This document shows positions 1 to 64,000 of a stretch of DNA of 64,000 bases, piece after piece (the stretch's first letter is position 1; each line of letters begins with the position of its first letter). The position numbers and the translations under genes were made by a program. The DNA is from Mustelus asterias (taxonomy: Eukaryota). The notes under the pieces are model-generated. The model was given only the letters and a program-made list of their open reading frames with translations. It ran no database searches and had not been told where the DNA came from. The stretch lies in NCBI RefSeq assembly GCF_964213995.1, contig NW_027590122.1:1116001-1180000 (forward strand). Reading direction: 5' to 3'.

Positions 1-210
1 GCGAGATTCGCAAGAAGAGAGTCATACTCAAACACAAGCATACATGCACAGACACAGACAGAGTCTCCCACTTCCAGCCATCTCCCTCTGTTGGACCCTC
101 TCTTTATTTCAAGCAAACACACACACACGCACACAGACACACTCTTTCATTTCAAGGCGCGGTACCTCAACAAACGTCCCTCTGAAAGTAAAGTTATCCC
201 ACATCTACAG

Positions 211-917
211 TGTTGTAGGTAAAATAATCCCTCTGAGACTAGTCGTAGAGTCAACGTACAGTGGGTTTTTTGCACAATTGTGGAAGAGGTCCTCCCGAAC
301 ACGGTCTCAGACTTCTTACTGAATTCAGGTCAAGAGCAAACATTTGTACATATATTTCCGCCCCTGGTCACGTCCTCATCTTCCCACGATTATTGCTGTC
401 TCAGCAAGTTCCGTCTTTCCCGTGTAACCGTGCCCATCCTCAAAGCTGCGAATGTCTGTTTTGTCGCCACCTGTGCGTTGTTTATCCATCACACAAGACT
501 ATAAGTTTGCATAAACAGGGTAACTAAGATACAGGAGCGTATATAGCAATTTATATCAGTATAAATAGGATAGATGAATAGCATATAATCAATACATATG
601 AATCTATTGTGATACAATGACAGAAGGCATACATGTCAGCTCCACCGTGTTAAACAAAGGTACATAATAGAAAGGAACATAAAATGGAGTCTGCTTCGCT
701 AATTCTGCTCAGCCACATTCCTGATACGCAATTAGCTGGGAACAGGAAGGACAGCTGTCTCTCTTATCTGGTTTGGATACATGAAAACAAGTTCCACAGA
801 CATGAAAACACCGAGCCCTAACGTAAACATTAGCTCCACAGTATTTCTCACAAAATTGCAGAGTTCATGTCTCAATGCTTCAGTGTTACAAAGTTCATTA
901 ACCCATTCCCGTATTCA
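211..917 (-). repeat. ERV 3' LTR
   Basis: Direct repeat of 10299-11005 (about 9 mismatches in the first ~120 nt by eye); tgttg...ttca termini; adjacent to PPT. Confidence 0.95.
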
Positions 918-926
918 CTCTCCCCT
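918..926 (-). promoter_or_regulatory. Polypurine tract
   Basis: Minus strand AGGGGAGAG immediately before the TGAA start of the 3' LTR. Confidence 0.75.
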
Positions 927-968
927 GTTGGTCGGGCCCCATGGTCCAAACATGGCCCCATGACCAAT

Positions 969-2542
969 TCAGAACCATATGTTACCAGCGAATGGGCCTA
1001 CCTCCTTTGTCAGGTGGTCTGCCCCCTCTGCCTGTACACTTGTGCCCGGCATAATCCGCGCTGTTCCTATTTTGCAACAGGTGTTCAACAATGCCATACA
1101 AACATAGCAGGTAATTACAATTACAATTAATACAATCAATCCATGCATCAGCTATGCACACCACGACCCAAACCATTGCCCCAGCCATCCCGGAGGGTTA
1201 TAATTGTGATATTGGTTCCCCTCATCCTGCATTGTTTTCGCCACGCGTTTAATGTGATCTGCCAAGCGAGTTATATTCTCCGAAGCATCTGGAGCATACG
1301 TACAGCATTTGGAGCCAACTATAGCACATGTTCCTCCTCGGGAGGCGAGCACATAATCGAGTGCCAATCGGTTCTGTAACGCCACAGTCCGAATAGCTAC
1401 GACCTCTGCTGATATTTCAGAGACAACCGTGCTCACCTCCTCGAACCCATCTTTAGTCTTATTTGCAATTCTCTCTAGGGTCGAGGCCATCCGTATCAGT
1501 TCCTGTGCAGCCTTTGCCGTCCCATAAAGTAGGTAGGCTATCATGAAGAACCGTTCTGTCTCACTAATGGCTCGCTTAGCCCTAAGCAGGTGTATCTCGG
1601 GGTGGTCCCGTAAGTCAGTGTAATGGTGAATATAAGGCATCACATATGCCAAATAGCACGATCCTGCCCAATTCCAGGGAATGATGTGGAGATGCCGGCG
1701 TTGGACTGGGGTAAACACAGTAAGAAGTTTAACAACACCAGGTTAAAGTCCAACAGGTTTATTTGGTACCAAATAAACCTGTTGGACTTTAACCTGGTGT
1801 TGTTAAACTTCTTACGGCAATTCCAGGGAAGCCATGGATAGGCATTGCTTCCACAGACAAAATAGGTACCATTATATGCAGTCATCCTGCTCACATAAGC
1901 GGAGGAGAGGCTAACCGGGACGGTGGCTGTGGGGCACTGGATTGTGACCTGTACCATGGCCCAAGCGTCATTCATGATACCAATCTCTTGTATATAGTAG
2001 CGACGGCCAACAGGTATCGTTCCATTTCTTGTCAGGCAGGTAGATCCCCTTTGTTGATTTTTCACAACGAAGTAGGGTGGGGATCCTGATTTGTCGTAGC
2101 TGGGTTGGTAATATTTCTTAAAGGTCGATAAAGTGCACCCTCCGCCCCCTAGCCCTAAAACAACATCACTGTTGCTGATATTAAACGCGTCCTGCATGGT
2201 GGTACCCGATGGGGTTTTAAATGTCAGTTTCCTTTTCCATTCCTGGCTTCCATTCTGATTTAAAATACATTCTATTATTTCCAGAGCTGATAAACGGATA
2301 GGGAATAAAGGAATTCCTCCCTTTCCTCCGTGAGTGGAAATATGTGAACAGACCCAACACTTGCTCAGATTCGATTGTGATGCATACAGATAAGACATAT
2401 ACACAAAGGTGTTCATACAATAGACAGAGTCATCATTACAAAGATGATCACTGTGCTTTACCCCTAAATCCTCATAATTCCATCTATTCTTTCCCGCTAT
2501 GGCTAACAGGGCCAGGGTCGTGAGAAGCAGCGTGAAAAGCAT
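969..2542 (-). pseudogene. env: Retroviral envelope (gamma-type TM), disrupted
   Basis: Signal peptide MLFTLLLTTLALLAIAG; CWVC; furin site RAKR; ISD LQNRLALDYVL; CX6CC (CAIVGSKCC). In-frame TAG at 1152-1154 precedes the TM helix LMHGLIVLIVIVITCYVCMALL; frame also broken by a 149-bp insertion plus duplication. Confidence 0.93.
1682..1817. mobile_element. Penelope-like element terminal fragment forming a perfect 96-bp palindrome (1720-1815)
   Basis: Arms match the 3' end of the GIY-YIG element at ~46095-46143; 13-bp duplication caattccagggaa at 1669-1681 and 1818-1830. Confidence 0.85.
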
Positions 2543-2709
2543 CTTGTCACTTACTATTAACCCGTGCGACCGTTATACAACTTCCCGCGAACCCGTTCAG
2601 CTTGCTTGGAGGTCAGTCGTTGTCTGTACATATCTGCAATGGGAGTATATCACATATTTTCCCAATTAGTTTCAGCATATTCTTTCAACAGAGTTTAATG
2701 TTTCCATAT

Positions 2710-5700
2710 TTAAACTATTAAATCGGGGGGAGGGTGCAGGGGTAAGGGGAATTACAAAATCGAAGGTAAAGGAGAGAGTACAAGTGCAGGTTAATGTTGA
2801 GGACATTCAACTAGTTAAAGGAGTAGAGGGCTCGGGAGATGTTAGTAGCGTTTCAACAAACCGGGTCCAGATAAATGCTGGCATAAAGACACTTTGCCTG
2901 AATGCACGAAGCATTCGAAACAAAGTAAATGAGTTGATGGCACAAATCCATACAAATGAGTATGATCTAGTGGCCATCACAGAAACGTGGTTGCAGGGTG
3001 ACCGGGACTGGGATCTGAATATCCACAGGTATCAGACATTTAGGAAGGATAGAGAGGTAGAAAAAGGAGGTGGGGTAGCTCTGTTAATAAAGGATAATAT
3101 CAGGACGGTAGTGAGAGATGACATAGGCTCGAAGGAGCAAAACATGGAATCGTTGTAGGTGGAGATAAGGAATAGTAGGGGGGAAAAGACACTGGTAGGC
3201 GTGGTCTATAGGCCCCCAAATAATAGCTTAGAGGTGGGAAGGGCTACAAACAAGCAAATAATGGATGCGCGCAAAAACGGAATGGCAATAATCATGGGGG
3301 ATTTTAACCTGCACATTGGTTGGTCGACTCAAATTGGACATGGAGTGCTTGATGAAGAGTTCTTAGAATGCTGTCGGGATAGTTTCATTGAACAGTATGT
3401 TACAGAACCTACGAGAGAGCGAGTTATCTTAGGCATGGTACTGTGTAATGAGACAGGTAGAATTAAGGATCTTCTGGCGAGGGATCCTCTTGGGTTGAGT
3501 GATCATAATATGGTTGAATTTCTGATACAGATGGAGGGTGAGAAAGTAGGGTCCCAAACCAGTGTCCTCTGCTTGAACAGAGGGGAGTACGATAAGATGG
3601 GGGCGGAATTGGCTAATGTAGACTGGGCGAGCAGACTGGTAGGTAGGACAGCTGAGGAACAGTGGAGGATTTTTAAGGAGATTTTTTTAAGTACTCAGCA
3701 AAAATATATTCCGGTGATAAAGAAGGACTGTAAGAAAAGGGATAACCAGACATGGATAACGAAGGAAATAAAGGAGAGTGTTCAAATGAAAACAGATGCG
3801 TACAGAGTGGCAAAAATAGTGGAGAATTAGTGGATTGGGAAAGCTTTAAAAAAACAACAAAGAACGACTAAGAAAGCGATGAAGAAAGGAAAGATAGATT
3901 ATGAAACTAAACTAGCTCAAAATATAAAAAAAGATAGTAAAAGTTTTTAGAAATATATAAAAAGGAATAGAGTGGCTAGAGTGAATGTTGGAACCTTGGA
4001 GGACGAGAGGGGGGATTTAATAGTGGAAAACGAGGAAAGGGCTGAGACTTTAAATAAGTTCTTTGTGTCGGTCTTCACGGTGGAAGACACAAATAGTTTA
4101 CCGAATATTAGAGATCGAGAGGGAGGTGAGGTCCTTAATGGTGGGAGGTGAGGTCCTTAATGTGATTACTGCTACTAAAGAGGGAGTGCTTGGTAGACAA
4201 ATGGGACTGAAGGTAGACAAGTCCCCGGGCCCGGATGAAATGCATCCCAGGGTACTGAAAGAAATGGCTGAGGTAATAGCAGATGAGTTAGTAATTATTT
4301 ATCAAAATTCGCTGGACTCTGGGGTAGTGCCGGCTGATCAGAAAACAGCTACTGTTACGCCGCCATTTAAAAAAGGAAGTAGACAAAAGGCGGGTAACTA
4401 CAAGCCGGTTAGCTCGACGTCCGTAGTTGGGAAGATGCTGGAGTCCATCATTAAAGAGGAAATAGCAGAGCACCTGGATAAGAATGGTTCAATCAAGCAG
4501 ACGCAGCATGGATTCATGAAGGGAAAGTCGTGTTTGATGAATTTACTGGATTTTTATGTAGAGGGGAACCGGTGGATGTGGTGTTTTTTGATTTCCAGAA
4601 GGCATTCGATAAGGTGCCTCACAAAAGGTTGCTGGAGAAGATTGGGGTACACGGAGTTGGGGGTAAGATGTTGGCGTGGATTGGGGATTGGCTATCTAAC
4701 AGGAAGCAGAGAGTTGGAATAAATGGGTGCTTTTCTGGTTGGCAGTTGGTGACGAGTGGCGTGCCGCAGGGATCGGTGTTGGGGCCTCAAATGTTTACCA
4801 TTTACATAGATGATCTGGAGGAGGGGACTGAGTGTCGGGTATCAAAGTTTGCTGATGACACGAAAATGAGTGGGAAAGCGGAAAGTCTGCAAAGAGATTT
4901 GTATAGGCTGAGCGAGTGGGCGAGGATCTGGCAGATGGAATATAAGTTGGCAAATGTGAGGTTATCCACTTTGGGAGAAATAATAGTAAATTGGAATATT
5001 ATTTAAATGGAGAAAAATTACATCATGCTACTGTGCAGAGGGACCTGGGGGTCCTTGTGCACGAATCGCAAAATCTCAGTCTGCAGGTGCAGCAGGTGAT
5101 CAAGAAGGCGAATGGAATGTTGGCCTTTATCTCGAGGGGGATAGAATATAAAAGCAGGGAGGTCTTGTTGCAACTGTACAAGGCACTGGTGAGGCCGCAA
5201 CTGGAGTACTGTGTGCAGTTTTGGTCCCCTTATTTGGGAAAGGATATATTGGCCTTGGAGGGAGTGCAGAAAAGGTTCACCAGGTTGATACCGGAGATGA
5301 GGGGTGTAGTTTATGAGGAGAGATTGAACAGATTTGGTCTGTACTCGTTGGAGTTTAGAAGGCTGAGGGGTGATCTTATAGAGACCTATAAGATAATGAA
5401 GGGGCTGGATAGGGTAGAGGTAGAGAGATTCTTTCCACTTAGAAGGGAAACCAGAACGAGAGGGCACAGCCTCAAAATAAATGGGGGTCGGTTCAGAACA
5501 GAGTTGAGGGGGTACTTCGTCTCTCAGAGGGTAGTGAATCTCTGGAATTCTCTGCCCACTGAAGTGGTGGAGGCTACCTCGTTGAATAAGTTTAAATCAC
5601 GGGTAGATAAATTTCTGATCGATAAGGGAATTAAGGGATATGGGGAGCAGGCGGGTAAGTGGAACTGATTCGCTTCAGATCAGCCATGATCTTGTTGACT

Positions 5701-5764
5701 GGGGGGGGGGGCAGACTCGAGGGGCTAGATGGCCTACTCCCGCTCCTATTTCTTATGTTCTTAT
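2710..5764 (+). mobile_element. CR1 LINE, ORF2 (APE + RT) with stops and frameshifts, inserted in the ERV integrase tail
   Basis: APE motifs CLNARSIRNK, AITETWL, GVVYRPPN, MGDFN, SDHN; RT GVPQGSVLGP and FADD; ttcttatgttcttat tail; ERV text GI/WKH resumes on both sides. Confidence 0.95.
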
Positions 5765-5766
5765 AT

Positions 5767-6194
5767 ACCTTTCCCTCTTATGTCTATAAGGCACAGGTGA
5801 CTCCACTAATTATAACTTCATATGGCCAATTCCATTTTGGTGCAAACCCTGGTTTGTCAGGTAGTGCTTTCACTCGGACGTCGCACTGTTGGGACGTCAG
5901 GGAGCATTTCAAGCTCTCTCTCTCTGCGTCTCTTATTTCCTGATTGTCTTTTACCAATTTGCGCATCCCTTTTAGTTGGGTGCTTAGTTCCAAAACATAT
6001 CTCCTGATTTTATCTTTGAGCGGACCTACATCAGTCCCACCTGTTACGATGTTTTCTGGTAATTGCATCACCCGTCCTGTCATTAGTTCATAAGGGGTTA
6101 ATCCGGTTGTCCGGTTTGTGGTTAGTATGGTGAGCAATACCTTTGTCCACATTTTTCCCAATGTCTGTATGGCTTTAGCTAGTGCATTATACAT
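5767..6194 (-). pseudogene. pol: Integrase C-terminal remnant
   Basis: TTGLTPYELMTGR and GPY/F-like FAPKWNWPYEVI; last codons lie at ~2650-2709 beyond the CR1. Confidence 0.8.
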
Positions 6195-7843
6195 TTTATT
6201 ACATGTCCCCCTTCCATAGAAAGCTCAGTTTGAATCAAATTACACTTTGCACTGGCTGCAGCTGGACACCCATTCATTTGTATATAATCCTATCAAAAGA
6301 CATCGCTTTCTCCATTAAAATCACATGCCATACAGCTCTGAGTTTTATGTGATGTATTCTTACATTCGATTTAATTTGATAATTTGGTTGGGCGTAAGCA
6401 TTATAGTACTTCACAAAGTACCACTAAAACACCAACATTTAGCTTGGAATAAATAGCCTTTTCTCCTACAGAATTATGTTTTATCAATACACAATATATA
6501 CCATAACACTAGTTAAGGCTTTTCAGGATTTGATTTTATTCTCGGGTCTATATGGCAGTGCTTATACTGTATAATAATCGAGCGGCAGTTGTATCATGCC
6601 ACTTTACATATCATAACAGTGATATCCAAACCCTTTTAATTTAAATCGTGTCTATTTTTAAACTGAGTTCCAGATTAAAATCCCTGCATTTTTAGAAAAA
6701 TAACAGGCACAATACATATAACAATAACAATAGTTAATTGATTATAAATGTTTTGGTTTGATTTTTAACTGGCTAGGCTTTAAGCTCTGCAGTGTTTTTA
6801 TATTTGGAAAACCTTGAACAATAGATGGCACACGAAATTCTAACGGCAGTTTATAATTTTAACCAGTTGCAGAATACTAAACTATCAGACGTTCGTAAAT
6901 CACTTTATTCTGTGGATCTTAATACTGTATTCTAACTGGGCAATGTGTATTGGTATTGGTCTCCAGAAGTTAGTACTGTAGTCAGGTTTTCCTCTGGATG
7001 GGCTAGCCAGAACTATCGTCAATGTCAGATGATGTAATTTGTTGCACGTTAACGAAACAACATCATACAAGCCTTGCATTTCATATTGGTCCAAATGTTA
7101 TTTAGAACTAACTGGCAACACAAGTTCCAACAGTTCATGGTGTTCAATGGTTGGCAACAAATGCAGATTAAAAATACTCAATGACAACATATTTATCTGC
7201 ATTTACAACTGAGGTTTTAATTAATTAATCTCCGCTGGAACTTGGAGTAATCAGAACTACGATTCATTTCACTAACTTGATATACTTTAAACTGACGCAT
7301 AGACAATATATTCACCTCATTCTTTTGTTCCTGCTTTTCCACTTCTCCACAAATTTACTTATTTTCTTCTCTCAACTAACTCTTTTATAATTTCAACTTC
7401 AAGTCAAAGGAAAGAGCGCATGGCCCTTCCAAGGTTTAACTCCTTCCTTAACATTAAAGCATTAAAGCAAACAACAACAAAACAGCCACTTTGTTAAATA
7501 TGGATACACGTGGAAGCTTCCAACATTCATTCAAACTTAACATCTTAAACTGGGATGAAAGTAAAACAATTGAGAATACAGAACGTTGATTAACAGTCGC
7601 TTTTATTCTTCTGTCTTCCAAACTGTAGTTAAATTCAAAACAGAAGTAAATTCAAGAAATCTTATCACTTTAATCTCTCACAGTTTTAGCACTTCCCCGA
7701 AAATAATTTATTAAACTCGCACACAGAGAAGCAAGTCACTTTGATCTGCTATACACTATTCCATCACATGAGGCTCTCGATTGCACAATTACAACCTCTC
7801 TGTCTCACTCTGTGCCACACAGAATCTTACAGTTTGTTTCCTT

Positions 7844-8680
7844 TTAACCCTTTACTCCCCTCTTTGGTCGATCACGCTTCAAGCTAACCAAGTTAACCTG
7901 ATTTGAGTCCCTTCTGTCTTTGCAGCGGCACTGGCGCTGGTGTCTTATATTCATCGGGGCAATGACGGCTACCTTAGATTTCTGGTAATTATCTACACTG
8001 GGTCGATTCCAACAATCCTCCTCCTGTTCATCCGTATCGGTACTGTGCAACAACATTAGCAAGCCAGATGCTTCCGGTTTTTTATCTTTCCTTTGCAGTC
8101 TTTCCTGTTCTGCTCTATCTCTTTTGTCCTTCTCATACTTCTCACATTCCCATTTCAACATTACCCAAGTCTTAGGGTTTTCCTCATTATCACATACATT
8201 GATCCCTCTTCTGCGTGCATTCTTCCCGCCTCTTAACTGTTTTGTTGTGGTAATTCTGCTCCAGTAAGTGGGAGCATTCCCTCTGAGTCTCTGTTTTAAA
8301 CTGGGTGAAGTGTTTATAATTTGCTTTTGGCTGCGCATCTGTTCCCCTTCGGGGTATCGGCGCTAAGTTGTGTTCTAGCACTTCCTACTCCTCTGGAGGA
8401 GCGGTTGGCCCCTGTTGTATGGACTGATTAGGAGGTAGAGGAGCAGTTTCCCCTCTCCATTGCTGGTCTTTTAATACGTGGTTTTGTTTCTCTTGTTCCC
8501 TTCTTCTGGATTCTAACTCTCTAATCTTTTCTTTATCTTGCTCAATTAGTCCAGCTAACTGATGTATTAAGAATACTCCTATCTTCTTTGTCTTGTTTCT
8601 CTTTAGTAGGCAGGGGTGTTCTGTCCGTTAATTCCTTTCACATAGATCATTTTATTCGTTTTGGGTAAGGGTAGGTCAGT
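7844..8680 (-). pseudogene. Second, diverged and shortened gag-like segment
   Basis: KTKKIGVFLIHQLAGLIE and GNAPTYWSRITTTKQ match TQKIGALLVQ*LAGIIE and GNAPTNWSRITHIK in the upstream gag. Confidence 0.65.
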
Positions 8681-8734
8681 GATAGATATGGAGGCTCCCC
8701 TACTAGTGCAGACACGTAGATTCTACCCTCCTTC

Positions 8735-9781
8735 TTACCCTAACTCACGGGGGCCCCTTATTGCCCCTCTGCATCGCCCCCCCCCCCTTATTGCAAAACT
8801 GGCAGGCAGGGACCTTCCTTCTACCTCCCTTCGGAGCCCCACAGACTCTGGCAAAGTGACCCGGTTTCCCACAATTATAGCACACACCCTTTGGTTTAGC
8901 TCCTTCACTGTTTGCACTGACATTTTCCTCTTTTATTTGTGGGTATGGTTTCTCATCTGGTCCGTCTCTAATTCCAGATGCCCATTCTACTAATTCATTA
9001 TAAGTCTGGGTATTGAGAACTCCCATTTTAAGGATTTTTTGGTGAGCTGGCGACAGCCCATCTTTAAATGCTTGTAAAAAGGCTCTCTCTGTTCGGGCAG
9101 TTTCAGGCATCCCCGAACATTCGTGGTATACTCGAAAGAGTCGCTCCCCAAATTCAGAGGCTCCTTCACCCCTTTAATGTTTAATATGGGTAATTCTGGA
9201 CCAGTTTGTTGGTGCGTTACCCGCTCCGTAACTCAGTCTCCACTTATCCTGTGGGCAAGCGGCCCGTAGCAACTGGTGTATATCCTGCAAATGTAAATGG
9301 AGCCTCCCCAGGGATGCCAAAACATGTTGTCTTTCTCCTGGGGTGAAGGGTTTGTTTCGGGCAGTGGGACTCTGTAATGTCCCGCCCCGAGTTATGGGAG
9401 CGAGAAGATGGACCTATTCCTCATGGGGGTCTCCCACTGGTGCCGTGGGTTGTACGACCGGCCCATAGGGAGGCAAGGATCCCCAGCCGGGGTCCTCTAA
9501 ACATTAGTTTCCCTTCTCTAATTCTCTTTTCGCTTTGTCATCAGCCCATTTCATACACAAGACTGCGACCTATTCAATTATTCCGGCCAATTATTGAACT
9601 AAGAGAGCTCCAATTTTCTGAGTTCTGTCTTTCTTTTCCTTTTTCAACCATTTTCGTTGTTGGTCTAGTGGGTGGTCTAAATCCCACCCCCCTTTGTTCA
9701 TCTGTTTAATGACTTTGTCCCTCTTAGTCATATATTCGTTTATCAGGGACCCCGGGGCCCCCATTGTCCTTGTCCCGCCAT
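8735..9781 (-). pseudogene. gag: ERV gag, degenerate
   Basis: Zinc knuckle CYNCGKPGHFARVC; capsid C-terminal AFLQAFKDGLSP; downstream of the PBS; several stops. Confidence 0.85.
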
Positions 9782-10278
9782 AACATCGATAAGTTTATAC
9801 TCACCACCTGGAGTCTTCTATTCTCCTTTCTCACTCTCCCTCTCCTAGGTTGCTCTTATCTGAGTTGGGTGATACCTGTCAGGGGTGATCAGATCCCTCC
9901 GTACCACCACTTATACTATACTTTTATTAAGCCGGCTTTCACATGAAGGCTTTTCCTTCAACTCCAGCGATCACTCCGACAGTTTCTTTCTCACTCACGT
10001 CTGAACATCACACCTCAGGCAACTTTTTTCCAGACCCTAACACCCATTTCAAATCCTGTCCTCAGCGTGGGGGATTTCGTCTCTTAACATTCAGCCTAAG
10101 GCTGGGTGTTAGAGTCAATTGCCTCCTTGTCCGTATGTGCTCAGTTCAGACATCTTTCATTAGTTCAGACAGTCTCTCATCACAGATGATCATCCACTGT
10201 ACTTTGACCCACTGTATTAAATTCGGTAATCTATTCCGGTGTCCCGGTCGTGGCCATTCGACCGGACCCGTAATCAGA

Positions 10279-10296
10279 TCCCAGGTTTCGGCACCA
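10279..10296 (-). promoter_or_regulatory. Primer binding site, tRNA-Phe
   Basis: TGGTGCCGAAACCTGGGA, 2 nt after the 5' LTR; 17/18 match to the complement of the vertebrate tRNA-Phe 3' end. Confidence 0.9.
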
Positions 10297-10298
10297 AT

Positions 10299-11005
10299 TG
10301 TTGGAGGTAAAATAATACCTCTGAGACTAGTTTTAGAGTCAAAGTACAGTGGTTTATTTGCACAATTGTGGAAGAGGTCCTCCCTAACACGGTCTCAGAC
10401 TTCTAACTGAATTCAGGTCAAGAGCAAACATTTGTACATATATTTTCACCCCTGGTCACGTCCTTATCTTCCCATGACTATTGCTGTCTCGGCAAGTTCC
10501 ATCTTTCCCGTGTAACCGTGGCCATCCTCAAAGCTGCGAATATCTGTTTTGTCGCCACCTGTGCGTTGTTTATCCATCACACAAGATTATAAGTTTGCAC
10601 CAACAGGTTAAGTAAGATACAGGTGCCTATGTCGCAATTTATATCAGTAATAATAGTGTGGATGAACAGCATATAATGAATATATATGAATCTATTGTTA
10701 TACGATGACAGAAGGCATACATGTCAGCTCAACCGTGTTAAACAAAGGTACATAATAGAAAGGAACATAAAATGGAGTCTGCTTAGCTAATTCTGCTAAG
10801 CCACATTCCTGATACGCAATTAGCTGGGAACAGCAAGGACAGCTGTCTCTCTTATCTGGTTTGGATACATGAAAACAAATTCCACAGACATGAAAACACT
10901 GAGCCCTAACGTAAACATGAGCTCAACAGTGTTTCTCACAAAATCACAGAGTTCGTGTCTCAATGCTTAAGTGTTACAAAGTTCATTAACCCATTCCCAT
11001 CTTCA
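10299..11005 (-). repeat. ERV 5' LTR
   Basis: Direct repeat of 211-917; followed by the PBS on the minus strand. Confidence 0.95.
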
Positions 11006-12160
11006 TACAGGATCCCCATTGTCCACTTTAATTGGTGCATCTTCGAAGAATTCTAGCAAATTAGTCAAAATGATTTGCCCTTCGTAAAACAATGCTGACT
11101 CTAATGAATTGCTTTGTGGCATTCTAAATGTCCCGTTACTACAATCTTAATATTGGATTCTAACAATTTTCTAAAGACAGATCTCAAACTAGTAGGTGTC
11201 TAGTTTGATACCTTCTGCCTCCCTCTCTTTTTGAATATCGGCTTTATATTATCATTTATTCCAACCCACGGGAACATTTCACGCATCCAGGACATTTTGG
11301 ATTATTATAACCAATGTACCCACTATCCCCACTACCAGTTCCTTTAAGACAATAAGATATTAGCCATCTGGCTCTGGGAACTTGACTACCTTCAATCTCA
11401 ATTGTTCAATCAACACGTTTTCCCTATTGATCGTGATTGTTCGAAATCCCTTCCTTTCTATTACCTCTGCATTATCTGTTACTATTGTGATGGTACTCGT
11501 GTTGTCCAGCGTGAAAACTGAGGCAAAGTATCGATTAAGCATTTCCACCTTTTCTGTTCTCCCCACTGTTAACTCCCCAGTGGAATACTCCAAGTGTCCA
11601 GCAGTCACCTTAGCTCCACTCCTCACTTTTAGATACTTACAGATGCCTTTGCTACACGTTTTTTTTAACGCCGTGCGAGTTTTCTTTCACAATTTAACAT
11701 TGATCTTTTTCTTACTTTTTAGTAACCATTTGTTGATCTTTAAAAGTTCCTCAATCTTCCAGTCTGCCACTGGCCCTTGCAATATAGTATGCATTAGATA
11801 TTCTCCTTATGCTGTCTTTAACTTCCTTGCTTAGCCATGGATGTTTCTTCCCCTCTTACAATCTTTCTTCGTCTCACCAATGTATTTTAGCTGGGAGGAA
11901 TTGTTTGCCTCCTTCAGCATTTTCCACTGATCATCAACTGTCTTACCTTTCAGTCTGCTTGCCCAGTCCACTCGGGCCAATTCTGTCCTTATGCCTACGT
12001 AAATCCGTATGTTTAACACTAGAAGTCTAGTGTGGGACTTGAGTTTCTCGTCCTCACACTGAATTTGGAATTAAATCATGCTAAGATCATTCTTCGCTCG
12101 AGGATGCTTAACTATGAGATCATTAATTAATCCCTGCTCATTACACAATACCAAATCCGG
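11006..12160 (-). mobile_element. Old CR1 LINE ORF2 fragment (host of the ERV; continues at ~150-210)
   Basis: EMLNRYFASVFT...LKVVKFPEPDG and ELARVDWASRLKGK; RT text is continuous across the ERV junction. Confidence 0.8.
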
Positions 12161-12179
12161 AAGCTTCAGCTCTCTATAA

Positions 12180-13435
12180 TAATAGCAAAGTACTGCAAAT
12201 GCAAGAATCTGAAGGAAAAACAGAAAATGCTGAAAACTCTCAGCAGGTCTGGTAGCACCTGTGGAGAGAGAATCGAGCCAACATTTAGAGTCAGGATGAC
12301 CCTTCCTCAGAGCTGAAGACAAGGAAACCGAGACAAGATTTGTACTGGGAGGGTGGGTTTGTTTTCTGGTGGTGGCGGGGGGGGGGGGGGGGGGGTGGTA
12401 TGTAGTTGAAACGAATGGCATAGAGAGAATAACAAAGTGAATGTAAATGTGATGATAAAGGCTGAGAATGGTGCTGAGAGTGTCCATTAAGAGATTGCGA
12501 TGGATAAATGGCAAAACAGAGATTGCAGAGTATATGAATGCAACTGTTGTCCCCATTGGGATGGGGAGGATGGGTTTGGGGGAGAGATGAAGCAGGGTTG
12601 AAAACGAGATTTCAGAAGTTGAAAACTAAAAATAAGAAAATAAAGTAATAAAAATGGACGAATATGATGAAAAGAAGAAATTAGATAAAATAAATGGAAA
12701 GGGAGTGGAGGTGGAGGCGAAAGGTCATGCTCTGAATTTGTGGAACTCAATGTTCAGTCCCAGAAGTCTGTAAAGTGTCTCATCTGAAGATGCGATGCTG
12801 TTCGTCCAGTTTCCATTGGGCTTCACTGGAATTTTGCAAAACAAAGAAATGACCTGTGGAGAGGCAACCAGGATGGTGTGTTCAAATGATAAGCGACAGA
12901 AAGGTCTGGGTCCTGCTTGCAGATTGACCATAGGTATTCTGCAAAGCGTTCAACCAGTCTGCATTTGACTCTCCAATGTAGATTAGATCGCATTGGGAGC
13001 AGCGAATGCCATGGACCAGATTAAAGGAAGTGCATATGAAGCGTTGCTTCACCTGAAAAGAATGTTTGGGCCCTGGGATGCCGAGGAGGGAGCAGGTGAA
13101 GGGGCAGGTGCAGCATCTTCTACGATTGCCATTGGCGATAGGTGCGTTGTTAGGTGTGTTGAAGAAGTGGACACGGGTTTCCCGGAGGCAACGGTGCCTG
13201 TGGAGTGCTGAGAGGGAGAGTGAAGGGAAGATAGCTTGAATGGTGGCGTCATGCTGGAATTGTCAAACATGGCGGACGATGATTATTTTAATGAGGAGGT
13301 TGATGAGCTGAAAAGCGAAGACAAAGGGACAATATCCTGGTCCTGGGAGGGAGGAGAGAGGGTGAGAGCAGTCGCCCTGGAGATGAGTCGGACATGGCTA
13401 ATAGCCCTGTCCACCACAGTGGGTGGAAATCCACG
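12180..13435 (-). mobile_element. Degenerate Penelope-like element fragment
   Basis: Decayed RT-thumb/GIY-YIG-like text (RGFPPTVVDRA); terminal repeat with hammerhead-like core at ~12280-12310; interrupts a CR1. Confidence 0.65.
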
Positions 13436-13439
13436 GTTT

Positions 13440-14130
13440 GAATGCTCTCTAATTGGTTCCACAACATATTGTTGCAGCAAACAATCCCTAATGCATTCAG
13501 TGAACTCTCCCTCGGGGCTAGCCTTGTCAATTTGTTAAATCCAATGTACGTGCATAGTAAAATAATCCATAATTATTGCAACACCTTTCTTACAAGCCCC
13601 AAAAATTTCCTTATTTCTCCTGTGCCCAACTACAGACCGACCGTTGGGGGACATGTATATTACTTCACCATCTCATTTTCCTTTCTGTCTATCCGTCCGA
13701 AATATTGAGCACCCTTGGATCTTCAATTTCAAAATCTGGTTTTCATTGCAACCACGTCTCAGGAATTGCTACTAAGTCAGATCCATTTGTCTCTATTTGT
13801 GCTGTTAGCTCATTAATTTTATTCAGAATGTTTCACGCATTCAAAGATACAAAGCCCTGAAGTTTGTTCTGTTATCAAATTCCCCCAATCTTGCACGACT
13901 TTGTTGCAATATGATGTTCACATGTTCTGTGCCTTCATGTTCGCTCACCTGCAGTCCAACCTTGTCCTTCACGTTCGATTTTTTAAAACCTTTGCATGCA
14001 ACAAGGTCTTGTCTCCCCCCGCCCTATTATTCAATTTAATGCTATACCTACAGCCCTAGTTATGTGATTCGCCAAGACTCTGGTCCCAGCATGATTCAGA
14101 ATGAGTCGGTACCAATGTAACAGTTTCCTC
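13440..14130 (-). mobile_element. CR1 APE-region fragment
   Basis: Degenerate endonuclease text continuing the 11006-12160 element. Confidence 0.6.
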
Positions 14131-14134
14131 AAGT

Positions 14135-14705
14135 CACAGAGCTTTACAACATTGAAAAAAGGCCCTTCAGCCCGTCTTGTCCACGCCATCCAGATTTTAC
14201 CGGTAAGCTAGTCCCAATTGCCCGCATTTGGCCTATACCCCTCTATACGCATCTTACTCATGCAAGTGTCTAAATGCTTCTTAAAAGTAGAAATTGTCCC
14301 CGCCTCCACTACTACCTCTGGCTGTTCTTTCCAGACACGCAGCAGCCTCTGAGTGAGGAAAATGCACCTCTGGACGATTTTGCAGTTTGAAAAACAACCC
14401 TCTCCAACCACCCCCTGTCTTCTCTCTTCAAGCCAATTTTGCATCCAATTGGCTACTTCGCCATGGATCCCGTGAGATTGAACCTTATGCAGCAACGTCC
14501 CATGTTAAAGTCCATGTAGTCTACATCCACTGCACTACCCTCATCTACCTTCTTGGTCACTCCTTCAAAAAATTCATTCAAATTCGTGAGTTATGATTTT
14601 CCACTCACAAAGCCATGCTGACTGTCCCTAATCAGCCCTTGCCTCCCTAAATGCCTGCAGATCCTATCTCTCAGAATACCTTAGACCAATTTACCCCCTA
14701 CAGAC
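14135..14705 (-). mobile_element. CR1 3' fragment, internally deleted
   Basis: HGIHGEVANWMQNWL joined to VVEAGTISTFKKHLD; CR1 3' UTR. Confidence 0.8.
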
Positions 14706-14759
14706 GAATTCGAACACATTTCTCCCACACGAAACTTTGAACCATTCATTTACCTCTTT

Positions 14760-15213
14760 TTTTTTTCTTATTGAACCAATGTCAGGTCGCTCGTGGCTCA
14801 GTTCGTAATCCAGAGATTATTACCTTTTCCGTTCCGTTTTGAATTTAGGTCCTAACTGCTCATATTCCCTTTGCAGAACCTGCATCCTTGTTCTGCCTTT
14901 GTCGTTGATACTTACATGGACCATGACAAATAGATTTTTCCCCTCCCATTACATGTTACTATGAAGCCCACATGAGATGTCCCGAATCCTGGGATCAGGT
15001 AGGCATCGCAACCTCCGGGACCCTTGACCCTGATCATAGAGAAAATTGTCTTTGACCCTAACTATGCATTCGCTGATTACGACTACGTTTCTCCTTGCTG
15101 TCCCTCTTGAAAGACCACCATGCTTTTGTCAGTTCGCTTATTCTCCCTCCAGTGCTCGTTTTCATCCACAGAAGCAGCAAGAATCTCGAATTTGTTCGAC
15201 AAGGAGAAGGGCT
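14760..15213 (-). mobile_element. CR1 ORF1 fragment
   Basis: LSNKFEILA and a degenerate VVVHVS.ND esterase-like block resembling ORF1 at 27398-28114. Confidence 0.55.
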
Positions 15214-15215
15214 GA

Positions 15216-15556
15216 GGTTTTCGTCCAGCTCTCTCTGTGTACTGTATCACTGTGTCTGTAATCCTCACTATGTTAAGGTTTTTGTACAGCTCTCTCCTTG
15301 TTCTGTATCACTGTGTCTGTGATTTTCACCAAGTTCATTTTTTATACAGCTCTTTCTGTGTTCTGTATCACTGTGTCTGGAACCCTCACCATGTTCACGG
15401 TTGTACTGCTCTCTCCGTGTTCTGTATCACTATGTCTGTAATCATCACAACGATCAGGTTTCTTTACAGCTCTCTCCGTGTTGTGTCTCACTATGTCTGT
15501 AATACTCACCATGCCCAGGTTTTTGTACAGCTCTCTCCGTGTTCTGTATCACTGTG
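15216..15556 (-). repeat. Tandem array of six 23-spacer recombination signal sequences (~60-bp unit)
   Basis: Heptamers (plus strand cactgtg/cactatg) start at 15248, 15309, 15369, 15428, 15489, 15550; each lies 23 nt from a nonamer position; 15277-15315 and 15518-15556 are perfect CACAGTG-23-ACAAAAACC. Confidence 0.93.
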
Positions 15557-15861
15557 CTTTGCTCCGACTCAGTGCACAGTGATACAAAGCGGAATCGCTC
15601 ATTTCCAGTTTGGAGATCTTTAACCAGCTTATTTTCTCGGCAGAATCGATAGAAGCAGAAATTCTCCCACCTGCAGCATTTTCTTTATTTTCCTCTCCTG
15701 ATGTCTGTGTCTGAAGCAGGTATTTCGGAGACTGTCCTGCAGACTGACTGTACCAGCGTATAGTATACTGACAGAACCCTGAATATTCCCAGCTTAAAGT
15801 AACCGTGTCACCAACAGCAGAGTTTGTAGAGGCGGATTCTTAGACACAAGGTAACGAGAAT
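15557..15861 (-). pseudogene. Leaderless supporting TCR-delta V segment of a NAR-TCR cassette, damaged
   Basis: ESASTNSAVGDTVTLSWEYSGFCQYTIRWYSQSAGQSPKYLL...ISKLEMSDSALYHCALSRSK; extra Cys in CDR1; pyrimidine tract + AG acceptor; consensus 23-RSS; first canonical Cys codon is TGG (15789-15791); 5' end out of frame with a TAA. Confidence 0.88.
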
Positions 15862-16019
15862 CTGGGGGATAAAAAAAGAAACAGCGTTTGCTTCTGTGGT
15901 TCAGTCACTGTTTACCAGGGGAATGTGTCAATTCCGGGAGTAGCTCAGTTTTATCCGGTATTATTATTATTTTAAATCTGATGGAACTGTATTCACTGTT
16001 ATTATTATTATAAACCAGT

Positions 16020-16253
16020 GGAAAATGAGGTTTTCTTTGCACAACAAGATCCAACGGTCTGGAATGCAATGTCGGAATAGATGGTGGGAGCTGAATCAAC
16101 AGTGACAAACACACGGGTAATACTCAAGCGCCGGAACAGGAATAAAACGGTTATGGGAAAATCCATGACTCGAAGAACTGGATTTCACTTATAAAGAGCT
16201 GCATCTACTCGAGGAGCCGAATGTCACCCTTTTGCACTCTATGATTCAATGAT
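16020..16253 (+). mobile_element. Very old CR1-type 3' end remnant
   Basis: gtctggaatgc...ggttatggg...gccgaatg...ctatgattc pattern shared with other CR1 tails. Confidence 0.55.
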
Positions 16254-18075
16254 GTATGTTACATTTCACTGTCTATTTCCCTTCCTAAGAGACAAACACG
16301 AGGGAACATTTTATTATCAGTGAGGCAATCCGTTTCAAGTGACTAACCCAGCTGCGTTACGTCACAGCGCACAGCAAGATGCGACAGGGAATGACTGTGA
16401 TTCATCAGCTCCAATGGGGTGGAATGATGTTGAACGTCGGTGCTCAAATGTCATTCATTTGTATCTGTTTAACACTTCCCCGGAATCTCTGTTTATTCAT
16501 CTATTTGTTTTTCTTCTGCTATCGAACTATCAGGAACATCTCTTCTCCTTTTCTCTTTACTTGGAAATATTTACAGTCAGTTTTATTTTGTTTCAACATT
16601 TACTTTGCGCTGTTTGGGTTCGTTGCAATCGTGGAAACTTCTCCCAAAGTCTCTCAGTTGTCAGTTGAGTTCATTCTGTTCAGTTTCTGCAGTGGTTTTA
16701 AAGTTACTCACTGGGAACTGCCTCTTCTGGCTCTCTGACAAGTTCAATTCTTTTTTTGCTCTTTAGCTGATTCTCTTCCGCGTTCTCTGGGCGGAATTCT
16801 CTCTACGTTTTAGATTGTATAGAAATTTCAGAAGAGGAACAGGAAATTCGGCCTAGCTCACTGATGTCTGCATAGAAACACCCGACCAGCCTCACCCCTC
16901 AGAAATCTAATTGACCATTTCTATCCAGCTCACTCTGTCGGTCTATTCTGTTCTCCCTTCAATATTTTCAAGTCTTCCCAAAAATGTATCACTCGCCTCT
17001 GCTCCAAACATTCAATGTGACAGCGAGATCCACACTCTGGCTGTCGCTGTTTGAATTTATTCCAACTGATGTATTTATTTTCTTCTGTAAATGACAGCTG
17101 TCAGGAAACACAGGTAGTTTAAATAATCTCTTCAGTGTTTTTGAATATTACAAATGAAGTAAAGGTTTAATCAGTTTAATTTCATATTTTAGTATAAATA
17201 TGGTAAAACTCCAGTTATATTCATTTGATACAAAAGTGTTTTCATGTGTGGGGATTTTGGTTTCATTTTAAATTATGCCTCTATTGACGGTGGAAAATGA
17301 GGAAAGTGATTGGTTATATGGAGGATGTTTAAAGGAATGTCAGGTACAATTTCACAAATTTCAGTCACTGATTTCTCCATTGAAAAATTCAATCCAGAAC
17401 TAAACAGGGTCTCTTATATCTGGAATCCGTTGTCTCTTTTATTCTATTTGTCTCCCGGACCAGGTATTGGATGAGTCGCTGCGGTTAAATGAACTGTCCG
17501 CAAGGGCATTAATCTCATTCAACCGGAAACTCCTTCACATTACACGGCAGGGACTGCAGTCTACTGTCCAGGATAGAGCTCTGCGATCCCACTGCTGGGC
17601 TGTAAGAGACAGGCAGATCTCCCTCGGTCACAATTAACACCGAAGGTGGATTCCAGAATGCCGATAATTTGAACTTGTTATAAACTGTCAGGATTGTGAA
17701 AGCCCTTGATATGGATGTGAACCCCGATGTGCCCGTTAAACCAATGATGACCCAAATGCTGTCAACCCTCACATCACAGCCCGTCCAGCCCCCCCCCCCC
17801 CCCTCCACTTCCACCCCCCACCCCCACCCCCACCACCACCACTATCCCTACAGCTCTGGCCGCCTTCTGCATCAGGTCTCACAGACACTTTCCTCAGGAC
17901 TGACCTGGATCGACTCCTAAATCACGTCCTGTTCCCAAATCGAAATCTGTAACGGATTTGTAAACAGGTCCTTATCCGTTTCATTTGGACTGAAACGATA
18001 CAGATCACGATAATAAAATGACAGTGAGCATTAAACGAGACATTTTGTAACACGGCGGGGTTTGGAGTCACTTAC

Positions 18076-18154
18076 CGGCTGTGACAGTCACCACCGTCCC
18101 TGATCCATCGGCATCATACCATTCGTATACTCTCCCAAACCGCCCCTCGGGAGT
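18076..18154 (-). CDS. NAR-TCR J segment (79 nt; possibly germline-joined DJ)
   Basis: TPEGRFGRVYEWYDADGSGTVVTVTA, then phase-1 GTAAGT donor; preceded by a 12-RSS. Confidence 0.9.
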
Positions 18155-18182
18155 CACAGTGTTAGAATTCAGCATCAAAACC
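18155..18182 (-). other. 12-spacer RSS of the J/DJ segment
   Basis: Plus strand CACAGTG-ttagaattcagc(12)-ATCAAAACC. Confidence 0.9.
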
Positions 18183-18507
18183 CCAGATACTGTGTGAGAT
18201 GCAGGGTCATTAATTAAACAGCGGGGACTGCGGTTTCCAGTTCCAGCTGAGAGACCAGGATCCCATCTTTTGTTTAGGTTTGTAACTGGGATCAGTCATT
18301 TCCATTCTCCATTCATCAACACCAATCCCGTGAAGGATATTAACTTCCCCACAGATTCCATGTTTATAACACTCAGAATGTTAACGGTAATAATCCAATC
18401 TCATTATAAACTAGACTGTGGGATTGACGGTGTGTGATGGAACTGTGCGGGTGTCAGGGAAGATTAACTCCGCTTTTTCATTTGTTTATGTGAAAATCTT
18501 CAGTGAG

Positions 18508-18545
18508 AGTTTTAGTATGGCGGGAAGCCAAGACCCATCACTGTG
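18508..18545 (-). other. 22-spacer (23-type) RSS of the NAR-TCR V
   Basis: Minus strand CACAGTG-22 nt-ACTAAAACT. Confidence 0.88.
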
Positions 18546-19025
18546 TTAATGCCTTTGTAATGGGCTTTACAGTAATAGGTGGCAGTGTCTTCAACTCTCA
18601 CATCCCGAACTTCCAACGAAAATGTCTTTTCTTCTTTATTCACCGACACAACAAATCTCCCTCCGCTGGAGATCCGCTCCCACTCTGTTCCAGCCTGTGT
18701 TTGTCTGAAGAATTCCGCCCTCTCCAAAGCATGAGCAAAGAATCCACCATAGAAAACACAGTTGATGGTGAGGGACTGACACTCCTTCCTTGTCACCGCT
18801 GCCGGGCTCTGTACCACTGAATGACTAAAAGATCCTGGAAAGTGAACACATATAGTTTAATGGACATTCAGAGCCGAACCACACAACGGAGCTGAAACCC
18901 CGGACAATGTCTGTAACTGGGATGGACTGTGGCAGCTTTATATTCAATCCACACAATGTGGGTTAGTTTGATTGGTACTCACGGGGTAAACAGGCACACA
19001 GGGTGAAAACAAGGAGGGCTCCCAT
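18546..19025 (-). CDS. NAR-TCR (IgNAR-like) V gene; leader exon 18983-19025, V exon 18546-18834
   Basis: Leader MGALLVFTLCACLP with GTGAGT donor; in-frame V ..VVQSPAAVTRKECQSLTINC..ERISSGGRFVVSVNKEEKTFSLEVRDVRVEDTATYYCKA; short FR2/CDR2 typical of NAR; extra FR1 Cys; Phe at the usual Trp position. Confidence 0.92.
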
Positions 19026-19339
19026 CACTCTGCTGCCTGGAACTGATGGAAAAATGACGGGGAGCTGCAGACTGCAGAGCTGGACTGCTCTGGGACACTG
19101 GATCTCAGAGCTGGAATTGAAATACTTCAGGCCCGAACATCGTCAATCTTGGCCATGCCCATTGTTTGAAATAAAACTCGAGGATGGAAAGGTGGCAGAA
19201 ATCTGTGAACATTCAGTCGAAATTCCACAGCTATCGCTGCCTCAGAGCTCCCGGCCCGTCTCGGGACCCCACTGGGTGTCGCCATCCACAGTTTGGGAAT
19301 GTCTCTCTTTGTCAAAAGCAAGTAAGATTCTTATTCTTT

Positions 19340-20165
19340 TATTATTGTAAGCGTACAAGTGCAGAAATTGCAGTTGGGGCATTAATATGCTCCTCCTGCC
19401 TGATGTGGGATATCAGGGAGCTTTCAAGTGTCCCTGGCGACTATGCCTGCAGGAAGTGTGATCAGCTGCAGCTCCTCACACACCACATGGTTCGGGTGGA
19501 GCGGCAGCTGGACACACTAAGAAGCATAAAGGGGGAAGTGAGTGTGACAGGCAGTCAGGGAGGTGTCACACCACAGGTCCAGCCATGTAGGTGGGTGACC
19601 GCCTGGAGGGGCAGGCAGGTGAGACAGAAGTCTCCTCTGGCTGTTCTCCTATCAAGCAGGTATATCGTTTTGGATACTGTTGCGGGAATAGCCTCTCAGG
19701 AGAAAATATCAGCAGCAGCCAGGCCTGTGGCACCACAACTGGTTCTACTGTAGAACAAAGTTGGGCTAAGTCCAAGGGACTGATAGTAGTAGAATATGGG
19801 ATAGTCAGGGGCACACACAGTCGTTTCTGTGGCAGCGAGCAACACTCTTGGATGGTGTGTTGCTTCCCTGATGCCATGGTCCTGGATGCCTCTGAGTGGG
19901 TACAGGGCATCCTGAAACGGGAGGGTAAACAGACAGATGTCATTGCCCACAGTGGCACTAATGACAAAGATAGGAAGGGGGAAGTGGTCCTGCGAAGACC
20001 ATTCATGGAGTTAAGTAGAGAGCGGAAAAGCAGGACCTCTCGGGTAATAATCTAAGGATTACTCCCCATGCCACGTGCTAGCGAGGTTTGGACAGGGAGT
20101 TGAGCACGTGGCTAAAGAGCTCGTGCATGAGGGAGGGCTTTAGATATATGAATGACTCGGATGCC
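19340..20165 (+). mobile_element. CR1 ORF1 fragment (zinc finger + esterase-like)
   Basis: CSSCLMW...YACRKCDQLQLL; IVRGTHSRFCG, VCCFPDA, HSGTND. Confidence 0.85.
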
Positions 20166-20306
20166 TTCAGACGACTGAAAGATCTCATTGGCGGATTGTG
20201 CTGCATTTTCATGTTCCGATTATTTTATTTTAATATAGTTTAATGCAGATGAACCTATTCACAGAACGGACACCAATTTCAGAAACAGGTACAGGCGAAC
20301 TCGAAG

Positions 20307-20366
20307 ACACACACACGAACACATTCACAGACATACACTCTCAGACAAACAGGCACAGGGAAATTC

Positions 20367-20397
<31 letters not shown>

Positions 20398-20540
20398 TAT
20401 ACAGATATACACAAACAGCCACAGGCAATCTGGCAAACACACACAAACACATGCACAGAGACACACTCACATACATGCAGACAAACAGACACACACAGAC
20501 ATGCACACTATGACACACACTCTCACAAACACAGAGACTG
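20307..20540. repeat. CA-rich microsatellite / low complexity
   Basis: (CA)n with interruptions. Confidence 0.9.
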
Positions 20541-20749
20541 ATTGAGACAATGAAGGTTTGATGTCAATCTCACTCTAAATTCACGTGTTGGACACTAAAA
20601 CCATTACAGAAGCAAATCAGATGTTCGATGTCTGGGTTTCATAGTGAACACCCACGCCCTTGATTGAAGCGTTAATGAGGTCCAATACGGGATTCCTGCA
20701 AAGGTCTATAACCTATTGGATATATGGACCATTGCTTAAATTGTAAAAA

Positions 20750-21495
20750 AAAATGCAGCATGTTGCCTTGCAGAGGGACTTGGATTTCCTTGTGCATGAA
20801 TCTCGAGAAGTTGGTTTGCATATGCAGCAGGTAATTAAGAAAGACAAATGGAATTCCGTCCTTTATTGCGAGAGGTATAGAGTTTAAAAACAGTGAGGTT
20901 ATGTTGCAACTGTACAAGGTGCTGGTGAGGCCACACCTGGAGTACTGTGTACAGTTTTGGTCTCCTTATTTGAGAAAGGATATACCGGCACTGGTGGCAG
21001 AACGGAGGAGATTCACGAGGTTGCTTCCGGAGTTGAGAGGGTTGGCTTATAAGGAGAGACTCAGTAGCCTGGGGCTACACTAATTGGAATTCAGAAGAAT
21101 GAGGGGAGATCTTATGGAAACTTATAAGATTATGAAGGGCATCGATAAGATCGAAGCAGGGAAGTTGTTTCCACTGGCAGGTGAAGCTAGAACTCGGGGC
21201 CATGGCCTCAAAATCAGGGGAAGCAGATTTATGATTGAGTTGAGGGGGAACTTCTTCACACAAAGGGTTGTGAATCTGTGGAATTCCCTGCCCAGTGAAA
21301 CAGTTGGGGCTACCTCATTGAATGTTTTTAAGGCAAGGATAGATAAATATTTGAACAGTAAAGGAATTAAGGGTTATGGTGAGCGGGCGGGTAAGTGGAG
21401 CTGAGTTCATGAAAAGATCAGCCATGATCTTATTGAATGGCGGGGCAGGCTCGAGGGGCGAGATCGGCCTGCTCCTGCTCCTAGTTCTGATGTTT
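20750..21495 (+). mobile_element. CR1 3' end
   Basis: LYKVLVRPHLEYCVQFWSP; RRMRGDLMETYKIMKG; 3' UTR. Confidence 0.92.
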
Positions 21496-22055
21496 TAAAG
21501 TTATTATGATGGAAGAATTATCTGTTAGTTTTACTTGAATCTTTTTTAATATGGGTGTGAAACATTCAGGTGCCGAAATTCGGTCCATCGATAGGAAAGT
21601 CCAATAAATCCGCACTGAGTCCCGATTTCTTCATCTGTCCGAGTGTTTTTTTCCTATTTCCATATTATTAAGACCGAGTTTTCAAAAAAATGCTTCTGGG
21701 AACTGCGCACTATTTCCTCTAGTTCACTTACAGCATCACTTGTCTCTGTCTTTTTGAGCACACACTACTATTAGACATGCTTCAGATGGTGATGAACTAT
21801 ATAAGTCTGTGCCTATCAATCCAAAAATTCTGTTGTCGAATGAACGAGATGCTAATATGTGCACGGTGTCAAAATAGGAAAGTTTCTTTACTGCCATTGC
21901 GTCATGAAATTCAGCATTTCTGATTTTGGAGAAAGCATTTTAGGCCGAGTTCAGAGCAATGATAAGATGGCTGCAACATCGAGATTTGGATCATATTCAG
22001 CAACAAACTGAAATCATACAGGCTTTCCTCACCCTTCATGAGAAAGCTTAATGAA

Positions 22056-22128
22056 TACTTCTACCCAGTTCCGAAGCGGGGACGTTTTGCGTGTTAGGTG
22101 AAAGTGATAACCAGTACACGACAGAAAC
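22056..22128 (-). pseudogene. tRNA-Val(AAC) pseudogene
   Basis: gtttctgtcgtgtactggttatcactttcacctAACacgcaaaacgtcccc; several stem mismatches. Confidence 0.7.
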
Positions 22129-24082
22129 AAGTGACAGCACAGTGCCGCCAACTGGCCTGTGTGCAATGTTCCACTGCGCTGTGTTGCTGCAGGTTATAAT
22201 GATTAGACTGAGAGCCCATATAATTTAATACAAGAATACATCCGTTACTTTCAGCCTGACATCTCAACTTGTATTTCAAAATTGAAACGCATTCGTCCGG
22301 CAAATGTCGAAGGGAGCAATCATTTCTGCTCAATCAATAACATTTCATTCTGATCTTGCTGCGAATAATTTCAACCAATGATACTCAGCATTTATTTCAT
22401 TGAATCATAGAATCCCTACAGTGCAGAAAAGGCCCAACGAATCTGCGGCAATGCCAGGGTATCGTAACGAGGCCCTTTCCCCCGTTTTTCCCCCCGTAAC
22501 GTTGCTTTTTTCAAATGGCTAATCTATCTAACACAAGGGGAAATTTCGCATGCCCAATCCAGCTAAACTGCGCATCTTCATTCAATATTTAATATTTATC
22601 CAATTCTTTAATATATCGGTCCTAATTCTGAATTTAATATCTCTGAGATGTACAATCGGTTTGTCTGCATTGTTCAACTCCGCTCTGTTGCTGCAGGTTC
22701 TAATGGTTAGACTGAGAGCCCATGTACCTCAATATAAGAAAACAACCGTTACTTTCAACCTGATGTCTCAACTTATCTTGAATTTCAAAATTTAAAAGCG
22801 TTCGTCCGGCAAATGTCGAAGGGAGCAATGATTTCTGCTCAAGCATGAATGCATCATCTTGTCAAATAATTTCAACCAGTTATATTCAATATTTGTTCGT
22901 TATTCAACATTTAATTACGATGCATCTATTGAACACAGATGTCCTCATTCTGAATTGAATATCTCTATAACATACAACATTGAATTGAAAACATGACTGA
23001 CCAACAAAAGAAATCGAGTCACTGGGTAATACACATGCCATGCTGCTTATGTGAGATTGACCGCAGTCAGCTTTTAAGCAAAATCAAATATCGTTCAAGG
23101 GAAGAGATTTAAGGATGATCTGTTAGTTATACTTGATCCCTCTTTTTTTTCTGTTTGTGAAACATTCTGGCGCCTAAATTTCGTGTATCGATAGGAATTC
23201 CAGCAGGTCCGCACTGAGTCTCGATTTCCTCATCGGTCCAAGTAGTCTTTCCAATTTCTTTATCATGAGGAACAATTTTAAAAAGATGTTTCTGGGAAAT
23301 GTGCGCCATTTCCTCCAGTTTAATTACAGTTTCACTTATGTCTGTCTTTATGCACACGCAATACTATCAGGCATGTTTCAGATGGTGATGAACTATGTTA
23401 GTCGGCATCCATAAATACATTAAATTCTGTTGTGGACTGAATGAGTTGCGAATATGTGTACGAACAATAGAAGTATTTATTTCCTGCCATTGCATCCTAA
23501 AATATAACATTTCGATTTTCCTAAAAGCATTTGAGTTGGCGCAACTTCTGATTTTCCGAAAACCATCTGAGTTGGTGAAACTTTGAGATTCGCATAATGC
23601 TGAGCAATCTGACATCATGCAGACTCCGCACACCCTTAATGTGAATGATCCAACTGTGTTCCTGCCGGGTTACGTACCGGGACCTCTCGCGTGCTGGAGC
23701 TGGAGTGGGCCATTTGCTCCTTCGTTAGAGCCTGTTCCTCCATTCGGTAAAATCATTGTTGATCTCCCTCACAACCGGCATCCTGCACAACCCCATATCC
23801 CTTATTTCCCTGAATTAGCACAAATCTATCAACTGCTTCGAAGAAACGGAACGACTGAATAACTAACCCTCTCCATCACAAAACCCTGAATAACTAACCC
23901 TTTTTACCATCACAAAATATTTCATATTAGTTCAAAAGTTGAATCTTGAAATATTACAGAGAAAAGATCAGAATGAAAGATGTGAGAGGAGATTGTAATG
24001 TTTGAAGGAGGTGCAGCTAAGAAGTAGAAGATTTGAATGATGGTATTGATGATTGAGAGGAACGCATTGTAACCTTAGAGAT

Positions 24083-24332
24083 AAAAGCAAATTACTGTGG
24101 ATGCTGGAATCTGAAACCAAGAGGGAAAATGCTGAACAATCTCTGCGGGTCTGGCAACATCTGTAAGGAGAGAAAAGAGCTGATGTTTCAAGTCCAGATA
24201 ACTCTTTGTCAAAGCTCAGTTAGGAATGTCAGCTTTGACAAAAGGTCACCTGGATTCGAAACGTCAACTCCTTTCTCTCCTTACAGATTCTGGCAGACCC
24301 GCAGGGATTACCCAGCATTTTCTCTTTTGGTA
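24083..24332. mobile_element. Penelope-terminus-derived foldback repeat
   Basis: Imperfect inverted repeat (~100-bp arms) centred near 24223; both strands translate CKERKEL. Confidence 0.7.
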
Positions 24333-24454
24333 ACCTTGGGGATGCTGTTGGCCCATTAATTGTAAACTTTGTAATCAGAACAAATTGAGACACCAGATTC
24401 GAACAACATTTAGCGTCATGCACGTTAAGAATCGGTGCAAGGGTTGCCGCAGTA

Positions 24455-24525
24455 GTTTGGCTATCTTAGTCGGTTGCACATCAGATGTAATCTCAAAGCT
24501 TTGGGCTCAAGCCCCACGTTGGGCG
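24455..24525 (+). pseudogene. tRNA-Lys-derived pseudogene
   Basis: 3' end gccccacgttgggcg as in tRNA-Lys(CTT); anticodon arm damaged. Confidence 0.6.
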
Positions 24526-24960
24526 CCATTGATTTTAAACTTTGCTGATTTCCTATTTGAATTCCAGCTCTCCATTCCTCCGGCAGTGACACCGCTCAAA
24601 CTGAGACTTTCTCCATCCCACTTTCTTCATCTCACAATTCCAGATTTCTGAATGAAAACTGTTAGCAATCAGGAGAAGTCAAATAGTTGAGTGTTTCATT
24701 CAGAGAGAAGTTCTTTTGTTACTTAGCCCGATAATTTTATCCAGAAATGAGTGATATTCCTGTCAATGCAAACAGGATTTTGCTTCGTATCACCATCTCC
24801 ATGGTCAGCGCTTTGCAGCCTATCACTGCCCTTCACTATCTGTGCTTGTTCTTGACCTGTTGCACAGATGACATTTCCAACTCGGAAGCAAATCTCACTC
24901 CACCGCTATTGTCAGAGCTGCTTTGGACCAGGAAGTCTTGCTGGTTTGTTTAAAAAAACA

Positions 24961-25031
24961 ATAAATCTTAATATATCGAAGGCAGTCTGCAACCATGAAA
25001 GCGCCGAATCCTAACCACGAGACCATCGGGA
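24961..25031 (-). pseudogene. tRNA-Glu(TTC) pseudogene
   Basis: tggtctcgtggttaggattcggcgctTTCa; 3' half decayed; paralog at ~37185-37252. Confidence 0.65.
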
Positions 25032-25125
25032 TCTCATCTGCCTGATTCTCCCAGGTACTGATTACAGCAATGTGCACAGCGCCAATTATCTACAGTCACA
25101 CTCTCCTTCCAGTCTGTTGAGATAG

Positions 25126-25735
25126 ACTTTATTGGATATAAAAGTTGGCATATGATGTTGCGGCTGTATAGAACGATGGTTCGGCCACATTTGGAATACT
25201 GCGTCCAGTTCTGGTCGCCACACTACCAGAAGGACGTGGAGGCTTTGGAGAGAGTGCAGAAAAGGCTTACCAGGATGTTGCCTGGTATGGAGAGTCTTAG
25301 CTATGAGGAGAGATTGGGTAAACTGGGGTTGTTCTCCCTGGAAAGACGGAGGATGAGGGACGACCGAATAGAGGTGTATAAGATTATGAAGGGCATAGAT
25401 AGAGTGAACAGTGGGAAGCTTTTTCCCAGGTCGGAGGTGACGAACGCAAGGGGTCACGGGTTCAAGGTGAGGGGGGCAAGGTTCAACACAGATGTCAGGG
25501 GGACGTATTTTACACAGAGGGTTATGGGGGCCTAGAATGCACTGCCAAGCAAGGTGATTGAGGCGGAGAAGCTGGGATCGTTTAAGACTTACCGAGATAG
25601 CCACATGAACAGACTGGGAATCGAGGGATACAAAAGAGTGGTCCAGTGGGCACATGAGCGGTGCAGGCTTGGAGGGCCGAAGGGCCTGTCCCTGTGCTGT
25701 ATTGTTCTTTGTTCTTTGTTCTTTGTTCTTTGTTA
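25126..25735 (+). mobile_element. CR1 3' end
   Basis: VRPHLEYCVQFWSPHYQKD; (ttctttg)n tail; absent from the paralogous site near 37335. Confidence 0.92.
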
Positions 25736-25828
25736 TATGAAATTGTTCATATTTTTACATCAATGTGACGAAAGCAGAACTGTGATAAGCTGATGTTGTT
25801 CAGTAGATTTACCGCAGCATGGTTTATA

Positions 25829-27357
25829 GAACAAAGAACAAAGAACAATACAGCACAGGAACAGGCCCTTCAGCCTTCCAAGCCCGCGCCGCTCCCTGGT
25901 TCCAACTAGACCATTCTTTTGTATCCCTCCATTCCCACTCCGTTCATGTGGCGATCTAGATAAGTCTTAAATGTTCCCAGTGTGTCTGCCTCCACCACCT
26001 TGCCCGGCAGCCCATTCCAGGCCCCCACCACCCTCTGTGTAAAATACGTGCTTCTGATATCCGTTTTAAAACCGCCCCCCCCCTCACCTTGAACCTATGA
26101 CCCCTCGTGAACGTCACCACCGACCTGGGAAAAAGCCTCCCACCGTTCACCCTATCTATGCCTTTCATAATTTTATACACCTCTATTAGGTCACCCCTCA
26201 TCCTCCTTCTTTCCAGTGAGAACAACCCCAGTTTACCCAATCTCTCCTCATAACTAAGCCCTTACATACCAGGCAACATCCTGGTAAATCTCCTCTGCAC
26301 TCTCTCTAAAGCCTCCACGTCCTTCTGGTAGTGTGGCGACCAGAACTGGGCGCAGTATTCCAAACGCGGCCGAACGAACGTTCTATACAACTGCAACATC
26401 AGACCCCAACTTATATACTCTATGCCCCGTCCTATAAAGGCAAGCATGCCATATGCCTTATTCACTACCTTCTCCACCTGTGACGTCACCTTCAAGGATC
26501 TGTGGACTTGCACACCCAGGTCCCTCTGCGTATCTACACACTTTATGATTCTGCCATTCATCGTCTAGCTCCCCCCTACGTTAGTTCTACCAAAATGCAT
26601 CACTTCGCATTTATCAGGATTTAACTCCATCTGCCATTTCTTTGCCCACATTTCCAGCCTATCTATATCCTTCTGTAGCCTCTGACAATGTTCCTCACTA
26701 TCTGCAAGTCCAGCCATTTTTGTGTCGTCCGCAAACTTACTGATCACCCCAGTTACACCTTCTTCCAGATCGTTTATATAAATCCCAAACAGCAGAGGTC
26801 CCAATACAGAGCCCTGCGGAACACCACTAGTCACAGGCACCCAGCCGGAAAAATACCCTTCCACTACCACCCTCTATCTTTTGTGACCAAGCCAGTTCTC
26901 CACCCATCTAGCCACCTTCCCCTTTATCCCATGACATCCAACCTTTTGCACCAACTTACCATAAGGGACTTTGACAAACGCTTTACTAAAGTCCAGATAG
27001 ACGACATCCACGACCCTTCCCTCGTCAACCATTCTAGTCACTTCTTCAAAAAACTCCACCAGGTTAGTGAGGCAGGATCTCCCTCTCACAAAACCATGCT
27101 GACTATCGTTAATGAGTTTATTCCTTTCTAAATGCGCACACATCCTATCTCTAAGAATCCTCTCCAACAACTTCCCGACCACGGACGTCAAGCTCACCGG
27201 CCTATAATTTCCTGGGTTTTCCTTCCTACCCTTCTTAAATAACGGGACCACATTAGCTATCCTCCAATCCTCTGGGACGTCACCTGTGTCCAGTGAGGAG
27301 ACAAAGATTTGTGTCAGAGGCCCAGCGATTTCATCTCTCGTCTCCCTGAGCAGCCTG
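25829..27357 (-). mobile_element. CR1 RT and 3' end
   Basis: NYRPVSLTSVVGK, QHGF, GVPQGSVLGP, FADD; (gaacaaa)n tail. Confidence 0.95.
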
Positions 27358-28265
27358 GTGCGTCGAACTGCAGATCCTGAGGGACCGTGTCAGGGAATTG
27401 GAGCAGCGGCTTGATGACCTTAGGGACAATGAGAGACAAATAGACATGAGTTATAGGCGAGTACTTACACCGGGGCCTCAGGGGGAAGACACGTGGGTTA
27501 CAGTTAGGAGGAGTAAAGGTCATAAGCGTAACGTACCAGAGAGTACTCCAGTGGCTGTCTCGCATAATAGGAAGGGCTCGGCGACAGGTGAGAGAGGGGA
27601 GGGGTGTGAGCAATTAGTGGTGGGGGCACCTGTGGTTGTCCCCCTCCAAAACAGGTATATTGTTTTGGATAGTGTGGAGGAGGATGACTCTCCAGGGGTA
27701 AGCCACAGTGACCAGGTCACTGGCACACAATCAGGCTCTGTGGCCCGGAAAGGAAAGCGAGGGATTAGGAGAGCAATAGTGATGGGGGACGCGTCGGTTA
27801 GAGGCACGGACAGGCGATTCTGTGGGTGCGAACAGGACTCCAGGATGGTAGTCTGCCTCCCTGGTGCTGGGGTACTGGATGTCTCCGAGCGGATAGGAGG
27901 CATATTAAAAGGGGAGGATAAAGAAACGGATGTCATTGTACACATTGGTGCAAATGACGTAGATAGAAAGAGCAGTGGGATCCTACGAGAGCACTTCAGG
28001 GAGTTGGGAAATAGGCTAAAAAGTAGGGCCTCCAGAGTGGCAATCTCTGAGCTGCTCCCAATGCCTAGTGCCAGTGAGACTAGGAATAGGGAGATAGTAC
28101 AAGTGAACGCTTAGCTGAAGGACTGGTCCAGGAGTTAGGGCTTCATGTTCCTGGATCACTGGGAAGTTTTCAAGAGAGGAGGGCACCTGTACAAGAAGGA
28201 CGGGTCACAACTAAATTGGAAGGGCACGAATATCCTGGTTGGGACTTTTGCTCGTGCAGTTCGAT
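27358..28265 (+). mobile_element. CR1 ORF1 fragment, inverted relative to the adjacent RT part
   Basis: IVMGDASVRGTDRRFCG, VCLPGA, VHIGAND esterase-like blocks. Confidence 0.88.
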
Positions 28266-28479
28266 GCTAATATTGCTCATTGAATATGGTGAGTTACAGT
28301 GAAATTTAGTGCATTTGAATGTAGCTTACTCATTTTTACAAGAGGAACAAGTAAGGGGAATGTAAATATGAATTGCTGTGCGCAATTGACGGGATTATGC
28401 AACAGGACTGATATTTCTCCCTGCTGTTCAAATCGGCACAAGTATTGAACGACCATTTTCAGGGGGCTGTTGCGTGCTC

Positions 28480-28551
28480 GGTTCTGTGGTGTAATGGTGA
28501 GCAATCAAGAATTTAAATTCCACGATCCGAGTTGAAGTCTCGGCGGACCTT
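28480..28551 (+). pseudogene. tRNA-Gln pseudogene
   Basis: ggttctgtggtgtaatggtgagca...gatccgagttgaagtctcgg; anticodon arm broken. Confidence 0.7.
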
Positions 28552-29223
28552 TGCTGCAATATGCTACTGTAGATGATTGAAATGCTGAAGGGCGTTTCGT
28601 TTAATTTTCTCGTAAAGTACAAATCGAGAGAACAATTTGTCAGCCAATTCAACTGCTATTACAATACACATTGCTGAGCCTCTGGCGGCAGATGCCTGAA
28701 ACGTCAGTGATTTTCATCTTTTCGCCACTCTTCAATGAAAGGAGAAGTTGGCGTCACACAAGAACAATTCGACGACAGTCTGGCAATTATTGAGCAAGTG
28801 TATGTGTGTGTGTGTGTGTGTGTGGGTGCGTGTGAGGGAGAGAGTGCGTAGGTACGTGTGTGTTTTTTTGGAGAAAGTCTACTGTCTTCGGTCAGAGTGC
28901 TGTCGATTCCATGGTGCAACGGTTCGTACTCTGGCCTCTCGCCTCCGAACTCTTGTTTAAATTGGGACAGATAACTGAGTGAATGACTCCTGTAGGTGCA
29001 CCCCTTGCCCACTGTGGCTTCCCTGCCCCTCAGCGCTTTCTATTCTTGAGCGATCGTTCTCTGGGGCTGATGAAAAGACGCCAAAGTGTCATTCACTGCA
29101 TCGTCTGCAACATGACTGTGGTGGAATTTGCTGAAATTTCCTCAGTGTTTAGATTTCCACTTCCAGAGAATTTAAAATTAAATGCCCTTCAGCAAACGCA
29201 TCATCGGTTTGCACAAAAAAAAA

Positions 29224-29295
29224 ATCTTTCACCGAGTTCTGAACTCCGATTACTGCAGTCGGAGTCCAGAGCGCTCACCATTACACCACAGAACC
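29224..29295 (-). pseudogene. tRNA-Gln pseudogene
   Basis: ggttctgtggtgtaatggtgagcgctctggact...; mutated anticodon and 3' acceptor. Confidence 0.7.
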
Positions 29296-29944
29296 AGGAA
29301 CAGAGCCGCGAGATGCAAATGATCACTCAAAGCATGTGACCTTTTTCATTCTATGCGGCAGCAACAGCAAGTGGCTGAAATGCTTTGAGTGTCCATTTGC
29401 AGCTGGCTGCTATGTTGTAGGTTCCCTGCTCTAATGGTGAGCATTATTCTAATCTACAGAGAAAACAGGCTCGTCCCACTGAATCTCTCCTCGCAGACAA
29501 CCGTCTCATCACAGGATTAAATCCAGTGAACCTTGATTAAGCATAGACAGCGAGAGAATAGAGGGAGCAAAGAGCAAAAGAGGGAACAGTGATCGATGCA
29601 CGGACCGAGAGACTGAGGAGCAAAAGAGTCTGAGACAGGTCTCCAGTGACAAAAAGAGACAGAGAGGGACAGAGAGTGGGGCAGACACCCACAACCCAAT
29701 ATACATAAAACAGCTGTCTGAACCCACACGCATGGGGTCATCTGAATGGGTGAATAAGGATTAAGTGAGTGTCCACAAGCATTGCCACCTTTTGTAAATA
29801 TTTGGATTCTCTGTGAGTTTGTTATGCGAACAGAAGCCTTGCAGTGTGTGCTCAGATTCTCAAATCATACCCCAAGTGAACCAATTCCGCCATGTCACGG
29901 GAAATAAAATAACAAAATTGACAACTTCTCCGTTACAAAACAAC

Positions 29945-30033
29945 TACTTGTTCAGAATTTGAACCTAGAACTTCTTGAAAACTTGCGAATTTTAACACCG
30001 AAAGCAGGAATCACACCCCGAGACCAATACACA
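29945..30033 (-). pseudogene. Intron-containing tRNA-Pro pseudogene (decayed paralog of 48614-48703)
   Basis: ttggtctcggggtgtgattcctgctttcgg plus the same insert tgttaaaattcgcaag. Confidence 0.6.
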
Positions 30034-30719
30034 ATCGCGAATAGCAGCCACGCCAACTAAATATAAGCTCATTACCATCTGAAAGCGGATCAGGCATCTG
30101 CACTGAAATGTGATAAATGTTAGAAACACTCAAGAAGTCAGACAGCGTGTGTGCATAGGGAAACAAAGATGAACTTTCACCTCCATGACCTTTCATTAAC
30201 ATTGGGAATGTTTAGAAAAATAGGAAGTTTAATCCAAGTGAAATCTCGCAGTGAGGAAACATAAAAACATCTGCGAGGGTGGAAACCAGGAGAAAATAAA
30301 TGAGGGAATTAGAGATTCACAGAATGAATCCACTACAGAATGAGACGATCACAAAGTTACTTGCGCGACTCACATGCGTTGTGGGTGAAGGGGAACCAGA
30401 GGATGTACGGTACACATATTTCAACAGAGCCGCAGTGAAGAGGTTGGAAGGCTTGAAAATTGAAAGTTGCAAATAGAAACATGGGAACATTGGAATTGGG
30501 AGCAGATGTCGGCAAATTCAGCCCTTTGGTCCTGCTCCGCCATTCAATCAGATCATGGGGGTTGATCTCTCGCTCGTCTGAAATCCAGATCCCCACCTGT
30601 TCTCCATGTCCCTTTGATGCGTTTTTCTTTATCAGCATTATACCTATCCCTTCTTGAAATCATTCAACGATTCAGACTCCACCGCGCTATTGGGCAGCAG
30701 GTTCCACCAACTCACCACC

Positions 30720-32058
30720 CTCTGCAATTTCACGTATCATCGATTCCGTGATACATCGAACTCAATCCGTGTTGTCATTGGCTGAAGGAGGTAATTATGT
30801 TCCATCCAAACAGGACATTTTGAAGGAGAAACGTGTCACAAGTGAAAAAGATCTGAGATGAAAATAATAAGCAAAGGGATAGATGTTAAGTCAGTTTGAA
30901 AAACACAGTTCACCGGTTTCCAAAAGTCCAGTAGTTTGTGTTCAGGCACCACCCCGCCCCCGCACCCCCCCCCCCCCCCATCCCCGCGATGTATGTTTTC
31001 AATCCCCGCTTCGGAAAAGAAGATTATTTGCTCTCAGAAAACCATTAATAATGAGCTGATTTACTCTTTGATCGAAAGCAGATCTACTAGAATCAGCCGA
31101 GTGAGGTTTGCAAGTTTATATCAGAGCTGGAAATTTCACATGTGCAACAGTTCAAGAACAAACACAGAAAGAGAAGGACAGTGATAGGGTGCATTGTACG
31201 AACTGTTGAGATGTTGTTGCAAGGTAAAATCTGTCTGGTAATGGGTCAGATATATCCCTTTAATGTTTTTTTTCTATATCAGAAATATATCTATTCCCTC
31301 TTGAAATCATTCAACAATTCAGTCTCCACCGCGCTATGGGGCAGCGAGTTCCACCAATTCACCACCCTCTGCAAAAAGTAGTTCCTCCTCATCTCAGTTT
31401 AAATCTACCAGCTCTCAAATTATACACGTGACCTCTTGTTCGAGGTTGCCCCATAAGAAGAAACTTTTGATCCACCTTTACTTTATCTATCCATTTAGAA
31501 TTTTATATCCCTTGATCAGATCCCCCCTCATCCTCCTAAACTTCAGCAGCTTGTAGGACCATTTCACCTCACTGTCAATTCCATGATTCAACGAACTCAA
31601 TCCGTGTTGTCATTGGCTGAAGGGGGCAATTATGTTCCATCCAAACAGGACATTTTGAAGGAGAAATGTGTCGCAAGTGAAAAAAATGTGAGATGAAAAT
31701 AATAAGCGATGGGATATATGTTAAGTCAGTTTGAAAAACACAGTTCATCGGTTTCCCTGGTAGTCCAGTGGTTTGTGTTCAGCACTCCCCCAGTGATGTC
31801 TGCTTTTAATTCCCGCTCAGAAAAACAAGATTATTTGCTCTCAGCAAACCATTAATAATGATCTGATTTACTCTCTGATCGAAAGCAGATCTATTAGAAT
31901 CAGCCGAGTGAGGTTTGCAAGTTTATATCAGAGCTGGAAATTTCACATGTGCAACAGTTCAAGAACAAACACAGAAAGAGGAGGACAGTGATAGGCTGCA
32001 AAGTACTAACGGTTGAGATGTTGTTGCAAGGTAAAATCTGTCTGGTAATGGGTCAGAG
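30720..32058 (+). repeat. Local duplication (~30720-31248 vs ~31555-32058) carrying a tRNA-Glu relic; third copy ~49545-50520
   Basis: Near-identical text, e.g. both translate MQQFKNKHRKRRTVIGC. Confidence 0.85.
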
Positions 32059-32769
32059 TTTACCGATTAAATTGACACTAAATAATGAAACTTTTCCCTC
32101 ACTCTGCATTGAAAAACATTTGGAAATATTTCTGTCCGGTTTCGAATCGTCGGAAGCGAAAGTGATAATTGCACTGGAGTGTTCGTGGTATGCTGTCATT
32201 AGCTGAAGACATCACTGGTGTTGAAGGAGAAGGTGTCATTTTGCAGGAGAAAGCTGTTTGTGGTGAAAGTGGTCTGGCGTGAAAATTAAAGGAAGAAAAG
32301 CAACGGGGATTAATTAAATTCTAAAACACGCTGTAAGCTGCTGGTCTGGTGGTTAGAGTTTGACTCTTTCCCTGTTGTTTAGATTACTGGTCTGGAATTG
32401 AAGATTTATTACTCTCATCCAAACTGTGAAAACAAATGTCAGTTATTGCCTGGATGAACATCTGAAACATAATTTCGCCTCGTGTCCTGAAGTGCAGTCC
32501 TTGAGCAAATTCAACAGGAGGTTCTCTTGTCATTTCTGGCAGGAAATTCGGAAGAGAAGAGCTTAAGGAAAGTTTAAATGATGCCGTCCCTTCACTGCAG
32601 CTCATTGTGTTTCTGACGTGAGATGATTTCTGTTTGTGACGCAGTTCAGACTTACCTGAATCAGTGAAGGAGCAGCTCATGCCTCCGGATGGCCTTTCCA
32701 AGTTCCATTGCTTTTAGTGAATTTCAGTAACATTATAATTAAATAACATGATCGCGATATGCTTCACGT

Positions 32770-32852
32770 GCTAGCGTGGCCGGGCGGTCTAAAGTATTGG
32801 GTTAAAGCTACAGTCTCTGACGGAGGCGTGGGTTCGAATCCCACAGCTGCTA
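32770..32852 (+). pseudogene. tRNA-Leu(AAG-type) pseudogene
   Basis: tagcgtggccgggcggtctaa...ggaggcgtgggttcgaatcccac; long variable arm; anticodon stem mismatched. Confidence 0.8.
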
Positions 32853-33029
32853 AGATTTGAGTTTTTGGTCTAACAGCTCAGATTGAGTGCAGGAGTGTGT
32901 GCTGTGTCGTTTTCGTCATGAACAACGAGCAGAGACATTACCAACTGAAAACGTTGCTGGGGTAAAGCACCGTGTGTGCAAGTGGCTCCTTTCGAGAGCA
33001 CACACAGGCTGAATTTCTGACTGCCGAGT

Positions 33030-33160
33030 TGAACAACCTGATGAAGGAGCAGTGCTCCTGAAAGCTCGCAATTCCAAATAGGCTTGTTGGAATTTAATCT
33101 GGTGTTGTGAGAATTCTTACTGTACCCACTCCAGTCCAACGCCGGCATCTTTGCATCATG
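33030..33160 (+). mobile_element. Penelope terminal fragment with hammerhead-like core
   Basis: ctgatga-aggagcagtgctcct-gaaagctc followed by the same tail as 46095-46143. Confidence 0.75.
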
Positions 33161-33864
33161 ATATAAATAACAGGATTACAAAGAGTGAGACTGTATTCCC
33201 TGCCCAGGAATTAAGGTGATGGACTTCAATTTTCGAACTGAAGTTCAAATGCTATGATGTACACTCCCTATCATTCCTCGTTCTAACCAGATATTTACAG
33301 AATTAACCTGGCTCCTGTGATAACCGCTGCACTACAGAAACATGGTGATGACCTCAGGGCAAGCAGATCCGGTTTCCTGGAGAAACAACGACACTGGCTC
33401 CAGAAGCCCATCTTTTGCCCACAGCAATTGATATTACATTGTCTTTGCTGATTTCTCCTGTCAAAATGAATAATGATACTTCCTACTGCATTAAAGTTTC
33501 ATAATAACATGTTCAAGAAAAAGTATTCATGACGTTCAAAGCAAATCAACTGAACACCTGAAATTTGCAGCATTTGATCACTTTCCCCCACAAATGTTGC
33601 TGCCTCGAATTCAATGCCTCAGAACACTCACCAACGCTTTTAACAGAGGTGATCCCTATCACATCTGGTGCTGCAGGGAACGGAATTAATGGAGTAGGAT
33701 TGGCTCACATGTCTCATGGAGTCTCCTCTACAATTTAAGGATATCAGGACGAATCTCAGGACTCAACATCAATTTCCAAACGTATCCTGATGGCCCTTCA
33801 TTCCCTTAGATTCCAAAAATATCTCCCCCTGAAACTTCAATATCCTCATTAACTGAGGATCCAC

Positions 33865-34265
33865 AGACCTCTGGCAAAGGGCCATCCAGACTCGAAACCT
33901 TGGCTCTATCCTCTCTCCATAGATGCTGCCAGACCTCCTGAGATGTTCCAGCATTGTCTGTTTTTGTTTTAGCTTCCAGCATCCGCAATATTTTGCTTTT
34001 ACCGCCACCATTTACATTCTATTTGATTTTAATTTCTAGCACAACTTTGTCAACTCTTACCCACAGCTCCCACCCTCACCCCCCGCATCTCCCACACTTA
34101 AATTGTAAATCTCGTCCTCTTTTCCTGTCTTCAGCTTTGATGACTGGCCATACAGATTTGAAATGTTGGCTCTATCCTCTCTCCAGAGATGCCGTCATGC
34201 CTGTTGATATTTTCCAGCATTTTCAGTTTCTTTTTTTAAGTTCCAGCGCTTGCAGTAATTTGCTG
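33865..34265 (+). mobile_element. Two tandem copies of a Penelope-type terminal repeat
   Basis: Repeated gatgctgccagacct..ccagcatt..tttttgtttt block, same family as 24083 and 35280. Confidence 0.6.
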
Positions 34266-34382
34266 TTGGCTGAAGGAGTCATTCGTGTTCTATCTAACAT
34301 GAGTTTTTTTTCGACAAACCTTTCTCGAGTATTTGAAAAACGATGTAATGTATCGGTCAGGTTAAAGCCCTGGCTCGCTTTT

Positions 34383-34454
34383 TCTCCAGTGGTCTAGTGG
34401 TTAGGATTCGGCGCTTTCACCGGCGCGGCCCGGGTTCGATTCACGGTCAGGGGA
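34383..34454 (+). tRNA. tRNA-Glu(TTC), probably non-functional
   Basis: A and B boxes intact (tggtctagtgg, ggttcgattc); acceptor, anticodon and T stems carry mismatches. Confidence 0.75.
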
Positions 34455-35279
34455 TGTAGACTTTATTGCTGCCGACCAGCACATGATTTTGGAGGGGCTG
34501 AAATTACTTACTGATCGAAAACAGGAGTGATCATTGTGCCAGTTTGAACTACCTGGAGAAGCAAAATAAACCCATTTGCACAATCCCGTCTATTGTCCCC
34601 GGCAATTTATGTTTACATTCCCCTTGCTGCTTCCTCCTGTCAAAATGAATAATAATGCATTCTGCTCCACTAAATTTCACTGTAGCTCACCAGATTCAAA
34701 GATCATTCGTAACCTCTGCGTCTTCAGTAGCTTCTTGTGGGAAATCTGCTCATCAACATCAGCTGATCACAGCTCTGCTGTGATTTCAGAGATTTGTATG
34801 TCACTGGTCATCATTTCTGTCTCCATTGCTTTCTTCCAGGTCACTGTCGCTAGAGATATAGTCACAAAACCATTCTACCTTCTGCAGCAAATGATATACT
34901 CTTCCTTTGCTTTCAGATACTTTCACCTCCAGAAGCTGATTACATGCGGAGTGAAATGCTCTGTTTAGTTGAGTTTATCAGAAATTCCGGGCGTTTGCGG
35001 TGAAAGCATTGACTCTGAACGACTTGATCACAAGGCCTCCACGATCACCAGATAAATGTTGCCTTATCCATCACTCCTTGTGTCATTTAATCATCCTCCC
35101 TTGCTGTCTATCACAGACCATCCCTTTTGTCCTTTTCACAGGCTGACCCGTGACTTGCCCATCAGAAAATGTTGGAAATACTCGGCAGGTCAGTAAATGT
35201 TTCGTGACAAATGCGCGATTAGTTCTGAAAGCCGAATAGCTCTGAAATTGAAAACATTTGAAAATGTTTCTGCAAAGGA

Positions 35280-35482
35280 AAAATACTACTGATGCTGGAA
35301 CCTGAAACACAATCAGAACATACTGGAAATTCTCAGCAGGTCTGGCAGTATCTATGCAGAGAAAACAGAGCCAGTGTGTCGAATCAGGATCTCTGATGAC
35401 GAGTCATCCGGACTTGAAACGTTGGTTCTATTCTCTCCCCTCAAATGCTGTCAGACCTGCTGAAATTTTCCAGAAATGTCTG
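35280..35482. mobile_element. Penelope-terminus foldback with hammerhead-like core (35393-35423)
   Basis: Inverted arms ctggaaattctcagcaggtctggcag / ctgtcagacctgctgaaattttccag; CTGATGA..GAAACGTT core. Confidence 0.65.
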
Positions 35483-35495
35483 TTGTTGTTGAAAA

Positions 35496-35568
35496 TGTTT
35501 CTGCCTGGGATTGGGCCGGGAGCTTTTCGCGTGGAAGGCGAACGTGAGAACCACTACACGACAGAAAC
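35496..35568 (-). pseudogene. tRNA-Val pseudogene
   Basis: gtttctgtcgtgtagtggttctcacgttcgccttccacgcgaaa; anticodon mutated, B box lost. Confidence 0.7.
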
Positions 35569-36330
35569 ACTGCAATGCAACAATGTTTGGAAACTGGCTC
35601 CACAAACACGTCAATTGCCCACAGCAATTTATATTTTCATTGTTTCTGCTGGTACCTCCTGTTAGAATGTTTCACGATACATTCTACTGCCTGAAATTCG
35701 TGTGATAACATGCTCGACATACCTTGCATTACGTTTATCTTTCTCTACACCCTACCTATGTCTGTAAGACTACATTCTGCACTCCCTCGTTTCCTTCTCT
35801 ATGAACGGTATGCTCTGTCTGTATAGCACGCCAGAAACAATATTTTTCACTGTATGTTAATATATTTGACAATGATAAATCAAATCAAATCATACGTACT
35901 CCATAAAGTAAGTTATTCAACATTTAGCAGTGATGGGCTTCGATCGTACGCCTTAATTCATGTTACTACCCTGAATTCAATGCCTGAGACAACTCATCAA
36001 CGCTGCCAGTGGAAGCCTTGAGTGCGGATCTGATACTGACAGTGAACAGAATGGAATCAATGGCGTAGGACTGGGTTACATGTCCCATTGAGCCTCCTCC
36101 ACGGCAGATCCGCAACCTCAACCCCAAATTCTTATCTTTCCAAATAGCCCTTCATTCCATTAGATTCCAAAAATCACTCCAACTCAACCTTCAATATCCT
36201 CAGTAGTTTGTTTTTGAATGTGAACTGAACATGGATCAATCAAAATATTAATTTGTTCTTTACCTATTGCCTCTGCTGGTTCCTCCTTTCAAAATGAATA
36301 CGATTCTTTCTGCTGCATTAAATCTGAGCT

Positions 36331-36670
36331 CATAGAAATCATAGAAGCCCAACAGTGCAGAAGGAGGCCATTCAGCCCATCGAGTCTGCACCGACCACAA
36401 TCCCACCTGGGCCCTACCCCCACATATTTACCTGCTAACCCCTCTAACCTACGCATCTCAGGACTCTAAGGGGCAATTTTTAACCTGGCCAATCTACCGA
36501 ACCTGCATATCTTTGGACTGTGGGAGGAAACCGGAGCACCCGGAGAAAACCCACGCAGACACGAGGAGAATGTGCAAACTCCACACAGACAGCGACCCGA
36601 GCCGGGAATCGAACCCAGGACCCTAGAGCTATGAAGCAGCAGTGCTAACCACTGTGCTACCGTGCCGCCC
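36331..36670 (-). mobile_element. HE1/V-SINE, full length
   Basis: tRNA-derived head ggcacggtagcacagtggttagc..ggttcgattccc; core gtggagtttgcacattctcc..ctccggtttcctcccacagtccaaaga; CR1-like tail. Confidence 0.9.
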
Positions 36671-36754
36671 ACGAATCTTTCTTACAAATTTCTCGTCAGA
36701 AATGGAACACAACTACATTCCTTGCACAAACGCAATAAAATCAGCATCAACATT

Positions 36755-38500
36755 GGTTGAATTCCAGCTCTCCATTCCTCCGGCAGTGTCACCGCTCAAA
36801 CTGCGATTTTCTCCATTCCGCTTTATTTATCTCACAATTACGGATTTCTGAATGAAAACTGTTCGCAATCAGTAGAAGTCAAATACTTTAGTGTTTCATT
36901 CAGGGAGAGGTTTTCTTGTCATTTAGTCCGAGATTTTTATCCAGAAATGTGGAATATTTCTGTCAATACATCTGACCTATTACCACCCGGACTTTAGCTT
37001 GTATCACCATCTCCATCTTCAGCGCTTTGCAGCCTATCACTGCCTTTGACTATCTGTGTTTGATCTCAGCCTGTCACCCATGTAACATTTCCAACTCGGA
37101 AGCAAAACTGCAAATCTCCCTCCACTGATTCTGGCAGAGCTGCTTTGGAACAGGAAGTATTGCTGGTTTGTTTATTTTTTTTAAATCTGAATATATCGAA
37201 GGCAGTCTGCGACCCTGAAAGCGTCGAATACTAACCACGAGACCACCAGGATCTCATCTGCCTGATTCTCCCAGATACTGATTACAGCAACGTGCACAGC
37301 GCCAATTATCCACAGTCACGCACTCCTTCCAGTCTGTTAATATATGACATTGTTCATATTTTCACACTGGCTTCTATTGTGACAAAAACAGAGCTGCGAT
37401 GAGCTGATGTTGTTCAGCAGATTTTCAGCAGTAAGGTTTATATCAGTTCTTTGAACGTGGTGAGCTCCAATGAAATTTAATGCAGTTGAAGGGAGCTTAC
37501 GCATTTTGACAGAATGAACCAGCAAGAACACTGTGAATAGGGATTGCTGTGGGTCATTGACGGGATTGTGGAATGGGACTGAAATTTCTCCCTGCTGTTC
37601 AAATTGCCACAGGCATTGACCGACCATTGTCAGACTGGTGCTCTGTGGTGTAATGGTGAGCACGCTGGGCTCTGAAACCCGCGGTCCGAGTTCAAATCGC
37701 GGTGGAACCTTGCTTTAATTTGCAAATGCCTATGAGTAATCGCCTAAAGGGCGTTTCATTTAATTTTCTCACAAAGTCAGAATCGAGAGGACAATTTGTC
37801 AACCTGTTCAATTGCTATGACAATACACATTGCTGGACCTCTGGCGCCAGATGCCTGCAATGTCAGTGTTTTTCATCTTTTAGCTACGGTTTAAATCATC
37901 TGTTGAAAGAAAGAAGCAGTTGGTGTCACATAATAACAGTGCGACTGGAGTCTTGCAATTATTGCGCGTGTGTTTGTGTATGTGTGTGCGTGTGTATTTG
38001 AGAGAGAGAGAGTGTGTGTGTGTAGGTGTGTGTGTGTTTTGGGAGAAAAGTCTAGTGTCTTCGATCAGAGTGCTGTCGATTCCATGGTGTAACGGATCGC
38101 ACTCTGGCCTGCCGCCTCCGAACTCTTGTTTAAATTGGAACAGATGAGTAAGTGAATGACACTTGAATGTGAATGTGGAATCATGAATGTGGACTCCGTG
38201 CCTACTGTGGCTTTCCAGCCTCTCAGCGCTTTGTATTCTTGAGGAAACGTCCTCTGGAGCTGATGCAATGACGCCAGGAGAGTCCTTCGCTGCATCGCCT
38301 GCAATGTGATTGCGGTGGAATTTGCTGAGAATTCCTCAGTGTTTAGATTTCCACTTTCTGAGAATTTGAAATAAAATGCTCTTCAGCAAGAAAAAAAGCA
38401 ATGCTCTGGCGGGATTGAATTCGGATTGTTGGATTCAGGGTTCAGAGTGCTCACCGGTAATCCACGGATCCCAATACGCGCCCACTACCTGCAAATGATC
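36755..38500 (+). repeat. Segmental duplicate of 24555-29330 without the CR1 insertions
   Basis: Colinear text incl. gaattccagctctccattcctccggcagtg and the same Glu/Gln/Gln relic order. Confidence 0.85.
37639..37710 (+). pseudogene. tRNA-Gln(CTG) pseudogene
   Basis: tggtgtaatggtgagcac..ctCTGaa..ccgagttcaaatcgcggtggaacct. Confidence 0.75.
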
Positions 38501-38716
38501 ACTCGAAGAATTTGACCTCTTTCTTTCGATGTGGCAGCAACAGCAAGTGCAACAGAAACGTCTCACTATGCGCCAACGTTGATAGGAGACAAGCTCAGAA
38601 GGCACAGTCCCCCAGATCGACATCAAGTCATTTCCTTCGCAAGCCGTATCGGGAGATATCAGCAGAAATAGTCATGTTTCACAGGTCATTTGCAATGTTT
38701 CACAGGTCATATCCTG

Positions 38717-38788
38717 GGTTCCGTGGTGTAATGGCGAGCACTCTGGACTTTGAATCCAGCGATCTAAGTTCAAATTTCGGCGGAACCT
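38717..38788 (+). tRNA. tRNA-Gln(TTG), best preserved copy
   Basis: Perfect acceptor GGTTCCG/CGGAACC and anticodon arm CTGGA-CTTTGAA-TCCAG; T stem weakened; T-run follows. Confidence 0.8.
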
Positions 38789-39119
38789 TTTCTTTCTTTG
38801 CCAATGCTGATGATTGATTTGCGAAAGGGCATTTCTTTAAAATCTTTCACCAAGTGCGAATCGAGAGGACAATTTGTCAGCCAGTTCAACTGTTACTTCA
38901 ATGCACTTTGTTGAGCCTCTGGCGCTCGGTGCTTGCAACATCTGTGTTTTTTTAAGTTTTCGCTACTCTTTTACGCTTTGTCGAAACAAAGGGGCAGTTG
39001 GTGTCAGGGAACAACAACCCTTCGACAGGAACCTGGCAATTATTGAGCAAGAGTGTGCAAGTGTGAGATCTGGGTGAAAGGTTTCCTGCCTTAAACCTGC
39101 GCCCTGTTGCTGCCCTGTT

Positions 39120-39191
39120 GGTTCCATGGTGTAACGGTTAGCACTCTGGTTTTTGAATCCAGCAATCCGAGTTTGAATCTTGGGGAAAAAG
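39120..39191 (+). pseudogene. tRNA-Gln(TTG) pseudogene
   Basis: ggttccatggtgtaacggttagcactctgg..; 3' acceptor lost. Confidence 0.7.
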
Positions 39192-39283
39192 TGTGCTCAT
39201 CGTCCCAACTCTTGTTTAACTTGGGAAGGTGACTCAATGAATGGTATTGGTAGGGGAACCCTGACTTCTGTGCGGTTTTTTCT

Positions 39284-39592
39284 GGCACGGTGGCACAGTG
39301 GTTAGCACTGCTGCGTCACAGTACCAGGAACCGGGGTTCAGTTCTGTCTTCGGGTCTCTGTCTGTGTGCAGTTTGCACTTTCTCCCCGTGTTGAAGGAAA
39401 CCGAGCACGCGGCGGACAATCCGATGATGTGCGGTTTCGAGTGATTGGCCATGCTAAACTGCCCGTAGTGTCAGGGGGACTAATAGGGCCAATACGTGGG
39501 GTTACGGGGATAGGGCCTGGGTGGGATTGTTGTCAGTGTAGGCCCGGTGGGCCGAATGGCTCCCGTCTGCACTGTAGATTTTCTATGATTCT
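39284..39592 (+). mobile_element. HE1/V-SINE
   Basis: ggcacggtggcacagtggttagcactgctgc head; ctatgattct tail. Confidence 0.85.
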
Positions 39593-39793
39593 GTGTCTAT
39601 ACGTTTGGTATTCTTCAGCAATCGTCCTCTGGACAGATGCAATGACACCAGGAGAGTCATTCGCTGCATCTTCTGCAATGTGATTGCACTGGAATTTTCT
39701 GGAATTTCCTCAGAGTTTCAAATTCCACTTTCTGGGAATTTTAAATAAAATGCCCTTCAGCAAACCAATCATCTGCTTTAGCAAACCGAAGAG

Positions 39794-39865
39794 AGGTTAC
39801 AGCGAGGTCCAAATTCGAATTGCTGGATACAGAGTCCAGAGTGTTCACCATCACACCATAGAACC
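39794..39865 (-). pseudogene. tRNA-Gln(CTG) pseudogene
   Basis: ggttctatggtgtgatggtgaacactctggactCTGtatccagc; B box damaged. Confidence 0.7.
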
Positions 39866-40779
39866 AGGAATACAGCAGTCCACTGCAAATGGTCACTCAA
39901 AGCTTGTGACCTCTTAATTCAATGTGGCAGCAACAGAAACAGCAAGTGGGTGAAACGCCTTGAGTGAGCATTTGCAGCTGGCCGCTCTGTTCTAGGTTTA
40001 CTGGTCTGACGGTGAGCACTCTGAACCCAGCGAACTGAGTTTAAATTTATGCGGATTCTTGATTTCTTTGTGAAAGCTGATGATTGATTTGCTGAAGGAC
40101 ACTTCGTTTAAAATTTTCACAAAATACGAAGTGAGAGGACAAATTGTCAGCCAGTTCAATTGCTATGACAATGCACATTGCTGAACCTCTGGCGCCAGAT
40201 GCCTGCAATGTCAGCGTTTTTAAAAAAATATTTTCTCTACTCTTTAACTCCTCTGTTGAAAGAAAGGAGCAGTTGATGTCACACAACAACTATTCGACTG
40301 GAGAGTGGCAATTATTGAGCAAGTATGAGTGTGAGTGTTTTGTGTGTGTGTGTGTGTTGGAAGAATGGCCTCCTGTTTTAGGTCAGAGTGCTGTCGGTTC
40401 CATGATGTAATGTTTAGTACTCTGGACTCTCGCCTTCCCACCTCTTATTTAAATTGGGACAGATGTGTGAGTGAAGGACATCTGTAGGTGGACCTCCTGC
40501 TCTCTGCCTCTGAGCTCTTTGTATTCTTGAGCAATCGTCCTCTGGGCTGATGTAATGACGCCAGTAGACACATTCGCTGCATCGTCTGTAATGTGATTGC
40601 GGTGGAATTTACTGAACAAGTTTCAGTGTTCCGAATTCCAATTTCAGAGACTTTTTAATAAAATGTCCTTCAGCAAACCGATCATCGGCTTGAGCAAAGA
40701 AAAGCAAGGTTTCACCAAGGTTTGAACTCAGATCGCTGGCTTCAGTATCCAGAAATGGTCATTTTTCACAGCGGCAATT

Positions 40780-41530
40780 TCACAGTGATAAATCACACGG
40801 AAACGTCCCTTCAGCCCATCGCGCCCCCACCGGCCAAACAACTACCTCTCAATTCTAATCCCATTTTCCATTACTTGGTCAAGTGCCATGTGTGCTTTGG
40901 CATCGCAGTACACGTCGGAATATTTTGTCAATGTTAAGAAGGTCTCTGCACCCTCCCCCCCCCCCCCATCCCGCCAACCCCGCCCACCACACATACCCCC
41001 TGCAATGCTTTCAGGTAGTGATTTCCAGACTCCCATCACTCTCTGGGTGAAAGGTTGTTTCCTTGCATCCCCTCTAAACCTCGTGCTAATTACGTTAAAT
41101 CTTCACACCTGGTCACTTAGTCGCTTCACCAAGGGGAAAAGGTGATTCCTGTATATTCTGGCCATGGTCCTTTTAGTTATGAGGGACATAGACACATTGG
41201 ACAAGGAGCAGCTGTTCCCTGAGCTGAATGGTCAGTCACGAGGGGACACGAGTTTAAGGTGAGGTGCAGGTGGCTTAGGGTTGATGTGAGGATTTCCCTG
41301 TCTAACCAGAGGATGGTGACACTCTGGAATCCGCTGCATGGGAGGCGGTAAAGACGGATTGCCTCCCATCCTTTAAGAAGTATCTGGATGAGCACTTGAC
41401 ACATCATAACATTCAGGGCTATGAGCCACTGCTGGTAGATGGGATTAGGTGGCATTTCGGGTGTTTCTAATGTGTTGGTGTGGACTCGATGGGCCAAAGG
41501 GCCTCCTCTGCGCTGTATTGTTCGAAGAAT
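40780..41530. mobile_element. Two CR1-type 3' fragments in opposite orientation
   Basis: 3' UTR and terminal ORF2 text: minus ~40780-41150, plus ~41170-41530. Confidence 0.6.
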
Positions 41531-42812
41531 CTAAGAAATCCCGGGTCAGAACCAGCCCTGGTGTGAATCTAATCAGAACCGTGAAGTATTTGAATGGTCC
41601 CTCTCCAGTGTGACCTATTGTATCAATGAATGGGATGACAGAGTGAATCCCTTTTCACTGTCAGCTGGTGATGACCTTATTCACACTTCGAATTTCCCTA
41701 TCAGTTTTCAGCTCACAGGGGGATCTCAGAGATTTATTTGCAATAATCCCGCATTATGAGAAGTCACCAATTAAATAGAGATATCCTGCTGCAGATGATT
41801 TACATATGCAATAAAAACAGGAAAGCCTGGAACTTTCAGCCAATCTGAGTGCAGCTGTGAAGAGTGAAACGTTGTTTACATTTCTAGTCTATGTACTTCC
41901 ATTGGAATTGCATTGTGTCTCTGCAGAACTCGATTGGCTCAGTTTATCAATCCACTGAAGCTGTCAGTGAAAACTACCCCCCACTTCACTGGGAATAAAT
42001 GGAACACGTTTATCATTGCAGCCGAACAAATATTCCTTTCTGGGATATTCCAACAACACCTGATGGGACAGAAGGGACATCAGTTTAAAATATCCATCGG
42101 TGCAGCAATCTCTCAGTTCATTGCGGGAATTTTAAACTATATTGTTGTCTTCAAGTCGTCGTAATGCGATTCGGCCTAATGACATTCCAAAATCGTTACC
42201 AACAGAGTCACAGCAAATTAAACTATCCAATGTAACAGAATTACTGGCAGGATTAAAGGGAATGGTGCAGTAATGTGTTTCACCCAGACGGTGGCTTATA
42301 GTGCTCGCAGCCTGAGCTGTGGTGAGGCAGGAGCCTCCATTGGTTTCAAAAATAAAATACTTGGAAAAAAAGTTGTGGTCCTGTAACCGACAGGGATGCA
42401 CAGAAACAGCTACAATGTGGGATTAAACTGGAATAAATTAGAGATTTAATGGTTTACAAACAAATACAGAGTCAAGGAAAACAGAGGACGAGAGGAGGAA
42501 AGATCAAACGTCCTTACGATAAAATGTAAGGCTGGAGTGATTGAATGACAATGGGGATGATTATTGTTTCCACTGACACAATATCCCAGATTTGGGTTCA
42601 AATTTGGCGCAAAATTAGAAGAAACCTTCTCGCTGAATAAAGCCACTAAACTCTTCGACTTCGAGGGAAGCAGAGATAGCTTTAGAGCAGAAAGCGTTAA
42701 ATGAGATATTAACAAAGCGGGATGGAGAAAGTCTCAGTTTGAGCGGTGACAATGCCGGAGGAAAGGAGAGCTGGAGTTCACCCAGGGGAGCACTAAAGTT
42801 TAAAAATAATGA

Positions 42813-42884
42813 CACCTAACTGGGGCTCAAGTCCAAAACCCGGAGATTAAGAGCTTCATGCTTTACAGACTGAGCGAGCCAGGC
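42813..42884 (-). pseudogene. tRNA-Lys(CTT) pseudogene
   Basis: gcctggctcgctcagtctgtaaagcatgaagctCTTaatctcc. Confidence 0.7.
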
Positions 42885-43502
42885 ACAGGGAAGAGGCGGC
42901 ACTCCATATCATAAAATATGTGAAGACTAACATGTTTTTGTCCATCTGTTGTCTCAGCATATTCTGATTACAAAGTTTACAATTAACCGGCCGACAGAAT
43001 CCCCAAAGTTTCAATGTATTCCTCCCAATCATCAATAATTTCATTCGCAACTTCCACTTCTTACGTTCATCTCCATCCAAACATTGCAAATTCCCCTCTC
43101 ATCTTTCGCCTTAATATTTTTGTTCTAAGTGCCCCAGCCAGGTGGAAACAACGTCTCGATATGTACACTGTCAAACTGTCTCCCAGATTCAGACTTTTTC
43201 GTCAGCTCACTTCTTGTTATTGTAAACTACAGGAAGAACAGACTAATCCCACTGAATCACTCCTCCTTGGTCAACCGCTCCATCACATGAATCAATCCAG
43301 TGAATTTAGCTGACCCAGAGGCAGTGGGAAAAAGAGCAAAAGAGTGAACAGTGGTAGATGCACAGAAAAGAGACTGCGGGTGGAAAAGAAGGGACAGGTA
43401 TAGAGAGACACAGAAACACAGAGAGAGACAGAGATTGGGATGGGCACATACAACCCATGAATGAATAACAATAAACACACAGCCAGCTGTCCAAATCACA
43501 AG

Positions 43503-44205
43503 CATAGAGTCATAGAGTTTCACAGCATGGAAACAGGCCCGACACCCCAAATTGTCCATGCCGGCCCTTTTTTAAACACTAAACTAATCCCAATTGCCCA
43601 CGTTGGGCCCATATCCCTCTATAACCATCTTACCCATTTAACTGCCTGAACACATTTTAACAGACAAACTTGTACCCGCCTCTACTACTACTTCTGGCAG
43701 CTTGTTCCAGACATGCACGACCCTCCATGTGCAAACAAATGCCCATCTGGATACTTTTGAATCTCTCCCCTCTGACCTTAGAACTATGCCCTCTAGTTTT
43801 AGACTCTCCTACCTTTGGGAAAATATATTGAGTAGCTGATCTATGCCCCTCATTATTTTATAGACCACTATAAGATCACCTTGCAAGAGACTTTTACGCT
43901 CCAGAGAAAAAAGTCGCAGTCTATCCAGCTTTCCTTATAGTTCAAACTATCAAGTCCCGGTAGCATTCTAGCAAATCTTTTCTGCACTCCTTCTCGTTTA
44001 ATACTATCCTTTCTATAATAGGGTGGCCAGAATTGTACACAGTATTCCAAGTGTGGCCTTACCAATGTCTTGTACAACTTCAACAAGACGACCCAACTCT
44101 TGTATTCAATGTTCTGGCCAATGAAACCAAGCATGCTGAATACCTTCTCCACCACTCTGACCACCTGTGGCTGCACTTTGAAGGAGCTATGAACTGTACC
44201 CGAGG
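43503..44205 (-). mobile_element. CR1 3' end
   Basis: LYKTLVRPHLEYCVQFWPP; catagagtcatagag tail. Confidence 0.9.
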
Positions 44206-45160
44206 TCTCCTTTTTTCTATAACTCAGAATATCACAGGCGAGGGAGGGCACCTCGGAGGGCTCATACAGCGAGGCAATATAAGTAGAGCTCAGGAATAAG
44301 AAAGGTGTAGTCACAATGTTGGGGGTTTACTATAGGCCACCCAACTGCCAGCGGGAGATAGAGGAACAGATATGTAGGCAGATCTTGGCAACTGTAAAAG
44401 TAACAGGGTTGTTGTGGTGGGCGATTTTAACTTCCCTATATTGATTGGGTCTCACTTAATGCTAGGGGCGTGGATGGGGCAACGTTTGTAAGGAGCATCC
44501 AGGAGGGCTTCTCGAAACAGTATGTAGATAATCCAACTAGGGAAGGGGTCATACTGGACCTGGTATTAGGGAATGAGCCCAGCCAGGGGTCGATACTTCA
44601 GTAGGGGTGCAGTTCGGGAACAGTGACCACAATTGAGTAAGCTTTAAGGTACTGATGGATAAAGATAAGTGTAGTCCTCAAGTTAAGGTGCTAAATTGGG
44701 AGAAGGCTAATTACAACAATATTAGGCAGGAACTGAAGAATGTAGATTGGGGGCAGATGTTTGAGGGTATATCAATATCTGGCATGTGGGAGACTTTCAA
44801 GTGTAAGTTGATAGGGATTCAGGACTGGCATATTCCTGTAAGGATGAAAGATAAGTATGGAAAGTTTTTGGAACCTTGGATAACGAGAGATATTGTGAGC
44901 CTAGTCAAAGAGAAAAAGGAAGCATTTGTCAAAGCTAGGAGGCTGGAAACACACGAAGCAAGTGCAGAAATCAAGGAAAGTAGAAAGAAACTTAAGCAAG
45001 GAGCAAGGAGGGCTAAAAGGGCTCACGGAAAAACATTGACCAGCAGGAGTAAGGAAAATCCCAAGGCTTTTTAAAGAGCGAGAGGGTAGCCAGGCAGAGG
45101 GTTGGCCCACTCAAGGACAAGGGATGGAATCTATGCGTGGAGCCAGAGGAAATGGGCGTA
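44206..45160 (+). mobile_element. CR1 APE/tether fragment
   Basis: GVYYRPPN, VVGDFN, SDHN, NWEKANY, PWITRDI. Confidence 0.88.
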
Positions 45161-45214
45161 CTTTTAATACTACGCCCATTTTCTCTGGCTCCACGCATAG
45201 ATTCCCTCCCTTGT

Positions 45215-46143
45215 TGTGTGGTGTCGTGGTCACTGTTCCCCTGAAGGCTGGGTAGTTTGCTGCGGACAATGGTCTGTTTCAGGTTGTGCGGTTGTTTGAA
45301 GGCAAGAAGTAGGGATGTGGGAATGGCCTTGGCGAGATGTTCGTCTTCATCAATGATATGCTGAAGGCCCCGGAGAAGATGTTGTAGCTTCCCTGCTCCG
45401 GGAAAGTACCACACAACCCTGCCACAGCAATCTCTGCAAGATGTGCCGGATCATCGACACGGATGCCATCATCTCACGTGAGAACACCATCCAGCAGGTA
45501 CACGGTACATACTCTTGAAACTCGGCCAACGTTGTCTACCTGATACGCTGCAGGAAAGGATGTCACGAGGCATGGTACATTGGGGAGACGATGCAGACAC
45601 TACGACAACGGATGAATGAACACCGCTCGACAATCATGAGGCAAGAGTGTTCTCTTCCTGCTGGGAAACACTTCAGCGGTCACGGGTATTCGGCCTCTGA
45701 TCTTCGGGTAAGCGTTCTCCAAGGCGGCCTTCACGACACAAGACAATGCAGAATCGCTGAGCAGAGACGGATAACCAAGTTCCGCACACATGAGTACGCC
45801 CTCAATCGGGATCTTGGGTTCATGTCACACTATCTGTAACCCCACGACTTGCCTGGGCTTGCAAAATCTCACTTACTGTCCTGTCTGGAGACAATACACA
45901 TCTTTTTAACCTGTGCTTAACGCTCTCCCCACTCAAATTGTCTGTACCTTTGAGACTTGATCAACTGTAAAGACTCGCATTCCAACCATTATTTTTTAAA
46001 TTGAGTTTGAGTATTTATATGCCCTCTTTGTGAACAGAACTCCCAATTACCTGACGAAGGAGCAGCGCTCCGAAAGCTAGTTGCTTTTGCTACCAAATAA
46101 ACCTGTTGGAATTTAACCTGGTGTTGTGAGACTTCTTACTGTA
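45215..46143 (+). mobile_element. Penelope-like element 3' part (GIY-YIG endonuclease) with inverted 5' segment 45215-45409
   Basis: NVVYLIRC..WYIGET.QTLRQRMNEHR..HF..AEQ..LNRD; terminal repeat with hammerhead core. Confidence 0.92.
46048..46082 (+). ncRNA. Minimal hammerhead ribozyme motif
   Basis: CTGACGA-A-GGAGC(AGC)GCTCC-GAAA-GCTA in the Penelope 3' repeat. Confidence 0.65.
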
Positions 46144-47588
46144 CAGGGGAGGTCCCAGAGGATTGAAGAATAGCCACTGTTGTTCCTTTGTTTAAGAAGG
46201 GTAGCAAGAATAATCCAGGTAATTACCGGCCGGTGAGCCTGACATCAGTGGTAGGGAAATTATTGGAGAGGATTCTTCGAGACAGGATATATTCCCACTT
46301 GGAAATATGTGGACGTATTAGTGAGAGGCAGCATGATTTTGTGAAGGGGAGGTCGTGTCTCACAAACTTGATCGAGTTTTTCGAAGAAGTGACGAAGAGG
46401 ATTGATGAGGATAGGACAGTGGATGTTGTATACATGGACTTCAGTAAGGCCTCTGACAAGGTCCCTCATTGCAGACTGTGTACAGGGTGAATTCACATGG
46501 GATCAGAGGTGAGCTGGCAAGATGGATACAAAACTGGCTTGGTCAAAGAAGCCAGAGGGTAGCAGTGGAAGGGTGCGTTTCTGAATGGAGGGCTGTGACA
46601 AGTGGCGTTCCTCAGGGATCAGTGGTGGGACCCTTGCTGTTTGTAATATATATATAATGGTTTGGAGGAAAATGTAACTGGTTTGATTCGTATGTTTGCA
46701 AATTTTGGTGGGTGTTGGTGTATTTGCGGATAGCGATGAGGACCATCAGAGGATCCAGCAGGATGTACATCAGTTGGAGACTTGCGCAGAGAGATGGCAG
46801 ATGGAGTTTAATCCGGACAAATGTGTGGTAATGCATTTTGGAAGGTCAAATACAGATAGAAAATATACAATAAATGGCAGAACCCGTAAGAGTATTGATA
46901 GGCAAAGGGATCTGGGTGTACAGGTATACAGGTCACTGAAAATGGCAATGCAGGTGGAGAAGGTAATCAAGAAGGCGTACAGCATGCTTGCCTTCATGAG
47001 CCGGGACATGGAGTTTAAAAATTGGCGAGTCATGTTGCAGCTTCATAGAACCTTAGTTAGGCCGCACTTGGAATATAGTGTTCAATTCTGGTTGCCACAC
47101 TACCAGAAGGATGTGGAGGTTTTGGAGGTGGTACAGAAAAGATTTTCCAGGACGTTGCCTAGCATTAGCTATGAGGAGAGGTTGGGGAAACGTGGTTTCT
47201 TCTCACTGGAACGACGGAGGTTGAGGGGCGTCCTGATAGAGATCTACAAGATTATGAGACGCACAGAGAGAGTGGATATTCAGAAGCTTTTTCCCAGGGT
47301 GGAAGAGTCAATTACTCGGGGGGCACAGGTTGAAAGGATATGTACGAGGCAGATTTTTTACACAGAGAGTAGTGGGTGCCTGGAACTCGTTGCTGGGGGA
47401 GGTCGTGGAAGTGGATACGGTCGTGACTTTTAAGGGGCGTCTTGAAAAATACATGAATAGGATGGGAATCGAGGGATATGGTCCCCGGAAGGGTAGGGGA
47501 CTTTCGTTCAGTCGGGCAGCATGGTCGTTGGAGGCTTGGAGGGCTGAAGGGTCTGTTTCTGTGCTTACTTTTCTTTGTTCTTTGTTCT
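46144..47588 (+). mobile_element. CR1 RT and 3' end
   Basis: NYRPVSLTSVVGK, GVPQGSVVGP, RPHLEYSVQFW; ttctttgttc tail. Confidence 0.93.
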
Positions 47589-47589
47589 C

Positions 47590-48400
47590 ACCAACGCCCT
47601 ACCATTAACTGAGCAAGTCCTGTCCTGGTTCGATCTACCAAAATGCATCACCTCGCAATTATGTAAAATAAACTCCATCTGCCATTCGTCAGCCCACTGG
47701 CATAATTGATCAAGATCCCGTTTGCAATCCTCGATAAGCTTCTCCGCTGTGCACTATGCCTCCAATATTGTTGTCATCTGCAAACTTACTCATCATGTTT
47801 CCTAAATTCTCATCCAAATCATTAATATAAATGACAAATAGCATTATAACCAGCTCCGATTCCTGAGGTACACCGCTGGTCACTGGCCTCCAATTTGAAA
47901 GCAACCCTCTACAACCACCCTCTGTCTTCTGTCATCAAGCCAATTTTGTATCCATTTGGCTACCTCACATTAGATTCCGTGAGATTTAACCTGATGCAAC
48001 AACCTGTCATGTGGTGCCATGTCTAATGCCTCCTAACGTCCATGTAGACAACATCAACTGCACTGGCCTCATCGACCTTCTTGGTTACCCCTTCAAAAAA
48101 CACAATCAGATTTGTGAGGCATTGTTTTCCACTCACAAAGCCATGCGGACCGTCCCTAATCAGTCCTTGCCTCTCTAAATGCCTGTAGATACTATCTCTC
48201 AGACTACCTTCTGACAACTTACCCACTACAGATGTGAGGCTCACCGTCCTGTAGTTCCCAGGCTTTTCCCTGCAGCCCTTTTTAAACAAAAGCACGACAG
48301 TTGCCAATCTCCAATCTTCAGGCAGCTCACCTTGGGCTTTCGATGATTCAGACATCTCTGCAAGGGGAGCCGCAATTTCCTCCTGAGCCTCTCACAACGT
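47590..48400 (-). mobile_element. CR1 RT fragment
   Basis: LPEDWRLATVV, NYRTVSLTSVVGK, KFADD. Confidence 0.88.
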
Positions 48401-48613
48401 GGGAGGTCGTCTGAAGGCATGAGGTCCTCTGAATTCGTGTCCGCAGGCATAGTCACCTATTGAAAATGTATTGATTTAATTGTGAGCCTGCTATGGTGTT
48501 GGATTGTGCTCAGGTTCTCAAACCAGAACCCATATGAAGCAATCCCGTCGTGTGCAATGAAAATAAATTTTTCAAACCAGCGCATTGTCCAATCCGAAAC
48601 AGAAGTAAAAAGC

Positions 48614-48703
48614 CAGCTCGGCCGAGACTTGAGCCCGAGACCTCATGCAAGTTTGCGAACTTTAACACCCAAAGCAGGAATCATACCCCTAGGCCAACTC
48701 GCC
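48614..48703 (-). pseudogene. tRNA-Pro(TGG) with 18-nt intron (48650-48667), likely pseudogene
   Basis: ttggcctaggggtatgattcctgc-TT-TGG-G-[tgttaaagttcgcaaact]-T-gcatgaggtctcgggctcaagtctcgg; T5 terminator nearby. Confidence 0.72.
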
Positions 48704-49689
48704 TTCGTTGGAAATGCATGCCAACTAATTATGTTTTCATTGTCATCCAAAGCTGATCACTCATCTGCAGTAAAAGGTGAAAATGTTGGAAAAGCTCAGA
48801 AAGTCAGAGAGCATGTGTGCACAGAGAAACAAATCTCATCTTTCATTTCTATCCCCTTTCATTGAAACTGGGAATGCTTAGAAATGTAAAACGTTTTGAA
48901 CAAATGAGATGCAGGAGGGACGAAACATAACATCCGGTCGAGTGAAAGTCAGGAGAGATGAGATGAGGAAAACAGAGAATCACGGAATGATTACACCACA
49001 GAATGAGGCCGTTCCGAAGTTCTTAGCAGGACTCACATGTGCTGTGGATGAAGGGGAACCGGTGGATGTACTGTACATAGATTACACTGGAGTGACAATG
49101 ATGAGGTTGGTGGATCTGGAGTTTTGAAAGTTCCACTCAGTAATATAGAAACATAGGAATAAGGAGCTCAGAAAGGCAAATTCAGCCCTTCGAGCCTGCT
49201 CCATCATTCCATCTGATCATGGCTGACGTCTCCCTGGTCTCAAATCCATTTCTGCATCTGTTCCTGATTTCCCTTTAACCATTTAAAAAAATGAGAACTA
49301 TGACTCTCTCTTTGTGGAACCATTTAATCCTTCAGACTCCACCGCGCCATAGGGCAGTGAGTTCCAGAGATTCACCCTCGTTGCGAGAAGTTCTTCCTCC
49401 TCATTTCAGGTTTGAATCTACCGCCTCTCAACCTATTCCCTTGACTTCTTCTTCTAGATTGCATCATAGAGGAAATATTTGGTCTACGTTTACTCTTTTA
49501 ATCCCGTTTAAACTTTTATAGACCTCAATCACTTCAGCACCTTGCGAGACTATTTCACCTCACAGTCGATTCCATATGCCAGCGAACTCAATGGGTGTTG
49601 TCATTGGCTCAAGGAGACATTTATGTCCCATCTAAACAGGTTATTCTGAAGGAAAATACGAGATGAAAATAATAAGAAAAGAGATTTAT

Positions 49690-49985
49690 TTTAAAAGTGC
49701 ATTTAGTCGTATTACAATTAGGCTTACACTGACATTAACAATGAAGTTGCTATGAAAATCACCTGGTCGCCATACGAGACTGGTTGTTTTGGTGAACTGC
49801 AGAAGAATTAGCATAGCCAATCCAACCACCATACACATATTTGGACTCTGGGAAAAAACTAGTGCACTCGCAGGAAACCCACACAAACACAGGGAGAACA
49901 TGCAGACTCCACACACACAGTGATCCAAGCCAGGAATCAAACGCTTGTCCTTCGTACTGTGAGGTAGCAGTGCCAATCACTAGAC
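49690..49985 (-). mobile_element. HE1/V-SINE, degenerate
   Basis: gtgtggagtctgcatgttctccctgtg core. Confidence 0.75.
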
Positions 49986-50277
49986 AACTATACCACGTAG
50001 GGTACGTCAGTTTGAAAAATGCAGTTCAGCCGTTACCCTTGGGGTCCAGTGGTTTGTGTTCAGTACCCCCAGGTTATGTTTGCTCTCAATTCCCGCTCAG
50101 GAAAAAAAGATTCATTGCTCTCAGAAAACGATTAAAGGTAATCTGATTTACTCTCTGATATAAAGCAGATCAGTAGTATCAGCAGGGTGAAGTTTGCAAG
50201 TTTACTTCAGAGCTGGAAATGTCACATGTGCAACATGTCAAGAACAAACACAGAAAGAGACGAACAGTAATAGGTTA

Positions 50278-50442
50278 TCATGAGGTGGAGCTGCTGGCGT
50301 TGGACTGGGATGGGCAGAGTAAGAAATCTAACAACACCAGGTTAAAGTCCAACAGATTTATTTGTAATCAAGAGCTCAAAGGAGCAACGTTCCCAAAGCT
50401 GGTGATTTCCTGTTGGACTTGAACCTGGTGATTGTGACACTT
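50278..50442. mobile_element. Penelope-terminus foldback insertion
   Basis: caccaggttaaagtccaacag / cctgttggacttgaacctggtg arms; degenerate cgaacagt..gtta duplication; absent from the paralog near 31985. Confidence 0.7.
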
Positions 50443-52089
50443 CGAACAGTGACATGTTACAAAGCGCTGAGGATAGAAATTGTGAGGTAAGGTAAAATCT
50501 GCATGATAATTGGTCAGATTATCACGGAATTATAAAACTTTGAAAATTATCTCACCCAGTAATGAACAATATTTGGAAATATTTCTGTCCGGTTTCGCAC
50601 CGTGGGAAACAAACGTGATAACTGCAGTGGAGCATTTATTGTCTGAACACATTCAATCATGGATGAAGATAAAATAACAAATAGAGTGTGGATAAATCAA
50701 ATTTTCAAACACGCTGTAAAATGCTTATCTGGTAGTTACAGTTTGACACTTTCACTGCTGATTTGATTGCAGGTCAGAAAATGAAGATTTATTGTTTTCA
50801 TCCAAACCGTGAAAACAAATATCAGTTATTTCCAGGAAGAACAGAGAAATCTCAGTCTCGCCTTCGGTGCCATTCTTTCTCCAGCGAAGACCCTGATCAA
50901 ATTCAAGAGGAATTTTTCTTTTCATTTCTGGCAGGAGATTGGGAACCAGAGGAGGTTAAAGAAAGTTTAGATGGTACCGACCCATCACTGCAGCTCATGG
51001 TGTTTCTGACTGGAGATGATTTCTGTTTGTTACACATTTCAGGAGTACGGGATTCAGTGAAGGAGCAGGTTCAAGCCTCCTGATGGCCTTTCCCAGCTCC
51101 GTTGCATCTCATGTAGTTCAGTAACAATACCAGTAAATAACAATTGTTATGCAGTTTAGCGTGGCCGCATGGGTTTGATACTCCAGCCTCTGCTGAAGCA
51201 TGGCTTCGCACCCCACCATTGTGAGAACTGTTGTGCGTGTTGGCCCTTGCAGCTTAAAGCAAAAATCTCATATTGCATGCGGGAGTGTGGGCGCTGTCGT
51301 TTTTGGCAGGAACAACGAGGAGGGACAGTACCAATGAAAGAGTTGTTGGGGTAAACGAGCGTGTGTGGAAACAGTGGAGTTGCTCCTATAGAGAGCACAC
51401 ACGGGAACACAGGCTAAATGACTGTATGTTGATATAAGCAACAGTATTGCAAGCAGTGAGACTGTGTTCCCGGCCAAGGGTTAAGGGCTGGATAAAAGCA
51501 AATTACTGCGGATCCTGGAACATTTGACCAACAGTCATCTGGACTCGAACCTTCAGCTCTTTTCTCTCCTTGCAGATGCTACCAGACCTGCTGAGATTTC
51601 CCAGTGTTTTCTCTTAAATTGCAGAGATTAAGGTGATGGATTCCGATTTTCTAACTGAAGTTTAAATCCTGCCATGCACGCTTCCCATCATTCCTCATTG
51701 TGACGATGTCTTGAGTGAAAGTTTTTGAATTAAAGCAATGGGTACAGAGATGATCATCTTATTACCAATGTCTCGCATCAGCTTCCCTGGGGGTACAATG
51801 ATCATAATTCGACATAATGGCCCCAGGTTCAATTCCCAGTCATGGAGTGAATAGCTTTTTGTTTACTTCTTCAGTTAATGAAAACACGACTCACAGAGTC
51901 TGTGAAGGGAGAAACAAGGTGAATCTTCCAGCTGGATGAAACTGTATCAGAGCTGGAAAAGTCAAAGATGTAACATTAACAAAAAAACTCAGGAATAATC
52001 ACATGACACAAATAAGATACACATATCACATTTTGCCACTTACAATTTGCATCTTTTAACTTCCTTCTCCTGTGACTGGGGGAAGTGCA

Positions 52090-53305
52090 ATTGATATGGG
52101 TTTTTTTTTGTTTTGGCAAATCCACTGAGAAGGTCCCACAAGGGAGGCTGATTGAAAATAAAGGAGCACTTGGAATTCAGGGAAACTGGGCGGAGATGGA
52201 TCTGAAAATGTCTTCATAATAGGACACATAGGTAGTGTTAGAAGGCTGTTCGAATGAATGGAGGGTAGTGCACAGTGGCCTACAATAGGGTTCAGTGTTG
52301 CATCGCTTTTTGTTTTTTACATACATAAATAACATAGATGATAATTTGAGGGGAATTATAAGCAAATTTGCAGCTGCCATCAACATTGTTAGAGTGCTTA
52401 ATATTGAAGACGAAAGCCCTATGTTAAAGGAAGATCTCTACGGTTGGTCAGATAGAAGGAACAATGGCAGATGGTGTATAAACCTGAAAAGTGCGAGGTG
52501 ATGCACTTTGGAAGAAATAACAACGCAGGCAAATATTTAATGAATAACAGGACATTAGGAAGCTCAGAGGAAGTTGTGGATTAGGGATACATAAACATAT
52601 CTCTGAAGGTGGCAGATCAGTTGAATAGGATAGTGAAGCAGGCATATGGGGCACTTGTTTTTATCAGTCGTGGTATCGAATATAAGGGCAATGAGTTAAG
52701 GTTGGAGTTGTACAGAGCGTTGGTTAGGCCACAGCTGGAGTACTCTGTGCAGTTCTGGTCATCTCACGAGAGGAAGGATGTGATTGCACGAACAGGGGAA
52801 CAGAACAGATTTACCAAGATCTTTCCTGGGACGGAACATTTGAGCTAAAAGGAGGGAGTGGATAGGGTTGGATTCTTTCCCTTTGAACAGAGAATGCTGA
52901 GGGAGTGCGGGGGGCTGATTGTGGTGTATAAGTTTGAGGTTCATGGACAGGGTGAACAGAAAGCACCTCTTCCCCTTGACAGGGTGAACAGAAAGCACCT
53001 CTTCCCCTTGGTGGAGGGGTTAATCATGAAGGGGCATAGTTTTCAGCTCAGAGGCAGGAGATTCAGCAGGTAAGTATTTTTTCACTAAGATGTTGGTGGG
53101 AATATGCAGTACACTGCCTGGGAAGTTCATGGAGGCAGGAAAACTTGCAAACTTTAAAACGTTTCTGGATGAACACTTGAAAAATCATAACATTCAACGA
53201 TATGGCACAACTGCTTGAAAATGGGATTAGCGCGATGCTAGTGGTAGTCATTGTCGTTGTACACTCTATGGGCCGAACTGTCTCTACTGCGCTGTACTAC
53301 TCTAT
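52090..53305 (+). mobile_element. Old CR1 RT and 3' end
   Basis: IISKFAA, LYRALVRPQLEYSVQFWS. Confidence 0.85.
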
Positions 53306-54506
53306 GCCAAAGCACATTTCACAAGGGGGGAGAAATGCAACATGTCCTCTGTCTGTGACCGATGCCTCTGCTGATGATCCGACCTATTGAGGAAAAAAAT
53401 GAACAGCCAAGCTGAGGAGAAAGTGTGGCAATGCCAGGGATGCGGGAAGGGATTCAAACAACATAAAATAGGGGGCAAGTAAAGAGGGAAAGAAAGTGAA
53501 AAAGAAACACGAAAGAAAGTAGGACAAAGATTAATATATCAATTGTTGAACTCAATTTTGATCCTTCAAGGCTATAAATTGTCTCCTTTTCATTTCGTAA
53601 TAAGCTGTTACTTTTCTATCTGTTCCCAGTTGAGACGAAAGTTCACACAGCTATCACTTCATCATGTTTCTCTCTTCACAGAGGCAAGTCTGACCTGCCG
53701 GGTACATTACATTCATTGTTTTATTGTCCAGTTTAGTGCGGATTGAAAATGAGAAGCTTCTTTAATTCAGAATAGTAACTGCATTGAGTGTTCTGACTTG
53801 AAACAAAATAAGCTGTACTCATGAGCGGGAGAAACATTTTCAGATTTGATAATGTCAGTTAATACGAGTTTAAAGAGTTAGGACGTTGTATTAGCATATT
53901 TTCAATCCAGCAGAACTATTCCTGAATCGAGGGAATTTTGGGATATTCCAACCAATATATTGGTCGCCGTTCCCATTTCGGTTCAGTTGCAAGACGGCCT
54001 CATTGCACAGGTCCCACCGTCTCCCAAAACAGTCCCAGTGTCCTAGACCTCCGAAGCCCTCACAGCTGCATCCATTCTCCAGAGAGCATTCTTCTGGACT
54101 AACCCTCTATTTCTAAACTCACTAACGCGTGGCACTGTAGTAATCCAGAGATGACTACATTTTGGGTCTTTTTATCTCGTCTACTTCCTAGCTTCCTGTA
54201 ATCTGATTGCAGGATTTCCGCGCTTGTTGTATTATTTAGATGATATCAATATTTACCACGATTTCTGTATGCCAACCACCAACCCGTCCCCCCCCCCCCC
54301 TCCCCGTCCCTCCGTCCGTCCGTCCTCACAACCCCTCCACCTTCATACAACGTTGCAATCGTTTCGTGATATTCTGACCCTGGCATTAGGGAGGCAACAT
54401 ACCATCACAGAAATGGTAAGTCTTCTCTTCTTACAATTGAATCCCTTCCTTTATTACAATGTCATTCTTCCGCCTCCCCTATTGTGCAGCAGACCCATGC
54501 ATGTTA

Positions 54507-56130
54507 ATAAGAACATAAGAACATAAGAAATAGGAGCAGGAGTAGGCCATCTAGCCCCTCGAGCCTGCCCCGCCATTCAATAAGATCATGGCTGATCTGA
54601 CGTGGATCAGTACCACTTACCCGCCTGATCCCCATAACCCTTAATTCCCTTACCGATCAGGAATCCATCCATCCGCGCTTTAAACATATTCAGCGAGGTA
54701 GCCTCCACCACCTCAGTGGGCAGAGAATTCCCGAGATTCACCACCCTCTGGGAGAAGAAGTTCCTCCTCAACTCTGTCTTAATCCGACCCCCCTTTATTT
54801 TGAGGCTGTGTCCTCTAGTTTTAACTTCCTTACTAAGTGGAAAGAATCTCTCCGCCTCCACCCTATCCAGCCCCCGCATTATCTTATAAGTCTCCATAAG
54901 ATCCCCCCTCATCCTTCTAAACTCCAACGAGTACAAACCCAATCTCCTCAGCCTCTCCTCATAATCCAAACCCCTCATCTCCGGTATCAACCTGGTGAAC
55001 CTTCTCTGCACTCCCTCCAATGCCAATATATCCTTCCTCATATAAGGGGATCAATACTGCACACAGCATTCCAGCTGCGGCCTCACCAATGCCCTGTACA
55101 GGTGCATCAAGACATCCCTGCTTTTATATTCTATCCCCCTCGCAATATAGGCCAACATCCCATTTGCCTTCTTGATCACCTGTTGTACCTGCAGACTGGG
55201 CTTTTGCGTCTCATGCACAAGGACCCCCAGGTCCCTTTGCACGGTAGCATGTTTTAATTTGTTTCCATTGAGATAGTAATCCCATTTGTTATTATTTCCT
55301 CCAAAGTGTATAACCTCGCATTTATCAACGTTATACTCCATTTGCCATATCCTCGCCCACTCACTCAGCCTGTCCAAATCTCTCTGCAGATCTTCTCCGT
55401 CCTCCACACGATCCACTTTTCCACTTATCTTTGTGTCGTCTGCAAACTTCGTTACCCTACACTCCGTCCCCTCCTCCAGAGCATCTATATAAATGGTAAA
55501 CAGTTGCGGCCCGAGTACCGATCCCTGCGGCACGCCACTAGTTACCTTCCTCCAACCGGAAAAACACCCATTTATTCCGACTCTTTGCTTCCTGTCGGAT
55601 AGCCAGTCCCCAATCCACTTTAACACACTACCCCCAACTCCGTGTGCCCTAATCTTCTTCAGCAGCCTTTTATGGGGCACCTTATCAAACGCCTTTTGGA
55701 AATCCAAAAACACCGCATCCACCGGTTCTCCTCCATCAACCGCCCTAGTCACATCTTCATAAAAATCCAACATGTTCGTCAAGCACGACTTTCCCCTCAT
55801 GAATCCATGCTGCGTCTGATTGATCGAACCATTTCTATCCAGATGCCCTGCTATCTCCTCTTTAATAATGGATTCCAGCATTTTCCCTACTACAGACGTT
55901 AAGCTGACCGGCCTATAGTTACCCGCCTTTTGTCTCCTTCCTTTTTTAAACAGCGGCGTAACATTAGCCGTTTTCCAATCAACCGGCACTACCCCAGAAT
56001 GCAACGAGTTTTGATAAATAATCACTAACGCATCCACTATTACCTCTGACATTTCTTTCAATACCCTGGGATGCATTCCATCCGGACCCGGGGACTTGTC
56101 CACCTTCAGTCCCATTAGTCTACCCAGCAC
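54507..56130 (-). mobile_element. Young 5'-truncated CR1 with nearly intact RT
   Basis: 374-aa ORF with KSPGPDG, NYRPVSL, GVPQG, FADD; one break near 55050; (taagaaca)n tail. Confidence 0.95.
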
Positions 56131-57388
56131 TGTTACCATGACGTTGACTGTCACTGTCTTCCCCGGCACAGTCACCGCTCCCCCCCCCCGAAAAAAAAGT
56201 AGCCAAAACGTTGCATCTGCGAAATGCCCACAGGCGACACCTGAATTACCTTCCTTCCTCTACTCCACCTATTGGTCACCCACGGGCTTTCTGCCTTTTC
56301 AACTTTCACCTGCGGTGTGATCACTCACCAAACGTGCTATCGACGACTTGCTCAGCAATATGGATGCTCCACACTGAAACTCCCTTTAGCCTCAGCTTCG
56401 AAATGTTATTAGCTAGTAGATACATTTGGACACACTTCCTGAACACGTGGTCACCAGGGACACCTGAAGCTTCCACTGTTGCCACATATAACAGTAGATG
56501 CTCTCCTGCCATGATTACCCTTAAGACCATCTCTGTAGCCCCCAACCGCTCCACGCCCCACCCCACCCCCCCCCCTCCCGCCCAATCATACACACACAAC
56601 AAAATCACAACAATGCATCAATTGACTACCTGGACACGTAAGCTGGCAATCGCAGTTTGCATGTTGTGTGTCGGATTCATGGTCGTATGCTGATAAATAC
56701 GGTAATAGGATGTATCAAAATGACTGAATATGCAGCGCACATTTCCTTACAGTGTAGAATTTGAATACAAAATTCAGCACAAACATGCCTTCTGATCCTC
56801 ACTGTGATTGCTGGCCCAGAAAGATATTGGCTAATCTATTACTTTTGCTCATGATCCTTGAACGAGTGAGTAGTTCTGGCAATTTTCACAGTTTTATTTC
56901 ATTGATGTTGTGCGATTTTCCGCTCATATTTATTCCCCTCATTGGGGACGCCTCGTTCCGCAAGTTTTGTTCTTGGATCAAAGAATGTTCCGAGTCCATG
57001 TAATGGAACATCAAACTGAATTGTCTCTGTCAGAACGGCATGTCTGGAGAAGGGTTTTTATTTCCCCCCGAAACAGTACCCTTGGCTGATGAATATAATC
57101 AGAAGAAAATTGAAATGTTAATAGCCTGGGGACAGTTAGGGGAGGAAATAAATCTCTGAACATTCCCCCAGTTTAATTTTGCTCACGAAATGCGGTCCAT
57201 CGCGAAATTTCCGTAGATGAGTGAATAAGAGCATCGCGTTTTTATTTATATATCTGTGTGAGTGTGCTGTCTGTATGTGTGTGTCTGTTTGTGTGTGTGT
57301 CTGTGTTTGTCTGTGTGTCTGACTACGCCGGACTATGTGTGTATGTTTGTGGTTCTTTGTTTGTGTTCCTGTGTATTTGTGAGTTTAG

Positions 57389-58048
57389 GACATAGGAACA
57401 TAAGATCTAGGATCAGGGGTATGCCATCTGGTCCCTCGAACCTGCTCCGCCATTCCATAAGATCATGGCTGATCTTTTTGTCGACTCAGCTCCACTTACC
57501 CGCCCGCTCATCATAGCCCTGAATTCCTTTACAGTTCAAAAATGTATCTATCCTTGCCTTAAAAACATTCAATGAGGTAGACTCAATTGCTTCACTGGGC
57601 AGGGAATTCCGCAGATTCACAACCCTTTGTGAAGAAGTTCCTCCTCAACTCAGTCCTAAATCTGCTCCCCCTTATTTAAGGCCATGCCCCCGAGTTCTAG
57701 TTTCACCTGCCAGTGGAAACAACTTCCTTGCTTCTATTTTATTAATTCCCTTCATAATCTTACATGTTTCAATAAGCTCTCCCCTCATTCTTCTGAATTC
57801 CAATGAGTATAGTCTACTCAGTCTCTCCTCATAAGCCAAACCTCTCAACTGCGGGATCAACCTAGTGAATCACCTCCAGTGCCAGTATATCCTTTCTCAA
57901 GTAAGGAGACCAAAACTGTACACAGTTTTCCAGGTGTGGCCTCACCAGCAACTTATACAGCTGCAACATAACCTAGCTGTTTTTAAACTCCATCCCTCTA
58001 GCAAGGAAGGACAAAATTCCATTTGCCTTCTTAGTTACCTGCTGCACC
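57389..58048 (-). mobile_element. CR1 3' end, flanked by GT-rich repeats
   Basis: YEERLSRLYSLEFRRMRG; 3' UTR. Confidence 0.9.
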
Positions 58049-58157
58049 TGTGTGTGTCTGTGTGTAACTGTACCTATTTTTCTGTGTAAGAGAGAACCTG
58101 TGTGGTGAGAGGGAGAATATGTGGCTGTGATTGTGTGTGTGTGTGTGTGTGTGTGTG

Positions 58158-58443
58158 GACACAGTGGTGTTGTCCTGTCACTACCCCGTCACATACACAG
58201 CAGCTTACCATTACTGGTCCGTACAGTACTCGGGATAAGGCCTTCAGTACATGTTGCACAGACACACTGCTGGAATGAAGAGAATGCGCCGGCATTTGCA
58301 CAGAGGTATTCTGCCGTATAGGATAAAATGAACACAAACATCCCTTTGAACATCACAGACACTCAGCTTTTTGACTCAGCCGTGTATTACTGCGCGGCGA
58401 TGAAGCACCACGTGACTTAGAGCCTGAACACTCAAATAAAACT
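58158..58443 (+). pseudogene. TCR alpha/delta V pseudogene with decayed RSS
   Basis: DTVVLSCHY..YHYWSVQYSG*GLQYML../..RYSAV*..LNITDTQLFDSAVYYCAAMK; 5' end replaced by (GT)n. Confidence 0.85.
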
Positions 58444-59525
58444 AACGGTTCCAGGTGATGTGTGATATTACTGCGTGGTGGATCTGTTAACACGCTCTTT
58501 CGGTGAATGTGTGCAGACGCGATTGGCCGAATGACCGCCTTCTGCACTGCAGGGATCGCATAAATTCTATGGATCCCTCATTGTCCTGGAAGTAAATGAC
58601 TTGCTATTGGGTTCAGAGAGCAATTAAGGGTCAATATGGGCTTGCATGTCGGTCAGGTTAGGTAAAGATGACGATGACCTCCCCTGACGCCCTGAGGGAC
58701 ATTGCTGAAGAAGTTCATCCTTCATGGCAAACGATGAAAATTCATGATCACCATTACTGATGTTAATTTTCAATCACAGACTGTGAATTTAACGTTTACC
58801 ATTTTCCAATGTTAGAATTGAATCAAATGATGTAGAAAATTAACGTGGGCCTCTGACTAATTAGCGGAGTGACGTTCACACAGCCCACTGTCTCCTCTAA
58901 AAGGGATGTTATTTTCTAGACATTGCAACAGTGACTGCATTGCAAAAGTACCACATTGGTTGTAACATGCTTTAGGATAACTGGCGGTCCTGAAATTTAG
59001 TTGCCTTCAGTTTCCAATTCTCGAAAATGGCTAACCCTTTAAGGATTCATCTGAGGAATTTGCTGCTGATGATGAACATTATATCTCGCTGAAGGTTTTT
59101 CTTAGTCTCCAACGCTCATGTTACCTGAAACTGTCCTTAAAGTGTTGGTGTTTCACCTACCCGATCAAATGATTTCCTCTTGTCTGTTCTCATCTTAATT
59201 AGTCCACTTTATTTTTCAATTGCTTCAAATTGAATTGGATAATCTGATCTTCAGAATGAACTTGGAGTGGAAACCCGTGGTCTCAGCAGCATTTACAGCA
59301 GCTGAATATTTTTCTATTAATCATCTTCAGCAGAGAATTACACACCCTTACATTCAGTCACTGTTTCTATCAGGAGTCAGATGTGGATGAGAAAATGCCG
59401 TTAGAACCAGAAGCGCACCTCTATCTGACTGAGGTGACTCGGACCGCAACTGCCAATCTCAAGTTAGAGCAGCCGTGAGAAGCTCCAGCTCCCGAGGTAG
59501 CTTTATAATAACGTTAACGGTTAAA

Positions 59526-59950
59526 ATGAGAACATTGCAGTTTTTTTCTCAAGGAATCTTCATTCAGGTAAAAGTGACAGAGTGAGCATTTCATTCAGTT
59601 TTGCAGGTTATGGTCACAGCGAGGATGTCAGGTAAAAAAAAGAATATTCTGCTGAACAAGTGCGAACTGATAATGTAGCAGAATTGCCCATAAGTGAAAC
59701 TGCAAACTTATAAATCCCTTCTATTTGGTGTAAAATTAATCAGGAATTAAAAAATCCTACATGAACTAAACAGTGACAAAAGGTCCGTTGTTTATGATAT
59801 ATTCCCTGCAAGTTATCAATTTGTGTCACATTCTGTGTTCGCTATGTCATACATACGACATTAACGAACTTCAAAATATTGCATTTAAATTAAAGTAATC
59901 AGAAGTTTCAGCAATGTCAGTGATTATTGTGCGCTCACACGTACTCAGTG
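59526..59950 (+). pseudogene. Possible highly decayed V gene relic
   Basis: Leader-like MRTLQFF, acceptor ttttgcag, GYGHSEDV, and YCALTR followed by ctcagtg ~335 nt later; many stops, no nonamer. Confidence 0.3.
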
Positions 59951-60225
59951 TGTGAATCGCGGCATTGTACAGTGATGCCATTGAATGATGAATGTTACTT
60001 CCTTCTGAATATCGTTATCCCGTTTTAAATTTCAAACTTTGCAGTTTGTGCCATTGGAACTGTTATAAAACGATTGTGGAAGATTGGCGACTGTGCCCTA
60101 CGCCAAACATTGAATGTCAGGACACATGGGCGGGGTTAGGAGAAAGAGACATCGAGCCTCAGCACGGGTCCAACCAGCGGTCAAGCATTGCCAGCGTCTG
60201 GCAAGAGAGATAAAGACAGACAGCA

Positions 60226-60677
60226 ATGCGGTTATTCGGTATCTGTGCCATGTTTGGAGCATTTATTACAGGTCGTTATTTTGGGTGCAATTTTGAACTG
60301 AAAGTGCGCAGTACTTGATATGTCATAACGGTTTAATGTTTTTAATGACTTTGTTTTCCATTTCATCCAGGTTTTAGTCAGAAATTCTCTGTTACCCAAC
60401 GCCGTCGAACAGTAAATAGGACAGAAGGAGGCATTACAACTCTAAACTGCATCTACGTCACGACAGAAAATACCTTCAGTTTATTCTGGGTCTGGCAATT
60501 CCCTGGGAGAGAACAACAAATACTAATTCGCAAATGTTTGGCTGGTTCCGAAATTAAAGCGGATTTTGTTCGAAGCCGTTTCTCCTCTGGGCTGAACAGT
60601 TCGAGTGGAATCTTTATCTTAACCGTCTCCAAACTGCGGCTCTCTGATACAGCCATGTACTACTGCGTGCTGATTCT
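60226..60677 (+). CDS. TCR alpha/delta V gene, open frame; leader 60226-60271, V exon 60371-60677
   Basis: MRLFGICAMFGAFITG-FSQKFSVTQ..TTLNCIY..LFWVWQFPG..RFSSGLNSSSGIFILTVSKLRLSDTAMYYCVLI; GT-AG 99-nt intron. Confidence 0.88.
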
Positions 60678-60716
60678 CACAACTATACCAACCTGTTCAA
60701 AACTCGCACAATAACT
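60678..60716 (+). other. 23-spacer RSS with non-consensus heptamer
   Basis: CACAACT-23 nt-ACAATAACT. Confidence 0.8.
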
Positions 60717-61184
60717 GGAGGGTATGTGACATGGAGCTGAGCTCGACCTGCGGCTGGGCAGACGCACAAAATGAGAGGAACATTAATGGATATACGATGT
60801 GATGCAATTGTCACAGGAGCATTTCAGAAATATTTTCATTGCAAACAATATCGGAATCCCTATCGAATCAGCCACTGAAGCTGTTCTGTACAGTGGATTG
60901 AGTTCGATATTCTTTTTCCCCAGCCAGCAATCCAAAGTCAAATTAAGATCTATGAGGCAAGAAATGAAGCGAAATGCTTAAAATGTTTTTTTTTCAATCT
61001 AAGGGAGCGATTGATTTTATATATGTTTCAATTAATAATGACGTTTCTTCGATTAAGCTAAGACTGTGTGAGCAACCTCCAAATAAATTGGAAGCATTTC
61101 AAGGCGGTTATGGAAGTTCAGTTCACTCGCGGTCAGATTTCCTGGTTCGATGGTTGCTTCATTGGCCAGTAATGTTACAGCAGT

Positions 61185-61448
61185 AAGTTTGCACGTTCTC
61201 CCCGTCCCTGCGTGGGTTTCCTCCGGGTGCTCCGGGTTCGTCCCACAAAGACGTACAGGCTTGGTGGATTAGCCATGGTAATCTGGACCCCATTGTCCCA
61301 AGATTTATCATGTGTGGGGTTTCTGGGTTGCGGCGGGGCGGGGTCTCTGTCAGGGAGTTCTTGCATTGGAAAGATTCTCTTTCAAATTCGGTGCATCCCC
61401 AATGGGACCAGTGCCCTCCCTTTGCTCTGTATGGCGACTATGATTATA
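61185..61448 (+). mobile_element. HE1/V-SINE fragment
   Basis: gtttgcacgttctccccgt..ggtttcctccgggtgctccgg core. Confidence 0.8.
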
Positions 61449-61726
61449 TGAACGCCGTAATTGACAGCTCAGCAAAGTCAAAAGACGCGATCGGCTGAAC
61501 AGCCGTTTCAGTGTCACTATGACGGGCTACTTGCCCCTGTGAAACTTGACGATTTCTGCTAATACGGCTTTGGATGAAATGAAATGCTGTTGATTTGAGA
61601 GCAGTGTCTTCTGAGTTTTTGGCATATTAATGTCGGCGCATAACAACACATTGTTGTCACACTTTTTCATTGAATGAAAAAGGTCAAATGCTTTAAGTGA
61701 CCGTTTGCAGCGGGCTTCTGGGTTTT

Positions 61727-61799
61727 GGCTTCACTGGTGTAATGATGAGCATCCTGGACTCTGAATCCAGCGATCCGAGTTCAAACCTCGGTGGAAATT
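61727..61799 (+). pseudogene. tRNA-Gln(CTG), acceptor stem damaged
   Basis: ctggactCTGaatccagcgatccgagttcaaacctcgg intact. Confidence 0.75.
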
Positions 61800-62201
61800 T
61801 GTTTTGCTAAAGTCGGTGATTGGTTTGCCGAAGGACATTTTATTTAAAATTCTCAGAAAGTGGAATTTTAAACACTGAGGAAATCTCAGCAAATCCCACC
61901 GAAATCACATTGCAGACGATGCAGCGAATGACTCTCCTGGTGTCATTGCATCATCCCCAGCGAACGACTGCACAAGAATGCAAAGCTTTCAGAGGCCGAG
62001 AAGCCACAGTTGGCAGAGGGTCCACCTACAGGTGTCATTCACTCACTCATCTGTCCCAATTTAAACAAGAGCTGGGACGATGTGAATAGTCCCTCCTCAG
62101 AAATTCCAACTCGGATTGCTGAATTCAAAGCCCAGAGTGCTAACCTTCATAACATTAAACTGACAGGACTCTGCCTCAGGCATGAGGACTTCCTCCCAAA
62201 A

Positions 62202-62770
62202 ACACGCGCACACACACACCACACACACACACACACACATACACACACACACACACGCACAGATAACGGGGTTCATACAGATACAGCGGCACACACAGGT
62301 GCAGGGGCACTCACGGATCGAGGGCCACACACAGATGCAGGAGCACGCACGCAACACAGATACTGGGGCATACAGAGATTCAGGGGGCACACACCAATTC
62401 AGGGGCACGCACAGCGAAAGTGGGGCAAACACAGACTCAGGGCATATGCAGATGCAGGGGCATACAAAGATGCAGGCGCACACACACGATACTGGGACAT
62501 ACACAGATACAAGGGCACACACAGAATCAGGAGCATGCACACAGAGATGCTGGGGCATAAACAGATACAAGGGCACAAACAGAATAAGGGGCATAGGCAC
62601 AGAGATGCTGGAGCATACATAGACACAGGGGCATACAAAGAATCAGGGGCAAACACACAAAGATAGTGGGGCGTACACAGATACAGGGGCTTACCCAGAT
62701 TCAGGGGCGTACAAAGCGATACAGGGGCATCATCGGAGATAGAGGCGCACAGTGATGTGACCACAGATGC
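62202..62770. repeat. (CA)n grading into a ~16-20-bp minisatellite (cacacagatacaggggca)
   Basis: More than 20 degenerate units. Confidence 0.85.
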
Positions 62771-63235
62771 TGCCAAACCGACTGAGAACTTACAACATCT
62801 GCTGTTTATATTTTTATTCTCGGTTTTATTGTTACATATAACACACAGCAAGTCGGCAATGATCAGTGGATTGAGGACAGGGTTAAACATTCACCAGACT
62901 GACATTTTTAGTTCCGTAAAATTCTGAGATAGAAAGTAATGAGTTTAAACCAATCGTGCGTCAGTTGCTTTCACTGTTTGCTCTGTGTTGCCTTGTATGA
63001 TTTGGAGGACTTTGGAATTTGAAAGCTACACATGAGCAGCTTATTGGTTTGTTTCACCTCACTGTCTATTTCATGTTCCAAGTAACAGCAACCGCTGCTG
63101 TTGTTGGCGGAAGGAGCCACTCCTGTTCCATCGAAACATGGCATTTTGTCCGTCTCTGGTATCAACAAGTACTGGAATGGAGCTGAAGTGCAAAAGTAGC
63201 ATAGATCGGTGAGATTAAAGTGCAGACAGACGCAA

Positions 63236-63307
63236 TCCCTGATGGCCAAATGTTTAGGATTCGATGCTTCCACTGCCGCGGCCCGCGTTCAATTCCCAGT
63301 CCGGAAT
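63236..63307 (+). pseudogene. tRNA-Glu pseudogene
   Basis: tccctgatggcc..ttaggattcg..gccgcggcccgcgttcaattccc. Confidence 0.65.
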
Positions 63308-64000
63308 GCAGCTCCATTGTTATCGTGCAGCACATGAATGAACAGGAGCTGGAATTGCTTCCAGATACAGATGCGCATATCTGGAGGTACTTTCCACACT
63401 ATCTGGAATTACTTCTCTACTTCCTGATCGAAACCACGAGTGATACTCATGCCGGTTTGCAAAACAAGGATGAAATATCCGTCTCGTTCCACAATCCTAT
63501 CAGTTGCCCCCAGCGGTTTATATTTCCATTGCTTCTACTGGTTCCTCTTGTCGAAATGAATAATGATGTATTCTACTGCATTAAATCTGAGCCATAATAT
63601 GATCGAGCGAAGGTATTTCATGAAATTTAAACTAAAACAATTGAAATTTCTACAGCAGTGAGATTGGATCACAAGCCTACACAAAACCTCAATTCATTGC
63701 CTCGGACAACTCCTCAACTTTATCAGTCGGGAAGAACATTCTGTACCGGTTGCTTTTGCCAGTGAACAGAATCGATGGAGTTGGAGTGGGTCATATTTCC
63801 CTTTGCGCCTCCTCTACCACATAATAACGTCATGTTGGATCGCCAAGCTCAAGACCAATTTCCCACCTAATTCAGAAATCATTTTATTCCCTTAGAGTTC
63901 AAAAATCTCGCCATGTTAGCCGTCAACATTCTCATTGGCCGAGGATGCACAGACCTCTGGGCAACAGAATTCCAAAGATTCACAAGCCTTGGAGCGAAGA

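Follow-up and report, generated by a model that had tools for sequence, protein, structure and literature searches.

Relation to described receptors

NAR-TCR, a doubly rearranging TCR-delta of cartilaginous fish, has, as characterized in PMC1845163, a V with a leader and a cysteine in the a-b loop and without the canonical tryptophan. The cassette described here lies in a window of 64,000 nt of the Mustelus asterias genome (the whole stretch of DNA that was analysed). It has in common with the receptor of PMC1845163 the leader and a VNAR-like V with an a-b loop Cys and no Trp, a D and a J of its own, a leaderless supporting V-delta with a CDR1 Cys, and D-delta, J-delta and C-delta downstream. 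It differs from it in the fusion of D to J and in a frameshifted supporting V that lacks its first Cys.

Partially germline-joined IgH clusters of the VD-J and VD-DJ types (PMC5192425) and joined NS4 light chains (PMC2193156) are described in sharks. As presented in those two sources, joined shark Ig genes have in common with the window cassette a clean removal of RSSs, a P base, little or no N addition and the occurrence of joined and split copies together; the window differs in being a TCR cassette, in joining D to J with the V left free, and in carrying extra D-like pieces 5' of the D core. Marsupial TCR-mu with its V-mu-j (PMC7615758, PMC3457774) likewise has three domains, an N-terminal V that resembles those of antibodies, and an element pre-joined in the germline. 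In the accounts of those papers the supporting V of TCR-mu is fully joined, probably retroposed and functional, whereas in the window the join is partial and lies in the N-terminal cassette, the leader intron is kept and the supporting V is dead. Rearranged TCR in germline DNA has also been claimed for channel catfish TCR alpha/beta (PMC6170632); as reported there, that case concerns a complete VDJ proposed to have been transposed from T cells, in contrast to the in-place partial join within its own cluster in the window.

The analysis points to a NAR-TCR cassette in which D and J were fused by V(D)J-type cutting and joining, likely through RAG in germ cells, and inherited, and which is probably non-productive because of its frameshifted supporting V. 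This reading as a whole is given a probability of about 0.7. A literature search found no report of joined NAR-TCR segments, which is not proof of absence, since key NAR-TCR papers lay outside its coverage; the term NAR-TCR is also absent from the one supplement searched of the elephant shark genome paper (PMC3964593). A clean D-J joint in a TCR cassette beside split paralogues offers a way to test whether RAG acts on a TCR locus in germ cells.

Layout and family membership of the cassette

The cassette lies throughout on the minus strand and comprises the following features.

18983-19025, minus strand: NAR-TCR V leader exon, intact (MGALLVFTLCACLP), with a phase-1 GTGAGT donor
18546-18834, minus strand: NAR-TCR V exon, open and VNAR-like, with a Cys in TRKEC
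18508-18545, minus strand: V 22-RSS (heptamer CACAGTG at 18545-18539, 22-nt spacer, nonamer ACTAAAACT at 18516-18508)
18183-18507, no strand: V-D intervening DNA without a D, 325 nt between the facing signals
18155-18182, plus strand: 12-RSS facing the V signal (heptamer 18155-18161, nonamer 18174-18182), the former D 5' signal
18154-18076, minus strand: fused segment, 79 nt, with the J-frame translation TPEGRFGRVYEWYDADGSGTVVTVTA, ending at a GTAAGT donor
18140-18154, minus strand: 15 extra nt between heptamer and D core, putatively captured D ends or N bases
18129-18139, minus strand: D core, 11 of 11 nt identical with the free D of paralogues L044, L046 and L053, whose 3' end is present here untrimmed
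18128, minus strand: base of the D-J joint, a single A that fits a P nucleotide of either end
18076-18127, minus strand: J, untrimmed, 52 nt (YEWYDADGSGTVVTVTA), with the GTAAGT donor at 18075
15557-15861, minus strand: supporting V-delta exon, leaderless and broken (lesions are given with the supporting V below)
15216-15556, minus strand: 23-RSS-like sequence in six tandem copies, of which two are perfect, following the supporting V

The DJ-encoded stretch to which the window V would be joined is GRFGRVYEWYDAD. The tandem 23-RSS copies behind the supporting V are a family trait and are present in most paralogues.

The best matches of the window V in the PDB are VNAR domains (E 2.5e-20), and its homologues are shark two-V gene models, the nearest named ones being gene models of Mustelus asterias at 85-89%. 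The V has a leader (19025-18983), a Cys in the a-b loop (TRKECQS) and Phe where the canonical Trp would be expected (AEFFRQ). Downstream of the J lies the supporting V-delta (15861-15557) with a Cys in CDR1 (SGFCQY), and no leader-like exon was found within 540 nt upstream of it. D-delta, J-delta and C-delta follow downstream on the same strand (G000:C90:1104421-1080937). Judged by the sequence of its V and by its layout, the cassette is a member of the NAR-TCR family, but it is predicted not to be a functional one: its supporting V-delta is neither open in the J-splice frame nor provided with the canonical pair of Cys residues.

The earlier note had described a V 22-RSS and a 12-RSS that face each other about 325 nt apart with no D between them, and the coordinates confirm this arrangement. 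Every heptamer starting with CAC in 18150-18560 was scanned under relaxed settings (at most 2 mismatches in the heptamer, paired with a nonamer of fewer than 4 mismatches). No second qualifying heptamer/nonamer pair was present in that interval, so there is no free D in the V-D spacer, including the interval 18183-18507 in which a hidden D might have been sought. The nonamer of the V 22-RSS is identical to that of the unjoined paralogues.

Paralogues and ancestral layout

When the window's own genome was searched and the best 150 of 665 candidates were scored, 87 matches resulted. Merging of split matches left 72 regions, all of which were retrieved and one of which (L031) is the window. Unjoined cassettes with the layout V-22...12-D-12...22/23-J make up 15 of the 72 regions derived from the best 150 of 665 candidates; 38 are VD-joined, three are DJ-joined (the window, L042 and L072), and the remaining 16 are hybrid, truncated, degenerate or IgNAR-like. 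Throughout the 72-region census, free D segments are 13-19 nt long, and the length of a free J is 52-59 nt. The RSS layout of the NAR-TCR cassette in this census (22, 12/12, 22-23) resembles that of IgH, not that of TCR-delta.

Comparison with the unjoined cassettes identifies the 12-RSS of the window. It lies at an offset of 416 nt from the V Cys (416-417 nt in close unjoined paralogues), and in flank, spacer and nonamer it belongs to the D 5' signal type, not to the J RSS type. With its 391-nt spacer it corresponds to the D 5' signal of the unjoined cassettes, and the V-D spacer, RSSs included, is 93-94% identical to that of cassettes with a free D. The proposal that this signal is the old D 5' RSS is thus borne out. 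The idea that the NAR-TCR family to which this cassette belongs has no D and a natively long J with a 12-RSS finds a parallel in L093, L098 and L099, in which the J carries a 12-spacer RSS. The 12-RSSs of those three cassettes are nevertheless of the J type, differ in their flank and have had their spacer shortened, their J is only 51 nt long, and the longest free J in the 72 regions is 59 nt. Because the window V nests among cassettes carrying a free D and its 12-RSS and flank are of the D type, a D-less family, which the earlier note had kept as an alternative, is rejected and is hardly credible.

The two other DJ-joined cassettes are L042 and L072. In L042 (G000:C173:93863-100132) the J side is 99.5% identical to L046 and the V side is about 94-95% identical to any other cassette; it is possibly a join between two cassettes. 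L072 (G000:C119:338430-344708) is more diverged, its fused segment of 74 nt is open in the J frame, and the nonamer of its 12-RSS has decayed. L093, L098 and L099 are degenerate cassettes in which the J RSS spacer has gone from 23 to 12 nt and the D carries a 23-spacer-like signal.

The D-J joint

The 79-nt segment consists of 15 extra nt, an 11-nt D end, one P-type base and a 52-nt J. An 11-nt match to any free D was reached in 14 of 20,000 shuffles, and the J differs at 2 positions from the free J found in L032, L036, L040 and L041. The alignment proposed in the earlier note thus gives a D core with a D-type RSS and flank upstream in the 5' part and a shorter J in the 3' part, and no free-D paralogue in the census has a J as long as the fused segment. 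The D 3' RSS, the D-J spacer (about 375 nt) and the J RSS have been lost precisely at both heptamer borders, the signature of a RAG coding joint. Exact removal at the heptamer border is described as a mark of such joints in PMC2193156.

At the D-J joint itself there is one P-type A and no N region, and the 15 unexplained nt lie on the 5' side of the D. The first 6 of these are identical to the 3' end, inverted, of the L037 and L039 D (9 of 20,000 shuffles); 2 nt later, 7-8 nt resemble the 3' end of the L049 D, an 8-nt match that is weak and post hoc (346 of 20,000 shuffles). Twelve of the 15 are G or C (80% G+C), a composition compatible with TdT additions. The inverted D end at the start of the extra bases hints at a multi-step join, and from these short matches we infer a further step, in which a joint of the hybrid or open-and-shut type would have captured D ends and so placed the 15 nt between the 12-RSS and the D core. 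They are not accounted for by a complete hairpin palindrome of a single D. A germline V-D join, which might be read from the 23 nt by which the V extends past its second Cys, is ruled out because unjoined paralogues carry the same 22-23 nt.

The frame of the 79-nt segment is open before GSGT, and the coordinates, lengths and translation given for it earlier are right. The open frame is weak evidence, because only 9 codons are new and the fused segments of both other DJ-joined cassettes are also open.

Germline or somatic origin

The D-J join in the window was very probably inherited in the germline. A somatic join would be expected to leave a majority unjoined form in the assembly, and no unjoined twin of the window cassette was found there among the best 40 candidates per search, hence germline origin is likely. 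The best other matches reach 91-93% for 15200-18075 and 89% for 18155-19400 (40 scored candidates each), and a 23-nt pattern of the J occurs once in the genome. Joints that are common to diverged copies show that germline joining takes place at the locus: one V-delta-D-delta joint is found in L032, L037 and L039, which are 2.1-2.4% apart, and a joint of the VD family is common to copies up to 20% apart. Seven other joints (L035, L042, L050, L105/109/117, L108, L110 and L113) contain 0-2 untemplated bases. They resemble in this respect the germline light-chain joints of sharks, for which PMC2193156 reports P bases and "little evidence of TdT activity". Thus, of the earlier suggestion that D and J were pre-joined in the germline, the fusion itself stands on the matches of D core and J to free segments, and its germline status is likely from the lack of an unjoined twin and from the shared joints. 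That status rests on the logic of the assembly, because no read or contig spanning the junction was seen. Contigs of X1, X4, X7 and X9 (97%, on 17990-18400) do not cover 18130-18400 and neither bridge nor contradict the joint, and contigs drop rare variants; X2 and X3 gave paralogue-like pieces only, among the matches listed.

Assembly of lymphocyte DNA, in which somatic D-J joining had been accompanied by an open-and-shut joint with TdT additions, is an unlikely source of the window sequence. It would suit the GC-rich 15-nt insert (12 of 15), and partial rearrangements of the V-DDJ type in IgH are described as common in shark thymocytes (PMC2435157). The assembly also contains single RAG products that have a near-identical unjoined twin (L035, L038, L050, L047 and L113); for several such joins the twin is only 0.3-0.6% apart, and these could be somatic. 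Against it stand the missing unjoined form, which as the majority should have assembled and was not seen among the best 40 candidates, and the D-J joint with its single P-type base and no N region. Still less probable is an assembly artefact or a chance deletion of the D-J spacer: the region is highly duplicated and scattered over many contigs, but neither a misjoin nor a chance deletion would yield a D 3' end and a J 5' end that are both untrimmed at the heptamer borders with one palindromic base between them.

An inherited D-J fusion could have arisen as follows. From the ancestral V-22...12-D-12...22-J layout, which is itself observed in the unjoined paralogues, RAG with little or no TdT would have made the D-J joint in a germ cell. 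A later event, such as a hybrid or open-and-shut joint with capture of D ends, would have inserted the 15 nt between 12-RSS and D core. After that, the copy would have separated from the near-identical paralogues, and decay of its supporting V would have set in.

Supporting V-delta and predicted function

The supporting V-delta has a 1-nt deletion near 15822, a stop at 15796-15794 in the J-splice frame, and TGG (Trp) in place of the first Cys codon at 15791-15789. These lesions lie within a 282-nt contig of run X4 that matches without differences or gaps, and X4 may be the assembled animal. A T cell could still join the V to the DJ (22/12); the J donor would then splice to the supporting V-delta at 15861, as paralogue gene models do, and the spliced exon would meet a stop after 21 supporting-V codons. 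In the supporting-V exon, 21-23 changes fall on the window branch and 3-8 on sister branches (8 comparisons, p 0.0003-0.024), although 5 of 21 differences, which also occur in a more distant group, may be ancestral. Singletons number 15 in the window and 0-5 in the six other rows counted. Because the supporting V exon is broken, the window cassette is probably non-productive as a two-domain receptor and would be a leftover of recombination in the germ line, not a receptor ready for use; its biological weight is lower for that.

The earlier note had predicted a semi-invariant receptor with a long, aromatic CDR3, and this is not supported. The untrimmed CDR3 would have 22.7 codons, about 2-4 more than the 18.7-21.0 of the 10 unjoined cassettes computed. 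Its aromatic residues come from an ordinary J end (YEWYD) and an ordinary V end (HYKG). Somatic trimming and filling would still act on the V-DJ junction, which makes "semi-invariant" too strong a term, and the break in the supporting V also speaks against such a receptor. The motifs GRFGR, GRVYE and EWYDA are absent from 57 homologous proteins, which are gene models and not cDNA junctions.

A joined cassette that is germline and functions by a bypass, its V-DJ exon splicing to a downstream V or directly to C-delta and encoding a NAR-V chain whose CDR3 is partly fixed, is improbable. The leader, V, both RSSs and J donor are intact, and the DNA about 22-54 kb downstream of the supporting V contains, in the same orientation, another V, a D-delta, J-delta segments and open C-delta exons. 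Such a splice is conceivable, as the NAR V is open and without rate excess (8-14 versus 6-9 changes; replacement and silent changes number 5 each) and the distance to an open C-delta downstream is about 47 kb. The supporting-V acceptor, however, is intact and would catch the splice, the terminal branch of the NAR V is long (0.056 versus 0.004-0.02), and the upstream and leader region has many private changes (34 versus 14-18, with one outgroup).

Other RAG products and observations in the locus

The whole locus, with many RAG products of different ages and almost no N addition, is a stronger story than the window cassette. Tentatively, and at somewhat less than even odds, RAG may still be rewriting the NAR-TCR/TCR-delta clusters in the germ line without TdT, in view of joints that differ greatly in age within one genome, among them D-J, V-D and V-delta-D-delta joints as well as hybrid and signal joints. 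The window joint would then be a multi-step product of up to three D ends, one of them inverted against the 12/23 rule.

L038 (G000:C110:108987-115268) has a 22/22 hybrid joint, in which the coding end of a NAR V meets an inverted J RSS, and its D block is inverted intact. The same region holds a perfect signal joint of a V 22-RSS with a D-delta 12-RSS. In L050 (G000:C122:391955-398230) a NAR D is joined tail to tail with the 3' end of an inverted supporting V-delta without added bases, and the region differs from its unjoined twin L049 by 0.33%.

Seventeen TCR-delta-type D segments (12-D-23) were found at 17 places in the genome (L104-L120). Many of them lie 24-40 kb downstream of a NAR-TCR cassette and are followed, where checked, by J-delta, which suggests many repeated TCR-delta clusters; 6 of the 17 are already joined to a V. 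One of these places, L113 (G000:C71:11022299-11025318), is a 99.6-100% copy of the DNA behind the D-delta of the window cluster, with a broken conventional V joined directly to D-delta, and may be the other allele, without the NAR cassette. About 6 kb beyond the window start, just upstream of D-delta, a further V (L121:3546-3836, G000:C90) is open, shows IgH-like features and carries a 23-RSS; we take it to be possibly a TCR-associated Ig-like V.

Within the window, two TCR alpha/delta-type V segments lie in the opposite orientation (58173-58396 and 60349-60672, plus strand); the first is broken, and neither has a clear RSS. A decayed retrovirus-like stretch with gag-like zinc-knuckle motifs, recognized by eye, occupies about 8000-10400 on the minus strand.
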